Assembly: GCA_964364425.1 (NCBI GenBank)
Contig: CAYIMB010000001.1
Location: 72,941 to 135,361, forward strand
Source: an uncultured Gammaproteobacteria bacterium
GTDB lineage: Bacteria > Patescibacteriota > Patescibacteriia > UBA9570 > JBBTWU01
Direction: 5' to 3'
DNA: 62,421 nucleotides
Both the position numbers and the translations under genes were made by a program. Numbering within the stretch: position 1 is the first letter of the stretch; every line of letters begins with the position of its first letter. Of the stretch, positions 1 through 62,421 are shown in pieces. The notes under the pieces are model-generated. The model was not told the origin of the DNA and made no database searches. It worked only from the letters and a program-made list of their open reading frames with translations.

Positions 1-1045
1 TTTGCACCTCCTCTTTCGTTTGAGAAATGCGGCAAAACACATGTGCATCATCTTGGGTGAAGCCACGTACACGAGATAAGCCTAACAATTCGCCACTTTG
101 TTCGTCCCGGTAACACATAGTAGTGTTACAATAGTGCTGTGGCAACTCTCGGTAACTCCATTGTTTACGTTTGTAAATCTGAGTGTGATGCGGGCAGTTC
201 ATGGGCTTCATGGCAAATTCATGCCCTTCACGAGTTTTAATTCGGAATAGGTCATCTTTATACTTATCCCAGTGTCCACTGGTCTCATATAAATCCTTTT
301 TAGTGATATGAGGAATTTCAACCTTCTCATATCCATGTTGACGGCGCAGTTCCCACACAAATTCGTCTAATGCGTTGCGTAGCAACGTCCCTTTCGGGGT
401 CCAGAGGGGGAGTCCAGCACCAACTAAATCTGAAAAGGTGAATAAATCCAAATCCACACCAAGTTTTTTATGGTCGCGCTTCTTGGCTTCTTCCAACATG
501 ATCAGGTGAACCCTGAGCTCTTCTTTGGTGAGAAAAGCCGTTCCATAGATACGTGTCAGCATGGGCCTCTTATCATCCCCGCGCCAATACGCGCCGGCAA
601 TAGACATGAGCTTACAGTGCTGTAACTCTTTACGAGGATCTTCAGCATGTCCGCCTTTACACAAATCAAGAAAGTTGCCTGGATTATTTTCAGTGATTGT
701 TTTGCCTTGTTGGCCAAACTCTTCAATTAATTCCAATTTGTAGGGGTTATCTGCAAAGTCTTTTTTTGCCCGCTCAACAGGTACTTCTTTCACTACAAAA
801 GCACCCCAACCTTTTAGAATTTCTTTCATTTTCTTTTCTATGGCTGGAAAGTCATCTTCAGAAATTTTGACCTCACCCATATCAAAGTCTTGGTAGAAAC
901 CATTCTCTACGGCTGGTCCAATGGCGTTTTTGGCCTCAGGCCAAAGTTGTTTAACGGCTGCAGCCAGCAAATGAGCACAGGAATGACGAATACCAGAAAG
1001 GTGTTCCTCCGGGGAAAATACATGGGACTGGTCTGATTTTTTCAT
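1..1045 (-). CDS. thrS: threonyl-tRNA synthetase (N-terminus at 1045; 3' part runs off the window)
   Basis: Absent from the ORF track because it leaves the window. My translation from ATG 1045..1043 gives MKKSDQSHVFSPEEHLSGIRHSCAHLLAAAVKQLWPEAK (HxxxH editing-domain motif), then FAMKPMNCPHH and RVRGFTQDDAHVF class-II ThrRS motifs. ATGA overlap with the stop of the upstream gene at 1042. Confidence 0.9.
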   Translation of the reverse strand, partial: MKKSDQSHVFSPEEHLSGIRHSCAHLLAAAVKQLWPEAKNAIGPAVENGFYQDFDMGEVKISEDDFPAIEKKMKEILKGWGAFVVKEVPVERAKKDFADNPYKLELIEEFGQQGKTITENNPGNFLDLCKGGHAEDPRKELQHCKLMSIAGAYWRGDDKRPMLTRIYGTAFLTKEELRVHLIMLEEAKKRDHKKLGVDLDLFTFSDLVGAGLPLWTPKGTLLRNALDEFVWELRRQHGYEKVEIPHITKKDLYETSGHWDKYKDDLFRIKTREGHEFAMKPMNCPHHTQIYKRKQWSYRELPQHYCNTTMCYRDEQSGELLGLSRVRGFTQDDAHVFCRISQTKEEVQ

Positions 1046-2196
1046 AGGTTGTCTAGGGAAGAAGGTCCCGCAATCTGAATCAAAATATGATCAGCTAAGG
1101 CAGGAGCGCGTTTGATCCAGAATGGGCGGAATGTCACTTGGACAGATTTCACTTCTTCAAAGTTAGAGAAATACGTTTTAATATCTTGTTCATCTTTATT
1201 CACAATCTGTGAGCGGTCAAGTAGGGGAGAGCTGAGAGTAATACTGCTTGTGCCGGTGATAGTGACTCTGATTTTGAGCGGTTGATCTGGAGGTGTTGGT
1301 TCAGAGGTGAGTGTGTAAGTGTAGTCTGTGTATGCTGGCAACCCGGTGACTTCTGTTCCTTCTGGAGCTTGCCTTACCGCCTGCTCATTGACTAAGGTTT
1401 GGAGCTTCACCGGGTCAAAGCTCACCGTAGTCACCCGGATAGTCATCTGTATTGTTACTGAGTTGACCGTGTCTCCGGGATGGGCTGATTGTGTTTGGGT
1501 GGCCACTTCTGTGTTGACTGAGTCTTTCGTAATGTGGTCTGCGTTTTTTCCTGAAGCTTCTACTTGTGTTTTGAGATCAGCTACGGCCTGGGTGGTCAGA
1601 TCTTGCGTGAGCTTATCTTGAGCTCTCTTGATATCTGCCGCGGTGAGTACCCCGGTTTTTTTTACCCCGCCGCGCATGGGCTCATTGCTTTCACCATAGA
1701 TTTTTTCTTTTTGACTTTCATGCAAGGCTACAATTTCAAAGTGAGATGGGTCAATATTGCCTGAAGCCCCTGGTTGGTCGGCTTTTATTGGAACAGCTAC
1801 TTCTCCTCGTGCTGGGACAGTAGTGTTGTCTTGAATTCGGAACAAGATTCCGCCGTCTGACAGAAGCCGGGTGGTCACTACTAAAGGCTGATCTGCTCCG
1901 GTTTCGTTATGTAAGGTAACTGTGCCCGTAGCAAAGTCATCCTCTTCTTTTTCAGCGGTGATTTCCGTGAATTCTAAGCTGCCTGACTTTTCGGTCGTGA
2001 CAATACTTCCATTCACCTGGTTCAAAGGCACTTCCACCGTTGTGTTGAATTCTTGTGGTTCCGGTGTGATGGTAATGGTGGTTTTAGCAAATGAGAAGTA
2101 AGCAATACTGATTCCCACAATACTGGTAATAACCAAAAAAGCGACTACGACCCAGGTGGCCCAGCTTTGTGTGTGTGCTTTATTCAACCTTGTCAT
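1042..2196 (-). CDS. hypothetical membrane-anchored (single N-terminal TM) extracytoplasmic protein
   Basis: 384-aa ORF with N-terminal hydrophobic helix WATWVVVAFLVITSIVGISIAYFSF. ATGA overlaps with both dnaE (2193-2196) and thrS (1042-1045) argue for a real, co-translated gene. I recognise no family. Confidence 0.6.
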   Translation of the reverse strand: MTRLNKAHTQSWATWVVVAFLVITSIVGISIAYFSFAKTTITITPEPQEFNTTVEVPLNQVNGSIVTTEKSGSLEFTEITAEKEEDDFATGTVTLHNETGADQPLVVTTRLLSDGGILFRIQDNTTVPARGEVAVPIKADQPGASGNIDPSHFEIVALHESQKEKIYGESNEPMRGGVKKTGVLTAADIKRAQDKLTQDLTTQAVADLKTQVEASGKNADHITKDSVNTEVATQTQSAHPGDTVNSVTIQMTIRVTTVSFDPVKLQTLVNEQAVRQAPEGTEVTGLPAYTDYTYTLTSEPTPPDQPLKIRVTITGTSSITLSSPLLDRSQIVNKDEQDIKTYFSNFEEVKSVQVTFRPFWIKRAPALADHILIQIAGPSSLDNL

Positions 2197-5100
2197 GTGG
2201 TAGAGTATACCATTTTTGAGGCACCTGTTCCAAGTAGCAGGTCAACTTTCTGCACAACTTCGGGCGAAACACGGCATTTTGTATCCACCAGTTTGTCTTG
2301 TAGCTTCAGAAACACCGGAATTGGTCCGGGAGTTTCAGCTAAGATTCCTTTTAGTTTTTCTAGGTGAGACCGCTTCATACTGGAAGGAACGGTGACATGC
2401 AGCTGGGCTGATTCAATTTGATTGTTTAAGTCCGTCAGTTCCAGACGGCTGGCTTTGTCTACCACAATAGATGGGGTTCCGTTCCGGTGATTTATTTTTC
2501 CGCTGACCGAAACAGCTTGTCCTTCTTCCCACACGGTGGCAGTGGAAGCAAATGTTTTTGGAAATACTACTGCTTCTAAAGCCCCGGTCTCGTCTTCCAG
2601 GTGAACAAACAACATGGCATCTCCTTTTTTGGTGGTCACGCGTTTGACTAATTCAGCCACACCAATGACTGAGACTGGTGTGTCATCCGCCAGTCCACTG
2701 ACTGATTGAATAGTTGGTGTGAACTGACTCAGCAGGGGACGTAAGGATTCCAATGGGTGAGAAGAAATATACAACCCAAGCAGATTTTTTTCCCAGAGTA
2801 GACGTTCTAATTCTTTGACCGGAACCGAAGGTTCTAACTTGAGTTCAGGCCGTTCAGCTTGTTCGCCCATGCCTCCGCCAAACAAGGAGACTTGTTTTTG
2901 TTGTTTTATTTCTTGTGCTCGTTTGATGTAGACCAAAAAATGATCTAGGTTGGCCAAGAGTTGTCCGCGTTCGCTAAACCGGTCCAAAGCCCCGGCTTTA
3001 ATTAAACTTTCTAACGACTTTTTATTCAGGTCACGGTCTTGGACACGCCAGAGTAGATCGCTTAAAGATTGGTATGCACCGTTGGCTTTGCGTTCATCAA
3101 TCAACTTGCGGATCACATTCGCTCCAACATTTTTTATGGCGGTGAGTCCAAAGCGAATGCGCGGGTGGGTTGTCCCGGCAGTTTCTTTGACCACGGTAAA
3201 AGTGGAAAAGCTTTCATTCACGTCCGGCGCCATAATTTCCATGCCCATGCGTCGGCATTCCGTTACCTCAATAGAGATACGGTCGGTGTCCCCGTTTTCA
3301 CTGGTCAGAAGCGCGGCCATGAATTGGGCCGGAAAGTTTGCTTTCAAGTAGGCCGTACGGTAGGCAATCATGGCGTAACACGCCCCGTGGCTGCGATTAA
3401 ACCCGTAGCGGGCAAAAGGCAAGATAAAATCCCAAATCTGTTGGGCGGTTTTGTCTGGTATGCCTCCGGCCACCATTCCTTTGACCATTTTTTCTTCTTG
3501 TTCTTCCAACAGCGCCTTAATTTTTTTACCCACGGCTTTGCGCAACACGTCCGCTTGGCCGTAGGTAAATCCAGCCAAGTCGCGGGCAATCTGCATAATT
3601 TGTTCTTGGTACACGGCAATCCCGTAGGTTTTTTCCAAAATAGGTTTTAACTTTGGATGCAAGTACTCCGGCGTGCGGCGGCCATGTCTGCCTTCTATGT
3701 ATTCCGGAATAAATTCCATAGGCCCTGGTCGGTATAAGGACACCATGGCAATAATATCTTCCAACTCTTTTGGCTTGAGTTGTTTCAAGTACCGCTTCAT
3801 TCCCGCAGATTCAAGTTGAAACACGCCAGTAGTATCTCCGGCTTGAAGCAAGTTAAATGTTTTTTGATCATCCAGCGGGATAGTATTAATGTCAATTTTC
3901 TGGTCAGTGGTGACCTGTATGATATGTAAGGTATCTTCTATGATGGTTAAGTTTTTTAATCCTAAGAAATCCATCTTCAACACACCCAGGTCTTCAATAG
4001 CGTGCATTTCATATTGGGTGATAATAGACTCATCTTCAGCCCCGGCTGCTTTTTGTAGGGGGATCAGGTCGGTTAGGGAATCCCGCGTGATCACCACCGC
4101 ACAAGCGTGAGTTGAAGTATGGCGGGCCACGCCTTCCAGTTTTTTAGCGGCATCTATCACGCGTTGAGCATCTGGATCAGTGGCGTACAAGGTACTGAGC
4201 TCAGGGACAGTTTTTAACGCTTCATCTATATCAGTCATAGCTGGAATCATTTTAGCCAGGCGGTCACAGAAGCCGTAGGACAACCCCAAGACCCGCCCGA
4301 CGTCACGGACGGCTGCACGGGCCGCCATGGTTCCAAAGGTGATAATTTGAGCCACGTGATCCTTCCCATATTTCTGAGTAATGTAATGCAACACATCATT
4401 CCGGCGAGTATCCGCAAAGTCCGTATCAATATCAGGCATGGACACACGTTCCGGGTTTAAAAACCGCTCAAACAACAGATCATAGGCGATAGGATCAATA
4501 TCAGTAATGTTGGTGACGTAGGAGACCAGCGAGCCGGCGGCAGATCCACGACCAGGCCCCACAACAATCCCTTGGTTCTTAGCCCAGTTAATGAAGTCTT
4601 GCACAATCAAGAAGTAAGAAGAGAAACCAGTTTTTTCAATCACTTCTAATTCATACTTCAAACGGTCCATCACGTCTGGCCTGTCCGAGCCGTATCGTTT
4701 GTCTACACCTTCCACACATAAGCGTCTGAGTTCTTGATCTGGGGTGACGCCTGGAGGGAGGTCATACTGAGGGATTTGGATTTTGCCTAACTGGATATCG
4801 ACATTGATTTTTTCAGCAATTTTTACGGTGTTATCTACAGCCTCAGGCATATCCGCAAAAGCTGCACGCATGTGCTCCTCTGTTTTAAACGACAAATCAA
4901 CTCCGCGCATGGTGAAGCGGTCTACGTCAGTGATTTTTTGTTTGGTTTGGATGCAGAGTAATATATCTTGTTCGTTGGCGTCTTCAGGTGATAGGTAATG
5001 GCTGTCTGCTGTGGCCACTAAGTTCAACCCATGTTGTCTGGAGAGCTCTTTCAAAATTCCGTTGACCTGTTGCTGTTCTGGCTGTTCAGGCGGCTGAACT

Positions 5101-5618
5101 TCTATATACACATTCTCCGGGCCAAAAATGTCTTGCCACTGCTGTATGACAGTCAAAGCCGCTTCCGGCCCTTGACTTAAAGCGGCTCTGGCGACTTCAC
5201 CACCTAAGCACCCGGTCAGACAAATCAACCCTTCCGCGTATTGTTTCAAGGTAGTCTTGTCCACCCGAGGTTTGTAATACACGCCTTCCATGTGAGCAAT
5301 TGTGGTCAGCTTCACTAAATTCTGATATCCCGTAAAATTTTTGGCCAACAAAATAATATGAGTGTATTCACGGTCCTGTGCTCCTTCACGGTCGGACAGA
5401 TTCCGGCTGGCCACATAGGCTTCAATCCCAATAATAGGCTTGATATCTGCCTTCTTGCAGGCCTTGATTAACTCAATGGCCCCATACAACGCTCCGTGGT
5501 CGGTCAGAGCCACGGCTGGCTGCCCTAGTTTCTTGGCACGGCTAACAATTTGATCCACATGGGGTAGGCCGTCCAAAAGGCTGTAATGACTGTGCGTATG
5601 TAGGTGAACAAAAGCCAT
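2193..5618 (-). CDS. dnaE: DNA polymerase III alpha subunit
   Basis: 1141-aa ORF. N-terminal PHP domain MAFVHLHTHSHYSLLDG, polymerase core (GRGSAAGSLVSY, MPDIDTDF) and C-terminal OB region. Typical DnaE length. Confidence 0.97.
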   Translation of the reverse strand: MAFVHLHTHSHYSLLDGLPHVDQIVSRAKKLGQPAVALTDHGALYGAIELIKACKKADIKPIIGIEAYVASRNLSDREGAQDREYTHIILLAKNFTGYQNLVKLTTIAHMEGVYYKPRVDKTTLKQYAEGLICLTGCLGGEVARAALSQGPEAALTVIQQWQDIFGPENVYIEVQPPEQPEQQQVNGILKELSRQHGLNLVATADSHYLSPEDANEQDILLCIQTKQKITDVDRFTMRGVDLSFKTEEHMRAAFADMPEAVDNTVKIAEKINVDIQLGKIQIPQYDLPPGVTPDQELRRLCVEGVDKRYGSDRPDVMDRLKYELEVIEKTGFSSYFLIVQDFINWAKNQGIVVGPGRGSAAGSLVSYVTNITDIDPIAYDLLFERFLNPERVSMPDIDTDFADTRRNDVLHYITQKYGKDHVAQIITFGTMAARAAVRDVGRVLGLSYGFCDRLAKMIPAMTDIDEALKTVPELSTLYATDPDAQRVIDAAKKLEGVARHTSTHACAVVITRDSLTDLIPLQKAAGAEDESIITQYEMHAIEDLGVLKMDFLGLKNLTIIEDTLHIIQVTTDQKIDINTIPLDDQKTFNLLQAGDTTGVFQLESAGMKRYLKQLKPKELEDIIAMVSLYRPGPMEFIPEYIEGRHGRRTPEYLHPKLKPILEKTYGIAVYQEQIMQIARDLAGFTYGQADVLRKAVGKKIKALLEEQEEKMVKGMVAGGIPDKTAQQIWDFILPFARYGFNRSHGACYAMIAYRTAYLKANFPAQFMAALLTSENGDTDRISIEVTECRRMGMEIMAPDVNESFSTFTVVKETAGTTHPRIRFGLTAIKNVGANVIRKLIDERKANGAYQSLSDLLWRVQDRDLNKKSLESLIKAGALDRFSERGQLLANLDHFLVYIKRAQEIKQQKQVSLFGGGMGEQAERPELKLEPSVPVKELERLLWEKNLLGLYISSHPLESLRPLLSQFTPTIQSVSGLADDTPVSVIGVAELVKRVTTKKGDAMLFVHLEDETGALEAVVFPKTFASTATVWEEGQAVSVSGKINHRNGTPSIVVDKASRLELTDLNNQIESAQLHVTVPSSMKRSHLEKLKGILAETPGPIPVFLKLQDKLVDTKCRVSPEVVQKVDLLLGTGASKMVYSTT

Positions 5619-5624
5619 GATTTG

Positions 5625-5654
5625 ATTGTATATGAATCAAGGGAATAAAGACAA
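5625..5654 (-). promoter_or_regulatory. sigma70-like promoter directly abutting the dnaE ATG (candidate leaderless)
   Basis: Minus strand reads TTGTCT-18 nt-TACAAT-caaatc-ATG(5618). No Shine-Dalgarno between the -10 and the start. Confidence 0.4.
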
Positions 5655-5684
5655 ACATCCCCCGCTTTGTGGGCAGAGGATGTT
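5654..5684 (-). terminator. stem-loop plus U-tract downstream of the 114-aa gene
   Basis: AACATCC(5654-5660)/GGATGTT(5678-5684) stem with an inner CCCGC/GTGGG pairing. On the minus strand it is followed by TGTCTTTATT. Confidence 0.5.
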
Positions 5685-5686
5685 GG

Positions 5687-5702
5687 TGTAAATCGATTTT
5701 AA
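5687..5702. repeat. TGTAAATCGATTTACA-family palindromic motif (14/16 match), overlapping the stop codon of the 114-aa gene
   Basis: Plus strand reads TGTAAATCGATTTTAA. Contains the exact 10-mer palindrome AAATCGATTT. Confidence 0.6.
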
Positions 5703-6043
5703 CGGGACCGTCTGCGTGGGGAGCGGGGAGATTCTTCCAACTCTTCTTCGCTATCTTCCCTTTCATCCTTTGCATCCCGCCTGCGATTAATGAAATCTAC
5801 TACCCGGCCAACTTGGTCTCCCAAGGAAGACAAGGTGGCGGCGGTATTAATGACTTTCTCCTTAATCTCATCTATGGCCTCCGCCCATTCCGTCATTTTT
5901 GCATGCAACTCTTCCGTAATCTGATTGGATTGTTTGAGCAAGTGAGCCAGATAAAACAACACCCAACACAGAAAACCGGTGAACACAAGGGCGCAGACTG
6001 AAACGGTGATGTATAAAATATCTTGACTTGTTTCCAAAATCAT
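5699..6043 (-). CDS. small membrane-anchored coiled-coil protein with a charged tail (hypothetical)
   Basis: 114-aa ORF with an N-terminal TM (ILYITVSVCALVFTGFLCWVLFYLAHLL). GGAGG lies 3 nt upstream of the ATG, and TTGGCA-17-TTAATT lies upstream of that. Followed by a terminator. Confidence 0.6.
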   Translation of the reverse strand: MILETSQDILYITVSVCALVFTGFLCWVLFYLAHLLKQSNQITEELHAKMTEWAEAIDEIKEKVINTAATLSSLGDQVGRVVDFINRRRDAKDEREDSEEELEESPRSPRRRSR

Positions 6044-6090
6044 AAGCCTCCTTATTAATTAAGATAAGTGTATCATACCTGCCAAAAATA

Positions 6091-6099
6091 TGGTACACT
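6091..6099 (+). promoter_or_regulatory. extended -10 element (TGgTACACT) 6 nt upstream of ATG 6106
   Basis: Sequence tggtacact-gtgccc-ATG. No SD present. Confidence 0.4.
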
Positions 6100-6105
6100 G
6101 TGCCC

Positions 6106-6933
6106 ATGTCTGATGGAGAACAAAAAGCGTTTGGACTGGGATATTGGATTTTTACCCATAAGCGACAAGTGCATGTGGGTCAGGTGGGTGGGCTTGGTCT
6201 AGTGTGTCTGATTATTTGGGGCATTGTAGGAGTTCACTCAGTTCGCTACCTGACTAACCGCTCTGTAGACCGAGTGGTACAGCAAAGTTTTCTGGCCACG
6301 GATATTTTATTTTATTCCATTGCTACTCCACAGTCTCTCCGTGTGTTGTCTGTTCAAGTAGTCAAGCATGATGATACTCATGTGGATGTGGTAGCCTTGA
6401 TGCGGAATGACAACGCGGTGTTTGCGTCACATGAAGTTGAGGGACAATTCACTGTTGATGGAGTGAAACAAGCGCCCGTGAGTTTTTTTGTAAATGTAAA
6501 TGAAACGTTTTATCTTCCTCAGTTGTCTATTCTGTCTACTGCGTCTGATCCCAGTGTCACCTTTACCGTTTTGAATATTGATTGGTTTCGGGTGCATGGA
6601 GAACCGCTTCAGGAACGCTGGGAGGTGAGTGACCTGGCCTACACCTCCTTGGCCTTTAGTGAAGATCAAGTGGACCTGACGCGGCAGGTCAAATGGACTC
6701 TTACCAACAAGAGCGCTTACGGTTTCCGGAACGCCGTGGTGACAGTGGTCTTATTGCAAGATACGGCAGTGGTAGGTGTGGGGTCTACCGTGACAGATCG
6801 ATTTGCCTCACTGGAAGCAAAAAATTATTCGTTTACCTGGTCAGAGAGCCTGCCGTTAAGCGCAGAACCCCAAGTCCAAGTTCATGTTGACAGGACTGAC
6901 TCCAACCAGATACTCTCGCCCGATACGGATTAA
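6106..6933 (+). CDS. hypothetical membrane-anchored protein
   Basis: The ORF track opens at GTG 6100; the first ATG is at 6106. One TM (GGLGLVCLIIWGIVGV), and the remainder is predicted extracytoplasmic. The stop lies 2 nt before the SEDS gene. Confidence 0.6.
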   Translation: MSDGEQKAFGLGYWIFTHKRQVHVGQVGGLGLVCLIIWGIVGVHSVRYLTNRSVDRVVQQSFLATDILFYSIATPQSLRVLSVQVVKHDDTHVDVVALMRNDNAVFASHEVEGQFTVDGVKQAPVSFFVNVNETFYLPQLSILSTASDPSVTFTVLNIDWFRVHGEPLQERWEVSDLAYTSLAFSEDQVDLTRQVKWTLTNKSAYGFRNAVVTVVLLQDTAVVGVGSTVTDRFASLEAKNYSFTWSESLPLSAEPQVQVHVDRTDSNQILSPDTD

Positions 6934-6935
6934 CT

Positions 6936-8039
6936 ATGGGTTTCAAGCGCGCATATTCCATGCTCCAAGGCATAGACCCTTGGATCGTGATTCCAACCTT
7001 GTTACTGTTTACAACTTCAATTGTTGTTTTATTTTCTATTGACCACGCCACTGGAGGAGGGGATAGGGCAGCTAAACAGGTCATTTTTGCCGCCATAGGA
7101 CTAGCCCTGTTTGCAGGCCTATCCTTTATACGGACAGCTACTTTTGAAGCCTTTGGCCCTTGGGTATTTGTCCTGGCCGTGTTGTTATTGCTGGCTGTGT
7201 TGTTATTTGGACAAACCATTAACGGAACGACCGGTTGGTTTGTATTGGGTCCAATCAGTTTTCAACCGGTGGAGTTGGTGAAGATTTGTTTTATTTGGAC
7301 TCTGAGTTGGTATCTAAGCAGATTGGACGGTCAAACTTTTAGTTGGAAACCTATTTTGCTCAGTTTTGCCTTGCTAGTTGGGCTAGTCGGCTTAGTTCTG
7401 CTACAGCCAGACTTTGGAAGCTCCATGATGTTGGTAGCCATTTGGCTCGGCATGATTGTGCTGGTTCACCGTACAAAATGGCATTTGGGAATAGTGGCTT
7501 TGGGGATTGTGGTGACTGTAGTGGTGGGATGGTTTCTTTTAGCCGATTATCAACAGAACCGCCTGCTGACCTTTATGAATCCAGACTTAGATCCATTAGG
7601 CAGTGGATACAACGTACAACAGTCCATCATTGCTACCGGAAGCGGTGGTTGGTTTGGCCGGGGTTTAGGCTTGGGACCGCAAAGCCAGCTCCATTTCTTA
7701 CCGGAACAATCCACCGACTTTATTTTCTCTGTGATTGGTGAGGAGTTAGGTTTTTTGGGCGGCGGTACAGTCTTAGTCGTGTACCTGGTGTTGCTTTGGA
7801 GGTTGAACCTAGTGAGCCGTCTGGCTTCCGGTTCCTTTGGGTCTCTAATGGCGCATGGGGTTCTTATTTATTTCTTGGGCCAAGTCTGTATTAATGTTGG
7901 TATGAACTTGGGTCTGGCTCCGGTGACCGGGCTTCCGTTACCCCTGGTTTCAGCCGGCGGAAGTTCCATCATAGCTTCATGTATAGGTCTGGGATTAGTT
8001 CAATCAGCTGCTAAAACAGCCCGGCCTCGTCAGACTTGA
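6936..8039 (+). CDS. SEDS-family peptidoglycan glycosyltransferase (RodA/FtsW/SpoVE)
   Basis: 367 aa and polytopic. SEDS motifs FQPVELVKI, GSGYNVQQSIIATGSGGWFGRGLG, PEQSTDFIFSVIGEELGF and GLAPVTGLPLPLVSAGGSS. Confidence 0.9.
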   Translation: MGFKRAYSMLQGIDPWIVIPTLLLFTTSIVVLFSIDHATGGGDRAAKQVIFAAIGLALFAGLSFIRTATFEAFGPWVFVLAVLLLLAVLLFGQTINGTTGWFVLGPISFQPVELVKICFIWTLSWYLSRLDGQTFSWKPILLSFALLVGLVGLVLLQPDFGSSMMLVAIWLGMIVLVHRTKWHLGIVALGIVVTVVVGWFLLADYQQNRLLTFMNPDLDPLGSGYNVQQSIIATGSGGWFGRGLGLGPQSQLHFLPEQSTDFIFSVIGEELGFLGGGTVLVVYLVLLWRLNLVSRLASGSFGSLMAHGVLIYFLGQVCINVGMNLGLAPVTGLPLPLVSAGGSSIIASCIGLGLVQSAAKTARPRQT

Positions 8040-8064
8040 CAGACGATCCAAAATTTCGTACGGT
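8036..8064 (+). promoter_or_regulatory. sigma70-like promoter close to ATG 8074
   Basis: TTGACA(8036-8041)-17 nt-TACGGT(8059-8064)-9 nt-ATG. The -35 overlaps the SEDS stop codon. Confidence 0.4.
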
Positions 8065-8073
8065 TTTTGGGCC

Positions 8074-8427
8074 ATGACGACTGATATGAATTCATTTCAG
8101 CCCTCAGATACTTTGAGGTCACTGACTCATTGTCCGTGGTGTGAACATCAGTTCCAAGACCTGCAGGTCTACTTAGTAGCTGAGCAGGAATCCCTTCAAC
8201 TGTTTCATTTTGAATGCGCATCCTGCCAGACGAACATTCTGGCTGTGGTTTCGTTGAGCGGAATGGCGGTCGCCTCAGTCGGGGTGATGTCAGACTTGAC
8301 TCGCGGAGATGTACACCGTTTATTACAAGCTCAGCGGATTCAAGAAGATGATGTGATTCAACTGCACCAACTTCTGGGTCGACCAGACTGTCTCCGCCTA
8401 TTCAAAACTATTAACAAACGACCTTAG
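8074..8427 (+). CDS. hypothetical small protein with a CxxC...CxxC zinc-ribbon-like N-terminus
   Basis: 117-aa ORF with CPWC and CASC pairs. No family recognised. Confidence 0.5.
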   Translation: MTTDMNSFQPSDTLRSLTHCPWCEHQFQDLQVYLVAEQESLQLFHFECASCQTNILAVVSLSGMAVASVGVMSDLTRGDVHRLLQAQRIQEDDVIQLHQLLGRPDCLRLFKTINKRP

Positions 8428-8431
8428 TCTT

Positions 8432-9136
8432 ATGCAAACCATACAGTTATCAGCTCAAACCCGCTTCTTAGTTGGCCGCGCCGTGCGTCAACTTCGGGCT
8501 CAAGATGTCATCCCGGCAGTGATGTATGGGCATGGAACTGAGACGGTGTCTCTATCTATTCCTAGAAAAACGCTGCAACAAGCGTATGAACAAGCTGGAG
8601 AGTCTACTTTGGTTGATTTGCAAATAGACACAGCGAGTCCGGTGAAAGTGATTATTCATGATGTACAACGCAACGGCATTACCGGAAGAATTGCCCATGT
8701 GGATTTTTATAAAGTGAACATGAAAGAGAAGATTACTGCCGAGGTTCCCTTGGTATTTGTGGGTGAGGCTGCTGCGGTGAAAACCTTGGGCGGTATCTTA
8801 GTCAAGAATTTAACCAAGGTGGATGTGGAATCTTTGCCGGCAGACTTGCCCCATGAATTAACGGTTGATATTTCAAAATTAGCTACATTTGAAGATAAAA
8901 TTACCGTGGCGGACATTCAAGTGCCTGCTGGCGTGACCATTCAAGCTGAGGCGGCTGAAGCTGTGGCCTTAGTTGAACCTCCACGCTCTGAAGAAGAATT
9001 GAAAGCTCTGGAAGGTGAAGTGAAAGCAGATGTATCAGCAGTGGAAGTATTAACTGAGAAGAAAGAAGAAGGCGCTGAAGGAGAAGCCGTCGCGGCCCCA
9101 GCTGTAGAGGAAGCTAAACCAGAAGCCAAGAAATAA
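8432..9136 (+). CDS. rplY: 50S ribosomal protein L25 (long Ctc form)
   Basis: 234 aa. N-terminus LSAQTRFLVGRAVRQLRAQDVIPAVMYGHG followed by ...HDVQRNGITGRIAHVDF, typical of L25/Ctc. Acidic/Ala-rich tail. Confidence 0.9.
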   Translation: MQTIQLSAQTRFLVGRAVRQLRAQDVIPAVMYGHGTETVSLSIPRKTLQQAYEQAGESTLVDLQIDTASPVKVIIHDVQRNGITGRIAHVDFYKVNMKEKITAEVPLVFVGEAAAVKTLGGILVKNLTKVDVESLPADLPHELTVDISKLATFEDKITVADIQVPAGVTIQAEAAEAVALVEPPRSEEELKALEGEVKADVSAVEVLTEKKEEGAEGEAVAAPAVEEAKPEAKK

Positions 9137-9151
9137 CCAAATTGAGGAGGC

Positions 9152-10264
9152 ATGAGTAGATTGGGTATTCAAGTTCGTGACTGGATGTGGCGCTTGAAAC
9201 AGAATCAACGAGCTCAAATTGTTGGAGTAGTTGTGATCTTGGTGGTTTTAGGGAGTGCTGTCGGAACAGCCTTGGCTTTTTGGTTTACACAACGACCCGT
9301 TTCATCTGTTTCCAGTAGTGTAAACTGGAACCAGAATACGCATACATCTGCTGGACCGCGTCGCTTGCTTGACGGGGTGTTTGTGGATTCAGAGCAGGCC
9401 GCAGCGGTTCTACCGGTGTCTATCATGATTGAAAATCTTTCTACCGTTCGGCCGCAACATGGCTTAGGTCAAGCGAGTGTGGTGTATGAAGCCTTGACCG
9501 AAGGTGGGATCACCCGCTTCATGGCAGTCTACGCCGGTGCAGGAGAGATGAGCTCCATGGGTCCCGTACGCAGCAGTCGTGAGTATTTTGTGGATTGGGC
9601 GGATGAATACGGAGGGGTCTACGTACATGTGGGAGGAAGTCCGGCTGCTCTGGAGCATTTATCCACTGACCAAAAGATAGTCGATTTGAATCAGATTGGC
9701 GGGGATCAAATTTATTTTTGGCGCGACTCTGCCGTAGCAGCTCCGCACAATTTATTTACATCTAGTGAAAAGATGGCCTTTGCCATGCGCGACTATTTGG
9801 GCGAACAACCCGTGGCCAGTGTTGAGCCATGGGTATTTAAAGCTGATGCCAAGAAAGAAGACCGCCCGAGCGGTGATCATCATGTGCAAATCGATTTTTC
9901 CAGTGACAGCTACGCCGTGGATTGGAAATATGAACGGAAAACAAATACCTACGTGAGATCAAATGGGGGAGAAGAGCAAATTGATCAATTGACCAACCAA
10001 CCGCTCAGAGCGCATACTGTGGTGGTCCAATTTGTGTCTACTTCTTTGGTTGATCAAGCAACCGGTAGGCTAGAGATGCAGACGGTAGGCACAGGACAGG
10101 CGGCGGTATTTCTGGATGGACAACGGATTGACGGAACTTGGAAAAAGGTAGATGACTCAGCTCGTACCAGGTTTTATACCAACCAAGGAGCAGAGGTTCC
10201 ATTTAACGCCGGCACGATTTGGATAGAAGTAGTGCCTGATGATAGAGAAATAATTTCAACCTAA
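9152..10264 (+). CDS. DUF3048-family (YerB-like) membrane-anchored protein, copy 1
   Basis: 370 aa with an N-terminal TM. Core PVSIMIENLSTVRPQHGLGQASVVYEALTEGGITRFMAVY and ...APHNLFTSS, as I recall for DUF3048. Confidence 0.8.
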   Translation: MSRLGIQVRDWMWRLKQNQRAQIVGVVVILVVLGSAVGTALAFWFTQRPVSSVSSSVNWNQNTHTSAGPRRLLDGVFVDSEQAAAVLPVSIMIENLSTVRPQHGLGQASVVYEALTEGGITRFMAVYAGAGEMSSMGPVRSSREYFVDWADEYGGVYVHVGGSPAALEHLSTDQKIVDLNQIGGDQIYFWRDSAVAAPHNLFTSSEKMAFAMRDYLGEQPVASVEPWVFKADAKKEDRPSGDHHVQIDFSSDSYAVDWKYERKTNTYVRSNGGEEQIDQLTNQPLRAHTVVVQFVSTSLVDQATGRLEMQTVGTGQAAVFLDGQRIDGTWKKVDDSARTRFYTNQGAEVPFNAGTIWIEVVPDDREIIST

Positions 10265-10268
10265 TACT

Positions 10269-11387
10269 ATGATCAACTTCGCCAATTATTTACCTAAAGA
10301 TCAAACGAAGCGAATGTACACTGTGATAGGCATTGTGGTGGGGTGTGTATTGATTTTAGGTTTAATTGGTTGGGGGATATGGTATGCCGTTAAGCACAAG
10401 GGTCAAGTGACGGCCAGCATCACTAACCAGCTGCTTGAGGTCATCCCAGAAAATGGAGCTACAGCTGAAGAATCCAGTGTGGCCGCCCGTCACTTGGACG
10501 GAATGCTGGTTTCTACGGATGAAGCTAACACCTGGCCGGTGTGTTTGATGGTTGAAAATGCGGCTTTTGACGGTGTAAGGCCGCAGTCCGGATTGAGCCA
10601 AGCTTCTGTGGTGTATGAAGTGATTGTTGAGGGTGGGATCACTCGTTTGCTGGCTGTGTACGGAGGAGAAGCTGTGACTAAAATTGGGCCGGTCAGGTCA
10701 GCCCGGGATACGTATATTGAGTTTGTGTCCGAAATGGATTGTTTGTATGGCTATGCCGGAGGTAGTTTTACCGCCGCTCAAGCCACCCAAAGTTTGGCTC
10801 TGAAGACTTTAAATGCCCTATCCTCTGATGGTAGGTTCTTTTGGAGGGATAAAAATATTTTTGCTCCTCACAACTTATTTACCTCTTCAGATTTGATTAC
10901 TTTAGCTCTTAGGGACAAACAGCTGGATACACGTGAACCAAGCTATGAGACGTGGACGTTCCGTGATCAGCCTGAGGAAGGTTCACCTGAAGCCCGTCAG
11001 GCTACACTTATTACGCTTGATTTTTCTACCCCCGCCTACCAGGTACGTTGGGAGTATAAGGAGGAGGCAGGTTATTATGAACGGTATAACGGTGGTGTAT
11101 TGCATACAGATAAAGAAAACGGACAAGCGTTAACTACCCGTAATATAATTGTACAGATGGTTCCGCCCGGTGAATACATTGAAGGCAAGGGCCGTATCAA
11201 CTTTTCAGTCACCGGCGAAGGCAAGGTCTTAGTCTTCCGGAGCGGTGAGGTGGTTGAAGGAACCTGGAAAAAAGCTGATCGAGTTTCCCGGACACAGTTT
11301 TTTGATGCAGCGGGTCAACCAATTGAATTAAATCGTGGTAATACTTGGGTTGAGATTTTGCCCACAGATCGGAGCGTGACTTACTAA
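10269..11387 (+). CDS. DUF3048-family membrane-anchored protein, copy 2 (tandem paralog)
   Basis: 372 aa with the same architecture: PVCLMVENAAFDGVRPQSGLSQASVVYEVIVEGGITRLLAVY and ...APHNLFTSS. Starts 4 nt after copy 1. Confidence 0.8.
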   Translation: MINFANYLPKDQTKRMYTVIGIVVGCVLILGLIGWGIWYAVKHKGQVTASITNQLLEVIPENGATAEESSVAARHLDGMLVSTDEANTWPVCLMVENAAFDGVRPQSGLSQASVVYEVIVEGGITRLLAVYGGEAVTKIGPVRSARDTYIEFVSEMDCLYGYAGGSFTAAQATQSLALKTLNALSSDGRFFWRDKNIFAPHNLFTSSDLITLALRDKQLDTREPSYETWTFRDQPEEGSPEARQATLITLDFSTPAYQVRWEYKEEAGYYERYNGGVLHTDKENGQALTTRNIIVQMVPPGEYIEGKGRINFSVTGEGKVLVFRSGEVVEGTWKKADRVSRTQFFDAAGQPIELNRGNTWVEILPTDRSVTY

Positions 11388-11389
11388 AT

Positions 11390-12481
11390 ATGAGAAAGTT
11401 TTTTGCCACCATCTGCGCCATTCTGTTTATTCTCCTGGCCCCTCTCACCGTAGTGGCCAGTGTGGTGCAAGTCAAATTTTTTACTCCTCAGGGAGTGAAG
11501 TTGTTGCTCAGGGCCGGTCAGATAGGTGAGTATCTTCCCCAATTACTAAGCTCTGCTTTTACTAACCTATCACAAGAAGAATTTAGTCAAGAAGAGGTTG
11601 ATCCATTTGCTCAATTTGGCGGTCAAGCGGTGTTTGAGGATGCATTGGGTAAAGTGTTGCCCCCGGAAGATGTGTACGCAATTTTGGATCAGGCAGTTGA
11701 GACTATCTTTACCTGGTGGAAAACAGATCAGCCAATCCAAGACCTTCCCTTGGTGATTGATTTATCTAGACCAAAACAACGTCTCGCCCCAATTGTGTTG
11801 GAGTCGGTTAAACAGTACATAGACAGCTTGCCTACATGTACAGCTGATCAATTGAGGGAAGTGCAAGGTTCTTCTGATTTACCAGACGTGTTTAGTTTGG
11901 CCTGTGCGCCTGAAGGATTCACCCTAGATTCTTTTGCTGAGGCCGGTATTTCAGAAGAAGCCTTATCCGGAATTTTACTGGCTTCAGTTCCGGATCAATT
12001 TAATGTTCAGGAATTTTTGCAACAAATGCAACAATCAGATCCTCAACAGTTGGTTGAAATGAATCAACAGGTAGAATCAGTCAGGCATTGGTTACGGATT
12101 GCTTATACCGTTTTGCGCGTGTTGCAAATCAGCTTGCTGGTGTGCTTCCTCTTAGTTGGTTTGCTGCGTCTCACCCCGGTCAGAGCATTATTTGCTTGGG
12201 TAGGATGGATTTTATTTTTGCCTGGACTTGAACTTTTGGGATTATCATTCATGAACAGTTTTGTTCCCGGACTGGTAGAGAAAAATTTATTGGCTTCAAA
12301 TCCGGACTCAGTTCAGATTGTGCCTATTTTGCAAATGACCTCAGCGGTCACTCAATCTCTGTCTCGGCCCATTCTTTGGGTTGGTTTGGGTATGACGGTA
12401 GCTGGGTTGGTAAGCATTATTGTAGGCAAGATCTTCAAACGGCAAAGTCATACCACTGCTTCAACTCAAACCAAAAGGTGA
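11390..12481 (+). CDS. hypothetical polytopic membrane protein
   Basis: 363 aa with an N-terminal TM, a large acidic loop and C-terminal TMs. Starts 2 nt after the previous gene. Confidence 0.6.
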   Translation: MRKFFATICAILFILLAPLTVVASVVQVKFFTPQGVKLLLRAGQIGEYLPQLLSSAFTNLSQEEFSQEEVDPFAQFGGQAVFEDALGKVLPPEDVYAILDQAVETIFTWWKTDQPIQDLPLVIDLSRPKQRLAPIVLESVKQYIDSLPTCTADQLREVQGSSDLPDVFSLACAPEGFTLDSFAEAGISEEALSGILLASVPDQFNVQEFLQQMQQSDPQQLVEMNQQVESVRHWLRIAYTVLRVLQISLLVCFLLVGLLRLTPVRALFAWVGWILFLPGLELLGLSFMNSFVPGLVEKNLLASNPDSVQIVPILQMTSAVTQSLSRPILWVGLGMTVAGLVSIIVGKIFKRQSHTTASTQTKR

Positions 12482-12552
12482 GTCCAGATAGCTAGCGGGA
12501 AATTTGAATTCTTGCTATACTCCTCACATTAAACCATTGAGCGGAGGGCACT

Positions 12553-13518
12553 ATGGCAACACTTCAGTCAACAAAATTAAAAACGACCCAAAGTCGAAAG
12601 AAATGGCCGTGGGTTGTGCTTGGTTTGGTTCTTCTTTTACCGGCCGGGTTCATGGTCCTAGTGGGTATTGCGGTCATGACCAACCTAAGTAGTGATGATA
12701 GCGGATCTTACTACACCGGTTCCGCCGGATCTTCATATAGCTTAGGCGCATCAAGTGTTGAGGATAGCTCCGTCAAATCAGCTGCTGGTGAATTTTTTGA
12801 AGTCACTACAGATAGCGGAACCACCGTTCAAATTGAACAGAAGGTGGTTAAGACGGGTGAGCTGGGTGTAGTAGTGAATTCCACTGTAGATGGAGTGAAA
12901 TTTGTGACTGAGTTGGCAGAACAAAGGGGCGGGTTTGTAGTCTCTTCAGAAACATACATAGGAACAGACGAATCTTTAGTTGGCTCTATTACTATTCGGA
13001 TTCCGGTAGATCAATTTGAAGAAACTTTAACTCAAATCAAACAACAGGTAGAGTTGGTTGAAACAGAAAACATTTCTGGAGTGGATGTTACTGAGGAGTA
13101 TATAGATTTACAATCACGCTTAAAGAACGCCCAAGCGCTTGAAGTGAGTTACGTAAGTCTATTGGAACGGTCTGGTTCAATTGATGATTTGGTTAAAGTC
13201 ACTAAGCAGTTGGGCGAAGTCAGAGAACAGATAGAATTACTCCAGGGCCAGATCCGGTACATAGACTCCAGGACAGATTTTTCTACCATTACGGTTGACC
13301 TGCGCGAACGACCAAGTATTGTGCCGTCAGTGACCGAACGATTTGACATTTTGCTGGTGTTCCAAGAAGCGTTTCAAGCCCTGGTCCTGTTAGGCCGTGG
13401 ACTCTTGGTTATGCTGATCTGGCTAGTCGTCTTAGGTGGGCCAATCTTTATCTTGTTTTGGATTATCTGGAGGATCTCTCGACGCAAGATTCGCCATGGC
13501 AAAAAGCCAGCCAAGTAA
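12553..13518 (+). CDS. DUF4349-like membrane-anchored coiled-coil protein
   Basis: 321 aa with TMs at both N- and C-termini. Segment VTEEYIDLQSRLKNAQALEVSYVSLLERSGSIDDLVKVTKQLGEVREQIELLQGQIRYIDSRTDFSTITVDL resembles DUF4349. Canonical GGAGG lies 5 nt before the ATG. Confidence 0.7.
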   Translation: MATLQSTKLKTTQSRKKWPWVVLGLVLLLPAGFMVLVGIAVMTNLSSDDSGSYYTGSAGSSYSLGASSVEDSSVKSAAGEFFEVTTDSGTTVQIEQKVVKTGELGVVVNSTVDGVKFVTELAEQRGGFVVSSETYIGTDESLVGSITIRIPVDQFEETLTQIKQQVELVETENISGVDVTEEYIDLQSRLKNAQALEVSYVSLLERSGSIDDLVKVTKQLGEVREQIELLQGQIRYIDSRTDFSTITVDLRERPSIVPSVTERFDILLVFQEAFQALVLLGRGLLVMLIWLVVLGGPIFILFWIIWRISRRKIRHGKKPAK

Positions 13519-14698
13519 CGGCAAGAGGGCGCTTCCGTTTTTACGCGCCACCGCCTTAGTGGTCGGCACCGCCATAGGTGCCGGCATCTTTGGTTTACCT
13601 TACGTCTTTTCTCAGTCAGGAGCCAGCGTAGGTGTGGGTCATTTAGTGATTATTTTTCTAACCGTCTTAATGACTATGCTGGCTTTTGGTGAAGTGGCCA
13701 GCCACACTCCGGGACGTCACCAAATCACCGGGTATACCAAGATATATCTGGGGCGCGCTTGGGAAATTATTGCTTTGGTTTCACTGGTGTTGGGTGTGTA
13801 TGGCGCCCTGATTGCGTATATTCTTGGTGTGGGGACATTTGTGCATGCCTTGAGTGTCCCATACTTTGGTGGAATTCCTTTAGCCTATAGTCTCATCTTT
13901 TGGATGATTGTGTCTTCTATTCTGTTTTTTGGGTTGCGTCGCGTAGCCAAGGCAGAAAGTGTTTTGGTGGTCCTGTTGCTCCTGGTAGTTGTGACCATTT
14001 TGCTGTTGTCCACTCCCCATATAGATATTCAGAACTTGCTGTTTGTTCCGGAAATTTCCTTGCAACCTACTTCCTGGGTTCCCTTCATCCTTCCGTTTGG
14101 AGTGGTTCTGTTTGCTTTTGGTGCTTCCACTGCCGTACCTGAAACGGTTGAATATTTACGTGAATCTCAGGAACTGCGTTGGACGCGCCGGTCTATTATT
14201 CTTGGGATGACTGTCCCGGCTGTGGTGTACCTGGTATTTGTGCTGGCAATGGTAGGGGTCACGGGAGCTGAGACATCTGAGAGCGCTATTGTGGGTTTAG
14301 GCCAGGCACTGGGGACACCAGTGCTGATTGTAGGCTCTATTTTGGGAACTCTCACCATGACCACCAGCTTTCTGGCCTTGGGCGTGGCTTTGTTGGATGT
14401 GTTTCGGTATGATTTTAAATTATCTCATCTGTTGTCCTGGACGGCCGTGATTATTCCGCCTGTGGTGATTGTCCTGGCCCAAGTTGGTTCCTTCATAGAT
14501 TTTATTGGTCTAGCGGGGAGCCTGGTGGGTGGAATTGACGGGATTATTATCCTTCTGATGTACCTCAAACTCCGCCAAAAAAACATCAAAAAGGCCGGTT
14601 TTTTGCATATTCCACCTCCTCTTGTCGCTCTGGGGATGATCGTGTACGCTCTGGGAATCTTAAGTGAAGTGTACACCCTAGCGTTCAAGTGGTTTTGA
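13496..14698 (+). CDS. amino-acid permease (APC / aromatic amino-acid permease-like)
   Basis: The track ORF opens at GTG 13436; the first ATG at 13496 gives MAKSQPSNGKRALPFLRATALVVGTAIGAGIFGLPYVF. About 11 TMs. Confidence 0.75.
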   Translation: MAKSQPSNGKRALPFLRATALVVGTAIGAGIFGLPYVFSQSGASVGVGHLVIIFLTVLMTMLAFGEVASHTPGRHQITGYTKIYLGRAWEIIALVSLVLGVYGALIAYILGVGTFVHALSVPYFGGIPLAYSLIFWMIVSSILFFGLRRVAKAESVLVVLLLLVVVTILLLSTPHIDIQNLLFVPEISLQPTSWVPFILPFGVVLFAFGASTAVPETVEYLRESQELRWTRRSIILGMTVPAVVYLVFVLAMVGVTGAETSESAIVGLGQALGTPVLIVGSILGTLTMTTSFLALGVALLDVFRYDFKLSHLLSWTAVIIPPVVIVLAQVGSFIDFIGLAGSLVGGIDGIIILLMYLKLRQKNIKKAGFLHIPPPLVALGMIVYALGILSEVYTLAFKWF

Positions 14699-14702
14699 AT
14701 TC

Positions 14703-16193
14703 ATGAGCCCAAGAACTACGTATCGTTTGCTGGAGATGATCCCTGGGTTAATCAACTGGACTACCTTGATTTTAGCTGTGGTTTTGAGCGTGATTAAACC
14801 GTTGTGGATGGTGTATTTCATAGTGGCCTTTGATTTTTATTGGATGGTCAAGGTGTTGTATTTTACTATCTACTTGATGATTGCTTATGGTCGGTTTCGC
14901 CAGGCAGTCAAAGTGAATTGGTTGGATAAAGCTCAGAATTCATCTCGATTTGCAGATATAGTTCACCTCATCATCATCCCCAATGCCAATGAAGGGGTTG
15001 AAGTTTTACGCACCACGTTTAGTTGTTTAACCAAATCTTATTACCCCACACAGAAAATGATTGTGGTGTTGGCCACGGAAGAGCGTACAAAAGACGTAGG
15101 AGAAGGGAACGGTCGCATGATTCAACAAGAATTTGGCCATCAATTTCTGCGTCTGTTGGTGACTCAGCACCCTAAAGATATACCTGGCGAGATAGCCGGA
15201 AAAGGAGCTAACTTAACTTGGGCAGCTCAACAAGCCAAACCTTTGATTGAAGATCTCATAATAGCTCCTGAAAACATAGTAGTCTCTACGTTTGATGCTG
15301 ATACCTGTGTGCATCCGGCTTACTTTGCTTATCTCACCCACACGTTTTTGACGGTACCAAATCCTCTGCGTACCAGCTACCAACCTATTCCCTTATTTAA
15401 TAATAATATTTGGGATGCACCGGCAGTCATGCGCGTGGCTGCCAGGGGAACGACCTTTTGGCTCATGTCAGAATTAATGCGTCCGGAACGTCTGTGGACC
15501 TTTAGCTCGCATTCCATGAGCTATAAGGCCTTACTAGACGTAGGGTATTGGCAGACTGATGTAGTCAGTGATGATTCTCGTATCTTTTTACAGTGTTTTT
15601 TAGAATACGACGGAGACTATACAGTTCATCCTATGTACATTCCGCTCAACATGGATACGGTGGTGGGCAAAGACTGGCGTTCCAGTTTGAAAAACTTATA
15701 TAAACAACAACGTCGCTGGGCTTATGGAGCGGAAAATATTCCGTTCATGATCTGGCAGTTTGCAAAAGCCAAGAAAATTCCTTTAGCGGCTAGGCTTCGT
15801 CTGACATTTAATCAACTGGAAGGGATGTGGTCCTGGGCCACCAACCCATTACTCATTTTGATTTTAGGTTATATCCCGTTCTACTTTTTATCAGATGCGT
15901 CTCAACTGTTTATTTTACCTCAAAATACACCAAGTATTCTGCGTAATATGCTCACTATTTCTAATCTTGGTCTGATTACCTCGCTGGTCTTGGGTATGAT
16001 TTTACTGCCTTCACGACCAGCTCATGTACCAAAATGGAAAATGTTCTCCATGGTGCTTCAATGGATATTTCTTCCAATCAGCATGATTGCGTTTGGCTCT
16101 ATTCCGGCGTTAGAAGCACATACTCGGTTGATGTTGGGCAAGTACCTTGGATTTTATGTTACAGAAAAAGCCAGGAAGGAATCTAATGAGTAA
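14703..16193 (+). CDS. membrane-embedded family-2 glycosyltransferase (processive synthase-like)
   Basis: 496 aa with N- and C-terminal TMs flanking a GT-A domain. Carries STFDADTCV (DxD) and QQRRWAYG (QxxRW). Confidence 0.8.
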   Translation: MSPRTTYRLLEMIPGLINWTTLILAVVLSVIKPLWMVYFIVAFDFYWMVKVLYFTIYLMIAYGRFRQAVKVNWLDKAQNSSRFADIVHLIIIPNANEGVEVLRTTFSCLTKSYYPTQKMIVVLATEERTKDVGEGNGRMIQQEFGHQFLRLLVTQHPKDIPGEIAGKGANLTWAAQQAKPLIEDLIIAPENIVVSTFDADTCVHPAYFAYLTHTFLTVPNPLRTSYQPIPLFNNNIWDAPAVMRVAARGTTFWLMSELMRPERLWTFSSHSMSYKALLDVGYWQTDVVSDDSRIFLQCFLEYDGDYTVHPMYIPLNMDTVVGKDWRSSLKNLYKQQRRWAYGAENIPFMIWQFAKAKKIPLAARLRLTFNQLEGMWSWATNPLLILILGYIPFYFLSDASQLFILPQNTPSILRNMLTISNLGLITSLVLGMILLPSRPAHVPKWKMFSMVLQWIFLPISMIAFGSIPALEAHTRLMLGKYLGFYVTEKARKESNE

Positions 16194-16905
16194 GCAACCT
16201 TTTGTCTCAGTTGTTGTGCCGGCCCATAATGAAGAGGGGAGACTTGGCATGACCTTAGATTTACTCAAACGCCAGACGTACCCACGGGATAAGTTTGAAA
16301 TTATTGTGGTGGATAATAACAGCACTGACCGCACAGCTGAAGTGGCCCGGGCCGCTGGAGCACGGGTGATCACTGAACCACACCCCGGAGTAGCTTGGGC
16401 CAGAGAAGCCGGATGGAAAGTAGCCACTGGGGAAATCGTTTTATCCACTGACGCAGATGTTCAACCACCGGAAAACTGGATGGAACAGGTGGTACATAAG
16501 TTTTCCACTCACCCGGAATTGGTTGGTCTCACCGGAGGTTTGCGTTTTTTTGATAAGCCGCGGTGGTTTAACTGGTGCGCGGTCGTGCTAAACCCATTTC
16601 TAGTGTACTTAGGTTTTTTTATGTCCAGGGGTGTATATAATTTTACCGGAAATAATATGGCGGCAAGGAAATGGGTGTATGAAAAAGTTGGTGGGTTTAA
16701 TACCCAGCTCCATTTTGGAGAAGACATGGATTTAGCCAGACGGATCAAAAAATTTGGGAAAATTAAATTTTTTCCAGGACTGGTCATGTGGTGCTCCGGT
16801 CGTCGGTATACGTTTGATCTGGCCTTTTGGCGCTACTTTGTGAATTACCTTTGGACCAGTTTGTTTGCCCGTCCGCGTTTCAACGAATTACCTAAAATAA
16901 AATAA
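16186..16905 (+). CDS. family-2 glycosyltransferase
   Basis: ATG 16186 gives MSKQPFVSVVVPAHNEE..VVDNNSTDRT..STDADV. 8-nt overlap with the previous gene. Confidence 0.85.
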   Translation: MSKQPFVSVVVPAHNEEGRLGMTLDLLKRQTYPRDKFEIIVVDNNSTDRTAEVARAAGARVITEPHPGVAWAREAGWKVATGEIVLSTDADVQPPENWMEQVVHKFSTHPELVGLTGGLRFFDKPRWFNWCAVVLNPFLVYLGFFMSRGVYNFTGNNMAARKWVYEKVGGFNTQLHFGEDMDLARRIKKFGKIKFFPGLVMWCSGRRYTFDLAFWRYFVNYLWTSLFARPRFNELPKIK

Positions 16906-16910
16906 CAAGA

Positions 16911-17792
16911 CTACTCGGCCCAGGTGACCCAAGGAGGAGCAGGCCAATTTGGATTTCCTCGCCTAAACGCGGCGCCGCTCATGCTGGACTTTCCTTCAGG
17001 TTGAATTTTTTTTATTATCAAATACTGGCCTTGAAGGTCACACTCAATTAACTTAAGACGTGTTCCCTCGCTCAACACGGTTACTCCCGGAAAAGGGTGG
17101 AACGCTCTCCACATACGGTCAATTTTTTCTGCACCGGCCTCCCAGCTGACCTCCCCATGCGTTCTATCCAAGAGTGTTGTTTTGCTGCCTTCGCCTGACT
17201 GTGGGGTGGGGGAGATGGTACCGTTCAGATATCCTTCCAAGGCCTGAATCAGGAGTGTCGCACCCAGTTCTTTCAGTTGATCATGTAACCAACGGTAGGT
17301 TGCCCGCGCAGGTAGATTTATTTTCTCTTGCAATAAGATGGGTCCGGTATCCATTCCCGCATCCATGAGCATAATGGTCACTCCGGTTTCATGCAGACCG
17401 TTGAGGATGGCAAAAGGAATAGGTGTTGCCCCTCTGAGTTCCGGTAAGAGGGACGGGTGGATATTTACAAATCCCTTAGGTGGAACCTTAAGCAAGCTCT
17501 CAGGGAAGATTTTGCCGTAGGCTACCACCACACATATATCCGGTTTTTGGTCTTTGAGCCAAGTTTCAAATTCAAGAGTTCTGATTTTTTGCGGCTGAAT
17601 CACATTCAAATGATGCTCCTCAGCCCAGACTTTTACTGGCGGAGGAGTCATGAGTTGTTTGCGGCCGACCGGTCTGTCCGGCTGGGTTACCACTGCAAGA
17701 ATGAGTACGCCGGATTCAACTAAGGCTTGCAAGGCAGGAATGGCTAAGTCCGGGGTACCAAAAAAGACCACGCGAGTTTGTTTAGATAGCAT
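16911..17792 (-). CDS. fmt: methionyl-tRNA formyltransferase
   Basis: 293 aa with VVFFGTPDLAIPAL and HPSLLPELRGATPI motifs. Sits downstream of def. Confidence 0.93.
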   Translation of the reverse strand: MLSKQTRVVFFGTPDLAIPALQALVESGVLILAVVTQPDRPVGRKQLMTPPPVKVWAEEHHLNVIQPQKIRTLEFETWLKDQKPDICVVVAYGKIFPESLLKVPPKGFVNIHPSLLPELRGATPIPFAILNGLHETGVTIMLMDAGMDTGPILLQEKINLPARATYRWLHDQLKELGATLLIQALEGYLNGTISPTPQSGEGSKTTLLDRTHGEVSWEAGAEKIDRMWRAFHPFPGVTVLSEGTRLKLIECDLQGQYLIIKKIQPEGKSSMSGAAFRRGNPNWPAPPWVTWAE

Positions 17793-18267
17793 ATTCAGTG
17801 GTGGTGCTTTGTAAACGCTCAGCTTTATCTACAAAGACAATTCCTTTGAGATGATCCACTTCGTGTTGGAGAACGTGCGCCAGCAAGCCCTTGGCTTTAA
17901 TATCCAGCTTTTTCCCGTGCCGGTCATAGGCTTTAACTCGCACTCGCTCAGCTCTTTGGACCCAACCAAATATCCCAGGCACGGATAAACAGCCCTCTTC
18001 AAACCATTTGGTTTTTTTAGCCTCATTCAAGCTGGGGTTAATAATAGCCACATCTTCAGTTCCTCCCCAGGCCTCATGATTAATAATGGCTATGCTCATA
18101 CTTTGACCAACCTGGTTGGCGGCAATGCCAATTCCATTGCGTTTGTGCATGGTCTCAATCATGCTATTAATTACAGGCTGAAGCTTGGGTAGCTCCTTCA
18201 AATCTACTGGCGTAGTCGGTTGGTGCAATACGGCTTCGCCTTTAAATGTGATAGGTAAAATACTCAT
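17782..18267 (-). CDS. def: peptide deformylase
   Basis: EGCLSVPG and QHEVDHLKG metal-binding motifs. The track ORF opens at TTG 18294; ATG 18267 (MSILPITFKGEAVL) matches the usual Def N-terminus. Confidence 0.93.
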   Translation of the reverse strand: MSILPITFKGEAVLHQPTTPVDLKELPKLQPVINSMIETMHKRNGIGIAANQVGQSMSIAIINHEAWGGTEDVAIINPSLNEAKKTKWFEEGCLSVPGIFGWVQRAERVRVKAYDRHGKKLDIKAKGLLAHVLQHEVDHLKGIVFVDKAERLQSTTTEYAI

Positions 18268-18286
18268 AGGCCAGAGTCTAGTCAGT

Positions 18287-19903
18287 TTATTCAAGAATGT
18301 CTAGCACGCTGCCTTCAGGCGGTAGCGGGAGGGAAGATTCGGCCGGAAATTTCCTTACTACGGCTGCCCTGGTGTTGGTGTTGATGTATGCCACCACAAT
18401 ACCAAAGGGCGGGTAGTGCAGCTTTTTTCTGAGGGCCAGTTCCATCTCATAAAAAGACGCATAGTCTTGTGATATGGCTGTGGTGATCACCGGGTGAGAG
18501 GGTGACGAGGTTTGCATAGCTACTGGAAGGTTGGTTCTAATGAGACTAGTGAGGAAACTGAGTGTTCGTTCATTTGTTCTGAAATCCGGTATGGCCAGTT
18601 GGTGATCAACTGAAATAACGCCAATTCCTCTGTATTCTTTCCAGGGGATTCTTGGTAAGCCAAAACTGGTGGTCAGGAGTACGTCACCAGAGGGGAGTGG
18701 AGTAGTAGAGTCAGCATCCCAGCGGTTGATGGTGAGGTCTGGCAAGAGTTGTTTGAGCAGCTGTTCTACTTTTTGGTTGCCCATCCCACTGGGTTTTAAT
18801 CTCAGGGAGTGACAGTGTGGACATTCAGCAGTGCCAAGGGGAGAGACTTGTTGGCAATCTAGACAACGCAACCAACGGAATTCTCCTTTTCGGTTGTAGA
18901 CCAGAACAGCTGGTAAGTGCTCTTTTACCCAGGCCAGTAGGCTATCTGTGAGTAACCCGGATTGGCCACTGGTCCACCAGTCTTGTAAATTAATAAGATT
19001 GACCATGGCAGATGGTGGCTGGGAGATATCTATATAGGCAAATTGATAGGCACTGGCCACCCTAGGACTTTGACTGCTTAAGACACATGGAATATGCAGG
19101 CCCTGGGCTAACCAGGCGGCTAATTCCACTGTTTGAAAGCGGGGATTTTGGTCTTGGTGATAACTCGTGTGCTCCTCATCTACCACCAGGATAGCCTCCC
19201 AGTGATCCGGAGGCAGGAAGATAGCTCCTCTGGTTCCAATGATCACTTTAGCTTGTCCGGAACGAACCGCCTGAAAAATGTCACGTTGTTCAGTAATTTT
19301 ATTCCGGCTTGAATAGATCACCGGATGAAGGTGATGGAGATGTTCTTTCCACCACAGCAAGGCTTCCTCATGCGGAACCAAAATCAAGCTTTGTTTGGCT
19401 TGAGTAGATAGGAGTGAGGCTATAGCCGCCAACTCTTGTGTTTGATCATATCTCAGAACTACTGGTTCTTTTTTTGATTGAATACGAGCTACAGTCTTTT
19501 TTAACATTGGAAGCCGTTGCCGGGCAATAGTCGTTTTACCTGCCTCAGCTAACGGTCCCGTAACAACCTGGGATTCTTTTTTATTTTGTCCAACCCCACC
19601 GGCTTGAACCACCGTAAGCAAACAAGTGGAAAGGGGAGCGCCGGTGCGTTTACTCAGGTGGTAGACCAGCTCAATTTGCAGAGGGCTGAGACTGGCTTCC
19701 TCGTTTACAACGCGGAGAATAGATTTGAGTCGTTTTGACTCAGATGACGTTTTTAATTTTACCACCACGCCTAAAATGGTTTGAGATCTGAACGGAATTT
19801 CAACCGTCATCCCTGGTTCTATTTGTCCTTGGGTCGGAACCAAATAATCCAAGATTTCTAGTTTACGAATTCCTCTGAGCCTTGGAATGACTTCGGCGAT
19901 CAT
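18287..19903 (-). CDS. priA: PriA-like primosomal protein N' with degenerate helicase motifs
   Basis: N-terminal 3'-DNA-binding-like region (IAEVIPRLRGIRKLEILDYLVP...VEIPFRSQTILGVVV), DEEH box (ILVVDEEHTSYHQDQNPRF) and one CxxC..CxxC knuckle. Conserved priA-def-fmt order. ATG at 19903; the track opens at TTG 19942. Confidence 0.8.
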   Translation of the reverse strand: MIAEVIPRLRGIRKLEILDYLVPTQGQIEPGMTVEIPFRSQTILGVVVKLKTSSESKRLKSILRVVNEEASLSPLQIELVYHLSKRTGAPLSTCLLTVVQAGGVGQNKKESQVVTGPLAEAGKTTIARQRLPMLKKTVARIQSKKEPVVLRYDQTQELAAIASLLSTQAKQSLILVPHEEALLWWKEHLHHLHPVIYSSRNKITEQRDIFQAVRSGQAKVIIGTRGAIFLPPDHWEAILVVDEEHTSYHQDQNPRFQTVELAAWLAQGLHIPCVLSSQSPRVASAYQFAYIDISQPPSAMVNLINLQDWWTSGQSGLLTDSLLAWVKEHLPAVLVYNRKGEFRWLRCLDCQQVSPLGTAECPHCHSLRLKPSGMGNQKVEQLLKQLLPDLTINRWDADSTTPLPSGDVLLTTSFGLPRIPWKEYRGIGVISVDHQLAIPDFRTNERTLSFLTSLIRTNLPVAMQTSSPSHPVITTAISQDYASFYEMELALRKKLHYPPFGIVVAYINTNTRAAVVRKFPAESSLPLPPEGSVLDILE

Positions 19904-20468
19904 GATGAGGTTTGATCTGTAACTTAGGTAAAATGGTCGCAACTAGCACTGCCCCAAACAGGTCCCACAATAAATCATTTCCGGTGTCTGGTCCGTCTCC
20001 AAGTCGATTTGAAGCGGAAATGACGTCCTCTAAGTATTCAGCCAACTCGTATACCACTCCAATCAGCACACCGGCGGCCACCAAGAATAAGAAACGAGCC
20101 TTAACACTTATGCGGTCAGCTTTCCACAGAGGAAAAAATACCGCTCCAATCCAGACGGTAGTGGCCATAGAACCAACGGCATGGGCCACTTGGTCCCACC
20201 AGAAGAATTTGTCGTACATGCCTAGGATATCTCCGCCGGCATCAAAGTAAACTGCCAAAATGACCGGAATCACTACCCACCAAGGAAAACTTTGTTTTTT
20301 TGATCTAAAGTGGGTATGTGAAACTTCCAAAGCCACCCACACCGGAACTGAGGTCACCACTAAGCCCCACCAGGTGAAGGTTAAGGGTTGATGAAGCATG
20401 CCCAGGGCGTTCAACAGCTCGTAGGTGACCAGCGGGGCAAGACAAATCCGTGCTATCCAAATCCACAT
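19863..20468 (-). CDS. hypothetical polytopic membrane protein
   Basis: 201 aa with about 5-6 TMs. Its 3' end overlaps the priA start by 41 nt, and it has a 1-nt overlap with the upstream gene. Confidence 0.6.
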   Translation of the reverse strand: MWIWIARICLAPLVTYELLNALGMLHQPLTFTWWGLVVTSVPVWVALEVSHTHFRSKKQSFPWWVVIPVILAVYFDAGGDILGMYDKFFWWDQVAHAVGSMATTVWIGAVFFPLWKADRISVKARFLFLVAAGVLIGVVYELAEYLEDVISASNRLGDGPDTGNDLLWDLFGAVLVATILPKLQIKPHHDRRSHSKAQRNS

Positions 20469-21259
20469 TACTGTACTACATATTCAGAGACTAAATGACC
20501 AACACCAAAAGGCGCTTGGTAGGACAAAATTTTGGATTCCACGTTCAGGTCACTCAGCATGCCAAAGACCATAGCAAACACCCGCAGTCCACATTCTCCG
20601 GAGGCCTCGCTGACTTGGGGGTTGATGCTGATAATTTCTGAAAATCGTTTTTCACGAATCAATTTTTGAATCACTGAATCAAACGACTGGCTGTCTGCGG
20701 CAAAGCCGTACGGGGATGATGGGTTTTTGTGTCCCAAATCAGCTGAACCAATCACGGCAATTCGTTTATTGGATTCTTGCAGGGAAAGGCGGATTGCTTT
20801 ACCCATATTCCAGTGATCTTGCAGAGGCAAACTGGAAATGCCCATGGACGCTACTTTAATGTTAGGCAGATGATTGCTTAACAGAGCCAGCGGAACAGAT
20901 GTGCCGTAGTCCATTTCTTCAATCGAGATGGTATTCAGAGGTAAATGACTTTTGTGCAAAGAGTATCTGAGGTGGCTGATTTGTTCTATGTCAGTAGCCA
21001 CAGAAAAGGTTGTTGTGTTGTCCCCAAAATCAGAGAAGTCAGCTCTCAGCTGAGGTGCCCCATTTAAGGGAAAGTACCCCACACCAATTTCCAAGTGAGG
21101 AGAAATAATGAACAACATGTCCGGTTTCATCATATAGAGTTCACCCTCCAATTCTTTCATGGCTTGAAGAGTTGGCTCAAGCTCTTTGGCATACTTCCCA
21201 CCAATACTGGGTAAGAGCAGGGGAGCGTGTGGGGTGGTGGCGGTAAAAACGAGTGACAT
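20468..21259 (-). CDS. LigB/MEMO-superfamily (class III extradiol dioxygenase subunit B-like) protein
   Basis: ATG 21259 gives MSLVFTATTPHAPLLLP...FIISPH...MDYGTSVPL...GSADLGH, which resembles the LigB fold. TAATG overlap with the upstream gene. Confidence 0.6.
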   Translation of the reverse strand: MSLVFTATTPHAPLLLPSIGGKYAKELEPTLQAMKELEGELYMMKPDMLFIISPHLEIGVGYFPLNGAPQLRADFSDFGDNTTTFSVATDIEQISHLRYSLHKSHLPLNTISIEEMDYGTSVPLALLSNHLPNIKVASMGISSLPLQDHWNMGKAIRLSLQESNKRIAVIGSADLGHKNPSSPYGFAADSQSFDSVIQKLIREKRFSEIISINPQVSEASGECGLRVFAMVFGMLSDLNVESKILSYQAPFGVGHLVSEYVVQ

Positions 21260-22695
21260 TATTGTGCGCTTATAGGTGTTCCGGTTGGATGAAGCATTAA
21301 TACGGCTGAGGTGGTGGTTCTGATCAGTTCCCATTTGTACCCCAAGGAGTCAAAGTCTGTCTTGCTTTTAAACGCACGTTTTTTTCCGTTGGCTATCACG
21401 TAGACTGAAGAGTTTCCTTTGGCGGTGACTAGGGTACCGTCCGGAAATATCAGCGGAGTTCCGGCCGTGTATTCTGTAATTTCTTCAGTGGTGGCGGGAA
21501 TAGCCGACTGGTTGCCAAAGCGGGCGAGTAGTATTTGTTTGTCCCAAATATCATGTCTGACTCCTTGGCTGTCCACGTATGAAATGGCACCGCTGTCCAT
21601 ATTTTGCAGCAAGACGCCGGTTGGGTTGGAGTCTTTCAGGGTCAGTGGTTTGCCCACGGGCCAGCCAGTGATGTCCTTGGCTTTGACTTGGATCACTTCT
21701 TCAGGGTTGTATCCAAAGTATTTAAACACCCGTTTGGAAGAGAATGGTCGGACCGTTCCGTCTACCACCAGGTAAATGGTTCCGTCTGGGATGGCCACTA
21801 AGGAGTGGTTGGGAAATGAGATATTTCCGCCTTTTTCATACTGCTCTAAGACCACGGTGGAGACTTGAATGACTTGGTCCATGGAGTAGCTAGACAGCAA
21901 GGTAGCTTTGTTTTCAAACAAGAATTTTTTACCATCTCTGATTAAGTAAATGGCCCCGGTGGCTCCGTCTTGAAGCAGGCTCCCATTTGGATATTTTATG
22001 CTGGCGAACCAAGAATAATATAGTTTGGCAAATAAACTGTTGCAGCCGTATCTAGAATCACCTCCGCCGTATGCTCCGACGCAAGGGTTATAGGTGTATA
22101 AAGCGGCGGTGGCGTTGTTAACTGGTGTAACCTCAATTCCATCAATGGTGGTTTTAGGAATCCCTGGGCCCCAACCGGAGATGGTGGACCCATGGTCTTC
22201 TAAGTCGGCTAAATAGCTATTGGCTATACGGTCCCCCGCGGCGTCAAATTGCTTGGCTAGCCCAGCGTATTTGGCTACATTTGGGTCATCTTTGCTGCAG
22301 CCATCACATACGGCATAGCCTAACGTCCAGTCAGTAATATAGGAATTTAGTGATGTCCCAGTAATGGCTGAGCTTTCTTTTTCCGCCATCACTAACAACA
22401 CTTTAGGGTTGAGGTCATACGCCTGAGCGGTGTCGTAAATGATTTCCGCCGCTGAAGCAGTTTCCCCAGACACATCTGTAGTGATGTAGTCTTTGAGTAC
22501 GCCACCCTTTTCAATCAAGAAATTTTGAATTCCCTTCAGAGATAAAGAGTCGGAATCTCTGAATTCATGGTCAGTCAGAATGAAGTTTTTCTGATAGGTG
22601 AAGGCAAGAGCTGAATCTGTAACCACAGACCAGGCCATGAGTCCAAAACCCACACATAAAATAGTCGTTTTTGTTTTACGCCAAGTCTGTTTCAT
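21259..22695 (-). CDS. secreted protein: muramidase/glucosaminidase-like N-domain plus C-terminal beta-repeats
   Basis: 478 aa with a signal-like N-terminus. AAEIIYDTAQAYDLNPKVLLVMAEKESS resembles cell-wall hydrolase domains. Four repeats of the type G(A/T)IYL(I/V)xDGKK(R)xF. Confidence 0.55.
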   Translation of the reverse strand: MKQTWRKTKTTILCVGFGLMAWSVVTDSALAFTYQKNFILTDHEFRDSDSLSLKGIQNFLIEKGGVLKDYITTDVSGETASAAEIIYDTAQAYDLNPKVLLVMAEKESSAITGTSLNSYITDWTLGYAVCDGCSKDDPNVAKYAGLAKQFDAAGDRIANSYLADLEDHGSTISGWGPGIPKTTIDGIEVTPVNNATAALYTYNPCVGAYGGGDSRYGCNSLFAKLYYSWFASIKYPNGSLLQDGATGAIYLIRDGKKFLFENKATLLSSYSMDQVIQVSTVVLEQYEKGGNISFPNHSLVAIPDGTIYLVVDGTVRPFSSKRVFKYFGYNPEEVIQVKAKDITGWPVGKPLTLKDSNPTGVLLQNMDSGAISYVDSQGVRHDIWDKQILLARFGNQSAIPATTEEITEYTAGTPLIFPDGTLVTAKGNSSVYVIANGKKRAFKSKTDFDSLGYKWELIRTTTSAVLMLHPTGTPISAQ

Positions 22696-22700
22696 ATGTG

Positions 22701-22730
22701 TTGTTATTCTACAACAAATTATGTTAAATT
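22701..22730 (+). promoter_or_regulatory. promoter for the tagA-like gene (candidate leaderless)
   Basis: TTGTTA-18 nt-(TGt)TAAATT-8 nt-ATG 22739. Confidence 0.4.
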
Positions 22731-22734
22731 ACAA
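22706..22734 (-). promoter_or_regulatory. divergent promoter for the secreted-protein gene
   Basis: Minus strand reads TTGTAA-17 nt-TAGAAT-10 nt-ATG 22695. It interdigitates with the plus-strand promoter. Confidence 0.4.
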
Positions 22735-22738
22735 CCAC

Positions 22739-23458
22739 ATGAAGTTAATCAATTTTCTGAACCTTCCCGTTGTTTCCCTGACTCCTCAAGAGCTGCCTGG
22801 GCAGCTACACCAGTGGATGGAGCAGGGGACCTGGTTAGTGACCCTGAATGCTGAAATGATGCTCAGAGCCCACCGGGATCCAGCGTATGCTCAACTCCTA
22901 CGCCAGGCAGATGTGTTGTTGCCTGACGGGTTTGGCTTGATGCTCTGGTCACGTGGTCTGATTTCAGATCGATTTCCAGGCGTTGAATTATCCGAGTCTG
23001 TACTGACTCACGCCCAAGCTGAACAAAAAAAAATTACCTGTCTAGTGGCCAAAAACGGACTGTCTTCCGTCCAACAAGTACAACAAGCCATACTCACTCG
23101 CTGGCCCAAGCTCCAGCTCACTTGTCTAGAGGTTGATCCAGCGCAGGCGCCCTACGCCATACCGCCCAGTGACGTGGTGTTGGTGAATTTTGGTGTGCCA
23201 CGTCAGGACGAATGGCTCAGTTGGTTGAAGGAACAGTCCTTATTCAAGTTGGGTATAGGCGTAGGTGGGACTTTTGATTATTGGACAACGCACGCGAAGC
23301 GTGCGCCTCTTTTTCTCCGTCGTTTAGGGTTGGAGTCACTTTGGCGCCTCGTACGTCAGCCAAAACGCATTGTCCGCATTTGGAACGCTGTAGCGGTCTT
23401 TTCTTGGGTGGCGTTGTGGAATAAACCCCAAGTTGCTTCTCCTACTCAAGATTGGTAG
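22739..23458 (+). CDS. WecB/TagA/CpsF-family (GT26) glycosyltransferase
   Basis: MKLINFLNLPVVSL...LLPDGFGL...VNFGVPRQDEWL...GVGGTFDYWTTHAKRAPLFLRRLGLESLWRLVRQPKR. An alternative ATG exists at 22721. Confidence 0.85.
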   Translation: MKLINFLNLPVVSLTPQELPGQLHQWMEQGTWLVTLNAEMMLRAHRDPAYAQLLRQADVLLPDGFGLMLWSRGLISDRFPGVELSESVLTHAQAEQKKITCLVAKNGLSSVQQVQQAILTRWPKLQLTCLEVDPAQAPYAIPPSDVVLVNFGVPRQDEWLSWLKEQSLFKLGIGVGGTFDYWTTHAKRAPLFLRRLGLESLWRLVRQPKRIVRIWNAVAVFSWVALWNKPQVASPTQDW

Positions 23459-23461
23459 AGT
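23433..23461 (+). promoter_or_regulatory. promoter for gltX inside the 3' end of the tagA-like gene (candidate leaderless)
   Basis: TTGCTT-17 nt-TAGAGT-6 nt-ATG 23468. Confidence 0.4.
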
Positions 23462-23467
23462 GCAGCT

Positions 23468-24928
23468 ATGGCTACACAAAAACGTGTCCGAACTCGTTTT
23501 GCTCCCAGCCCCACCGGCTTGTTACATATTGGAGGGGCACGCACCGCCTTATATGCTTGGTTGGTGGCCAAACACTTCGCTGGAGACTTTTTATTACGCC
23601 TTGAAGACACAGATCAAGCTCGCTACTCACCAGAAGGACTCAAAAGTATTTTTGATGGATTGGATTGGTTGGGGTTAAAACGAGATGAGGATCCAGTTAT
23701 TGGTGGTCCGCATGCTCCATACATCCAAAGTGAACGCAAGGACATGTATCATGCCGCAGCTAAAGTGCTCATAAACAAAGGACATGCCTACCGCTGTTTT
23801 TGTACGTCTGAACGGTTAGAATTCATGCGCAAAGAGCAACAGGTACAACATCTTCCACCTAAATATGACCGGACCTGTTTGAAACTTGCGCCAGAAGAAT
23901 CAGACAAGCGTGCTGCCGCAGGTGAGGCCAATGTCATCCGCATGCGGATTCCAGATGAGGGGGCAGTAGTGTGTCAGGATATCATTCGCGGAAAAATCGA
24001 ATTCAAAATGGGTGATTTGGATGACACGGTGCTGATGAAATCAGATGGCATGCCAACTTATCATTTGGCTATGGCGGTGGATGATCATGAGATGGAAATT
24101 TCTCATGTCATCAGGGGAGAGGAATGGTTGCCGTCACTCCCTAAACATGTGTTGTTGTATCAGTTTTTTGGTTGGGACGCGCCTGAATTTGCGCATTTGT
24201 CTTTGTTTTTGAATCCGGGTGGCGGCAAGTTGAGCAAGCGTAAGGGTTCGGTGAGTTTGCAATCGTTTATTAAAGCAGGATATTTGCGTGAGGCGTTGAT
24301 CAACTTCATGGTGCTGTTGGGCTGGAATCCAAAATCAGAACGTGAATTTTTTTCTTTAGACGATTTAATTCAGTTGTTTGACCTAGCCAACGTGAACAAA
24401 GCCGGTGCGGTATTTGAGACTGAGAAGTTGGATTGGTTTAACGGTCAGTACATTCGCCGTAAAAGTCCAGAAGAGGTGTTGGAGTTATGCCGGCCATGGT
24501 TACCTGGTGACCAGGAGGATGCCTTGTTGCTGAAGATTGTGACTATTGAGCAAGGTCGCTTGGTGAAATTGAGTGATATTCAGACTTCAGTGGTTATGTT
24601 TACAGAAACTCAGGTGAATTATGATCCAAAATTGTTGATCTGGAAAAAAATGACGCCACCGGTAGTGGTGGATAGGCTGAAGTGGCTGATCCAACATGTG
24701 AGTGAGATGAATGAAGCTGACTGGACGGTTCAAGCCATTGAGACCAGCTTAAAAGAACATATTGCAGCTGATGGATTAGCTACGGGTGAGGTGTTATGGC
24801 CTTTGCGTGTAGCCCTCAGCGGACGGCAAAACTCACCTTCACCTTTTGAGTTGGCTTGGGTGTTAGGCCAGGAGAAAACACTCTCCCGTTTGCAAGCTGC
24901 GCAGGGATTGATCCAACCCCTGGTCTAG
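23468..24928 (+). CDS. gltX: glutamyl-tRNA synthetase
   Basis: 486 aa with RTRFAPSPTGLLHIGGARTALYAW (HIGH) and GGKLSKRKG (KMSKS). Confidence 0.95.
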   Translation: MATQKRVRTRFAPSPTGLLHIGGARTALYAWLVAKHFAGDFLLRLEDTDQARYSPEGLKSIFDGLDWLGLKRDEDPVIGGPHAPYIQSERKDMYHAAAKVLINKGHAYRCFCTSERLEFMRKEQQVQHLPPKYDRTCLKLAPEESDKRAAAGEANVIRMRIPDEGAVVCQDIIRGKIEFKMGDLDDTVLMKSDGMPTYHLAMAVDDHEMEISHVIRGEEWLPSLPKHVLLYQFFGWDAPEFAHLSLFLNPGGGKLSKRKGSVSLQSFIKAGYLREALINFMVLLGWNPKSEREFFSLDDLIQLFDLANVNKAGAVFETEKLDWFNGQYIRRKSPEEVLELCRPWLPGDQEDALLLKIVTIEQGRLVKLSDIQTSVVMFTETQVNYDPKLLIWKKMTPPVVVDRLKWLIQHVSEMNEADWTVQAIETSLKEHIAADGLATGEVLWPLRVALSGRQNSPSPFELAWVLGQEKTLSRLQAAQGLIQPLV

Positions 24929-24937
24929 TGGTATACT
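24908..24937 (+). promoter_or_regulatory. promoter for the M23 peptidase gene (candidate leaderless)
   Basis: TTGATC-18 nt-(TGg)TATACT-6 nt-ATG 24944. Confidence 0.45.
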
Positions 24938-24943
24938 AGCAGT

Positions 24944-26239
24944 ATGAAGCGAATATTTGGAGGAATAGGAGCGGTATTTGGGTTATTTGCCTTCCTTTTT
25001 TTGTTTACCGGGTTGGCTTTTGCCGTGTCTGAAGATGAAATTCAAAATTTGATAGAACAAAACCGGGATATTCAGACCTTAAACAAGCAAATTCAGGAGA
25101 AGTCCAGCGCCATTAGTGAGATAGACCAAAAAATAGATGTGTATCAAGAGGCTATAGAGCGGAAACAATCTGAAGCCTTTAATTTGGAAAATCAGATTGC
25201 GGTGATTGAGAATGACATAGAGAAAACTGATAAAGAAATTGATAAAACTCAGTTGGAATTAGATCGATTGAATCTGGAATTGCAAGGTTTAGATCTCAAA
25301 ATTGACCGGACCAACAGTGACGTGGCAGTGACCAAAAGTAGAGTAGGGGATACCTTGCGTCTGCTGTACCAATCAGAACAAAAAAGTCCAATTGAGATTA
25401 CGTTTAGCGTAAACACGTTATCTGAATTTTTTTCCCAGTTAACGTATCAAAAAACCTTACAAACTAGCTTGCAACAAGATTTAGATCAGTTAGAACAATT
25501 AGGTAGTCAGTTGGAACAAGAAAAAGGGGAGGCGACTATCAAGCGCAAGGAAGTTTCTCAAGCAGAACAACAACTTGAAGCACAGCAACAGTCACTTGAA
25601 GGGGAGCGGGTATATAAAGATGAATTGTTGGAAAAAACTGAAGCAGATGAAGAAAAATTTCAACAACTGGTGCAAGAAGCGCGGCAAGAACAGACCAGGG
25701 TAGATGCGGAGATTAATTCGTTGGAATCCAAAGTCCAAACTCAAATAGAAGAGTTACGCAAACAAGCAGAAGAAAAGCGTGACAATGGGGAAGAACTCAC
25801 TGAAGAAGAGGAAGAGTTATTAGTGGGTGATGTCGTCTTTTCTTGGCCCATAGATTCACGTGATATTTCTTGCGGATTTCACTGTAGTGGCTACCCCTTT
25901 GCTAAATGGTTTCAACATTCAGGGATTGATATTCGGACTCCTCAGGGCACTCCGGTGAAGGCTGCTGCCTCTGGGTATGTGGGGATTGCTAAGTCTGACG
26001 GTACTCCGGCCTTGGCTTATGTCACCATAGAGCATAATGGGACGTATGCGACCGTGTATATGCATTTAAGTGGTGTAAACGTCTCCCCAGGGCAGTTTGT
26101 GCATAGGGGAGAGGTGATAGGCTATTCAGGGGGGCTTCCAGGTACGCCTGGAGCAGGGGCCTATTCCACCGGGGCTCACTTACATTTTGAGGTTCGGGTA
26201 GACGGGATTCCACAAGATCCGTTACCGTTCTTGCCGTAA
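24944..26239 (+). CDS. M23 (LytM) peptidase with a long N-terminal coiled coil (EnvC-like architecture, catalytic residues intact)
   Basis: 431 aa with a signal/TM, a ~250-aa heptad-rich region, then FQHSGIDI (HxxxD) and GAHLHFEV (HxH). Confidence 0.9.
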   Translation: MKRIFGGIGAVFGLFAFLFLFTGLAFAVSEDEIQNLIEQNRDIQTLNKQIQEKSSAISEIDQKIDVYQEAIERKQSEAFNLENQIAVIENDIEKTDKEIDKTQLELDRLNLELQGLDLKIDRTNSDVAVTKSRVGDTLRLLYQSEQKSPIEITFSVNTLSEFFSQLTYQKTLQTSLQQDLDQLEQLGSQLEQEKGEATIKRKEVSQAEQQLEAQQQSLEGERVYKDELLEKTEADEEKFQQLVQEARQEQTRVDAEINSLESKVQTQIEELRKQAEEKRDNGEELTEEEEELLVGDVVFSWPIDSRDISCGFHCSGYPFAKWFQHSGIDIRTPQGTPVKAAASGYVGIAKSDGTPALAYVTIEHNGTYATVYMHLSGVNVSPGQFVHRGEVIGYSGGLPGTPGAGAYSTGAHLHFEVRVDGIPQDPLPFLP

Positions 26240-26255
26240 AGTAAATCGATATGAA
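26240..26255. repeat. palindromic-motif copy and left 12-bp direct repeat (GTAAATCGATAT, 26241-26252)
   Basis: AGTAAATCGATATGAA begins 1 nt after the M23 stop codon. The 12-mer recurs exactly at 27155-27166. Confidence 0.7.
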
Positions 26256-26356
26256 ATTTAAGGGTGAACTAATAAGACCTTTAGGGTTGGAATAGTAATT
26301 TTTCGTACAAGTTTTTTATGACAAAAAAGCCTAGTAAACCAGGCATATTTTCTATG

Positions 26357-26384
26357 TTGATTTTTTATGAATTTCCTGTATAGT
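26357..26384 (+). promoter_or_regulatory. promoter for the small basic ORF
   Basis: TTGATT-16 nt-TATAGT-9 nt-ATG 26394. Confidence 0.4.
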
Positions 26385-26393
26385 AAGAAGCAT

Positions 26394-26561
26394 ATGAGAG
26401 GCGTCAAACAATTTTTTAAGAGATCCTTTTTGAATAAAAGACGGCAAAATTTGAATTATGCTTCTCTTTCTGCTGAACAGAAAAAAGAAAAAATGAAGAA
26501 AGAGGCAAAAAAGTTTTTAGAAGAGTACGCAGACGTAATGAACTCTTTAGCTAGTAAGTAA
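26394..26561 (+). CDS. small, very basic protein in antitoxin position upstream of the Doc-like gene (hypothetical)
   Basis: 55 aa from ATG 26394 (MRGVKQFFKRSFLNKRRQ...EEYADVMNSLASK). The track ORF opens at 26367. Ends 10 nt before the Doc-like ORF. Confidence 0.35.
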   Translation: MRGVKQFFKRSFLNKRRQNLNYASLSAEQKKEKMKKEAKKFLEEYADVMNSLASK

Positions 26562-26571
26562 GTATAGAAAA

Positions 26572-26919
26572 TTGTTTCCCATTTCTTTACCTCCTATTCA
26601 TCATGGTTGGTATGAAGCTGTTGTTCAGGCTTTTGATCTTACACAACTTGAAATTTCTTATCTACCTCCAGAACAACAAAGCGTATATCAAGCCTGCGCC
26701 AGAATTTTTTATAAGATAGACAAGAATCACACTCGCATAGATGGTAATAAGAGAAGTACACTACTTTGTGTTTATTTTTTCTTATTCGTTAATGATATGC
26801 ACCTTCCTGTAACCAAGAAGGAGGAACTAGAAGATTTAGCTATCTATATAGCAAAGTTCACATTGGCGCCAGCCTTTTACCCCGCGGCTTGCCGCGGGGT
26901 TGTTGATTCGGTCCAGTAG
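26572..26919 (+). CDS. Doc/Fic-family (death-on-curing-like) protein, atypical
   Basis: HTRIDGNKRSTLL fits the Fic/Doc motif Hxxx(D/E)GNKR, with R replacing the usual F. It is followed by a Doc-like helix (LEDLAIYIAKF). The only in-frame start is TTG, with no SD, so it may be decaying. Confidence 0.45.
   Translation: MFPISLPPIHHGWYEAVVQAFDLTQLEISYLPPEQQSVYQACARIFYKIDKNHTRIDGNKRSTLLCVYFFLFVNDMHLPVTKKEELEDLAIYIAKFTLAPAFYPAACRGVVDSVQ
26879..26900 (+). terminator. GC-only 9-bp stem-loop (ACCCCGCGG-cttg-CCGCGGGGT) followed by TTGTTGATT
   Basis: Perfect inverted repeat read directly from the sequence. It lies within the last codons of the Doc-like ORF. Confidence 0.4.
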
Positions 26920-27153
26920 CTCTCCATTTGTTAGTGCTAAAACGGGGGGAATCATCACGGCGAAGAGAAATCCGACCACGAGTCCGCTGACCCCAAATTT
27001 TATTTTATCTTTCATAAGCGTGCTTAAATAAATCTTACATGGATAACACTATTTAATACCCACTATAGCATTCTTTAAAGGGGAGAGATAATAAAACAAA
27101 TCTAATGTGTCGCACAATATACATTTTACGAACCATAGAGCTGTATGATCCCC

Positions 27154-27169
27154 TGTAAATCGATATTTT
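27154..27169. repeat. palindromic-motif copy and right 12-bp direct repeat (27155-27166)
   Basis: TGTAAATCGATATTTT, located 50 nt downstream of the zinc-ribbon gene stop. Confidence 0.7.
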
Positions 27170-27215
27170 TGAAAAAGGGGTTATTTCTTCCCTAGTACTG
27201 TTAGATCTATGGTGC

Positions 27216-27464
27216 TCAGGATGGTTGGTGGCAGTACACCGTGTCTTCAGGTTTGCGAATAAACGAGATAATAATCTCCTTACCACACTTGTCACAGGTA
27301 GACTTGGTCAGTAACCGTGGGTTACGCATGGCGTTACGCCTAGCTTGGCGGTCTGCTGGGCATTCCACGGGCAGTGGCCAGCCTTGTTCTTCAAGCAAAG
27401 CCTGTTCCTGATCTATGATCAAGAAATCTTTGTGACAGGTGGTACAAGTTCTTTTTTGGCTCAT
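27216..27464 (-). CDS. small tandem zinc-ribbon protein (zf-trcl-like)
   Basis: ATG 27464 gives MSQKRTCTTCHKDFLIIDQEQALLEEQGWPLPVECPADRQARRN...CDKCGKEII..., a two-fold CxxC..F..E..F....G...P..C pattern. Starts 1 nt after the ftsQ stop. Confidence 0.65.
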   Translation of the reverse strand: MSQKRTCTTCHKDFLIIDQEQALLEEQGWPLPVECPADRQARRNAMRNPRLLTKSTCDKCGKEIIISFIRKPEDTVYCHQPS

Positions 27465-27465
27465 A

Positions 27466-28632
27466 TTATTTGATGTACGCACGGTCAGTGTACCGTACGT
27501 CAATGTAAGTAATACTTTTTGGATTAGGGACTTTTTCTCTGATAACTGTAGTGAGGTTCTCCATCTGAGCATCTAGATCTAGCTTGGAATCAAGATACAC
27601 CAAAAATCCAGCTTGGTCTCCTTTGGTTCTGATGCCTACGTCACGCAAGACCGTCTTCAAATCACAGGCTGCAGCCACGTATTGGGCTTTAAATGCGATT
27701 ACAGCGTCTTCCTGGGCTTGCTTGGTCTGTGAACTAGCATCCTCACCTAAACGAATGTCTTGGATGAGTTGTAAGCTGGTATCAATGTCGATTTCCCCGG
27801 ATTGAAAACGTTCTTGAATATCTCTGATCTTTTGTTTCGTCTCTGAATCCTGTGTCTGTGAAAGTTCATTTTCAATGGCTTGTTCGGCGACGAATTGTTT
27901 TTGTTGGCAAGTGATGGTAGGGATTTCAAAGTGATCAATTTCCAGGTTAGTGCCTGGAGTAAATCGAGTTTGTAGTTCACGTAAGAAATCTACATATTCA
28001 GCAGTAACGATTTGCTGCTTAGCTTGCACCGGTGTTTGATTTTGGTCTATGACTGTTGGAAGATTCAAGTCACGTTCTTCTTCCGTGGCGTACGGCTGAA
28101 CAATTACACCTTCAGGGTCCAGGACGTACCAGGTATCACCGCTGACCCAGTTCATGGAAGGGACACGTTCACGCAAGTGAATGCTCAAGGTGTTAGGAAA
28201 CTTTTTTGTGACAGTCAGCTCGTCTATGGCCATGGATTGTTTGATCTGTTGACGTAACAGGGTTTCTACGACAGAGGTTCGTACTGTCCAATACGAATCT
28301 TGTGGGATGAAACCCAGGGCTTTTAAGCCCAGAATAGAATTGGTTAGGGAATTTATTTCCTCTGTGGTGATGCGTTGATTTCCATCAACTTCAATCTGGG
28401 TGATTTGGAAGAAGGAGTGTTTGAGCATGAAGAATCCCCCACCACCAAAAATTAAAATGGCGGCAATTAAAAAAGCCCAACCATCTTTCCGTAGCCAACT
28501 GGTAGCTGCAGAAGTTTTTTTTGGTATTACTTTAGGAAAATACGGATTAGCATACTTAGGGGCTTCTGAAGCCGGCTTGAGCATACGCTGAATCCGAGCG
28601 GTTTTATTAGGCCTAAAGATTGAAAGTTTCAT
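27466..28632 (-). CDS. ftsQ: FtsQ/DivIB-like cell-division protein (TM + POTRA) with a long C-terminal extension
   Basis: 388 aa with TM WAFLIAAILIFGGGGFFML followed by FFQITQIEVDGNQRITTEEI (POTRA-like). GGAGGAG SD lies just upstream. Confidence 0.7.
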   Translation of the reverse strand: MKLSIFRPNKTARIQRMLKPASEAPKYANPYFPKVIPKKTSAATSWLRKDGWAFLIAAILIFGGGGFFMLKHSFFQITQIEVDGNQRITTEEINSLTNSILGLKALGFIPQDSYWTVRTSVVETLLRQQIKQSMAIDELTVTKKFPNTLSIHLRERVPSMNWVSGDTWYVLDPEGVIVQPYATEEERDLNLPTVIDQNQTPVQAKQQIVTAEYVDFLRELQTRFTPGTNLEIDHFEIPTITCQQKQFVAEQAIENELSQTQDSETKQKIRDIQERFQSGEIDIDTSLQLIQDIRLGEDASSQTKQAQEDAVIAFKAQYVAAACDLKTVLRDVGIRTKGDQAGFLVYLDSKLDLDAQMENLTTVIREKVPNPKSITYIDVRYTDRAYIK

Positions 28633-28660
28633 GCTCCTCCCCTACTTTGGGTCTGTATGG

Positions 28661-29923
28661 TTAGACTTGGCCAATCACCTTTTTTCCATTCATATACGGC
28701 TGCAGAGCAGCCGGAATTTGAATGGTTCCATCTTGGTTTTGATTATTTTCTAAGATGGCAATGATGGTACGAGGAATGGCAACAGCTGTTCCGTTTAACA
28801 TATGCACAAACTGAGACTTTTTGCCCTCTTTGTATTTAATCTGAAGCCGTCTGGCTTGAAAGTCAGTCAAGTTTGATGTGCTGGTTAATTCGCCGTATGC
28901 GTTCTTAAATGGCATCCACCCCTCAATATCAAACTTTCTGTAGGCTGGACCACCTAAGTCTGCTGAGGCGTTATCTATCACTTGATATGGAATTTCTAAG
29001 GCTTGGAAAATAGATTCTTCAACGGCTAACAAATCTGTGTGGAACTGCTCAGATTGTTCTGGTGTACAGAAGACAAACAGTTCTACTTTAGTAAACTGAT
29101 GAATGCGGTACAGACCGCGCGATTCTTTTCCATACGCTCCAGATTCAGTTCTGAAACAGTGAGACACGCCAACGTACTTTTTTGGTAAATCAGCAGCCTC
29201 AAACGTGGTTTTTTGATGATAGCCTCCAATGGTAATCTCAGCTGTTCCAATCAAAGCTAAGTCATGCCCTTCAATGGAGTAAATCTGTGTTTCTGGACCA
29301 CGTGGTTGGTACCCTGTGCCTTCTAGGACGCTTGGACGGGCCAGGTCAGGTGTCAGCATCAGAGAAAAACCAGCCTTCATGGCTTGGTCAACGGCAAATC
29401 GAGTTAATGCCATCTCCAATAACGCACCTTCATTTTTGAGGTAATAAAATTTTTGGCCTGAAACTTCAGCCGCGCGTTCAAAGTCCATCAAGTCCCATTT
29501 CTCACCAAGTTCTAAGTGCGTACGTGGCGCAAAGTCAAAGTGAGTTGGTTTTTCCCAAGTGTGCAGAATTTTATTTTTGTCTTCACCACCAATTGGAGTG
29601 TCAGGATGCGTGAGGTTTGGAATGGTCATCCAAATATTCCGCCAGTCTGTTTCTATGGTTTGCAATTCCGCTTCAGCTTGCTGAACCTGTTCTTTCAATT
29701 GTTTTGCTTTAGCCGCTAAGCCAGGTTTTTCTTCTTTATTGGCTTTTGGCATGTGTTCAGCAATGGAATTTCTTTCTCCCCGGATCTGTTCTATGTTTTG
29801 AATCAAGGTAACCCGTTGTTGGTCCAAATCTAAAAATTTTTCCAAATCAACTTTGACTTTTCGGTTAGCACAATTTTGTTTGACCTCGTCTACGTGAGCT
29901 CGGAGGTAATCTAAATCAATCAT
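28661..29923 (-). CDS. serS: seryl-tRNA synthetase
   Basis: 420 aa with MIDLDYLRAHVDEVKQNCANR, an N-terminal coiled-coil arm and class-II motifs (FRTESGAYGKESRGLYRIHQFTKVE, LNGTAVAIPRT). Confidence 0.96.
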   Translation of the reverse strand: MIDLDYLRAHVDEVKQNCANRKVKVDLEKFLDLDQQRVTLIQNIEQIRGERNSIAEHMPKANKEEKPGLAAKAKQLKEQVQQAEAELQTIETDWRNIWMTIPNLTHPDTPIGGEDKNKILHTWEKPTHFDFAPRTHLELGEKWDLMDFERAAEVSGQKFYYLKNEGALLEMALTRFAVDQAMKAGFSLMLTPDLARPSVLEGTGYQPRGPETQIYSIEGHDLALIGTAEITIGGYHQKTTFEAADLPKKYVGVSHCFRTESGAYGKESRGLYRIHQFTKVELFVFCTPEQSEQFHTDLLAVEESIFQALEIPYQVIDNASADLGGPAYRKFDIEGWMPFKNAYGELTSTSNLTDFQARRLQIKYKEGKKSQFVHMLNGTAVAIPRTIIAILENNQNQDGTIQIPAALQPYMNGKKVIGQV

Positions 29924-29927
29924 ATGT

Positions 29928-31427
29928 TTAGTGTTGTTCAGGTCTCATGGTTGGGAAGAAGACAACGTCCCGAATACTTGGAGCTGCAGCCAATACCATG
30001 AACAAACGATCAATTCCCACGCCAAAGCCCGCTGTTGGAGGCAATCCATGTTCTAGTGCCTGTAAGAAGTCCTCGTCCAACATGGCCGCTTCTGTATCAC
30101 CAGCTTCACGCAACTTCATTTGGGCTTCAAAGCGTTCACGCTGGTCAATAGGATCATTCAGCTCAGAGAATCCGTTGCCTAATTCAGAACCTAAGGCCAC
30201 TATTTGTAAGCGTTCAGTCAAGAGAGGCTGATCCTCTTTGCGTTTAGCTAATGGGGACACTACCACTGGATGATCAATCAAGAAGCAAGGTTGCATTAAC
30301 TTTGGTCGAACGGTTTTTTTGTACAATAAATCAGTTACCCGACCCAAACCAATATTTGGTTCCAACTCAATATCAATCTTCGCTGTTTGAATAGCCGCTT
30401 TCAAACTTTCCACCGTTTGGTGTTCTAACAAATCAATGCCTGTTTCTTTTTTCACAAGTTCTGTGTAAGACAAACGAGGCCAGGGACCTTTCCAATTGAG
30501 TGTGTGGCCTTCAACCTTTGTTGCCAGACTACCAAATGTTTCTTGAATCATGCGTTGGTACATCCCTTCCACAAAATCCATCAGTTGGCGGTAATCTGCA
30601 AAACTCCAATACATTTCCATCATGGTGAATTCCTGCAAGTGGTCTCTATCCATCCCTTCATTCCGGAACACACGACCAATTTCAAAAATCTTCTCAAAGC
30701 CAGCCACGGTCATCCGTTTCAAGTGTAACTCAAGTGAGATGCGTAAGTATAAATTAATATCTAATGCATCATGGTGTGTGATGAATGGATTGGCTTCAGC
30801 TCCACCGGGAATTTGTTCCAACACGGGAGTCTCTACTTCTTGAAAGTGTTGTTCACTCAAGTAATTGCGCATGGACTCAATAAACCTTGTCCGCTTGTTG
30901 AACAGTTCGCGCACTTCAGGATTCATGATGGAATCCAAATAGCGGCGTCGGTACCGTTCTTCTAAATCTTGAAGGCCGTGCCATTTATCTGGAAGTGGAC
31001 GAATGGCCTTGGTGAGAATAACCCATTCTTTTATATCAACGCTTTGTTGTCCCTTTTGAGTCACAAATAACGTACCGGTGAACTGGGCAAAATCCCCGTT
31101 GTCCAAGAAGGCTAACCGTCCATACGCTTCTTCACCCACGTGATCAGCTTTGAGTACCATCTGCAATTGTCCAGTTTCATCGCTAAGAGTGATAAAGGTC
31201 AGTTTTCCATGAGCACGAATGGTGCGGACTCGTCCGGGGAGAGTAACCTCTGTTTTGTGTTGTTCCAAATCTGAAAACTGATCTACCACTTCACGGATCA
31301 TGTGAGTCCGTTTTGAGTGAGCAGGATACGGGTTGATGCCAAGTTTCCGTAATTCTGCAATCTTCCGACGCCGAATTTTTTCTTCTGGTTCAACCGGTGT
31401 GTTTGGTTGGTTTTTTGCCTGATTCAT
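29928..31427 (-). CDS. lysS: lysyl-tRNA synthetase, class II
   Basis: OB fold GRVRTIRAHGKLTFITL, plus FRNEGMDRDHLQEFTMMEMY and GFGVGIDRLFMVL. ATG 31427 (MNQAKNQ); the track start at 31463 is a CTG lying inside the greA terminator tail. Confidence 0.96.
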   Translation of the reverse strand: MNQAKNQPNTPVEPEEKIRRRKIAELRKLGINPYPAHSKRTHMIREVVDQFSDLEQHKTEVTLPGRVRTIRAHGKLTFITLSDETGQLQMVLKADHVGEEAYGRLAFLDNGDFAQFTGTLFVTQKGQQSVDIKEWVILTKAIRPLPDKWHGLQDLEERYRRRYLDSIMNPEVRELFNKRTRFIESMRNYLSEQHFQEVETPVLEQIPGGAEANPFITHHDALDINLYLRISLELHLKRMTVAGFEKIFEIGRVFRNEGMDRDHLQEFTMMEMYWSFADYRQLMDFVEGMYQRMIQETFGSLATKVEGHTLNWKGPWPRLSYTELVKKETGIDLLEHQTVESLKAAIQTAKIDIELEPNIGLGRVTDLLYKKTVRPKLMQPCFLIDHPVVVSPLAKRKEDQPLLTERLQIVALGSELGNGFSELNDPIDQRERFEAQMKLREAGDTEAAMLDEDFLQALEHGLPPTAGFGVGIDRLFMVLAAAPSIRDVVFFPTMRPEQH

Positions 31428-31471
31428 AGCTATGAGTATGAAGGTTTTATTCAGTAAAATCAATGGGGAGG

Positions 31472-31501
31472 GCCTCTTCAGCCGCTCCCCATCATTTTCT
31501 C
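31472..31501 (-). terminator. rho-independent terminator after greA
   Basis: ATGGGGAG / CTCCCCAT stem plus an inner GGC/GCC pairing. On the minus strand it is followed by TGATTTTACTG. Confidence 0.55.
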
Positions 31502-31523
31502 TTACTTTGGTGTGCTTTTTGGT

Positions 31524-31991
31524 CTATCGCACTTTAGTAATGGTGAAGTTGATGGTTCCGGCTGGAACGGCTACGGCTACGGTTTCGCCCTCTTTTTTAC
31601 CTAAGAAAGCTTGGCCTAAAGGTGATTCATTGGAGATTTTTCCGGTGTTTGGATCAGCTTCGGATTTGCCGACTAAGGTATACGTAGAGGCTTTGTCTTG
31701 TTCGTTTTTGACCTCAAAGGTAGATCCTATCTGCACAGCCCCTGTTTTCTTGATTTTGGCAATCACGGAAATGTTACGCAGGGTAGATTCCAATTCTAAA
31801 ATTCTAGACTCAATAAAGGATTGCTCATCTTTAGCCTCGCTGTATTCAGCGTTTTCAGAGAGGTCCCCGAGCTCTTTTGCTTCTTGAATACGTTCCGCAA
31901 TTTCCTTGCGCTTCACGTTCTTCAAAACATCCAATTCTGCCTTGAGTTTTTCAAGACCATCGGCGGTGATAAATGTCTGTTGATCTGTCAT
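31524..31991 (-). CDS. greA: transcription elongation factor GreA
   Basis: 155 aa from ATG 31991 (MTDQQTFITADGLEKLKAEL...GDLSENAEYSEAKDEQ). The track opens at TTG 32021. Confidence 0.93.
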   Translation of the reverse strand: MTDQQTFITADGLEKLKAELDVLKNVKRKEIAERIQEAKELGDLSENAEYSEAKDEQSFIESRILELESTLRNISVIAKIKKTGAVQIGSTFEVKNEQDKASTYTLVGKSEADPNTGKISNESPLGQAFLGKKEGETVAVAVPAGTINFTITKVR

Positions 31992-32042
31992 ATGGATGGA
32001 TATGATAATATCATATGCCAAAAGGTGTCAACCCCCTCCAAT

Positions 32043-33971
32043 TTATTGCTGTTGAGCAATGTAATAATTCAGCATATCTCTGGCCACTGGAAGCGCTGCC
32101 TCGGTCCCCTCTCCCCCCTCTTCCACCAGCACCGTCACCACAATTGAAGGATCATCATACGGACCAAATACTGTTACCCAAGAATGTGGAATATCTGATC
32201 CACCATGTTGCGCCGTTCCCGTTTTGGCGGCCATAGGCCAGGCCAGTCCTCCTAAGCCCCTGGCGCTCCCTGAGGTCACCGCTTGGCGCATTCCCTCTCT
32301 GACCACGCGCAGGTACTGGTCTTCAATGACACTGGTCGCTAAGGCCTCAGGAATGACATCTGTGCGCTCTGTGCCGTCCTGGGAGACTATGGTTTTTGTA
32401 ATATGAGGTTTCCATATAGTCCCCCCGTTGGCTATGGTGGCTGTATAAGAAGCTACTTGGAGTGGGGTAACTAATATATCACCTTGACCAATGGCTAAAT
32501 GGTAGGTATCACCAATGTACCACAGCTCATTTTTGGTTTCTTCTTTCCAGGCTTTGCTAGGGAGAAAACCTGTTTGCTCGCCGGGTAGGTCGATTTGCAG
32601 CACGCGAGCCAACCCAAATTTTTTGGCGTACTCTACAATTCTATCTACACCTAAGCCGGTGGTGGTTTCATTATCCCCGCCACCCAGTAAATAGAAGAAC
32701 GTGTTGACTGAATCTGCTAAGGCTTTGTGCACGTCCGTCACCCCGTGTCCCCCGGCCCGCCAGTCCGGGAAAAAATTTCCGTTAATGTCAATCCCACCAA
32801 CCGACAAAACCGTACTGGAAGGAGTGATAACGTGTTCGGCTAAACCGGCGGCAGCGACTACAGGTTTAAAGGTGGAACCTGAGGGATACTCACCAGAGAT
32901 GGTGCGGTTGAATAATGGCTTACGTTCATCATTGATCAGTTGGGAATACTCATCTTGGGTGATGCCGCGAGCAAACCATTCGTTGTCAAAAGTTGGAGCA
33001 GTGGCTAGAGCCAAAATTTCACCGCTGTTTACATCCATGGCAATGGCCGCACCGCCCGGACTATTTTTTTGTTTAACCATGTCATCTAATGCTGTTTGTG
33101 TCACGTGTTGCAAGCCGCTGTCTATGGATAAGAAAATATTTTTTCCTGGAATAGCACCTGTGCTGGAGACAACGGCTTGTTCTTTCCCTTGGGCATTTAC
33201 TTCCGTGACTCTCTTCCCGTCTGTGCCCTTTAAAACTTCTTCGTAAGTAGATTCTACGCCAGTCTTTCCAATGACCGCGTCAAACGAATAGTCATCATTT
33301 TTGGTTAATAATTCTTTCCACTCATCCATGTTGATTTTGCCCATGTACCCCAGGATAGCAGACCAGGTGGTGCCATCCGTGTAGCTGCGTCTGAACCCAG
33401 TTTCTACTCTTACTCCGGGCACGGATTGCAAGTCCACCATCAGTCGGGTAGCCGTAAGGTATTCAACGTGTTCCAGCAAAGTGGCGCTGGGTTGGGAGAT
33501 GGGAGTTTCCTCTACCAACTGTCTTACCTCTTCAATGGGAATGTGTGTATACAAAGAGATGGTCTGAACGGTTTGGTCAAGCTCCTCGTCTTGTCTAGGC
33601 AGGTCTTTGGGGATCAAGACTACGGTGAAATCAGGAACGTTTTTAACTAGCTGCAGACCATTTCTGTCAAAGAACACGCCGCGCGCCGCAGCAATGCGGT
33701 GTTCACGTAAACGATTTCCTTCAGCTTGTCTCAACAGTTCGTCTCCTTGAACTCCTTGCAAGTATCCTAAGCGGGCGAATAGTATACCAAACACACAGAC
33801 CACTCCAATTCCGACCCAGCGTAGGCGTTTGAGTGAGGACGAAGATGAACTTGATCCCCGCATGCCTACTGATTCAAGTGGGATTTGGTCAATTTGCATT
33901 TCTGCACGTGAAGTATCTACAAAGTCTTCTTTGTGTCGGTGTTTGTCATACAACTCAAATGGATTACGCAT
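32043..33971 (-). CDS. mrdA: penicillin-binding protein 2 (elongation-specific class B transpeptidase)
   Basis: 642 aa with an N-terminal TM and the motifs SGSTFKP (SxxK), DSVN (SxN) and KTGTA (KTG). Immediately follows mreBCD. Confidence 0.92.
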   Translation of the reverse strand: MRNPFELYDKHRHKEDFVDTSRAEMQIDQIPLESVGMRGSSSSSSSLKRLRWVGIGVVCVFGILFARLGYLQGVQGDELLRQAEGNRLREHRIAAARGVFFDRNGLQLVKNVPDFTVVLIPKDLPRQDEELDQTVQTISLYTHIPIEEVRQLVEETPISQPSATLLEHVEYLTATRLMVDLQSVPGVRVETGFRRSYTDGTTWSAILGYMGKINMDEWKELLTKNDDYSFDAVIGKTGVESTYEEVLKGTDGKRVTEVNAQGKEQAVVSSTGAIPGKNIFLSIDSGLQHVTQTALDDMVKQKNSPGGAAIAMDVNSGEILALATAPTFDNEWFARGITQDEYSQLINDERKPLFNRTISGEYPSGSTFKPVVAAAGLAEHVITPSSTVLSVGGIDINGNFFPDWRAGGHGVTDVHKALADSVNTFFYLLGGGDNETTTGLGVDRIVEYAKKFGLARVLQIDLPGEQTGFLPSKAWKEETKNELWYIGDTYHLAIGQGDILVTPLQVASYTATIANGGTIWKPHITKTIVSQDGTERTDVIPEALATSVIEDQYLRVVREGMRQAVTSGSARGLGGLAWPMAAKTGTAQHGGSDIPHSWVTVFGPYDDPSIVVTVLVEEGGEGTEAALPVARDMLNYYIAQQQ

Positions 33972-34473
33972 ACCGTTGTACAGGTCGAGTTAAAGCTAAC
34001 CATAACGGCCGAATTAATTTAAATACGGTAAAACTGATCCAGATGAGACCAACTTCTATCAACAGGTCCCAAGTAAAAAAATTTGGCGGTTGTATACTTT
34101 GGCGCTCAAATATCCACCAGATGAGGCCATAGATAAACAATCCGGTTAAGGCAATTACTACTCTATTGCCTGTTCCTCTACGGTGTAGCCACTCAACTGA
34201 AATGATCATCACGGTCAGAGCGGCCAGAGTATGAGCCAGAACAAAAATTCCAAACGCGTGGTTGGTGGAAAGATCTAAGAACATCCCAATCACACCACCA
34301 ACCACTAGCGGCCAAGGGGTGCTTTTTTGTAACGCATTCCAGAGTAATAAGACTAACGGTAAGTTCACCCAGGGGTGCGCGCCTAAATTATTGGCTTGAA
34401 TAAAGCCAATCTGAATGACCACCGCTAAGGCAAAAACCACCATTCGCGTTAATGGTCCAACCCACTTTCTCAT
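33964..34473 (-). CDS. mreD: rod shape-determining protein MreD
   Basis: 169 aa with about 5 TMs. Positioned between mreC and pbp2, with ATGA and 8-nt overlaps. Confidence 0.75.
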   Translation of the reverse strand: MRKWVGPLTRMVVFALAVVIQIGFIQANNLGAHPWVNLPLVLLLWNALQKSTPWPLVVGGVIGMFLDLSTNHAFGIFVLAHTLAALTVMIISVEWLHRRGTGNRVVIALTGLFIYGLIWWIFERQSIQPPNFFTWDLLIEVGLIWISFTVFKLIRPLWLALTRPVQRYA

Positions 34474-35267
34474 TTGATCACGACTGTTACTACGCGCACA
34501 TTTTGTGGATCAAACAAGGGGGTGATAGTGGCTTCTTGAAACAACCCTCCCGGAGTGGAGGTGACGTTAGTGATCGTACCAATCACCAATTCTTGCGGAA
34601 TTCGGTCATCTGTGCCGCTGGTTATGACCACCTGGTTTTGTTTTACCTCGTCCGTTTGGGGAATCAAGGTCATGCGTAAGGCTAGACCATGTTCTCCGGA
34701 AACCACACCTGGTGACAGGGAGTCATTTTGAATCTCAGCCGCAATGACAATAGATGGGCTGGTCAGAAGTGTAACAATGGAGCTGGCGGTATCTACTCTG
34801 GAAACCCGACCAACCAGTATTCCATCTTCTGACAAAACGGCTGAACCTTCCACCACGCCATCTTGAGATCCGGCATTAATTTCAACCGCATTTTGATCCC
34901 CATTTAATCCACGACCAATAACCTTGGCCGGAATACCAGAAGCTCCCACACCTGAAATCTTTTCAAGTTGGTGTTGTAACTCGCCTACTTCGCTCAAAGC
35001 GGTGAGTAAGCGAGTGTTTTCTACCAGCAGCGTATTAATTTGGCCTTTTAATACCTGATTTTCTTGTTCTACATCTTTTTTACTGACTTGTTCTTGTCCG
35101 CCAAACCAGGCAATGCCCAAACGATAAAAACCGGCTTGAGCCGGAGATATAATTTTTTGCCCTACCCATTCGACAGGGCTTAGTAAGCCAGTTACTTTTC
35201 CTAAAACCAACACCAATACTACCGCCAGGCTCCAAGCCAACAAGGTCCAGATTCTTTTTTTGCGCAT
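34470..35267 (-). CDS. mreC: rod shape-determining protein MreC
   Basis: 265 aa with a TM, a coiled coil (LKGQINTLLVENTRLLTAL) and beta domains (VVEGSAVLSEDGILVGRV, VVITSGTDDRIP). Confidence 0.88.
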   Translation of the reverse strand: MRKKRIWTLLAWSLAVVLVLVLGKVTGLLSPVEWVGQKIISPAQAGFYRLGIAWFGGQEQVSKKDVEQENQVLKGQINTLLVENTRLLTALSEVGELQHQLEKISGVGASGIPAKVIGRGLNGDQNAVEINAGSQDGVVEGSAVLSEDGILVGRVSRVDTASSIVTLLTSPSIVIAAEIQNDSLSPGVVSGEHGLALRMTLIPQTDEVKQNQVVITSGTDDRIPQELVIGTITNVTSTPGGLFQEATITPLFDPQNVRVVTVVIK

Positions 35268-35279
35268 ATAGCCTGTTGA

Positions 35280-36329
35280 TTATCGTTGTGGATCATGCGT
35301 TGACCCCACAAATAAATCTTTCAGGTTATCAATATCTTCTAACACCAAACCGGTGCCGCGTACCACGGCTGTTAGCGGATCATCCACAATATGGGCTGGA
35401 ATGCCAACGTCCCTGGAAATACGTTTATCCAAACCGCGCAATAAGGCTCCACCGCCTGATAAATACATTCCGCGTTCATAAATATCCGCCACCAATTCCG
35501 GTGGGGTATGTTCAATCACGGTTTTGATGTTGTCTACCATGGTATTGACGGTTTTAGCCATGGCCTCACGCATGTGGTTTGAATTCAAAATCATTTCTTT
35601 AGGCAACCCATTGGTCAAATCACGTCCTCGCACCCGGGCTTCCAGCAACTCATCATCATCACAAGCTGAACCAATCTTCATCTTTGCTTCTTCTGCCGTA
35701 CGTTCACCTAACAAAATATTGAAATGATCACGGACGTAGGCAATGATATTTCGGTTGAGTTCATCACCGGCTATACGTAAAGACTTTGAAGACACCACCC
35801 CACCCAGGGCAATAATGGCAATCTCCGTGGTTCCTCCGCCTATATCCACAATCATATTTCCTGTGGAGTCTTGGATGGACAAGCGGGACCCTATGGCCGC
35901 CGCCATGGGTTCTTCAATCAAATACACCTTCCGCGCTCCTGCATGGTAAGCGGCATCTTCCACCGCTTTCCGTTCCACCTCAGTCACGCCGAGCGGAATG
36001 GCAATCACCACACGTGGACGAGGGAGAATAGTAAATGTTTCACGGTGGACTTTTTCAATAAAAAACTTGAGCATTTTTTCTGCCACCTCAAAATCTGAGA
36101 CCACGCCGTCAGCTAATGGCTTAGCTGCCGTAATATGCGGCGGGGTCTTGCCCAACATTCGCTTAGCCTCCTCTCCTACGGCCAGAATTTGGTTGGTTTT
36201 GTCATTAATGGCCACCACGGACGGCTCATTAATCACAATTCCCTTTTCCCGGACATACACCAAGGTATTGGCCGTTCCCAGGTCAATCCCAATATCTTTA
36301 GAGAATTTACCTAAAATATAGTTCAACAT
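35280..36329 (-). CDS. mreB: rod shape-determining protein MreB (copy 1, in the mreBCD-pbp2 operon)
   Basis: 349 aa with DIGIDLGTANTLVYV, DIGGGTTEIAI and YLSGGGALLRGLD actin-fold motifs. Confidence 0.96.
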   Translation of the reverse strand: MLNYILGKFSKDIGIDLGTANTLVYVREKGIVINEPSVVAINDKTNQILAVGEEAKRMLGKTPPHITAAKPLADGVVSDFEVAEKMLKFFIEKVHRETFTILPRPRVVIAIPLGVTEVERKAVEDAAYHAGARKVYLIEEPMAAAIGSRLSIQDSTGNMIVDIGGGTTEIAIIALGGVVSSKSLRIAGDELNRNIIAYVRDHFNILLGERTAEEAKMKIGSACDDDELLEARVRGRDLTNGLPKEMILNSNHMREAMAKTVNTMVDNIKTVIEHTPPELVADIYERGMYLSGGGALLRGLDKRISRDVGIPAHIVDDPLTAVVRGTGLVLEDIDNLKDLFVGSTHDPQR

Positions 36330-36337
36330 GAGGTTCT

Positions 36338-36367
36338 ACTCTACCCAAATAGACCTGGCTTTGTCAA
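36338..36367 (-). promoter_or_regulatory. promoter for mreB (candidate leaderless)
   Basis: Minus strand reads TTGACA-18 nt-TAGAGT-8 nt-ATG 36329. No SD. Confidence 0.45.
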
Positions 36368-36426
36368 CCACAGTTTATGTTCAGTTCGATTTCCTTTTTT
36401 TTGCTAACTTTAGCCAAAAAGTCAGA

Positions 36427-37860
36427 CTAATAGGCACGGGCGAACAAGACTTGGTACTGAGCCGGTTTGGAGCAACGCAGGCAGAGGCGTTCAGAGGCCT
36501 TAGGCTGATCAAATGGGACCACCCTGGCCGTAGCCTTGGTTTCCTCTTTGATGGCCGCTTCGCAGTCAGCCTGACCGCAATGGAAGGCTTTGAAGAATCC
36601 GGCTGCTTGTTCAGCTAGTTGTTTGAATTCTTCATACGTTTTTGGTTCGTAGGTATGTTCAGCTACAAACTGGGTATGCCGTTGCAATAGGTTTTGCTGA
36701 ACACTTTGGACCAATTCAGCTAACTTCCCATGGAGTTCATTCAAGGGAATGGTAGTTTTTTCAGATGTATCTCTTCTGACCACCACTGCCTGTTTCTGAG
36801 CTACATCCTTTGGCCCAATCTCAATTCTAATTGGTGCACCTTTCAGCTCCCAGTCGTTAAATTTGAAACCAGGGGTGACTGTCTCACGCCAATCGACGTA
36901 GATTCTGCGGTTCTCCAATTCCCAGTGTTGAGACAATTCGGTAATCACACCGGCGAGTAGCGTACGTTCTTCCGGAGTTTTCCAAATTGGTACCACCACA
37001 AACTCATACGGGGCTATCCGTGGAGGGAGAATCAGTCCCTTATCATCCCCATGTGCCATAATCAATCCGCCAATCAGGCGCGTGGATACTCCCCAGCTGG
37101 TGGTGATTACATTTTTTTTCTGTCCGGTTTCATCTAAGAATGAAACGCCAAATTCCTTGGCAAAATGTTCACCAATTAAGTGAGAGGTTCCCATCTGCAG
37201 AGCTTTACCGTCACGCATGAGTCCTTCTATACAGGTGGTGTATTCCGCCCCGGCAAATGTTTCTGATTTAGTTTTGCGTCCGGCAATGACTTTGATGGCA
37301 AATACGTCCTCAACTAGATGTTGGTACATGAGCAAAGCGCGTTCCACTTCCTGTTCCGCTTCAGGTCTGTTAGCATGCGCGGTATGTCCTTCTTGCCATA
37401 AAAACTCCGTGGTACGTAAGAACAAGCGTGTACGCATTTCCCAGCGGACCACGTTAGCCCATTGATTAATCAGCAATGGTAAGTCGCGGTATGATTGGAT
37501 CCAGCGGGAGAAAGCATCGTAGATAATGGTTTCTGAGGTTGGCCGAATAATTAGTGGTTCCTCTAGTTTTTTTCCTCCGCCATGAGTGACCACAGCCACT
37601 TCAGGTGCAAATCCTTCAATATGATTCTTTTCTTTATTCAGGAGAGATTCTGGAATGAACATAGGAAAGTACATGTTCTGTACCCCCGCTTTTTTTATAT
37701 CCTTATCTAGCAACAGTTGAATCCTTTCCCAAATGGCATAGCCATATGGTTTGATGATCATGGTCCCCCGGGCTGGTCCGTAGTCAGCCAGGTCAGCCTC
37801 CAAGACGACTTGATTGTACCAGTCAGGAAAATTTTCGTTTTGCTTAGGTAGTTTTTTCAT
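36427..37860 (-). CDS. proS: prolyl-tRNA synthetase (archaeal/eukaryote-like type with a C-terminal Zn domain)
   Basis: 477 aa with FPDWYNQVVLEADLADYGPARGTMIIKPYGYAIWE. No bacterial INS editing insertion. C-terminal cysteines (CGQADC...CLRC). Confidence 0.95.
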   Translation of the reverse strand: MKKLPKQNENFPDWYNQVVLEADLADYGPARGTMIIKPYGYAIWERIQLLLDKDIKKAGVQNMYFPMFIPESLLNKEKNHIEGFAPEVAVVTHGGGKKLEEPLIIRPTSETIIYDAFSRWIQSYRDLPLLINQWANVVRWEMRTRLFLRTTEFLWQEGHTAHANRPEAEQEVERALLMYQHLVEDVFAIKVIAGRKTKSETFAGAEYTTCIEGLMRDGKALQMGTSHLIGEHFAKEFGVSFLDETGQKKNVITTSWGVSTRLIGGLIMAHGDDKGLILPPRIAPYEFVVVPIWKTPEERTLLAGVITELSQHWELENRRIYVDWRETVTPGFKFNDWELKGAPIRIEIGPKDVAQKQAVVVRRDTSEKTTIPLNELHGKLAELVQSVQQNLLQRHTQFVAEHTYEPKTYEEFKQLAEQAAGFFKAFHCGQADCEAAIKEETKATARVVPFDQPKASERLCLRCSKPAQYQVLFARAY

Positions 37861-37865
37861 ATGGA

Positions 37866-38945
37866 TTATGGGACCAAATGAATCACATCCCGTAATGTAA
37901 TTAATGCGGCCAACAAAAGCAAACAGGCAAAGCCAATACCATGAACAATAGCCCCTGTTTTATGATTTACCGGTTTTCCTTGGACCCGTTCTATGAGTAA
38001 GAACAACAGGCGTCCGCCATCCAACGCTGGGAGGGGTAGAAGGTTAAAAATAGCTAAGTTGGCTGAAAGCAATGCCGCAAAATACAACACATAGACTACT
38101 CCCAATTGGACGGCTTGGCCGGAGATGACGGCAATACCGACCGGACCAACTACGCCTTCACTGACTTGCCCGTCAACAAAAATACCTTTCACTAGGGCAG
38201 CTAGTCCAACAAATATCAGACCAAGAAGTTTCAAGCTTTCTCTTAACCCAAGCCACAAGGAAACCCAAGTTGGGTATTTGACCGCCAGGCCTACTCCTAT
38301 ACCATGGACTTCCTCAATCTGTATGACTGGAACGCTGAGAGTGACGGTTTGAGTATGACGCAGAACGGTGATTTGCGTTGACTCCACATTGGCAGAAATG
38401 GCTGATTGCGCAGCGCGTATGGAGGAAACGTTTTTCCCGTCTATGGATAGAATTTGATCTCCGGGTTGAATCCCGGCGGTTTCAGCTGGGCTTCCTTCCA
38501 GAACCAGGTTGATGCTGACTGTTCCATCTGCCACGGATGTTTCAAGTGCTTGACCGTTTACGCTTTCAGAAAAGCCTAACGCATATACGCCGGTGAGTAA
38601 TACCCAACTGAACAGCATGTTCATGAGAATGCCGGCAAATAAGATCAAAAACCGCTTGGTGTAGGATTGGTTGGCAAAACTATCTGTAGCTGTCTGGTGA
38701 ACTTCAATTGAATGGTCATCCCCCGCAATACCTTTAATCTTTACAAAACCTCCCAAAGGAATCCAGTTTACCGAAATCAAAGTTTTTTTGCCTTTTTTGG
38801 CAAACAGGCGGGGAGGAAACCCAAAACCAAACTCTTCTACGGCCACCCCCGCCCAGCGGGCAGCAAAAAAGTGTCCTAACTCATGGACCAATACTAAAAT
38901 ACCCACGACCACTATAAATGATATGATCGCAATAAAAATACTCAT
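37866..38945 (-). CDS. rseP: RIP metalloprotease RseP (site-2 protease, M50)
   Basis: 359 aa with HELGHFFAA, a PDZ segment (GSPAETAGIQPGDQILSIDG) and NLLPLPALDGG. Confidence 0.9.
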   Translation of the reverse strand: MSIFIAIISFIVVVGILVLVHELGHFFAARWAGVAVEEFGFGFPPRLFAKKGKKTLISVNWIPLGGFVKIKGIAGDDHSIEVHQTATDSFANQSYTKRFLILFAGILMNMLFSWVLLTGVYALGFSESVNGQALETSVADGTVSINLVLEGSPAETAGIQPGDQILSIDGKNVSSIRAAQSAISANVESTQITVLRHTQTVTLSVPVIQIEEVHGIGVGLAVKYPTWVSLWLGLRESLKLLGLIFVGLAALVKGIFVDGQVSEGVVGPVGIAVISGQAVQLGVVYVLYFAALLSANLAIFNLLPLPALDGGRLLFLLIERVQGKPVNHKTGAIVHGIGFACLLLLAALITLRDVIHLVP

Positions 38946-39484
38946 CAGATTGTTAGCATTTCTTTTTCTTTGTCTTCGCCCATGGATTCTATGTGTTGGT
39001 TAGTTTCATCAACTAGGTCCTGTAAGTCTTTCTCCAGTCGGAAAAAATCATCTTCCGACATCTCGCCGGCGGTTTTTTTTATTTTCCACTCTTTGAGAAT
39101 AGTCTCCCTCATTTGCCGTAATTTCACTTTTGCTTCTTCTAATCTTCCATGCATAATTTTTACCAACTCCTTTCTTTTTTCTTCGGTCAGCGCCGGAAAA
39201 GGAACACGAATAATGACCCCGTCAACGACTGGGTTTAAGCCTAAGTCTGATTGGCGGATTGCTTTTTCTACGTCTTTGATAGTTTGGGCATCCCAAGGTT
39301 GGACGACCAGCAAGCGAGGCTCTGGAGCGGTAATAGAAGCCAACTGCTGCAAAGGCATGTTTGATCCATACGCCTCAACCTGGATATCTTCCAGTAAAGC
39401 TGGAATGGCCCGGCCAGTTCTGAGACTGGATAAGTCCTTCTGGAGTGAAGAGGCCACTCCTGCAAAGTGTGTTTTGTCTATCAT
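38945..39484 (-). CDS. frr: ribosome recycling factor
   Basis: 179 aa with LRTGRAIPALLEDIQVEAYGS...ITAPEPRLLVVQPWD...GLNP..DG..IRVP.P.LTEE.R. Confidence 0.95.
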   Translation of the reverse strand: MIDKTHFAGVASSLQKDLSSLRTGRAIPALLEDIQVEAYGSNMPLQQLASITAPEPRLLVVQPWDAQTIKDVEKAIRQSDLGLNPVVDGVIIRVPFPALTEEKRKELVKIMHGRLEEAKVKLRQMRETILKEWKIKKTAGEMSEDDFFRLEKDLQDLVDETNQHIESMGEDKEKEMLTI

Positions 39485-40575
39485 TTAGGTCCAAATAATC
39501 CACCTTCTTCCTCTACTGCGCGTGTTCCAGCGTAGAGCAAGGTAGAGTCTTGTTGATCAACACTAAAGAATACAATGTCACGTGTGCTGGGGAAGGCTTC
39601 ATTTACGGTCCAGGTGGCTCCGCGGTCATAGGAAACGTGAATAAAATGACCTACCCCCAACCATAACGTATTGGAGTCGGATGGATCAACCAGAAAGGCG
39701 GTCATAGTATCAGCATCTCGACCAACCAAGGTATTCACTAAGGTCCAGTTGTCACCGTTGTCATCCGACCGAATGAGTCCTATGTTTTCTGCTATCAGGT
39801 AGATTGTACTTGGGTTTTTGGTATCCATAATCAGACGTAATGGTCTGCCAGCTCCCGCCACTTGGAGAATATGATCATGGTTGTAGAGTTTTTCCCAAGT
39901 GACTCCATTGTCGCTAGAGCGCCATAAGTCCTTTTCCCGTTCCAAGGCGTACATAATGTTGGGCGAAGTTGGGTTAAGCAGGACGCGTAGGATGGGTTGT
40001 CTGGGTTCAGCTAAAATGACTGACCAGTTTACTCCCCCGTCAGTTGAGCGGATAATTTTCCCATGTTCCAGCCCGGCAAATAAGATATTTGGAGATTGTC
40101 GGTTGAGATCCATAAACACCATCACTTTACCTGAAGTTTCAGTGTAAATAGTTTCCCAAGTTGTTCCCGCATCAATTGACTTAAGTATTTGGTTATCTCT
40201 CAACACATATAGAGTGGTCGGAGTTAAGGGATCAAATACTATACCGCGGACCTTGCCGGTGTTGATTTGGGTGACCTGCCCCCACTGATCTCCCCCATTG
40301 CCGCTAAAAAACATTCCATCAGCTTCTGTTCCTATGAATATATTCGCCGGATTAGATGGATCTTGACTCAGTATGGTGGTATTTAGATCACTGATGGTCA
40401 GTGTTTTCCGTCCTTGTTGACTGACAAAGACTTTTTGTTCCCAAGTTTGTCCTCGGTCAACAGATTTAAATATGCCACCGTCACTCACGGAAGCGCCACC
40501 GCAAATTTGCCCCAGTCCTATAACGGCTGCGGTCATGACTCCAAATATAGCTAAACGTGAATGTTTCATACGCAT
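39481..40575 (-). CDS. exported BNR/Asp-box repeat beta-propeller protein
   Basis: 364 aa with a signal-like N-terminus and seven Asp-box-like repeats: SVDRGQTW, GNGGDQW, SIDAGTTW, STDGGVNW, SSDNGVTW, SDDNGDNW, SYDRGATW. Confidence 0.75.
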   Translation of the reverse strand: MRMKHSRLAIFGVMTAAVIGLGQICGGASVSDGGIFKSVDRGQTWEQKVFVSQQGRKTLTISDLNTTILSQDPSNPANIFIGTEADGMFFSGNGGDQWGQVTQINTGKVRGIVFDPLTPTTLYVLRDNQILKSIDAGTTWETIYTETSGKVMVFMDLNRQSPNILFAGLEHGKIIRSTDGGVNWSVILAEPRQPILRVLLNPTSPNIMYALEREKDLWRSSDNGVTWEKLYNHDHILQVAGAGRPLRLIMDTKNPSTIYLIAENIGLIRSDDNGDNWTLVNTLVGRDADTMTAFLVDPSDSNTLWLGVGHFIHVSYDRGATWTVNEAFPSTRDIVFFSVDQQDSTLLYAGTRAVEEEGGLFGPK

Positions 40576-41387
40576 GTGATCAAAATATCTAAGGTTGATT
40601 TTAAGGACACGTGTTGCTGGAGCTGTTGTGGAAGCTGTTCACACATGTTCGTCAAACGGCGTAAGTGCTGTTTTTTTACAGTAGACTGCGTTGTTCTGTG
40701 TTCCTGCAGAAATATATTCTGCCATTCTGTAGCTTGTTCGGTCAAGAGACGGTGGATCTGGGATTGGGGTAAGTCAACAGCTGATTTGTGGATCCGTTCG
40801 GTTAAGGAAAATCGTTCGGGTGACCGAGATAAAATGGCTTGAGGTAACGCTTGTAAGTAGGATTCCAAGGGACTGGCCGACTTATTGGGGGTAGCGTGGC
40901 GTTTGGGTGGTAAGTGGAATATCACGGAACGCGAACGTACCGTGGGGAGTAGACGTTGGATGTCAGAGGTGAATAAGATCAAGTAGCGGTCTTGTTTGTA
41001 ATCTTCGATTGGTTTAAGCAAGGCGTTGGCTGCTTCTGTAGATAAACTTTCTGCTTGGGGAATAAACAGGATTTTTTTCTGACTGAGGAAGGGAGATTGG
41101 TATAAATGTTGAATAGCGTTTTTTACCTGTTCTAAGGAAAGGATTGTCTCATCTTCAGCTCGCTCTAGGTAACGAATGTCTGGGTGAGTGTGTAGGTTCA
41201 ACGGGCAGGACGGACAGAGTGTCTCAGCCTGGTGTTGGCATAGCAGCTGATGCATAAGGAGCAAAGCCAGTTCAGGTCTACTGAGTCTTTGAGAGAGTAC
41301 AAAAATGCTTGATTGTGGCCATTTCCCCCGTTGAATAAGGGTTTGACAGGTATGTAGTTGTGCTGGGTAGTCCGCAAAGCCATTCAT
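40566..41387 (-). CDS. holB: DNA polymerase III delta' subunit-like (clamp-loader) protein
   Basis: AANALLKPIEDYKQDRYLILFT and LLPTVRSRSVIF (sensor region) fit delta'. ATG 41387 forms an ATGA overlap with the upstream GT4 stop; the track opens at GTG 41405. Confidence 0.65.
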   Translation of the reverse strand: MNGFADYPAQLHTCQTLIQRGKWPQSSIFVLSQRLSRPELALLLMHQLLCQHQAETLCPSCPLNLHTHPDIRYLERAEDETILSLEQVKNAIQHLYQSPFLSQKKILFIPQAESLSTEAANALLKPIEDYKQDRYLILFTSDIQRLLPTVRSRSVIFHLPPKRHATPNKSASPLESYLQALPQAILSRSPERFSLTERIHKSAVDLPQSQIHRLLTEQATEWQNIFLQEHRTTQSTVKKQHLRRLTNMCEQLPQQLQQHVSLKSTLDILITCV

Positions 41388-42559
41388 GGGCGTATGGTAG
41401 CACACTGGCGAATGACCTCATATGTTTGGCTGGCCATACGTTCGAGTGAAAATAATTTCAGGCGAGTCTCGCCTTTTTGGATCAAGCTGGTACGGAAGTG
41501 TTGATCTGAAATGACTTTATGTATAGCCCGTGCGCAGTCTTGCGCAGAATCAAGCTGAAAATATTCAACCGCGTCACCTCCCACCTCAGTCAGGGCAGGA
41601 ATATTCGAGGCTATTATGGGCGTATGCGCTCTCCAAGCCTCCAACAGGGGCAGGCCAAAACCTTCATACCGAGACGGGAGAATCATGACCGTAGCAGTCT
41701 TGCGCCAAGCTTGCACCTCAGTCTCTGCCAGGTAACCGGTAAACTTTACGGAACTTTCTAAGTGCAGTTGTGTGACTTGGCGTTTGATCTGATCAGCGCC
41801 TAACCCATCTTTGCCTATGAAAACAACTTTTGGTCGTTGCTCAACTGGTAGAGTGTTCAATGCCTCCAGCACAACACCTAGATTTTTTTTCAGTTCAATC
41901 CGTCCAACGTACAAGATGACTGGTGTAGCGGGCGGTTCTATTTGGATGTGTGTGGTGCGGTATTCATCCGGCAAGGCATGCCAAATCACCTGAATTCTGC
42001 TGGGGTCCAGGTGGTAAGCGCCCACCATTTCTTGTTTAGAAAAATTTGAGATGGTGATAATACGGCAGGCGTGTTTGACCCCAAAGCGCATGGCCCAACG
42101 GTGGTAGTCCAGCTCACTGGTGCCGTAACGGCCAAAGGTAATGAGTCGTACCACAAAGCCCAGTACAGCACCCAAAAAGGATTTTTTTCCAATCTGAGTT
42201 GAGCCGTAGAGTTGTTGCTCTTTTTCAAATCCAATATCATGGGCCACTAGGACCGTTTTGGGATGGATGAATGGAATGGTGTGCGCTGGGACAAACAACA
42301 CATCTGGTTTGCGCCACGCCATTTCCCAAGATAAACGTACTTGGGTCCATAACAATCCGGGCTTCCAGCTCAACACTTTGGATGACCAATTTGGCGGAAG
42401 CTGGGCCCAATCCTCCTGCAAAGGTTCCTTGGAATACAAAACAACCGTATCTGAACTGGGGATAATCGATTTTAATTTGTTCATCAGGTGAAAGCTGTAC
42501 CACTCGGTGCCGGTACGGTGTAGGTCATTGCCGCGTGAGGCATCTATTCCAATCACCAT
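41384..42559 (-). CDS. family-4 (GT-B) glycosyltransferase
   Basis: 391 aa with MVIGIDASRG... and the EX7E region YEGFGLPLLEAWRAHTPIIASN. Confidence 0.85.
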   Translation of the reverse strand: MVIGIDASRGNDLHRTGTEWYSFHLMNKLKSIIPSSDTVVLYSKEPLQEDWAQLPPNWSSKVLSWKPGLLWTQVRLSWEMAWRKPDVLFVPAHTIPFIHPKTVLVAHDIGFEKEQQLYGSTQIGKKSFLGAVLGFVVRLITFGRYGTSELDYHRWAMRFGVKHACRIITISNFSKQEMVGAYHLDPSRIQVIWHALPDEYRTTHIQIEPPATPVILYVGRIELKKNLGVVLEALNTLPVEQRPKVVFIGKDGLGADQIKRQVTQLHLESSVKFTGYLAETEVQAWRKTATVMILPSRYEGFGLPLLEAWRAHTPIIASNIPALTEVGGDAVEYFQLDSAQDCARAIHKVISDQHFRTSLIQKGETRLKLFSLERMASQTYEVIRQCATIRP

Positions 42560-42563
42560 GGTC

Positions 42564-43571
42564 TTATTTCATGGCCAAAATGGAACGCTTGTATGATTCC
42601 AAGTTGTCTAAGGCAATGCCCGTTCCGCGGGCCACGTTGAGCAGACAGTCATCAGCCACATAGGCGGTGACGCCAGTTGCGCGCGCGAGCAATTCATCTA
42701 AGTTGCGTAACATGCCTGAGCCGCCGCTAATCACCATTCCTTTATCTATCACGTCTGCCGCGAGTTCTGGCGGAGTGTTTTGCAAGACTGATTTCACGGC
42801 TTCAACAATACCGTTCAGTTCTTCTTGCACGGCCTCTGTTACGTCGTCGCTGGTCACCACAATAGTTTTAGGTAAACCAGTGATCACGTCACGGCCGCGT
42901 ACGTCCATAGCAATGGGATCTTTGAGCGGAAGTGCTGATCCAATTTTAATTTTCAGTTCCTCAGATGTGCGGTCACCAATGGCCAGGTTGTACTTTTTTC
43001 GTACATATTCAGCAATGGCGTAGTCTAACTTGGTTCCCCCAATCCGAACAGACGCCCAAGCGACAATCCCACCTAATGAGATGACGGCAATTTCAGACGT
43101 TCCTCCGCCAATTTCAATAATCATGTGTCCAGAGGCGGAGCCAATGGGAATTCCGGCTCCAATGGCTGAAGCTACCGGTTGCTTAATGATATAAGCTGCT
43201 TTGGCCCCGGCCTGGATGGTGGCATCTATAACCGCCCGCCGTTCCGTAGAGGTAATTCCAGCTGGAACGGCAATCATCACTTCTGGTTGGAAAATACGCA
43301 CGCCGCCTAAGGCTTTGTTGATGAAATAGCGTAACATGCTTTCTGTAGTCCGGTAGTCCGCAATCACTCCATCTTTGAGTGGTTTACTGGCAATGATGGA
43401 ATCAGGCGTGCGGCCAATCATTTCTTTAGCCTCACTGCCCACAGCCAGCACTTTTTTATCATGAATAGAAATGGCCACCACAGAAGGTTCGTTGATGGTA
43501 ATCCCCTTTTTTGGCACATACACCAAGGTATTGGCTGTGCCTAAATCAATTCCGATTTTCTTCACAAACAT
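42564..43571 (-). CDS. MreB-family actin homolog (copy 2, divergent paralog)
   Basis: ATG 43571 gives MFVKKIGIDLGTANTLVYVPKKGITINEPSVVAI, then EIGGGTSEIAV and VISGGSGMLRNLD. About half the residues match copy 1 by eye. Confidence 0.93.
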   Translation of the reverse strand: MFVKKIGIDLGTANTLVYVPKKGITINEPSVVAISIHDKKVLAVGSEAKEMIGRTPDSIIASKPLKDGVIADYRTTESMLRYFINKALGGVRIFQPEVMIAVPAGITSTERRAVIDATIQAGAKAAYIIKQPVASAIGAGIPIGSASGHMIIEIGGGTSEIAVISLGGIVAWASVRIGGTKLDYAIAEYVRKKYNLAIGDRTSEELKIKIGSALPLKDPIAMDVRGRDVITGLPKTIVVTSDDVTEAVQEELNGIVEAVKSVLQNTPPELAADVIDKGMVISGGSGMLRNLDELLARATGVTAYVADDCLLNVARGTGIALDNLESYKRSILAMK

Positions 43572-43596
43572 AGGTAATGTAGAACAGCGGACGTGA

Positions 43597-45564
43597 CTAT
43601 TTGAACACAACGGAGAGCTCCCGATCCACAGACAGGTCAGTCTCGAAGTGAACGCGATTGTCCCCTACTTTTGACCCAATGTCAAGTGGGTTGAACACCT
43701 CTATTGAACGGCCAATATCCAGATCTACAACCAACCCATGACCAATGGTGCCGGCCTGTTTTTGCGCATACAAGGTGTATTCTCCTTGTCTCATTTGTTC
43801 AGCCACACTATTTGGTAAGGCATAGGTCACGGTCAGCGTTCCCTCGTCTCCCGGTTCAATGGAAGTAAATCCGCCAATCACTGTATACCCCAATTCTTCA
43901 CTCACCGTGGGTTGAGTTGGTTCCCCCCCTTGCAGACGGTCGTTATCTAAGTACCCATCTGCAGAAATAAGACTACTGCCCAAAGGAATGTACATCCGTG
44001 TATAGGTTCGGTAGCGCGTGGTGATGTTGGTGAATGAACCGGTGTTTTTGTAGTGGACAACGGTAGTGGCCACAAATTGTCCGTCTTTCTCCGACACGCT
44101 ATGCTCAATTTTACGTTCCATCACACTATCCGTTTTTAAGGCGGCTAAGTTGGCGTCTGCGACCAAGAGATAATCCCCTGCTACTTGTTTGACTTCTCCG
44201 GCCCAGTTTTCTTGAACCACTAACTCCTGGACGGTCGGATCTTTGAGATAGATTAAGATGTGTTTTTTGTCCACATTGTGAATGAAGGTCTGCCATAAAT
44301 CTGGAAATCGACTTTTAGGCATAGCTAGTAGTTGATCCATGAGTTTAGTGGACAACGTGCCAATCACCTCTTTCCTGTCGGCATCAGAAATTCCTGCGCG
44401 GGCATATCCAAACTCCACTTGATATTGCAACTCCTCAAATAAGTTTTCCGCAGAAAAAGTAATACCATCCGCTTCAATGGGACCAGTTAAGGTCAATAAA
44501 CTTTCAATTAGGGTTGGAGTGACGGCAATGGTTCCGTCAATTTGGTTTTCTGGACCGCCTTCAGCCCGGTAAAATTCCTCAGCTTTTTGTGCCGTGGTTG
44601 GGAAGTCTGGTGACCAGTTAGAGTCACGCATTAACCACTGCGTATTCCCAGTGTAACGAATAATGGGTTCAGGGGCTGTGAAGTTGGTTTTTTCTCTGCC
44701 AACATTATCAATGTTGTAAATATTATCAGTCGTAAATTCAGTGATTTCACCGTCTTTTAGCTTGATTATCCCGTAGGTCCCAATGAACCCACCGGTCGGA
44801 CGCAACTCCCGGTTGTTTTGCAGTAGGAAGAGGTAGGTTTTTTCTGTAGGATACCCTACAATAACCGGGAATGTTTCAGCCAGCGGAACAGCCTGGTCTA
44901 TCACAGATTTCAGCAAGGGTAAATTTTCTTTGAGTGGTTGAACGGCATCTTTTACCGCTCCCAGCAAAAATGAGTCAGGCACATCTTCCATGGATTGTGT
45001 GGCTAAATCTATTTCCGCTTGAGCGCCTTTCAGTTGTGGCGGGGCTTCATATAAAGTTTTCAGAATTTTTCGTTTTTGTTCAGGCGTAATATCTTTGAGT
45101 GAAATGTCACTATCATTAGCTAGTACATCTGTCATGGCCTGTCCCACATCACACACATTTTGTAAGGCTATAGCTACATGCACTCCGACATCTAAAACCT
45201 TCTCCACTGCTACAATTTGTCGTCTCACGCCGGGAATAATTTTTAAGTCCCCTAATTTATCTACATCCGTCTTGGCGGCTGCAAAGTTTTGTTCGGCTTC
45301 AATTAAATCTTGTTTGGCTTTTCCAAATTCCTGTTTTAGGATGTGGCCTTGGGCCGCTTCAAATGCCACCTTTCCGTTATTGGCATGCGCTTTGGCCAGT
45401 TTGGCCGGTTTAATATCTGTTGCGGCTACGAACCCTCCCCAAGCTAACACCAACACAATACACCCTGCGACCCAGAGGAGGACCTTTTTTTTCCGGCCTT
45501 TGGACTTCGCCTGTTTTAGTTGAATGGACTCTCCATGACTAGGACGAAGCATGTTTGTTGACAT
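43597..45564 (-). CDS. DUF4012-family membrane-anchored extracytoplasmic protein
   Basis: 655 aa with an N-terminal TM. LFLLQNNRELRPTGGFIGTYGIIKL matches the DUF4012 signature as I recall it. Confidence 0.8.
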   Translation of the reverse strand: MSTNMLRPSHGESIQLKQAKSKGRKKKVLLWVAGCIVLVLAWGGFVAATDIKPAKLAKAHANNGKVAFEAAQGHILKQEFGKAKQDLIEAEQNFAAAKTDVDKLGDLKIIPGVRRQIVAVEKVLDVGVHVAIALQNVCDVGQAMTDVLANDSDISLKDITPEQKRKILKTLYEAPPQLKGAQAEIDLATQSMEDVPDSFLLGAVKDAVQPLKENLPLLKSVIDQAVPLAETFPVIVGYPTEKTYLFLLQNNRELRPTGGFIGTYGIIKLKDGEITEFTTDNIYNIDNVGREKTNFTAPEPIIRYTGNTQWLMRDSNWSPDFPTTAQKAEEFYRAEGGPENQIDGTIAVTPTLIESLLTLTGPIEADGITFSAENLFEELQYQVEFGYARAGISDADRKEVIGTLSTKLMDQLLAMPKSRFPDLWQTFIHNVDKKHILIYLKDPTVQELVVQENWAGEVKQVAGDYLLVADANLAALKTDSVMERKIEHSVSEKDGQFVATTVVHYKNTGSFTNITTRYRTYTRMYIPLGSSLISADGYLDNDRLQGGEPTQPTVSEELGYTVIGGFTSIEPGDEGTLTVTYALPNSVAEQMRQGEYTLYAQKQAGTIGHGLVVDLDIGRSIEVFNPLDIGSKVGDNRVHFETDLSVDRELSVVFK

Positions 45565-46378
45565 ACTGTTTCTTTAAGTATTGGATCCAGTCTTTCACGT
45601 GCACCCGAGTGGTATAGTTGAAGAGACTAGTCAGGCCACCCCAGTGTGAACCAGGAGCGGATGCTCTGCGGTGATAATGGATGGCTGATGCCCCGGTAAA
45701 ATAGATAATTTGCCATCCATGAAGCGAAAGTCTATCACATAAATCAAAGTCGGAAAAGTAGAGGAAGAAACGCTCATCAAACGCTCCTATATGCTGAATA
45801 ACTTGTTTTGGAATGAAGACGCATGAACTCATGAGCCAATCAACTGGCCTGGTGTCTGCGTGGTCATAATCAAACATCAAATGTCGGGCTAAATCTGCCT
45901 GAGCCCAGGGCAGCTTGCCTATGGGAGTCCGACGGTACAAGGGGGTCAGTGTTGTATACGGTCTATAACAAGAATGCTGGACGGTTCCGTCTGCATTTAA
46001 CAGTTTTGGACCTAACATTCCCACTTCAGGATGTTTTTCTAAATAGTCTATACAGTTTGAGATTTCTGCGGCTGAAGAAAAAATAACGTCATAGTTGAGC
46101 ACCAGCAGATACTTCCCTTGAGCAGCGGCAATACCAATATTGTTGCCTTTAGCGTATCCGTAATTTTTTTTATTGAAAATAGATTTAATTTTGGAAAATT
46201 TTTCTGCCGGGTAGTGTTGACGCAACCAATCTACGCTTCCGTCGCGCGAGGCGTTATCCACCACTATAATTTCAAAGCCGAACGGGAGGTTCAGACTCAG
46301 TAAATTTTTTAAACACAAACGCAATAACGATTTTGCGTTGTAGTTTAAAATAATAATAGACAAGGTTAGTTCCGACAT
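45539..46378 (-). CDS. family-2 glycosyltransferase
   Basis: ATG 46378 gives MSELTLSIIILNYNAKS..VVDNASRDGS..VLNYDV. The track start at 46426 would overlap the upstream gene by 61 nt. Confidence 0.85.
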   Translation of the reverse strand: MSELTLSIIILNYNAKSLLRLCLKNLLSLNLPFGFEIIVVDNASRDGSVDWLRQHYPAEKFSKIKSIFNKKNYGYAKGNNIGIAAAQGKYLLVLNYDVIFSSAAEISNCIDYLEKHPEVGMLGPKLLNADGTVQHSCYRPYTTLTPLYRRTPIGKLPWAQADLARHLMFDYDHADTRPVDWLMSSCVFIPKQVIQHIGAFDERFFLYFSDFDLCDRLSLHGWQIIYFTGASAIHYHRRASAPGSHWGGLTSLFNYTTRVHVKDWIQYLKKQYVNKHASS

Positions 46379-47340
46379 ACTTGACGTAAAGTTTTTGGAG
46401 AGATTTTCCGTTGTCGTTGAATCCATCTTCGTTTTTTAATCATCCGTGGAAGCTTTAACCAGAATTGACCGTAGGCTGACAAAACTTTTTGGTCAGCCAG
46501 CAGAATGTAAGCAAATTTTTTAAATTCATACCAGGCTATCCAGGGGAAATCTAGGACTAGGTTGAGCCAAGGCTCGTTTTTGACCAGAGTCCACAGGTGG
46601 TTGCGGGTAGAAAACCGACGGACTTCAAGTGAAAATCGACCTCTATTTTTGGCTTTGGATTGATCAGAACGGTTATGCGGAGCGTCTATGGTGCGCTGAT
46701 GAGACCCTACTACCTCAGGAATAGTCAGAATATCCCAACCGGCTAAACGGAGTCTGTAGGAAAGGTCTACGTCATCCTTGTAGGCTACAAAATCTTCATC
46801 CAGGATTTCACCCTGAATAGCTATGGAACGGAGAGCGCTCATGCGGAATAAAGCAAACCCGCCGGAAACGCCAAATGTTTTTTGTTGGTCGTATTGGTGG
46901 GTGTCTTCCTCCCCTTCTCCACGGTTGTAAAATTGACGTGCTCTGGTTGCAGCCACACCAAAACCGTCCAGTTTCTTGCCGTGACGCATGACTTTTCCGG
47001 TCACAGCACCTATATTCAAACGAGTATTAATAGCCTGGCCTAAGACAGAAAGTGACTCAGGTGTGAGTAGAGCGTCCGGGTTCAAGAACAACACAAATTC
47101 ACTTTTGACTTTAGCTAAGGCTTGATTCATTCCTTTACTAAACCAAACATTTGTCTCATTTTGGATGATCTCAGCCTGCGCAGTCGCGTTCAGAATTTGT
47201 TGGACTGTGTCGTCACTTGAAGCATTGTCAACAATCACTAAGTGTTGAGGAATTTGGGTTTGGGTTTTCACACTTTGGATCAGACCCGGGATCCAAGCGG
47301 CGCTGTTATAGGTGACCAAGATGATAGAGATTGAGCTCAT
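46366..47340 (-). CDS. family-2 glycosyltransferase
   Basis: ATG 47340 (MSSISIILVTYNSAAW..VDNASSDDT..FLNPDA) forms an ATGA overlap with the upstream gene. Confidence 0.85.
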   Translation of the reverse strand: MSSISIILVTYNSAAWIPGLIQSVKTQTQIPQHLVIVDNASSDDTVQQILNATAQAEIIQNETNVWFSKGMNQALAKVKSEFVLFLNPDALLTPESLSVLGQAINTRLNIGAVTGKVMRHGKKLDGFGVAATRARQFYNRGEGEEDTHQYDQQKTFGVSGGFALFRMSALRSIAIQGEILDEDFVAYKDDVDLSYRLRLAGWDILTIPEVVGSHQRTIDAPHNRSDQSKAKNRGRFSLEVRRFSTRNHLWTLVKNEPWLNLVLDFPWIAWYEFKKFAYILLADQKVLSAYGQFWLKLPRMIKKRRWIQRQRKISPKTLRQVCRN

Positions 47341-48833
47341 GCGTTTTGCTGTGAAGAGTTGAGTACGGAGAACACGGCTGCCACTAACATCAACCAACCT
47401 ATGCCTAAGGGATGATTCAGGTACGGTGTAGTAGCGTGAATAGCCAACAGGACTATAGAGGATATTCCACAACCTAGCAGGAGCAGTTGATCAAGCGGTG
47501 CGGCCGGATGTTTTTTCCAGGCATGCCAACCTTGTTTAGCTATGCTCCACATGAAGTAGATGTACACACCTAAGCCCAGTAGCCCTAACTTGAGCCACAA
47601 GTCTAGGTATCCCCACTCAAAAGCGAAAGTGGTGTATAAGCCTCCACCGCTTGCTTCTATGGCGCGTGGATCTTGGGAGGCATAACTCACAGTGGTGCCA
47701 AAGCCTTGGCCCCACACCGGATGTTCAGCAATAGCCGTAAATAAGGGTTTGAGTAGGGCAAATCGACTAGCCCCGGCAGCTTCTTCAGTCACATCAGAAG
47801 TGCGTTCCTCAATTAAGCTGGCAATGGAGACTGAGGTGGTGCCAGGCAAAGGAACGTTGACTATGGCGCCCAGAATTCCCAGTTGGAGAGCAGTTGAGAT
47901 TCCTAGGAATACACCGCCCAAGAGAATGCTTTTCCATTTCCAGTGCCAGATTTGTAGAGTCACCAAAAAAAGGACACACAAGCCAACGGCCAAACCTAAC
48001 CAAAAAGACCTGGAGAGTGAAATAAGCACTGTACTCCCCAGCAACATCCAGCGGGCATACAGACGCATCCACTGTTTTTGCTGGTGTGGCTGTTTCCACC
48101 AGAGCACCAAGCCAATGAGTAAGAAAAAATAAGCAAACACTTCATAGATGTGACTTTGAAAAAAGATGCGGTAAAACCCGTTTGAAAGCTGGGTAATTTC
48201 TCCTACTCCGGTAAAGCGCACCCAACGGTACAGGTTGCCTAAGAACGGGTGGAGCTGATGGGAAAAAGCAAAGAGTAAAAAGATGGTTTTCAAGACCGAA
48301 CTAGCTATACCAGCGCTGATCACGCTGATGAGCCGCCAAATACGTTCCCGGCTAGTCATGACCTGTAGCACCACAAAAAAAAGACCAAAGTACAGAAAGC
48401 CGTTTCCGTCCAAGAAGATATATTTGAACGAGTTGTGGTTGATAAATCCAACCGTAACAGCGTATACCAGGGCTGCCATAAGTAGGAGAAATGGTTTGGT
48501 ATAGGTGGATTTCCACCAGGCCAAGTCCTTTTTTCGGATAACCTGAAATCCCCAAGCCAGTAGCAGAACTAAAAATAATCCCAGCCGAATGGAGATGTGA
48601 AAGTCTCCCACCGGCCAAGAAAATAAGTAGCCCTTTGATCCAATCACCAGCTCAGCAAACACCACCCATAACCCATATTCTAGTTTCCATAGACTAAGGG
48701 CTAGCATGGTCAGCAGGAGTAAGATAAACACAACGTGATTAATAGGGTCGGCTAAATATCCAAAAAATGAAATTACCTCTAAGGTAGTGATGGCAGTCAG
48801 GGTGAGCGTAAAAATTTTGGAATGTATGCTCAT
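47337..48833 (-). CDS. O-antigen ligase/polymerase-like (Wzy_C-type) polytopic membrane protein
   Basis: 498 aa with 10 or more TMs and a large loop. SLSRSFWLGLAVGL resembles the O-antigen ligase domain. Confidence 0.65.
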   Translation of the reverse strand: MSIHSKIFTLTLTAITTLEVISFFGYLADPINHVVFILLLLTMLALSLWKLEYGLWVVFAELVIGSKGYLFSWPVGDFHISIRLGLFLVLLLAWGFQVIRKKDLAWWKSTYTKPFLLLMAALVYAVTVGFINHNSFKYIFLDGNGFLYFGLFFVVLQVMTSRERIWRLISVISAGIASSVLKTIFLLFAFSHQLHPFLGNLYRWVRFTGVGEITQLSNGFYRIFFQSHIYEVFAYFFLLIGLVLWWKQPHQQKQWMRLYARWMLLGSTVLISLSRSFWLGLAVGLCVLFLVTLQIWHWKWKSILLGGVFLGISTALQLGILGAIVNVPLPGTTSVSIASLIEERTSDVTEEAAGASRFALLKPLFTAIAEHPVWGQGFGTTVSYASQDPRAIEASGGGLYTTFAFEWGYLDLWLKLGLLGLGVYIYFMWSIAKQGWHAWKKHPAAPLDQLLLLGCGISSIVLLAIHATTPYLNHPLGIGWLMLVAAVFSVLNSSQQNA

Positions 48834-49732
48834 ACATGTTTGGCTTTCATCCCTTTCAGATTCAGACCCAAGCGTTCAGCTATCTGAACAACCAAAGCTG
48901 CCAACAAAGAAATGGGTTGAGCCAAGCTGATCAAGCTGGAGGCCCACCACGGCTCCCAAGTGGCAAAGTACTTACGCATGGAGTAATTAAATACCAGTTG
49001 TAGTTTCAACGGGCGGTGCTGGGCAAAGCTGGCTCCTTTGACATGCAGGATGTCCGTCACCGGAAGATAACGCACTTCCAAACCTTTGTGTTGAACCCGC
49101 CTACACAAATCTACTTCTTCAAACCAGTTGGGGTACTTTGGATCAAATCCGCCTAACTCTTTCATCAGCCGAGTCGAAGCCAACATGGCGGCGCCCATGA
49201 CTTGGTCTACGCTAGCTGTTTTGGTGTAATCAAAGTCTTGGGCCAAATACCGTTGTAAGGCTTTAGCTTGTGGGAACACCACATGCAGTTTGAGTAAATA
49301 GAACAACTGATCCCCTACTTTTGGAAAGTGTCTTACACTGGGTTGGTTACTCCCGTCCGGATTGATCAAGTGCACCCCAACCAAACCGGTGTGCGGATGT
49401 TGCTGAATATACTCCATAGCTTGCGTGATGCGTGCATCCTTAAATTCCGTGTCATCATTCAGAAATAATACGTATGTTCCCTGAGCCTTGGCTAAGCCTA
49501 GGTTATTGGCTCGCCCAAATCCAATATTTTCTTTGTTCCGAATCAGATCGATTTGCGGGAATTCATGTACCACCATCTCCGCACTCCCGTCTGTTGATGC
49601 GTTGTCCACCACAACTACTTCATGAGGAAAAGTGTTAAGGTGTGTTTGGATGGAGTACAAACACTTGCGCAATAGCTCCTTCACATTCCAAGACACAATA
49701 ATGATGCTGAGTTGTGGTTTATTATTGGTCAT
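48830..49732 (-). CDS. family-2 glycosyltransferase
   Basis: 300 aa with LSIIIVSWNVKE..VVDNASTDGS..FLNDDT. Confidence 0.88.
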   Translation of the reverse strand: MTNNKPQLSIIIVSWNVKELLRKCLYSIQTHLNTFPHEVVVVDNASTDGSAEMVVHEFPQIDLIRNKENIGFGRANNLGLAKAQGTYVLFLNDDTEFKDARITQAMEYIQQHPHTGLVGVHLINPDGSNQPSVRHFPKVGDQLFYLLKLHVVFPQAKALQRYLAQDFDYTKTASVDQVMGAAMLASTRLMKELGGFDPKYPNWFEEVDLCRRVQHKGLEVRYLPVTDILHVKGASFAQHRPLKLQLVFNYSMRKYFATWEPWWASSLISLAQPISLLAALVVQIAERLGLNLKGMKAKHV

Positions 49733-50715
49733 GCCTGAGGTTGAGTGAAAATATCCCGAATCACATCATCCAGGTTTGGTTCGTCTATCAAAATGTCATC
49801 TACCGGAAAATGTTGCAAGAAATCTGAAGAGATAGTTTTGTAAGTTTTTTTGGGCACGGCCAAGACTACCCGTCTAGGGTCATATTCTAGGATTTTACCC
49901 ATGCCTTTTAGCTGTGACTCAGCCACCGGTGAGACAAAGGTGACTTTGAGTTCCTTATGGTCAGCATGTTTGGCTATAAGCTTTTGCAATGAGCCGTCAT
50001 AAATAAGTTGACCGTGGTGGATAATAATCACCCTTTTACACAAGGCTTCAACGTCTTCCATGTAATGAGAAGTCAGAATGATAGTCGTTTGAGCTGTTTG
50101 GTTGTAATCACGAATAAAGTCACGCATTTTTAGCTGCGAGACTACATCTAAACCAATTGTTGGTTCATCTAAAAACAAGACTTTGGGTGAATGGAGTAAG
50201 GCTGCAATCAATTCACATTTCATTCTTTGGCCTAAAGATAATTTACGAACCGGAGTGTTGAGGACGTCTTTGACCTCAAGCAAGTCTGTTAGTTTATTCA
50301 AGGTGTGGTTGAACTGAGTTTCAGGGATCCGGTAAATTTCTTTATTGAGGAGGAAACTATTGAGTGCCGGCAAATCCCACCAGAGTTGATTTTTTTGACC
50401 CAGGACAATAGAAAATTGCTGTTGATACTGACGTTTCCGTTCCCAAGGGGTGTAGCCTAAAACGCTTACTTGTCCAGAAGATGGGTATAAAATACCTGAC
50501 AACATTTTAAGCGTAGTGGTTTTTCCGGCCCCATTTGGTCCTAAGAATCCAACCAATTCCCCTGGTTCTATATGAAATGAAATATGGTCAACTGCTATAG
50601 TGGAAAAAGACTGACGACTGAATAAATGCTTAATGGATCCGGCCACACCCGGTTCTTTTTTAGTGACGGAATAGGTTTTACTGAGGTTTTGAACAACAAT
50701 AGCAGGTGTTGACAT
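49729..50715 (-). CDS. ABC transporter ATP-binding protein (ABC-2 type exporter)
   Basis: Walker A GPNGAGKTT, signature LSLGQRM, Walker B VLFLDEPT. ATG 50715 (MSTPAIVVQNLSKTY); the track opens at TTG 50751. Confidence 0.9.
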   Translation of the reverse strand: MSTPAIVVQNLSKTYSVTKKEPGVAGSIKHLFSRQSFSTIAVDHISFHIEPGELVGFLGPNGAGKTTTLKMLSGILYPSSGQVSVLGYTPWERKRQYQQQFSIVLGQKNQLWWDLPALNSFLLNKEIYRIPETQFNHTLNKLTDLLEVKDVLNTPVRKLSLGQRMKCELIAALLHSPKVLFLDEPTIGLDVVSQLKMRDFIRDYNQTAQTTIILTSHYMEDVEALCKRVIIIHHGQLIYDGSLQKLIAKHADHKELKVTFVSPVAESQLKGMGKILEYDPRRVVLAVPKKTYKTISSDFLQHFPVDDILIDEPNLDDVIRDIFTQPQA

Positions 50716-50751
50716 AGGCGCTACCTTACAATTTTTTGGATTAAAAATCAA

Positions 50752-51561
50752 CTAGGAACTGGCGGAAGAATAGGCTTTAATGGAGGTATAAAAAACCCAA
50801 CGAGCAAGTAAAAAAATCAGTCCAGCAAAACCGGCCAACCCGAGCAAGCCAAGCCAGCTGGCTGTGCCGGTCAGGAACTGTGCTGGCAGAGTGCTGATGA
50901 AAGTTACCGGGATAATAAAAGTAAATAAAAACCGCACAAACCCGGTATACAAATGGGTTGGGTATTGATTCAGTCGGTCTAATGAATACATGACATAATT
51001 AATTTCAGACGTTTGGGTAGTCCAAAATGAAGTGGTCTTGAGCATTAAGCTAAAGGAAAAATACACTACCTGGGCTAGACTTATTCCAACCATCCACAGC
51101 AACCACTGGTTGACTGAGGGAAAAATCCCTGATAAGTGAAAGCTAAACATCAGCAAAGCCACTCCTACAACTACTCTGGCCACGTCTTCCAAATCCATAC
51201 GCCTGAAGGCGGTGATGAAGAGCAAGCTAACGGGTTTGGTCATGAGAAAGTCAAATGAACCGTCCTGTACCACAAGATGCAGTTTAAAAATACTCGCACG
51301 CCAGGTAAACCAAGCAATAGCCTCCAGAATAAAACTTGAGGCAAATAGCAGAAGCATTTGGGGATAAGTCCATCCGGCCAAAGAAGGAATGTAGGAATAC
51401 ACCACACTGAGAAAGACGAGGCGGACGGTGAGCTCTGTGCTAACGGAAACAAGGCTTAAGATAAACTCTCCTCGGTAAGCTAAACGAGATTGAAAATTAA
51501 AGCCCAAAAGGCAAAAATACAGCCGAAGGTAAAATTTGATGTTACTGACCAAAGCCTTCAT
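50752..51561 (-). CDS. ABC-2 family permease
   Basis: 269 aa with 6 TMs. Adjacent to the ATPase and a second permease. Confidence 0.7.
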   Translation of the reverse strand: MKALVSNIKFYLRLYFCLLGFNFQSRLAYRGEFILSLVSVSTELTVRLVFLSVVYSYIPSLAGWTYPQMLLLFASSFILEAIAWFTWRASIFKLHLVVQDGSFDFLMTKPVSLLFITAFRRMDLEDVARVVVGVALLMFSFHLSGIFPSVNQWLLWMVGISLAQVVYFSFSLMLKTTSFWTTQTSEINYVMYSLDRLNQYPTHLYTGFVRFLFTFIIPVTFISTLPAQFLTGTASWLGLLGLAGFAGLIFLLARWVFYTSIKAYSSASS

Positions 51562-52333
51562 ATGTTTTTATACCTCTGAGCCACAACAGCTTAAGGAGAA
51601 TTAATGCGCCAACTAACCATAACAAAGCAATGGCTACACCAGGTAGGTAAGCTAAAAAAGTAGGTTGGCCAAGCAGGATAGATAGCGGAGTAAAGGTCAT
51701 AAAGTGAAATGGCAGGAAGGTGAGAATGTGTTGTGCCCATTCGGGGAATAAAGATAGTGGAATGAATTTTCCCCCGGTAAGGAAAATACCGGTCTGAAAG
51801 GTGAAAATTCCAGCGGACGCCCGTTGCAACGGAAAGCTCAACACCCCTAAAATTATGATGACACAGATATGTAAGGACAGGCCAATTAAAAAGTAAGGTA
51901 CAAAAGCCCAAAAGTGGAGCCCTACCAGTTGTTGTATGCCTATGCCCAAAAACCACATTCCCAGGAGTAACGCAGGAATCATAGTAATAAAGCGGACAGA
52001 GGCTTTCCCCAGGTACATAGCTACTCGAGCGTGGTAATAGGAAACAGGCTTGACCAAAAAGTTGGTAATCTTGCCTGAGTGGATTTCTTCCACAATATTC
52101 CAAGCATCGCCAAAATACAACAAGCTATCCATAGCTAAAACTAAGAGAAAATACATGAGAAGCGGTTGTTCTGCGTACGAACCAAGTTGGTGCCCGGATT
52201 CATACACTCGCTGCACAATGTGAATACCAATCATGGCACTTAAGGAATAGCCAATAATGGCAAAGAAGATATTCCAGCGGTAGATTAAAGCATCTTGAAT
52301 AGAAATGAGATAAAACCTCAGGATTGAAGACAT
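51542..52333 (-). CDS. ABC-2 family permease
   Basis: 263 aa with 6 TMs. 20-nt overlap with the next permease. Confidence 0.7.
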   Translation of the reverse strand: MSSILRFYLISIQDALIYRWNIFFAIIGYSLSAMIGIHIVQRVYESGHQLGSYAEQPLLMYFLLVLAMDSLLYFGDAWNIVEEIHSGKITNFLVKPVSYYHARVAMYLGKASVRFITMIPALLLGMWFLGIGIQQLVGLHFWAFVPYFLIGLSLHICVIIILGVLSFPLQRASAGIFTFQTGIFLTGGKFIPLSLFPEWAQHILTFLPFHFMTFTPLSILLGQPTFLAYLPGVAIALLWLVGALILLKLLWLRGIKTYEGFGQ

Positions 52334-52356
52334 GGACAGAGTATAGCAGAGACCAA

Positions 52357-52908
52357 TTAGTTGACTACGTAGACCCGAATGAACCCATGTAAACCAGTCT
52401 TGTTTGGTGGTAACTCCAGTTCTGGATGCCAGGTGGGGAAAGAAAAGGTGTTTGAGACCACCCGTGTCCCTGGTTTAAGTTCAGTTTGAAGTTTATGTTC
52501 TAAGCGTTTTAAGTCATGCGGTAAGAGGAAGCAAAATACCAGACTAGCTTCAGAAAGGTTTGCGCTGAACATATCTTGTTTGAGTACGTTCATCGGAGTA
52601 CGGCTCAAGATGTTTTTAATCTTTGCCAGTAGCAGGGCTAAGGGAGAAATTTCATAACCAAGACTAGTGAGTTTTGGAGCGTGACGTTTAACCGCACGTA
52701 AAAACTTTCCGTCCCCTGCCCCCAAATCCACTATAATCCCGTGTGTAGGTAAAGGAATGTTGTCTAAAATCACCCGAATAGCTTTCCTAGAGGAAGGAAT
52801 AAATGGAGCGCGGTTTCTGCCTTGGATGAGTTCGTATACCAGGAAACTAATCCAGGCTATACCTATGATGATGATAGATAACTGCCCCAGGCGAATCAGT
52901 GTGGACAT
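52357..52908 (-). CDS. membrane-anchored class I SAM-dependent methyltransferase
   Basis: 183 aa with an N-terminal TM and IVDLGAGDGKFL (motif I). Confidence 0.7.
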   Translation of the reverse strand: MSTLIRLGQLSIIIIGIAWISFLVYELIQGRNRAPFIPSSRKAIRVILDNIPLPTHGIIVDLGAGDGKFLRAVKRHAPKLTSLGYEISPLALLLAKIKNILSRTPMNVLKQDMFSANLSEASLVFCFLLPHDLKRLEHKLQTELKPGTRVVSNTFSFPTWHPELELPPNKTGLHGFIRVYVVN

Positions 52909-54068
52909 GAGCGTTGAATAATTTTAATCATCTGGTCTATCCTTTGGTCCCACGTTTGATTCTGGACTAACAGTTTTAGTTTTTGTTTTTCTGGTGTCGG
53001 AAGGCTGATGGCTTGTTGAATTGCTGCGGCAAATTCTGTTGATGTGGTGGCCACGCGTACGCCAGAAGCAAACTGCTCAGTTCCCTGTACGGGGGTGGAA
53101 ATAACTGGGAGACCGCTGGCTAAGTATTCATACAACTTGAGCGGATTCATGCTGGCAGTAAATCGATTTACCCGGTGAGGAATAATCCCGGCACTGGCCT
53201 GACTCAGGAGATTGGGTAAATCTTGGTAAGGTACCGGTCCAAGAAACATGACGTTCTTTAGTTCCCGCAAACCTCCCAGTGGCGTCCCTGCCCACACTGG
53301 ACCCGCCAGTACAATCTGAATGGACGGAATCAGTCTAGCCGTTTGCTCCAATAATTCCACGTCTAAGCGTTCTTGAATAACGCCTATATACACCACAAAG
53401 GGTCGGGGTAGAGTAGAAAACTGTTCAGGGTTACTGGCCTCCCGCGAAAAGTGGTCCACATCCACCCCATTAGGGATCCAAGTAACATTCTGATGTCCGG
53501 CAAACAGGTTCTGCAAGTCAGGCGAAACGGTAAAAATGATATCCGCTTGGTCCTGAATATGTTGGTAATTTTTTTTTAACCGTTCTTTCACCGGAGCATA
53601 CACCGGATGTTCTGCCCAGTTGTCTACGCTGTCAAATACTTTCTTCGCGTAAGGAAATAAATCAAACACTTGCGGAAAAAAAGGGTGGTATGACCAAATG
53701 ACCACCTCCGTATCCGGTGGAATAAAAGGCTTGAGATGCTTCACGTCTTGCCAGCGCAAACAGGCAAGAGACCACCACTTTGGACTTTTACTGTCCACTC
53801 TCCAGGTGAGTCCCCTGGCTTGTGTGTTTGAGGTTGATCTCCATAGTTTTGCCTGTAGTGCCTCTTTAATGACTTTACGTTTTGTAAAAGGAAGAAAATC
53901 CACGTGGATCACCCGGACTACTTCCGGGCGCTTCAAAATCTGTTGGAGTATGTGGAAATTTCTATTCACTGCCCCAGCTTGCACTGTTTGCATTTTTTTA
54001 TTTAAAATCCCTTGATCCCATTCCGCCTGGGAGGACATGCCTAGCATAATTATGGTGAGTTTTTTCAT
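52896..54068 (-). CDS. GT-B glycosyltransferase (GT1/GT4-like)
   Basis: 390 aa with a C-terminal NPLKLYEYLASGLPVIST motif. Confidence 0.75.
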   Translation of the reverse strand: MKKLTIIMLGMSSQAEWDQGILNKKMQTVQAGAVNRNFHILQQILKRPEVVRVIHVDFLPFTKRKVIKEALQAKLWRSTSNTQARGLTWRVDSKSPKWWSLACLRWQDVKHLKPFIPPDTEVVIWSYHPFFPQVFDLFPYAKKVFDSVDNWAEHPVYAPVKERLKKNYQHIQDQADIIFTVSPDLQNLFAGHQNVTWIPNGVDVDHFSREASNPEQFSTLPRPFVVYIGVIQERLDVELLEQTARLIPSIQIVLAGPVWAGTPLGGLRELKNVMFLGPVPYQDLPNLLSQASAGIIPHRVNRFTASMNPLKLYEYLASGLPVISTPVQGTEQFASGVRVATTSTEFAAAIQQAISLPTPEKQKLKLLVQNQTWDQRIDQMIKIIQRSCPH

Positions 54069-55174
54069 ATAGGGATTCCAATCTGCTCAGCCAATAACCG
54101 AACGTTTGTTTCCCAATTGAACTGACTCAGAACCCGCTGTTTTCCCTGCAGGCCCATTTTTTCCGCTAATTCAGGGTGTTCTAATAAGGATAGGATGGCT
54201 TTGAGTAACATAGGCAAGCTGTTTGGTTCAACCAAATATCCATTCAAACCGTCAACTATGGCGTCAGGAACTCCTCCGCTTTTTCCACCAACGACCGGTT
54301 TACCAAAGGCATTGGCTTCTAAAAATACAATTCCAAAGCCCTCCACATCACCTCCCGGCTCTTCCCGAGTCGGTAAGACAAAACAATACGCGCGGGCAAA
54401 TAGTTGTTTGAGTTGTTCGTCAGATACGGCGCCAGTAAAAATAATGGAAGTCTGTTGGCCTGAGACACTGGCTAAGTGTTCTAGTCTTGTTCTATCCGGT
54501 CCGTCGCCGGCAATTACCAGCTTGAGTGGTTTATCAAACTTTTTTTTCACTTCCGGCCATACCTGAATGACTTGATCAATCCCTTTTCTACGCACTAATC
54601 TGGCGGCACACAGTACCACGGTGTCCCGGGGTTCAATACCTAATGAACCAAGCCAAGTATAATCAATCTGCATGTCTAGGGAAGGCTGAATATGAGGTCC
54701 CAGTGGTAAAATGGTCACTTTTTTTGGGCTAACACCAAGCTGTTCAACCAAATTTGCGGTATACCTGCTGTTAGCAATAACTGACTGAGCTGAACTGAGG
54801 ACCCATTTGAGCAGGACTTTTTTCCGCCAAGTGTGTTGCGGGCCCAGCACATCCAACCCATGAACCATGATATGCACAGGAATATGGGTGAATTGACGGA
54901 CCACCAAAGCAGCTGTGCCTAAAGGAAGCACCTGAGCCACAATAATACCCTTGGCCTGTGTTTTCAGAGTCAGTTGATATAAGGTTTTGACGGCTTTGAT
55001 CCAGCGCGGCCAAATGATTTTGGAGAGCAACGCATGGCCTTGGTTGGTTACCACTTGCAGTGAGTTATCAGGTAGGGCTTTGACCACCTGGGCACAAAAA
55101 CTGGCAACTCCTCCAACTTGAGGTGGGTATTCCAATGTGGCTAGCAAAAAAGGATGTGACTTTACTTCTTCCAT
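54065..55174 (-). CDS. family-4 glycosyltransferase
   Basis: ATG 55174 (MEEVKSHPFLLATLEYPPQVGGVASF) and EGFGIVFLEANAFGKPVVGG. The track start at 55366 lies inside the flippase gene. Confidence 0.85.
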   Translation of the reverse strand: MEEVKSHPFLLATLEYPPQVGGVASFCAQVVKALPDNSLQVVTNQGHALLSKIIWPRWIKAVKTLYQLTLKTQAKGIIVAQVLPLGTAALVVRQFTHIPVHIMVHGLDVLGPQHTWRKKVLLKWVLSSAQSVIANSRYTANLVEQLGVSPKKVTILPLGPHIQPSLDMQIDYTWLGSLGIEPRDTVVLCAARLVRRKGIDQVIQVWPEVKKKFDKPLKLVIAGDGPDRTRLEHLASVSGQQTSIIFTGAVSDEQLKQLFARAYCFVLPTREEPGGDVEGFGIVFLEANAFGKPVVGGKSGGVPDAIVDGLNGYLVEPNSLPMLLKAILSLLEHPELAEKMGLQGKQRVLSQFNWETNVRLLAEQIGIPI

Positions 55175-56613
55175 ACCCGTTTCAGGATAGGTTGCAAATC
55201 TTGGGCTGAAATCACTCCAACCAAGCGGAGTAGAATAAGATACGTTACAGCGGAAATAGCCACTAAGATATACCATTTCACTACACTTTCTAGGCCAACC
55301 AACAAACCGCCCATGGCTGCCGCCGCTGCTGCAATGCCAAAGAGCTGTTTGAAAATTGACCTCCAAGAGAAGTGAGTCAATTTTTTTACGTGCGGAAGTC
55401 CTAACAAGACCAACACCAAGCTGGAGATCAGAGCGGAACTGGCTGCCCCAATAAAGGTGTATTTAGGAATCAACAACAGGTTGCAGGCAATATTGACGAC
55501 CAAAGCAATAGCCATGTTGGAGGTGTTGAGTGTTTGCTTGTTGGCCGCATTTAATAAATTTCCCACTGGGTAATTCCAGAAGGTAAAAATGAGGGCTACC
55601 CCAAGAATTTTTAATGGGTTGACTGAAGCTTCCCAAGCTTGACCGTAGACTGAAAAAATAATTTCATCACTCAGGAAAAAAATACCAACCGCAATGGGTA
55701 ATGACAAGGCCATCATGTACATAGTGCCTTTTTCAAATAGGGATCCCAGTTTCGTTTTTTCTGATTCAAAGGTGGCAGCAGCGACCGGAAAGAAACTACT
55801 GGCAAAGGAACCAGGCAGCACCGTTAAGGCAAAGCTGAGTTTGTAGGCCAGGCTGTACCAACCAACAAATCGGTCTTCTGACAGGATTTTGAGTAAAATA
55901 GTATCCACTGAACCAGAGAGTTTGAAGAAAATTCCGGCTAGGGCAAAGGGAATGCTCAGACGTAATAGATGTTTAAATTGTACCCGGTCAAAAATAGGTC
56001 TGAAAGAAATATGAGTTTTTCTTTTGAGTAAAATAGCTACAAAGATCATGTTGCTGAGACTGCCGGCAATTAAAGCTCCAACCAGGAAAGGAGTTGGATA
56101 GTGTTGGGTGATAAAGAAAATTCCAAATCCAAAGATAATCAGCTGGTACATGACAACGGCAATGGACTCTACGGCTAGGTTACGGAATGCCCTAAAGGTT
56201 GAGAATAAGGAAAAAGTGAGTGTGTCAAAGATGATGACTATTCCGGCTAAGCCAATGAGGAGTAAGTCCGTGGAATCAATGTTCTTGAATTGAGTGAGGC
56301 CAAAAGCAGATACCCCAGCCATAGCCACTAAGGAAATACAAATCAATACAATCTTTAATCCAAGAGTATGTCTAAAGTTTTGCTCTACCTCATGTTCATG
56401 CCTGGCCCCCTCTCTGGTTAATACTGGCCCCAAGCCAAAATCCATGAAAATGACAAAGATAGAAGCAAATTGTAGGGCAAAGTTGTATTTACCGGTGGCT
56501 GCCGGACCTATCCCGGTAGCTAGATATGAGTAGTATACAAAAGCAATCACCTTCTGGAGGGCTGAAGCCAAGGTCAAGAAAAGCGTATTCTGTGCAAGTG
56601 ATTTGGCTTTCAT
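55162..56613 (-). CDS. polysaccharide flippase (Wzx / MOP superfamily)
   Basis: About 483 aa from ATG 56613 (MKAKSLAQNTLFLTLASALQKVIAFVY), with about 12-14 TMs. The track opens at TTG 56619. Confidence 0.8.
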   Translation of the reverse strand: MKAKSLAQNTLFLTLASALQKVIAFVYYSYLATGIGPAATGKYNFALQFASIFVIFMDFGLGPVLTREGARHEHEVEQNFRHTLGLKIVLICISLVAMAGVSAFGLTQFKNIDSTDLLLIGLAGIVIIFDTLTFSLFSTFRAFRNLAVESIAVVMYQLIIFGFGIFFITQHYPTPFLVGALIAGSLSNMIFVAILLKRKTHISFRPIFDRVQFKHLLRLSIPFALAGIFFKLSGSVDTILLKILSEDRFVGWYSLAYKLSFALTVLPGSFASSFFPVAAATFESEKTKLGSLFEKGTMYMMALSLPIAVGIFFLSDEIIFSVYGQAWEASVNPLKILGVALIFTFWNYPVGNLLNAANKQTLNTSNMAIALVVNIACNLLLIPKYTFIGAASSALISSLVLVLLGLPHVKKLTHFSWRSIFKQLFGIAAAAAAMGGLLVGLESVVKWYILVAISAVTYLILLRLVGVISAQDLQPILKRVWKK

Positions 56614-56619
56614 AGGCAA

Positions 56620-56644
56620 CGACCCCGCTTAGGTTGCGGGGTCG
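56620..56644 (-). terminator. perfect 9-bp GC-rich stem-loop between rpsI and the flippase gene (no clear U-tract)
   Basis: CGACCCCGC-ttaggtt-GCGGGGTCG, read directly from the sequence. May be an attenuator or mRNA-stability hairpin rather than a full terminator. Confidence 0.4.
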
Positions 56645-56653
56645 AGGTGAACG

Positions 56654-57082
56654 TTAACGTTTGGACCACTGTGGAGCTCGGCGGGCCCGGCGTAAACCTG
56701 GTTTCTTGCGTTCTTTCTTTCTGGGATCACGAGTCAACAAACCAGCTTTTTTTAAATTAGTTTTTGCTTCTGGCTGCAACTGGAGAATAATCCGGGCCAT
56801 CCCGTGTCTCACAGCTTCTGCCTGTGAGTGTTTTCCGCTGCCTACTACTTTGATTGAGAAATCCCCGGGCATTGGTTCAATCACATAGGATAATGCTTGA
56901 GTCACAATCATCATGACTGAAGCTGGAAAGTATTCCTTAGCCTCTTTTCCGTTGACAATGATCTTTCCTTCGCCCTTCTTGTAATACCGGACCCGGGCAT
57001 TGGCTGTTTTTCTGCGTCCCACGGCATACTCAAAAGTCCCTTTGGGTGAGATAGCTGAAGTTGTCGCTTGAAGTGTACTCAT
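56654..57082 (-). CDS. rpsI: 30S ribosomal protein S9
   Basis: 142 aa with GRRKTANARVRYY and a C-terminal ...RRAPQWSKR. Confidence 0.96.
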   Translation of the reverse strand: MSTLQATTSAISPKGTFEYAVGRRKTANARVRYYKKGEGKIIVNGKEAKEYFPASVMMIVTQALSYVIEPMPGDFSIKVVGSGKHSQAEAVRHGMARIILQLQPEAKTNLKKAGLLTRDPRKKERKKPGLRRARRAPQWSKR

Positions 57083-57438
57083 GGATGTATAGTCAAACGT
57101 TTCATCATCTTAGCTTGGAGTCGGTTTTTTGGCAGCATGTGTTCAATAGCTGTTTGTAAAATAAACTCAGGTTTCTTTTCCATCATTTCTTCAGCCGATA
57201 CGGATTTCAAACTTCCCAAATATCCAGAGTGTCTGATGTACATTTTTTGCTTCATCTTTTTTCCCGTGAACACCACTAATTTAGCGTTATTAATCTCCAC
57301 TGTGTCCATGTTCTCTTTGTGCGGCTCAAATGAAGGTTTATGTTTTCCCCGCAACAATATAGCTGCTTGAGTAGCCACTCGCCCGACTGGTTTGCCAGCC
57401 GCATCAATCACATGGTGTTGTGCAATTTCCATTTTCAT
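57079..57438 (-). CDS. rplM: 50S ribosomal protein L13
   Basis: ATG 57438 gives MKMEIAQHHVIDAAGKPVGRVATQAAILLRGKHKPSFEPH. ATGA overlap with rpsI. Confidence 0.95.
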   Translation of the reverse strand: MKMEIAQHHVIDAAGKPVGRVATQAAILLRGKHKPSFEPHKENMDTVEINNAKLVVFTGKKMKQKMYIRHSGYLGSLKSVSAEEMMEKKPEFILQTAIEHMLPKNRLQAKMMKRLTIHP

Positions 57439-57439
57439 A

Positions 57440-57790
57440 TTATACAAATTCAATCAAGGCCTGAGGAGAACCGTCGCCAACACGTTGAGGCAACTTCACA
57501 ATTCTGGTGTAGCCTCCGGGCCGAGTCGCATATTTGGGCCCTATTTCTGTAACGATTTTCTTCACCCCAGAGTCATTTTGTAAGCGTTGCATCAAATATC
57601 TGCGGTTAGTTACCGTATCCGTTTTTCCGTGAGTGATCATTCGTTCAACTACTGGCTTCATGGCCTTTGCCTTGGCCAGCGTGGTGACAATATGTCCTTG
57701 GTACACCAAAGATAAAATTAAAGCCCTGAGCAAGGCATTTCTTGCTGCTGGTTTCCTATCTAAGGTTGTTTTATTTTTACGGTGTCTCAT
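57440..57790 (-). CDS. rplQ: 50S ribosomal protein L17
   Basis: 116 aa with MRHRKNKTTLDRKPAARNALLRAL. Confidence 0.96.
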   Translation of the reverse strand: MRHRKNKTTLDRKPAARNALLRALILSLVYQGHIVTTLAKAKAMKPVVERMITHGKTDTVTNRRYLMQRLQNDSGVKKIVTEIGPKYATRPGGYTRIVKLPQRVGDGSPQALIEFV

Positions 57791-57795
57791 GGAAT

Positions 57796-58569
57796 TTATG
57801 CTACTGGTTCACTTTCAGGAGCTTCTACTTCCCCTTCCATTTTTTCTTCTTTTTCTTCCCCGGTCTCCTCTGGTTTAGAGCCGTTCAATCCATCCATGAC
57901 ACCAGAGAATTGGTCCATCAAAATTTCCGTTGCTTGTTTAGCAGCTTCTTCTGGAGTGATAGTGCCGTCAGTCAAGATATCTAGGATGAGTTTGTCAAAG
58001 TTGGTCATTTGACCTACACGCACATGTTCAATCTTGAAGTTGACATTACGAATTGGGGTGTAGATAGAGTCAACGGCAATATATCCCACTTCCAGCTTTT
58101 CTTTCTCGCGTGTTTCTACTGGAACATAGCCTCGTCCGGTGCCTACACGTAATTTCATCTCAAAGTCAGCAGATTTATCAGTCAGTTCGGCAATCACCAG
58201 ACTAGGGTTCATCACTTCAACTTGTGTGTTTTTATCAAAGTCAGCTCCAGTCACCATTTTTTCTCCTTTCACTTTTAGGGTGATTTCCTGTGGTTCATCG
58301 GAATGAACCATGAAACGCAAACCTTTCAAATTTAAGATGATTTCCACCACATCTTGTTTGACGTGAGGGATAGTTGAGAATTCGTGATCAACGCCCTTGA
58401 TCTTCACGGCAGTGGCAGCGGCCCCAGGTAAAGAAGACAACAACACCCTTCTTAAGGCATTGCCAAGAGTGGTTCCGTACCCTGGGTAGCAGGGAGAGAT
58501 CACGATCCGAGAATGGTGCTCGCCAATTGACTCGGAAACAATCGAACTTGGTTTTGGTAATGATTCCAT
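57796..58569 (-). CDS. rpoA: DNA-directed RNA polymerase alpha subunit, N-terminal domain only
   Basis: 257 aa. The alpha-NTD is present (PGYGTTLGNALRRVLLSSLPGAA...VDSIYTPIRNVNF...QMTNFDKLILDI). It ends in an acidic tail (PEETGEEKEEKMEGEVEAPESEPVA) with no CTD. Confidence 0.93.
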   Translation of the reverse strand: MESLPKPSSIVSESIGEHHSRIVISPCYPGYGTTLGNALRRVLLSSLPGAAATAVKIKGVDHEFSTIPHVKQDVVEIILNLKGLRFMVHSDEPQEITLKVKGEKMVTGADFDKNTQVEVMNPSLVIAELTDKSADFEMKLRVGTGRGYVPVETREKEKLEVGYIAVDSIYTPIRNVNFKIEHVRVGQMTNFDKLILDILTDGTITPEEAAKQATEILMDQFSGVMDGLNGSKPEETGEEKEEKMEGEVEAPESEPVA

Positions 58570-58583
58570 AAGTGTTGTGTTGA

Positions 58584-59219
58584 TTAGCGCGAATAGAATT
58601 CAACGATCAAGGTCATATTAATTGGAGACTGGATTATTTCCATACTTGGGAGTTGGGTTACGGTGATCTGGTACCCTTTACGGTCCACTTGCAACCAAGA
58701 AGGAATTTCTCCTCGTTGTTGATCTGTGATCTTCAGCAAGTTTTCCCAGTAGGCTTCACCCTTTTTGTTCTGTTTGACAGTGATCACATCCCCTGCTTTG
58801 GTTTGGAATGAGGCAATGTTGACCGGGGTGCCGTTGACTAAGAAATGGCCGTGGCTGACTAATTGCCGAGCCAGGTCGCGAGAGGAACCAAATCCAGCGC
58901 GATACACAACGTTATCTAAACGAGATTCAATCATACGCAACATCAATTCACCGGTATTACCTGGTTTCTTGATAGCTGTTTCGTAATAATTGCGGAATTG
59001 GGTCTCAAGTAGACGGTACGTCCGTTTGGCTTTCTGTTTTTCGCGTAATTGAGTTCCGAATTCAGTTAAGCGAGGTTTACCTTTTACCCCGTGTACACCT
59101 GGGGCATAGTTCCGTTTCACAATGGCACACTTTGAGGTGTAGCAACGTTCCCCTTTGAGGTAGAGCTTCTCACCTTCCCGGCGGCACTGACGACATTTTG
59201 GTTCTAAAATTCTTGCCAT
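58584..59219 (-). CDS. rpsD: 30S ribosomal protein S4
   Basis: 211 aa with MARILEPKCRQCRREGEKLYLKGERCYTSKC and an S4 domain. Confidence 0.96.
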   Translation of the reverse strand: MARILEPKCRQCRREGEKLYLKGERCYTSKCAIVKRNYAPGVHGVKGKPRLTEFGTQLREKQKAKRTYRLLETQFRNYYETAIKKPGNTGELMLRMIESRLDNVVYRAGFGSSRDLARQLVSHGHFLVNGTPVNIASFQTKAGDVITVKQNKKGEAYWENLLKITDQQRGEIPSWLQVDRKGYQITVTQLPSMEIIQSPINMTLIVEFYSR

Positions 59220-59222
59220 ATA

Positions 59223-59675
59223 TTATACACGTCGTGGTTTCTTGGCCCGGGGTCCATTATGCGGAATAGGGGTAATATCTCGGATGGTCGTCATATTAAA
59301 GCCTTGAGCGTTCAAGGCACGGACTGCGCCTTCACGGCCGCTGCCAATTCCCTTGATAAACACCTCAACTTCTTTTAGGCCCATATCCCTGACTTTCTCT
59401 GCTACGGTTTTCACAATCACTCCAGCCGCATAAGGGGTTGATTTCTTTGGACCTTTAAACCCGCAAGCTCCGGCTGAAGACTGAGCTAAAGCGTTTCCGT
59501 GGCTGTCCGTGAAGGTCACAATGGTGTTGTTGTAGGTCGCCTGAACATACACCCGACCCTTAGATACTTGTTTCTTTTTACGTTTCTTCTTTTTTGCAGC
59601 CACTGCCCCAGTTTCTTCCGTTCCTGTGTCGGCAGTTTCCTTTGGGGCGAGGTCAGTTGTTTTGATATCTTCCAT
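59223..59675 (-). CDS. rpsK: 30S ribosomal protein S11 (with a ~20-aa acidic/Lys-rich N-terminal extension)
   Basis: 150 aa with GRVYVQATYNNTIVTFTD...GFKGPKKSTPYAA. Confidence 0.95.
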   Translation of the reverse strand: MEDIKTTDLAPKETADTGTEETGAVAAKKKKRKKKQVSKGRVYVQATYNNTIVTFTDSHGNALAQSSAGACGFKGPKKSTPYAAGVIVKTVAEKVRDMGLKEVEVFIKGIGSGREGAVRALNAQGFNMTTIRDITPIPHNGPRAKKPRRV

Positions 59676-59678
59676 AGT

Positions 59679-60071
59679 TTATGTCTTTTGAGCAGAAATT
59701 TTACGACCAGACCCCATGGTTTTGCGCACGTTCCCACGCACCGTTCTGGTATTAGTTTTGGTTCGTTGGCCACGCACTGGTAAATGACGGGCATGTCTAT
59801 TGCCCCGGTATGAACCAATTTCCTTCAAGCGTTTGATGTTGCCTAAAATTTCGCGTTTTAATTCACCTTCAATACGGTAACCACCCTTTTCAATTTCATT
59901 TCTGAGTTCTTGGACTTGTGCGTCCGTTAAATCTTTGGTGCGGGTGTCTACGTTGATTCCTGTTTTCTTTAAAATATTTTTGCTCAAGGTTGGGCCAACA
60001 CCGTAAATAGAGGTGAGCGCCACCTCAATTCGTTTTTCATTTGGTAAATTAACTCCAGCTATACGTGCCAT
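59679..60071 (-). CDS. rpsM: 30S ribosomal protein S13
   Basis: 130 aa with [26 protein letters not shown]. Confidence 0.96.
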
Positions 60072-60074
60072 AAA

Positions 60075-60188
60075 TTATCCTTGTCGTTGTTTATGTCGTG
60101 GATTTTTACAAATGACCATCACGCGGCGGTTTCTTCGCAGCGTCTTGCAGTCGGCACACATTTTTTTGACTGAGGCTCTTACTTTCAT
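60075..60188 (-). CDS. rpmJ: 50S ribosomal protein L36
   Basis: Below the ORF-track size cutoff. My translation is [37 protein letters not shown] (37 aa). Confidence 0.9.
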
Positions 60189-60203
60189 GTAAATCGATTT
60201 ACA
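60188..60203. repeat. perfect 16-bp palindrome TGTAAATCGATTTACA spanning the infA stop codon and the rpmJ start codon
   Basis: Read directly from the sequence. The minus strand reads CTG-TAA-ATCGATTTAC-ATG. Confidence 0.8.
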
Positions 60204-60483
60204 GGCGGAATGTAATGCGTCCTTTGGTTAGATCATACGGAGTCATTTCAACCGTCACCCGGTCTCCAGCTAAGATGCGAATTTTGTTCATCCGCATTTT
60301 GCCTGAGAGATGGGCCAGTATAATCTGGCCGCTATCTAACTTCACCCGAAATGTTCCGGCGGGCAAACATTCCTCAACCACTCCGTTGACGGCTATGAAG
60401 CCTTTCTTACTGACAGAAATTTCCCCAGTCTTGGGGGCGTTTCTGGGTATAAATGGAGTGTGTGGTTTAGTCTGATGAGCCAT
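60199..60483 (-). CDS. infA: translation initiation factor IF-1 (with a ~20-aa N-terminal extension)
   Basis: 94 aa. [63 protein letters not shown] aligns with the canonical S1-fold IF-1. Confidence 0.93.
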
Positions 60484-60604
60484 GAATACACTTAAAAACC
60501 CTCCATCCCCTTTTGATTACAGAGGATAGTTGAGAATTGTGCACCGGAGTGGGCGGTATTTCGTGACAAATTCTTGGGTTTCTGCTATTTGTAAATGCTG
60601 GCGA

Positions 60605-60633
60605 AGAATAACAGGAGCTTATCTACGTGTCAA
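60605..60633 (-). promoter_or_regulatory. sigma70-type promoter for the infA-rpmJ-rpsM... operon, with a ~110-nt leader
   Basis: Minus strand reads TTGACA(60633-60628)-17 nt-TATTCT(60610-60605). Confidence 0.5.
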
Positions 60634-60635
60634 GT

Positions 60636-60661
60636 TGTAATGAAACGGCTGTAATGAAACG
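60636..60661. repeat. two tandem 12-nt direct repeats (TGTAATGAAACG, period 14) abutting the -35 element
   Basis: Units at 60636-60647 and 60650-60661 are identical. On the minus strand: CGTTTCATTACA-gc-CGTTTCATTACA-ac-TTGACA. Confidence 0.8.
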
Positions 60662-60662
60662 A

Positions 60663-60696
60663 CCTGGCAGAGGATCTCAGTGGAGATCATACCAGG
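60663..60696 (-). terminator. stem-loop downstream of the Nudix-like gene
   Basis: Outer stem CCTGG/CCAGG and inner stem GATCTC-agtg-GAGATC. On the minus strand it is followed by TCGTTTCATT. Confidence 0.4.
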
Positions 60697-60754
60697 CTGT
60701 TCCAAGGGGCAATGTTGGGCTACAGGCGGTGGCTGTGGCTGACGAGCCAGTCTT

Positions 60755-61318
60755 TCATGTTCTCTCACGGTGGAAGGCTTCCAGAGCGGTCGGGATGACC
60801 TTGGTGCGGTGTTGTTCCAATATGGGTTCCGGCAAGTCCATGACCGAGTACCACCGAGTCCCCGGGCCGGCCTCCGCGTCCACCAGGAATATCAGTGCCA
60901 CGAAGTGCCCCCGCTCTTCCGTGAGGTGGTTGTTGTGCCCCACCAGGCGGGGGTTGCGGATGTCCGTCATGGCCTCCGTGCGCTGCAGCCGGGCGAACAG
61001 GTCGGCGTCGCTCTCCCCGGGCCGGTAGACTGAACCCGGGCAGTGGAACTGGCCGGGGTAGGTTTCCTGGGGGCCGCGCTGACGCAGCAGGACTTCCGGG
61101 CCAGTCTCCGTCTGCCGGAAGCAACAGGCCTCCACCGCCGTGGTCACCGTCAGGCGGGCCAGGGCGTTGAACAGCTTGGTGCCGTAGGTCCCCTGTGGGA
61201 TGATGTTGAGCAGCTCCGCAACCAGGAACTTGACCTGTTCACGGTCCGGGTCAGGAGACTCAATTCCGAGCCTGCGCAGGGCCTGTCCGACCCTTTCAAG
61301 TGTTCCATTCAGACTCAT
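60755..61318 (-). CDS. orphan Nudix-fold-like protein with a degenerate Nudix box and a ~55-aa N-terminal helical extension
   Basis: 187 aa, the longest ORF in the island. GGAGG lies 8 nt upstream of the ATG. ...EACCFRQTETGPEVLLRQRG...YPGQFHCPGSVYRPGESDADLFARLQRTEAMT...GHFVALIFLV...WYSVMDLP fits the Nudix beta-grasp layout, but REUxEE is replaced by RLQRTE. Confidence 0.6.
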   Translation of the reverse strand: MSLNGTLERVGQALRRLGIESPDPDREQVKFLVAELLNIIPQGTYGTKLFNALARLTVTTAVEACCFRQTETGPEVLLRQRGPQETYPGQFHCPGSVYRPGESDADLFARLQRTEAMTDIRNPRLVGHNNHLTEERGHFVALIFLVDAEAGPGTRWYSVMDLPEPILEQHRTKVIPTALEAFHRERT

Positions 61319-61392
61319 GATCTCTCCCTCCTAGGAGTGGGCCAAGGTAAACACTAAAACAGCGCAAAGTCAATGCCATACGCTATTTTGGC

Positions 61393-61408
61393 AGCAAATC
61401 GATTTGAT
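61393..61408. repeat. palindromic-motif copy (12-bp perfect palindrome CAAATCGATTTG at 61395-61406)
   Basis: AGCAAATCGATTTGAT lies 8-23 nt downstream of the alaS stop. On the minus strand it sits immediately 3' of a TATAAT hexamer (61412-61407). Confidence 0.6.
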
Positions 61409-61415
61409 TATAGCC

Positions 61416-62421
61416 TTACTGGCCAAGTACTGCTTTAATTCTGCGAACTCCGGCAGAAGTGGCTTCCTCTTTGGTAATCTTAAAGCCACCTAATTCACCG
61501 GTATGCTCAACATGTGGGCCGCCACAAATTTCTTTGGAGTAGTCCCCTACAAAGTAGACTTTCATTTTCCCGCCCATTTGAGCGTATTTGTCTTCAAATA
61601 AACCAATTGCTCCTTTGGTTTTAGCCTCTTCTACGTTCAGCAGCTCAAAGTGTACCGGATGATCTGTACGAATCTGTTCGTTCACCATATCTTCCACTTG
61701 TTTGATTTGTTCAGGAGTCATTTTGGAACCGTGACTGAAGTCAAAGCGCAATCTATCTTTGGTAATGTTGCTGCCGCGTTGTTCAACGTGACCACCTAAG
61801 ACGTTCCGCAGAGCCTGATGAAGTAAGTGTGTGGCCGTATGTAAGCGTGTTGATTCAGTAGAATGATCAGCTAAACCACCGGCAAATTTTTGCTCACTCC
61901 CGGAACGTGAGAGATTTTGATGTTTTTTGAATTCTGCTTTGAACTGCTCAACGTCAATTTGTAATCCATGTGAGGTCTGGAGTTCTTCCATGGTGAGTTC
62001 TAGAGGGAAACCATAGGACTGGTATAGGTTGAATGCGTCCGTGCCACTTACGGTTTGGTTTTTTTCAAATACCCGCTTGAGTTCACGCAAACCGTTATCG
62101 AGAGTTTTGATAAACTTTTTTTCCTCAGCTTCTATTTTTTGCAAAATGAACTGCCTTTTTTCATCCAAGTCAGGAAAGACTGCTGTGTACGTCTCAATAT
62201 ATGCTTCGGCCACTTCAGCTATTAAGGCCTGTGAGACGTTGAGCCTGCGGGAAAATCGAACTGCCCTCCGAATCAAGCGACGAACAAAATACCCCTGGTC
62301 TTTATTTGATGGTGTTATCCCGTCATTGATCAAGAATGTTGCGGCGCGAATATGATCTAGAACAACCCGAAAAGAGTAAGTCTGAGCCGGATGCTCTCCA
62401 TATCGTAAACCGGATATGTTT
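61416..62421 (-). CDS. alaS: alanyl-tRNA synthetase (C-terminal ~335 codons; N-terminus outside the window)
   Basis: The frame stays open to the window edge: ...VVLDHIRAATFLINDGITPSNKDQGYFVRRLIRRA. Editing domain HTATHLLHQALR and CGGPHVEHTGELGGFKITKEEATSAGVRRIKAV. The M at 62333 in the track is an internal TTG. Confidence 0.95.
   Translation of the reverse strand, partial: NISGLRYGEHPAQTYSFRVVLDHIRAATFLINDGITPSNKDQGYFVRRLIRRAVRFSRRLNVSQALIAEVAEAYIETYTAVFPDLDEKRQFILQKIEAEEKKFIKTLDNGLRELKRVFEKNQTVSGTDAFNLYQSYGFPLELTMEELQTSHGLQIDVEQFKAEFKKHQNLSRSGSEQKFAGGLADHSTESTRLHTATHLLHQALRNVLGGHVEQRGSNITKDRLRFDFSHGSKMTPEQIKQVEDMVNEQIRTDHPVHFELLNVEEAKTKGAIGLFEDKYAQMGGKMKVYFVGDYSKEICGGPHVEHTGELGGFKITKEEATSAGVRRIKAVLGQ

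Follow-up and report, generated by a model that had tools for sequence, protein, structure and literature searches.

A GC-rich, vertically inherited Nudix-fold gene between alaS and the infA-rpmJ-rpsM operon of a Patescibacteria genome

The window analysed here is a stretch of 62,421 nt from a genome of the CPR/Patescibacteria, a lineage membership that an earlier sequence-only reading of the DNA had considered and that holds. A GC-rich block (60661–61345, no strand) lies in the window between alaS (61416 onward) and the infA-rpmJ-rpsM ribosomal operon, with rpmJ verified by translation, as had been proposed. Measured in 300-nt windows, GC rises from 0.45–0.47 to 0.63–0.70 (about 60700 to 61300) and returns to 0.44–0.45. 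The peak of 0.700 (70%) compares with a background mean of 0.458 (46%; sd 0.034, maximum 0.563), which corresponds to z = 7.0, and every 1-kb bin of the 62-kb window outside the island is at or below 0.51 GC. The block is made up of the coding sequence of one gene, here called gene X (60755–61318, minus strand, 187 aa), and of its 3' hairpin. Overlapping ORFs are present at the gene, as expected for high-GC DNA, and the earlier claim that the block coincides with this single gene is confirmed. Gene X has a GC content of 0.64 and a GC3 of 0.81. The remaining 56 ORFs of the window have a mean GC3 of 0.45 and a maximum of 0.52, so that gene X stands 9 sd above them, and its CAI is the lowest among the window's 57 ORFs.

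Upstream of the gene, a promoter-like region (61345–61373, minus strand) contains a -35-like TTGACT at 61368–61373 and a weak -10-like hexamer about 17–18 nt downstream. The sequence TTGAC is identical in 8 of 8 aligned orthologous spacers, including those of loci L004 and L005, which have a different upstream gene. The consensus promoter scan missed this region, and its promoter function is therefore putative. The Shine-Dalgarno sequence GGAGG (61327–61331, minus strand) can be read 8 nt before the ATG, where the earlier reading had placed it, and GGAGG or GGAGGG is kept in the orthologs. About 50 nt past the stop codon lies the 3' hairpin (60655–60704, minus strand), followed by GTTTCATT. 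The stem-loop reported earlier at 60663–60696 is real and larger than had been described. The hairpin has 20 predicted pairs (-24.8 kcal/mol), is almost unchanged across seven orthologs, with one compensatory pair, and is probably the terminator of gene X; the terminator scan made no call there because the hairpin lacks a long T run. Its sequence is kept more strictly than a plain terminator needs. A motif search found the hairpin motif confined to loci of the X clade, and the near-matches inside the window do not form hairpins. Further downstream, the promoter of the infA-rpmJ-rpsM operon (60605–60633, minus strand; TTGACA-17 nt-TATTCT with a TG extension, matched by the scan at 10 of 12 positions) is kept in the orthologs and bounds the X module on its downstream side. 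The block as a whole is a self-contained unit of one gene and consists of a conserved -35-like box, GGAGG, a coding sequence of 187 codons and a conserved hairpin.

The composition of this unit is atypical, as in genomic islands and mobile cassettes, yet mobility genes, tRNA genes and target-site repeats are missing. No tRNA gene was found in the window, and no integrase or meaningful flanking repeats were found around gene X. The sole flanking repeat, an 11-nt pair (60512 and 61403) considered as a target-site duplication, is at chance level and absent from the orthologs. Rfam gave nothing within gene X, its sole match being a weak, sub-threshold Alpha_RBS upstream of rpsM. Phage or defence origin was also considered and rejected. 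PHROGs gave no match for gene X, the best PADLOC match had an E-value of only 0.04 and was not significant, and two scans of IMG/VR viral contigs did not find the gene X family.

The product of gene X belongs to an unnamed family of Nudix-fold proteins. Protein X itself scores 16.1 bits against Pfam NUDIX, under the gathering cutoff of 21.1, and PF00293 is matched by 86 of 126 family members. The family profile, which scores the gene X ORF at 220 bits, retrieves Nudix proteins from the PDB (best 2fml, E=1e-11). An AF2 model built from a 29-sequence alignment reached a pLDDT of 94, and a model from a 7-sequence alignment, with a pLDDT of only 55, was not used. Foldseek with the former model gave 396 matches at E<=1e-3, and all of the matches listed were Nudix proteins. 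The model shows three N-terminal helices (H3-20, H26-37 and H46-54) and then a Nudix domain ending in a single C-terminal helix, in agreement with the earlier description of about 55 helical residues before a Nudix fold with a degraded box. No HTH Pfam domain was found in protein X. The box reads S96-x5-E102-x7-R110-L-Q-R-T-E115-A-M, with a family consensus of R-L-x3-E-F-G, and the equivalents of MutT E53 and E56 are lost family-wide. By profile and structure, protein X belongs to the Nudix superfamily fold, and it lacks the box GX5EX7REUXEEXGU and the metal-binding glutamates of canonical Nudix pyrophosphohydrolases. Residues E102, R110, E115, R136-G137 and H170 are conserved at 90% or more across 126 family sequences. 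An exhaustive profile search placed the family at no fewer than 648 clusters at 50% identity, including two-domain fusions and tandem paralogs. A JGI scan with a narrow alignment was negative, and a scan with a 22-sequence alignment gave 80 loci. No family name was given in any source searched. The description of gene X as an orphan was mistaken, given this family and six close homologs.

Among known systems, GDP-mannose mannosyl hydrolase (GDPMH; Gmm/WcaH/NudD; PDB 1RYA and 2GT4) shares the Nudix fold with protein X. GDPMH cleaves GDP-sugars at the sugar C1, giving GDP and free sugar, and its gene in E. coli lies in colanic-acid and O-antigen clusters. The enzyme has been described as a Nudix family without REXXEE (PMC2707057). 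The GDPMH box R-L-T-M-A-E-L-G and that of the X family, R-L-x3-E-x-G, have lost the same glutamates, and R81, R110 and E115 of protein X align with R37, R65 and E70 of GDPMH, whose sequence was verified against 1rya. Comparison of the family with GDPMH by hhalign gave a probability of 89.7% and an E-value of 1.8e-6, with RLxxxEfG on RLTMAELG. The alignment covers only the N-terminal half (79 columns, 23% identity) and does not amount to full-length homology. The family profile matched 1rya/2gt4 at E~1e-3 at best (profile positions 58-118), and GDPMH was absent from the top 50 Foldseek matches of protein X. Unlike GDPMH, protein X has an N-terminal helical extension of about 55 residues and C-terminal motifs of its own (ERGHF and HHR), and the aligned part does not take in the C-terminal region of GDPMH with its catalytic residues His124 and Tyr103. 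The UDP-X diphosphatase (4HFQ) and CDP-Chase (3Q1P/6NCI) resemble protein X in their length of about 200 aa and in their domain order, with a helical domain at the N-terminus and a Nudix domain after it. Foldseek aligned them over 191–202 columns, but whole-chain superposition was poor (rmsd 7.7–11.6 A). Both are dimers whose substrates are nucleotide-linked cell-wall precursors, and both retain the canonical Nudix box that protein X lacks, depend on the glutamates of that box and have been described as restricted to Gram-positive bacteria (PMC3655063). The effector domains of NrtR and AraR (3GZ5, 3GZ8 and 5BS6), which are degenerate, non-hydrolytic and bind sugar-nucleotide-like ligands, rank among the better matches to protein X by sequence and by structure. 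In NrtR and AraR these domains carry a winged-helix DNA-binding domain fused at the C-terminus, and protein X has no such domain.

Members of the family other than gene X sit in clusters for nucleotide-sugar modification and surface polysaccharides, often as tandem paralog pairs or fusions. Genes for GDP_Man_Dehyd/Epimerase/RmlD account for 31 of 99 immediate neighbours, and the others include DegT, NTP_transferase, GT2, C-methyltransferases and UDP-glucose dehydrogenase. Both the X family and GDPMH are encoded in polysaccharide or nucleotide-sugar clusters with SDRs of the GDP-mannose-dehydratase type, DegT aminotransferases and NTP transferases. Gene X itself is outside any sugar cluster, and no tandem paralog of it occurs in the window. 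At 49.7–56.6 kb the window encodes a flippase, two GT4 proteins and an ABC-2 exporter. Protein X would act on a nucleotide-sugar, probably as a dimer. Its likeliest activity would be hydrolysis in the manner of GDPMH, in which a conserved histidine (H138 or H170) may serve as the base and E102, R110 and E115 may form the metal and phosphate site. The protein may trim or proof-read the pool of activated sugars on which the glycan cluster 4 kb downstream draws.

The six close homologs of gene X have 70–88% identity, and each directly precedes infA on the same strand. The gene is found at the same orthologous site in 7 of 7 sampled members of a genus-level Patescibacteria clade, in independent assemblies from different runs. 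Both junctions can be aligned between the orthologous loci, and the contigs that bear the gene are long (45–135 kb). The seven assemblies do not represent one strain, since 48% of four-fold sites differ between their flanks. The earlier reading had asked whether alaS adjoins infA in relatives; it does so directly in 17 of 52 labelled Patescibacteria relatives, and no GC island occurs among the occupants of the gap in these genomes. No relative was found in 185,579 GTDB species representatives, gene X is absent from 80 labelled relatives, and no family member was found near rpoA in these. No near-identical copies in unrelated flanks were found. The dN/dS of gene X is 0.22–0.33, which identifies it as a real gene under purifying selection, and the flanks are 90–96% identical at the amino-acid level with saturated dS. 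Divergence at four-fold sites is 0.42 of a saturation of 0.63 in gene X and 0.48 of 0.73 in the flanks, and the synonymous sites of the gene change freely (pS 0.44–0.52). Gene X entered the alaS-infA spacer once, in the ancestor of the genus-level clade, and has been inherited vertically since.

High GC has persisted throughout this inheritance. GC3 is 0.78–0.93 in all seven lineages, and the four-fold sites of the clade show 374 S-S and 312 S-W differences. A model of neutral amelioration predicts an S-W:S-S ratio of 2.8 or higher and a GC4 of 0.76 or lower, and the observed GC4 is about 0.85. Because G<->C differences outnumber GC<->AT differences, neutral amelioration is ruled out at any insertion age. 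The X clade is at compositional equilibrium (GC4 ~0.85) despite synonymous turnover at the level of its neighbours, and the GC-favouring bias required for this composition is S~2. Elevated GC is seen again in most X-like members of the family, on unrelated low-GC contigs. Across 56 loci with 324 other ORFs, the family gene has the top GC3 of its locus 46 times, with a median excess of +0.18 over the host-codon expectation, and the flanks on these contigs are 0.29–0.55 GC. Elevation begins at the start codon and stops within 40 nt of the stop codon, and high GC has been held across deep divergence in four syntenic clades. It is not universal, and the members L091, L124, L126 and L179 have native GC, which shows that the protein can be encoded without high GC. 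GC12 climbs with GC3 (slope 0.25, r=0.80), which fits nucleotide-level pressure better than pure codon selection, and the amino-acid composition co-varies with GC3 (GARP up, FYMINK down). GC3 is also phylogenetically structured: one clade is GC-elevated, and a clade of paralogs is native. The HAD hydrolase that adjoins the family gene in L087/L088 and L096 is GC-elevated too, and the arrangement resembles a two-gene cassette. A specific mRNA structure was considered as a cause of the high GC and rejected, as MFE z-scores against synonymous shuffles were inconsistent (+0.9 to -2.4) and revealed no consistent excess.

A GC-favouring force of about S=2 appears to act on gene X, and its most likely cause would be selection on transcript or coding-sequence composition. 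As a tentative proposal, a GDPMH-like Nudix family may have been kept GC-rich in low-GC Patescibacteria over long times (GC3 to 0.9 with neighbours at 0.4) by a gene-specific force, bounded by the coding sequence, that acts on nucleotide composition itself. Such a force could take two forms. GC-ending codons are non-optimal in these genomes and GC-rich mRNA is strongly structured, and both would throttle the expression of a potentially wasteful and costly hydrolase; this is the weakest step of the proposal. The second form, which is more exotic, presupposes that the gene or its mRNA is used outside the symbiont; the codons would then be adapted to the translational machinery of a GC-rich host. 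A value of S~2 would represent strong selection for organisms in which effective population sizes are expected to be modest, which counts against selection.

On the earlier reading, gene X had arrived recently from a high-GC donor, which might be the host of an episymbiont, and its GC had yet to ameliorate. Its strongly atypical composition (GC3 z=+9, lowest CAI in the window), the sharp composition boundaries and its absence from the GTDB representatives and labelled relatives are in keeping with such a transfer, which is nevertheless very improbable given syntenic orthologs with orthologous junctions in seven assemblies, purifying selection, synonymous divergence as deep as that of the flanks and the rejection of neutral amelioration. 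The orthologs in relatives are syntenic, which contradicts recency, yet they are GC-rich in every lineage rather than of native GC. The search for a donor clade yielded no high-GC donor and no family member in a high-GC context, and the missing near-identical copies, tRNA genes, integrase and meaningful repeats likewise speak against recent arrival. Lawrence and Ochman reportedly modelled the horizontally acquired islet undergoing amelioration. Gene X resembles such an islet as a single gene of atypical GC and codon usage with a patchy phylogenetic distribution, inserted into a conserved intergenic spacer. It differs in showing no amelioration despite synonymous divergence at the level of its neighbours, as neither GC3 decay nor dominant GC-to-AT changes were observed, and in an anomaly that is bounded by the coding sequence and common to homologs in unrelated loci. 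Gene X is real, old and vertically inherited, and its high GC is not the scar of a recent foreign origin. Chimeric joining of a high-GC fragment into a low-GC contig, suggested by the abrupt switch in composition near the contig end, has an almost negligible probability in view of the same arrangement and conserved junctions in seven independent assemblies with long contigs; the earlier judgement that the insertion is real was correct.

An ancient transfer of a GC-rich gene lineage into low-GC Patescibacteria, with GC kept high either by a GC-rich pool that recurrently supplied alleles through replacement or gene conversion, or by gBGC at a recombination-prone gene, would account for the tracking of GC3 by GC12 and amino-acid composition, as nucleotide-level pressure or long GC-rich residence would produce, and for the phylogenetic structure of GC3 and the GC-elevated HAD hydrolases. 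Polysaccharide loci are typically recombination-prone, which also favours this explanation. It is rather unlikely, as the elevation ends at the boundaries of the coding sequence and does not spill into flanking DNA, the divergence of the X clade equals that of the flanks and gives no sign of allele sharing, a GC-rich reservoir was not found, and bacterial gBGC is usually weak whereas S~2 is required. Ancient origin in a GC-rich donor would not alone explain the persistence of GC. GC richness might also stem from a second function of this DNA, which could encode an overlapping gene, an antisense gene or a structured RNA. Long alternative-frame ORFs overlap gene X, and the antisense frame is open over its full length in 5 of 7 orthologs; open antisense frames are, however, an expected by-product of high GC3, this one is broken in the window (95 codons) and in L003, and the alternative frames are not conserved. 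With freely changing synonymous sites, inconsistent MFE z-scores and no Rfam match in the gene, a second function is even less credible than a recent transfer. As to activity, protein X could be a non-catalytic Nudix ligand sensor, a pseudoenzyme or a regulatory partner of a paralog. The family-wide loss of E53 and E56 of the canonical box agrees with this, as do the tandem paralogs and fusions, which suggest hetero-oligomers; the good rank of the effector domains of NrtR (3gz5/3gz8) and AraR (5bs6) among solved structures makes pure ligand binding a live alternative. However, protein X consists of a helical extension and a Nudix domain only, without a wHTH DNA-binding domain, GDPMH shares the losses in the box yet is a proficient enzyme, and the residues conserved at 90% or more fit an active site. 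The native-GC paralogs also lack the canonical box and thus offer no obviously catalytic partner. A non-catalytic role is unlikely on balance. The best explanation as a whole, which combines a single ancient insertion, a GDPMH-like nucleotide-sugar function and maintained GC, is favoured with moderate confidence.

Atypical GC and codon usage are standard evidence for recent transfer, and gene X, which looks like a textbook foreign cassette, is old, vertical and compositionally stationary. If the proposed explanation is true, the gene is a counter-example to inferring recent horizontal transfer from a GC island. If a gene-specific GC-favouring force exists, compositional detectors of horizontal transfer misclassify such genes, and the amelioration clock is inapplicable to them. 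A literature search that combined Patescibacteria, GC content, horizontal transfer and Nudix found no paper. The newly defined Nudix family (at least 648 clusters), which has a degenerate box of the GDPMH type and is tightly linked, in uncultivated bacteria with small genomes, to pathways for deoxy- and amino-sugar nucleotides, is a concrete candidate for controlling the pool of activated sugars from which their cell surfaces are built. Tandem paralogs of the family have discordant codon composition, with a GC3 of 0.78 beside 0.26, and represent a natural experiment on selection for coding composition versus mutational background.

In sliding 300-nt windows the GC content rises from 0.45–0.47 to 0.63–0.70 over approximately 60700–61300 and then returns to 0.44–0.45. 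The block matches one ORF, gene X (60755..61318, minus strand, 187 aa), which bears out the sequence-only reading of a GC-rich block coinciding with a single gene. With a peak of 0.700 it lies 7 sd above the 300-nt background (0.458 ± 0.034, maximum 0.563), and across the 62-kb window no 1-kb bin outside the island exceeds 0.51. The second-highest 300-nt window (0.563) is at 9351–9650, and the 1-kb bins at 25–28 kb, the AT-rich stretch noted earlier at 26200–27200, have a GC of 0.405–0.415. Gene X has a GC of 0.64 and a third-position GC (GC3) of 0.81, exceeding the window's other 56 ORFs by 9 sd, and with ribosomal-protein genes as the reference its CAI is the lowest among all 57 (z = −2.7). 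Other ORFs overlapping X are spurious, as expected for GC-rich DNA. A GGAGG motif is present 8 nt 5′ of the ATG. The gene is flanked by alaS (61416 onward) and by infA-rpmJ-rpsM-rpsK-rpsD-rpoA-rplQ on the other side, where rpmJ was checked by translation. The conditional guess that this is a CPR genome was correct, because the RpoA of the window is 60–71% identical to that of MAGs labelled Kerfeldbacteria, Doudnabacteria, Uhrbacteria, and "Patescibacteria group".

A word-indexed search of 5.8 billion proteins recovered six homologs of X with 70–88% identity, all from Logan assemblies. Every homolog with readable context lies directly 5′ of infA on the same strand, with alaS upstream of X in loci L001 and L003. 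In one X-clade lineage (L004:961-3018 and L005) a 685-aa FG-GAP-repeat gene is located between alaS and X. Both junctions are alignable across assemblies. The upstream junction keeps a TTGACT box and the GGAGG, and the downstream junction consists of a hairpin of about 50 nt followed by GTTTCATT, the promoter of infA (TTGACA-17-TATTCT) and its leader, which is likewise conserved. X was absent from all 80 labelled relatives, and alaS abuts infA (gap ≤450 nt) in 17 of the 52 that have both genes on one strand. In 35 of these 52 the spacer is filled by 0.5–4.9 kb of other DNA; occupied gaps have the same GC as their locus. Since X is absent from the relatives and alaS adjoins infA in some of them, the ancestral state is alaS beside infA. 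X was gained in a single event, in the common ancestor of what is now a genus-level clade, and has been inherited vertically since. Across the phylum this spacer has received insertions repeatedly. The earlier claim of a real insertion is thus supported by orthologous junctions in independent assemblies and by the adjacency in some relatives. No mobility hallmarks were found at the X locus, and no near-identical copies of its family were found in unrelated flanks. The flanking genes are 90–96% identical in protein, with dS of 0.6–2.7 apart from the slowly evolving infA, and X is 69–78% identical with dN/dS of 0.22–0.33. These values mark X as a genuine gene, kept by purifying selection and evolving at about five times the rate of the housekeeping genes beside it.

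All seven orthologs have a GC3 of 0.78–0.93 against a flank GC of 0.41–0.44. Orthologs of X differ at 42% of four-fold sites, and saturation at their composition would give 63%; in the flanks the corresponding figures are 48% and 73%. Relative synonymous divergence is therefore equal. The differences in X are more often G<->C (374) than GC<->AT (312), against 43 and 290 in the flanks. An F81 amelioration model calibrated on the flanks, with the ancestor set to 100% GC, predicts a four-fold-site GC (GC4) of 0.76 and a ratio of GC<->AT to G<->C differences of 3.2, and the ratio is at least 2.8 at every insertion age. With 0.845 and 0.83 observed, both a recent acquisition and an old one that has simply ameliorated are rejected. 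The sequence-based proposal that X came recently from a high-GC donor is not supported, since X has diverged like its flanks and its GC3 is held up throughout the clade. A GC4 of 0.845 against a neutral value of 0.41 needs a bias of S ~2.05.

X alone matches the Pfam NUDIX profile with 16.1 bits, below the threshold of 21.1, and gives weak PDB matches to MutT2 and other Nudix proteins. When 1.84 billion representatives were searched exhaustively by HMM, the family came to 648 clusters at E ≤ 1e-3 (35 at E ≤ 1e-30); X is its sole member in the window. PF00293 matched 86 of 126 aligned members, and the family profile matched Nudix proteins in the PDB, with 2fml the best (E = 1e-11), along with NrtR (3gz5/3gz8), AraR (5bs6), and GDP-mannose mannosyl hydrolase (GDPMH; 1rya/2gt4). 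The AlphaFold model of X (29-sequence alignment; pLDDT 94, pTM 0.83) has N-terminal helices at 3–20, 26–37, and 46–54 followed by a Nudix alpha/beta sandwich. Foldseek gave 396 PDB matches at E ≤ 1e-3, and every match listed was a Nudix protein, including NUDT18, NUDX1, AraR, MutT2, CDP-Chase, NrtR, and UDP-X diphosphatase, with no single subfamily prominent among them. The Nudix fold first suggested from the sequence is upheld by these results. The degenerate box is family-wide (consensus G-S-x2-R-P-G-E-x7-R-L-x3-E-F-G), and at least 90% of members retain E63, R68, R81, H92, P94, G95, R110, E115, R136, G137, W156, P163, and H170. GDPMH is a Nudix family without REXXEE (PMC2707057), and its box, in a sequence checked against 1rya, was superposed on the family box by hhalign (probability 89.7%, E = 1.8e-6) over the N-terminal 79 columns only. 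UDP-X diphosphatase and CDP-Chase, like X, combine a helical N-domain and a Nudix domain in about 200 aa but, unlike X, keep the canonical box (PMC3655063). X is a new Nudix superfamily member in an unnamed GDPMH-like family.

The distant members examined all sit amid nucleotide-sugar and polysaccharide genes. Among 99 immediate neighbours from 80 JGI loci and others, GDP_Man_Dehyd (31), Epimerase (26), and RmlD_sub_bind (25), which are one extended-SDR class, were accompanied by DegT (7), GT2 (6), NTP_transferase (5), NTP_transf_3 (4), several C-methyltransferases, and three UDP-glucose dehydrogenases. For X itself, genes for a flippase, two GT4 glycosyltransferases, and an ABC-2 exporter (49.7–56.6 kb) follow 4 kb downstream, beyond the ribosomal operon. 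Judging from the box, conserved residues, and context, X is probably a nucleotide-sugar-directed hydrolase acting in a GDPMH-like manner; the main functional rival is a non-catalytic ligand-binding role. Many family loci have two or three tandem paralogs, none with a canonical box, and two-domain fusions also occur (P0008, 398 aa; P0010, 374 aa; and others), which suggests that paralogs form hetero-oligomers.

The GC anomaly is found again elsewhere in the family. Among the 67 loci that had flanks of 1 kb or more, with a flank GC of 0.29–0.55, gene GC exceeded flank GC by >0.10 in 53 and was lower in only two (median difference +0.14, maximum +0.25). At 46 of 56 loci, with 324 other ORFs as the control, the family gene had a higher GC3 than any of its neighbours. 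The excess of GC3 over host-codon-usage expectation had a median of +0.18 and a maximum of +0.47, and amino-acid composition accounts for only about +0.07 GC. Three further syntenic clades hold the elevation despite deep flank divergence, with GC3 of 0.75/0.78 vs 0.37 (L087/L088), 0.89/0.85 vs 0.41 (L155/L163), and 0.50–0.53 vs 0.31–0.35 (L097/L108/L111). The elevation does not extend to every member: L091, L124, L126, and L179 have native composition, L090 and L177 are raised only slightly or moderately, and one distinct clade of paralogs is native throughout (GC3 0.22–0.41). Tandem paralogs with discordant codon composition occur at L087:5001-6325, L088:5001-6327, L100:472-2514, L097:4328-5495, and L108:4159-5507; in L087/L088 a copy with GC3 of 0.75–0.78 lies 117 nt from one of 0.26. 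The three copies in L100 have GC3 of 0.57, 0.57, and 0.22. The 80 JGI loci, which were picked out by peptide patterns resembling X and then confirmed by searching with X, may favour X-like composition; GARP ≥ 0.26, a range seen among members with DNA only in GC-elevated ones, occurred in 70% of 149 unbiased representatives, with the signal undiminished with rank. Several family-bearing contigs are from 0.1-µm groundwater fractions, by record names only.

In the metagene profile the elevation starts at the start codon and is over within 40 nt of the stop, and upstream intergenic DNA is slightly under the flank mean. GC at first and second positions rises with GC3 (slope 0.25, r = 0.80; 84 family genes), GARP rises and FYMINK falls, and the pressure is therefore on all codon positions. 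The pressure is a GC-favouring bias (S ~2 for X) that is confined to coding sequence and acts on all codon positions. Such long-term, gene-specific upkeep of GC-rich coding in low-GC genomes is unusual and potentially important. No conserved overlapping ORF and no Rfam element were found in X, and no specific mRNA structure beyond composition was detected against synonymous shuffles (z +0.9 to −2.4).

Among the explanations we infer, the first-ranked is selection acting on coding-transcript composition. GC-ending codons are non-optimal here and X has the lowest CAI; its mRNA, being GC-rich, is also strongly folded (MFE −229 to −294 kcal/mol for ~580 nt). Either property would limit the output of a hydrolase that could be wasteful. 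Second comes an ancient GC-rich lineage that conversion or replacement, or gBGC, has kept GC-rich. Apart from family paralogs, the only GC3-elevated genes among the 324 other ORFs are three HAD-family hydrolases adjoining family genes (L087:4212-4883(-), L088:4210-4824(-), L096:4316-4972(+)), with GC3 of 0.67–0.71 against locus medians of 0.31–0.33, and of 0.46 against 0.29. This co-elevation and the amino-acid shift are consistent with the second explanation, but the sharp coding-sequence boundaries speak against it, as does the failure to find any GC-rich reservoir. Exotic explanations, such as adaptation to the translation system of a GC-rich host, rank third.

Several other elements were observed near X. 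The hairpin 3′ of X (60655-60704, minus strand), present in the X clade only, is near-invariant in seven orthologs that differ at 42% of their four-fold sites. As this conservation exceeds the requirement of a plain terminator, the hairpin could be a protein- or RNA-binding element. Between it and the infA −35 box, a 14-nt tandem duplication (60636-60661; TGTAATGAAACG twice, spacing 14) is specific to the window, and orthologs are single-copy. The infA 5′ leader (60484-60604, minus strand, ~120 nt; GCATTTACAAATCGCAGAAACCCAAGAATTTGTCACGAAATACC...) is highly conserved in the clade, contains the inverted repeat ACAAAT/ATTTGT and may be autoregulatory; the dS of infA (0.29–0.66) is unusually low compared with its neighbours. 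At the rpsM start (60039-60093, minus strand) the Rfam model Alpha_RBS, which represents the alpha-operon leader bound by S4, matches below threshold (22.3 bits vs gathering 38, E = 0.016). Two clade-conserved N-terminal extensions were also seen, one rich in Lys, Glu, and Thr in S11 (59223-59675, minus strand, 150 aa) and one of about 20 residues, relative to typical bacterial proteins, in IF-1 (60199-60483, minus strand, 94 aa).
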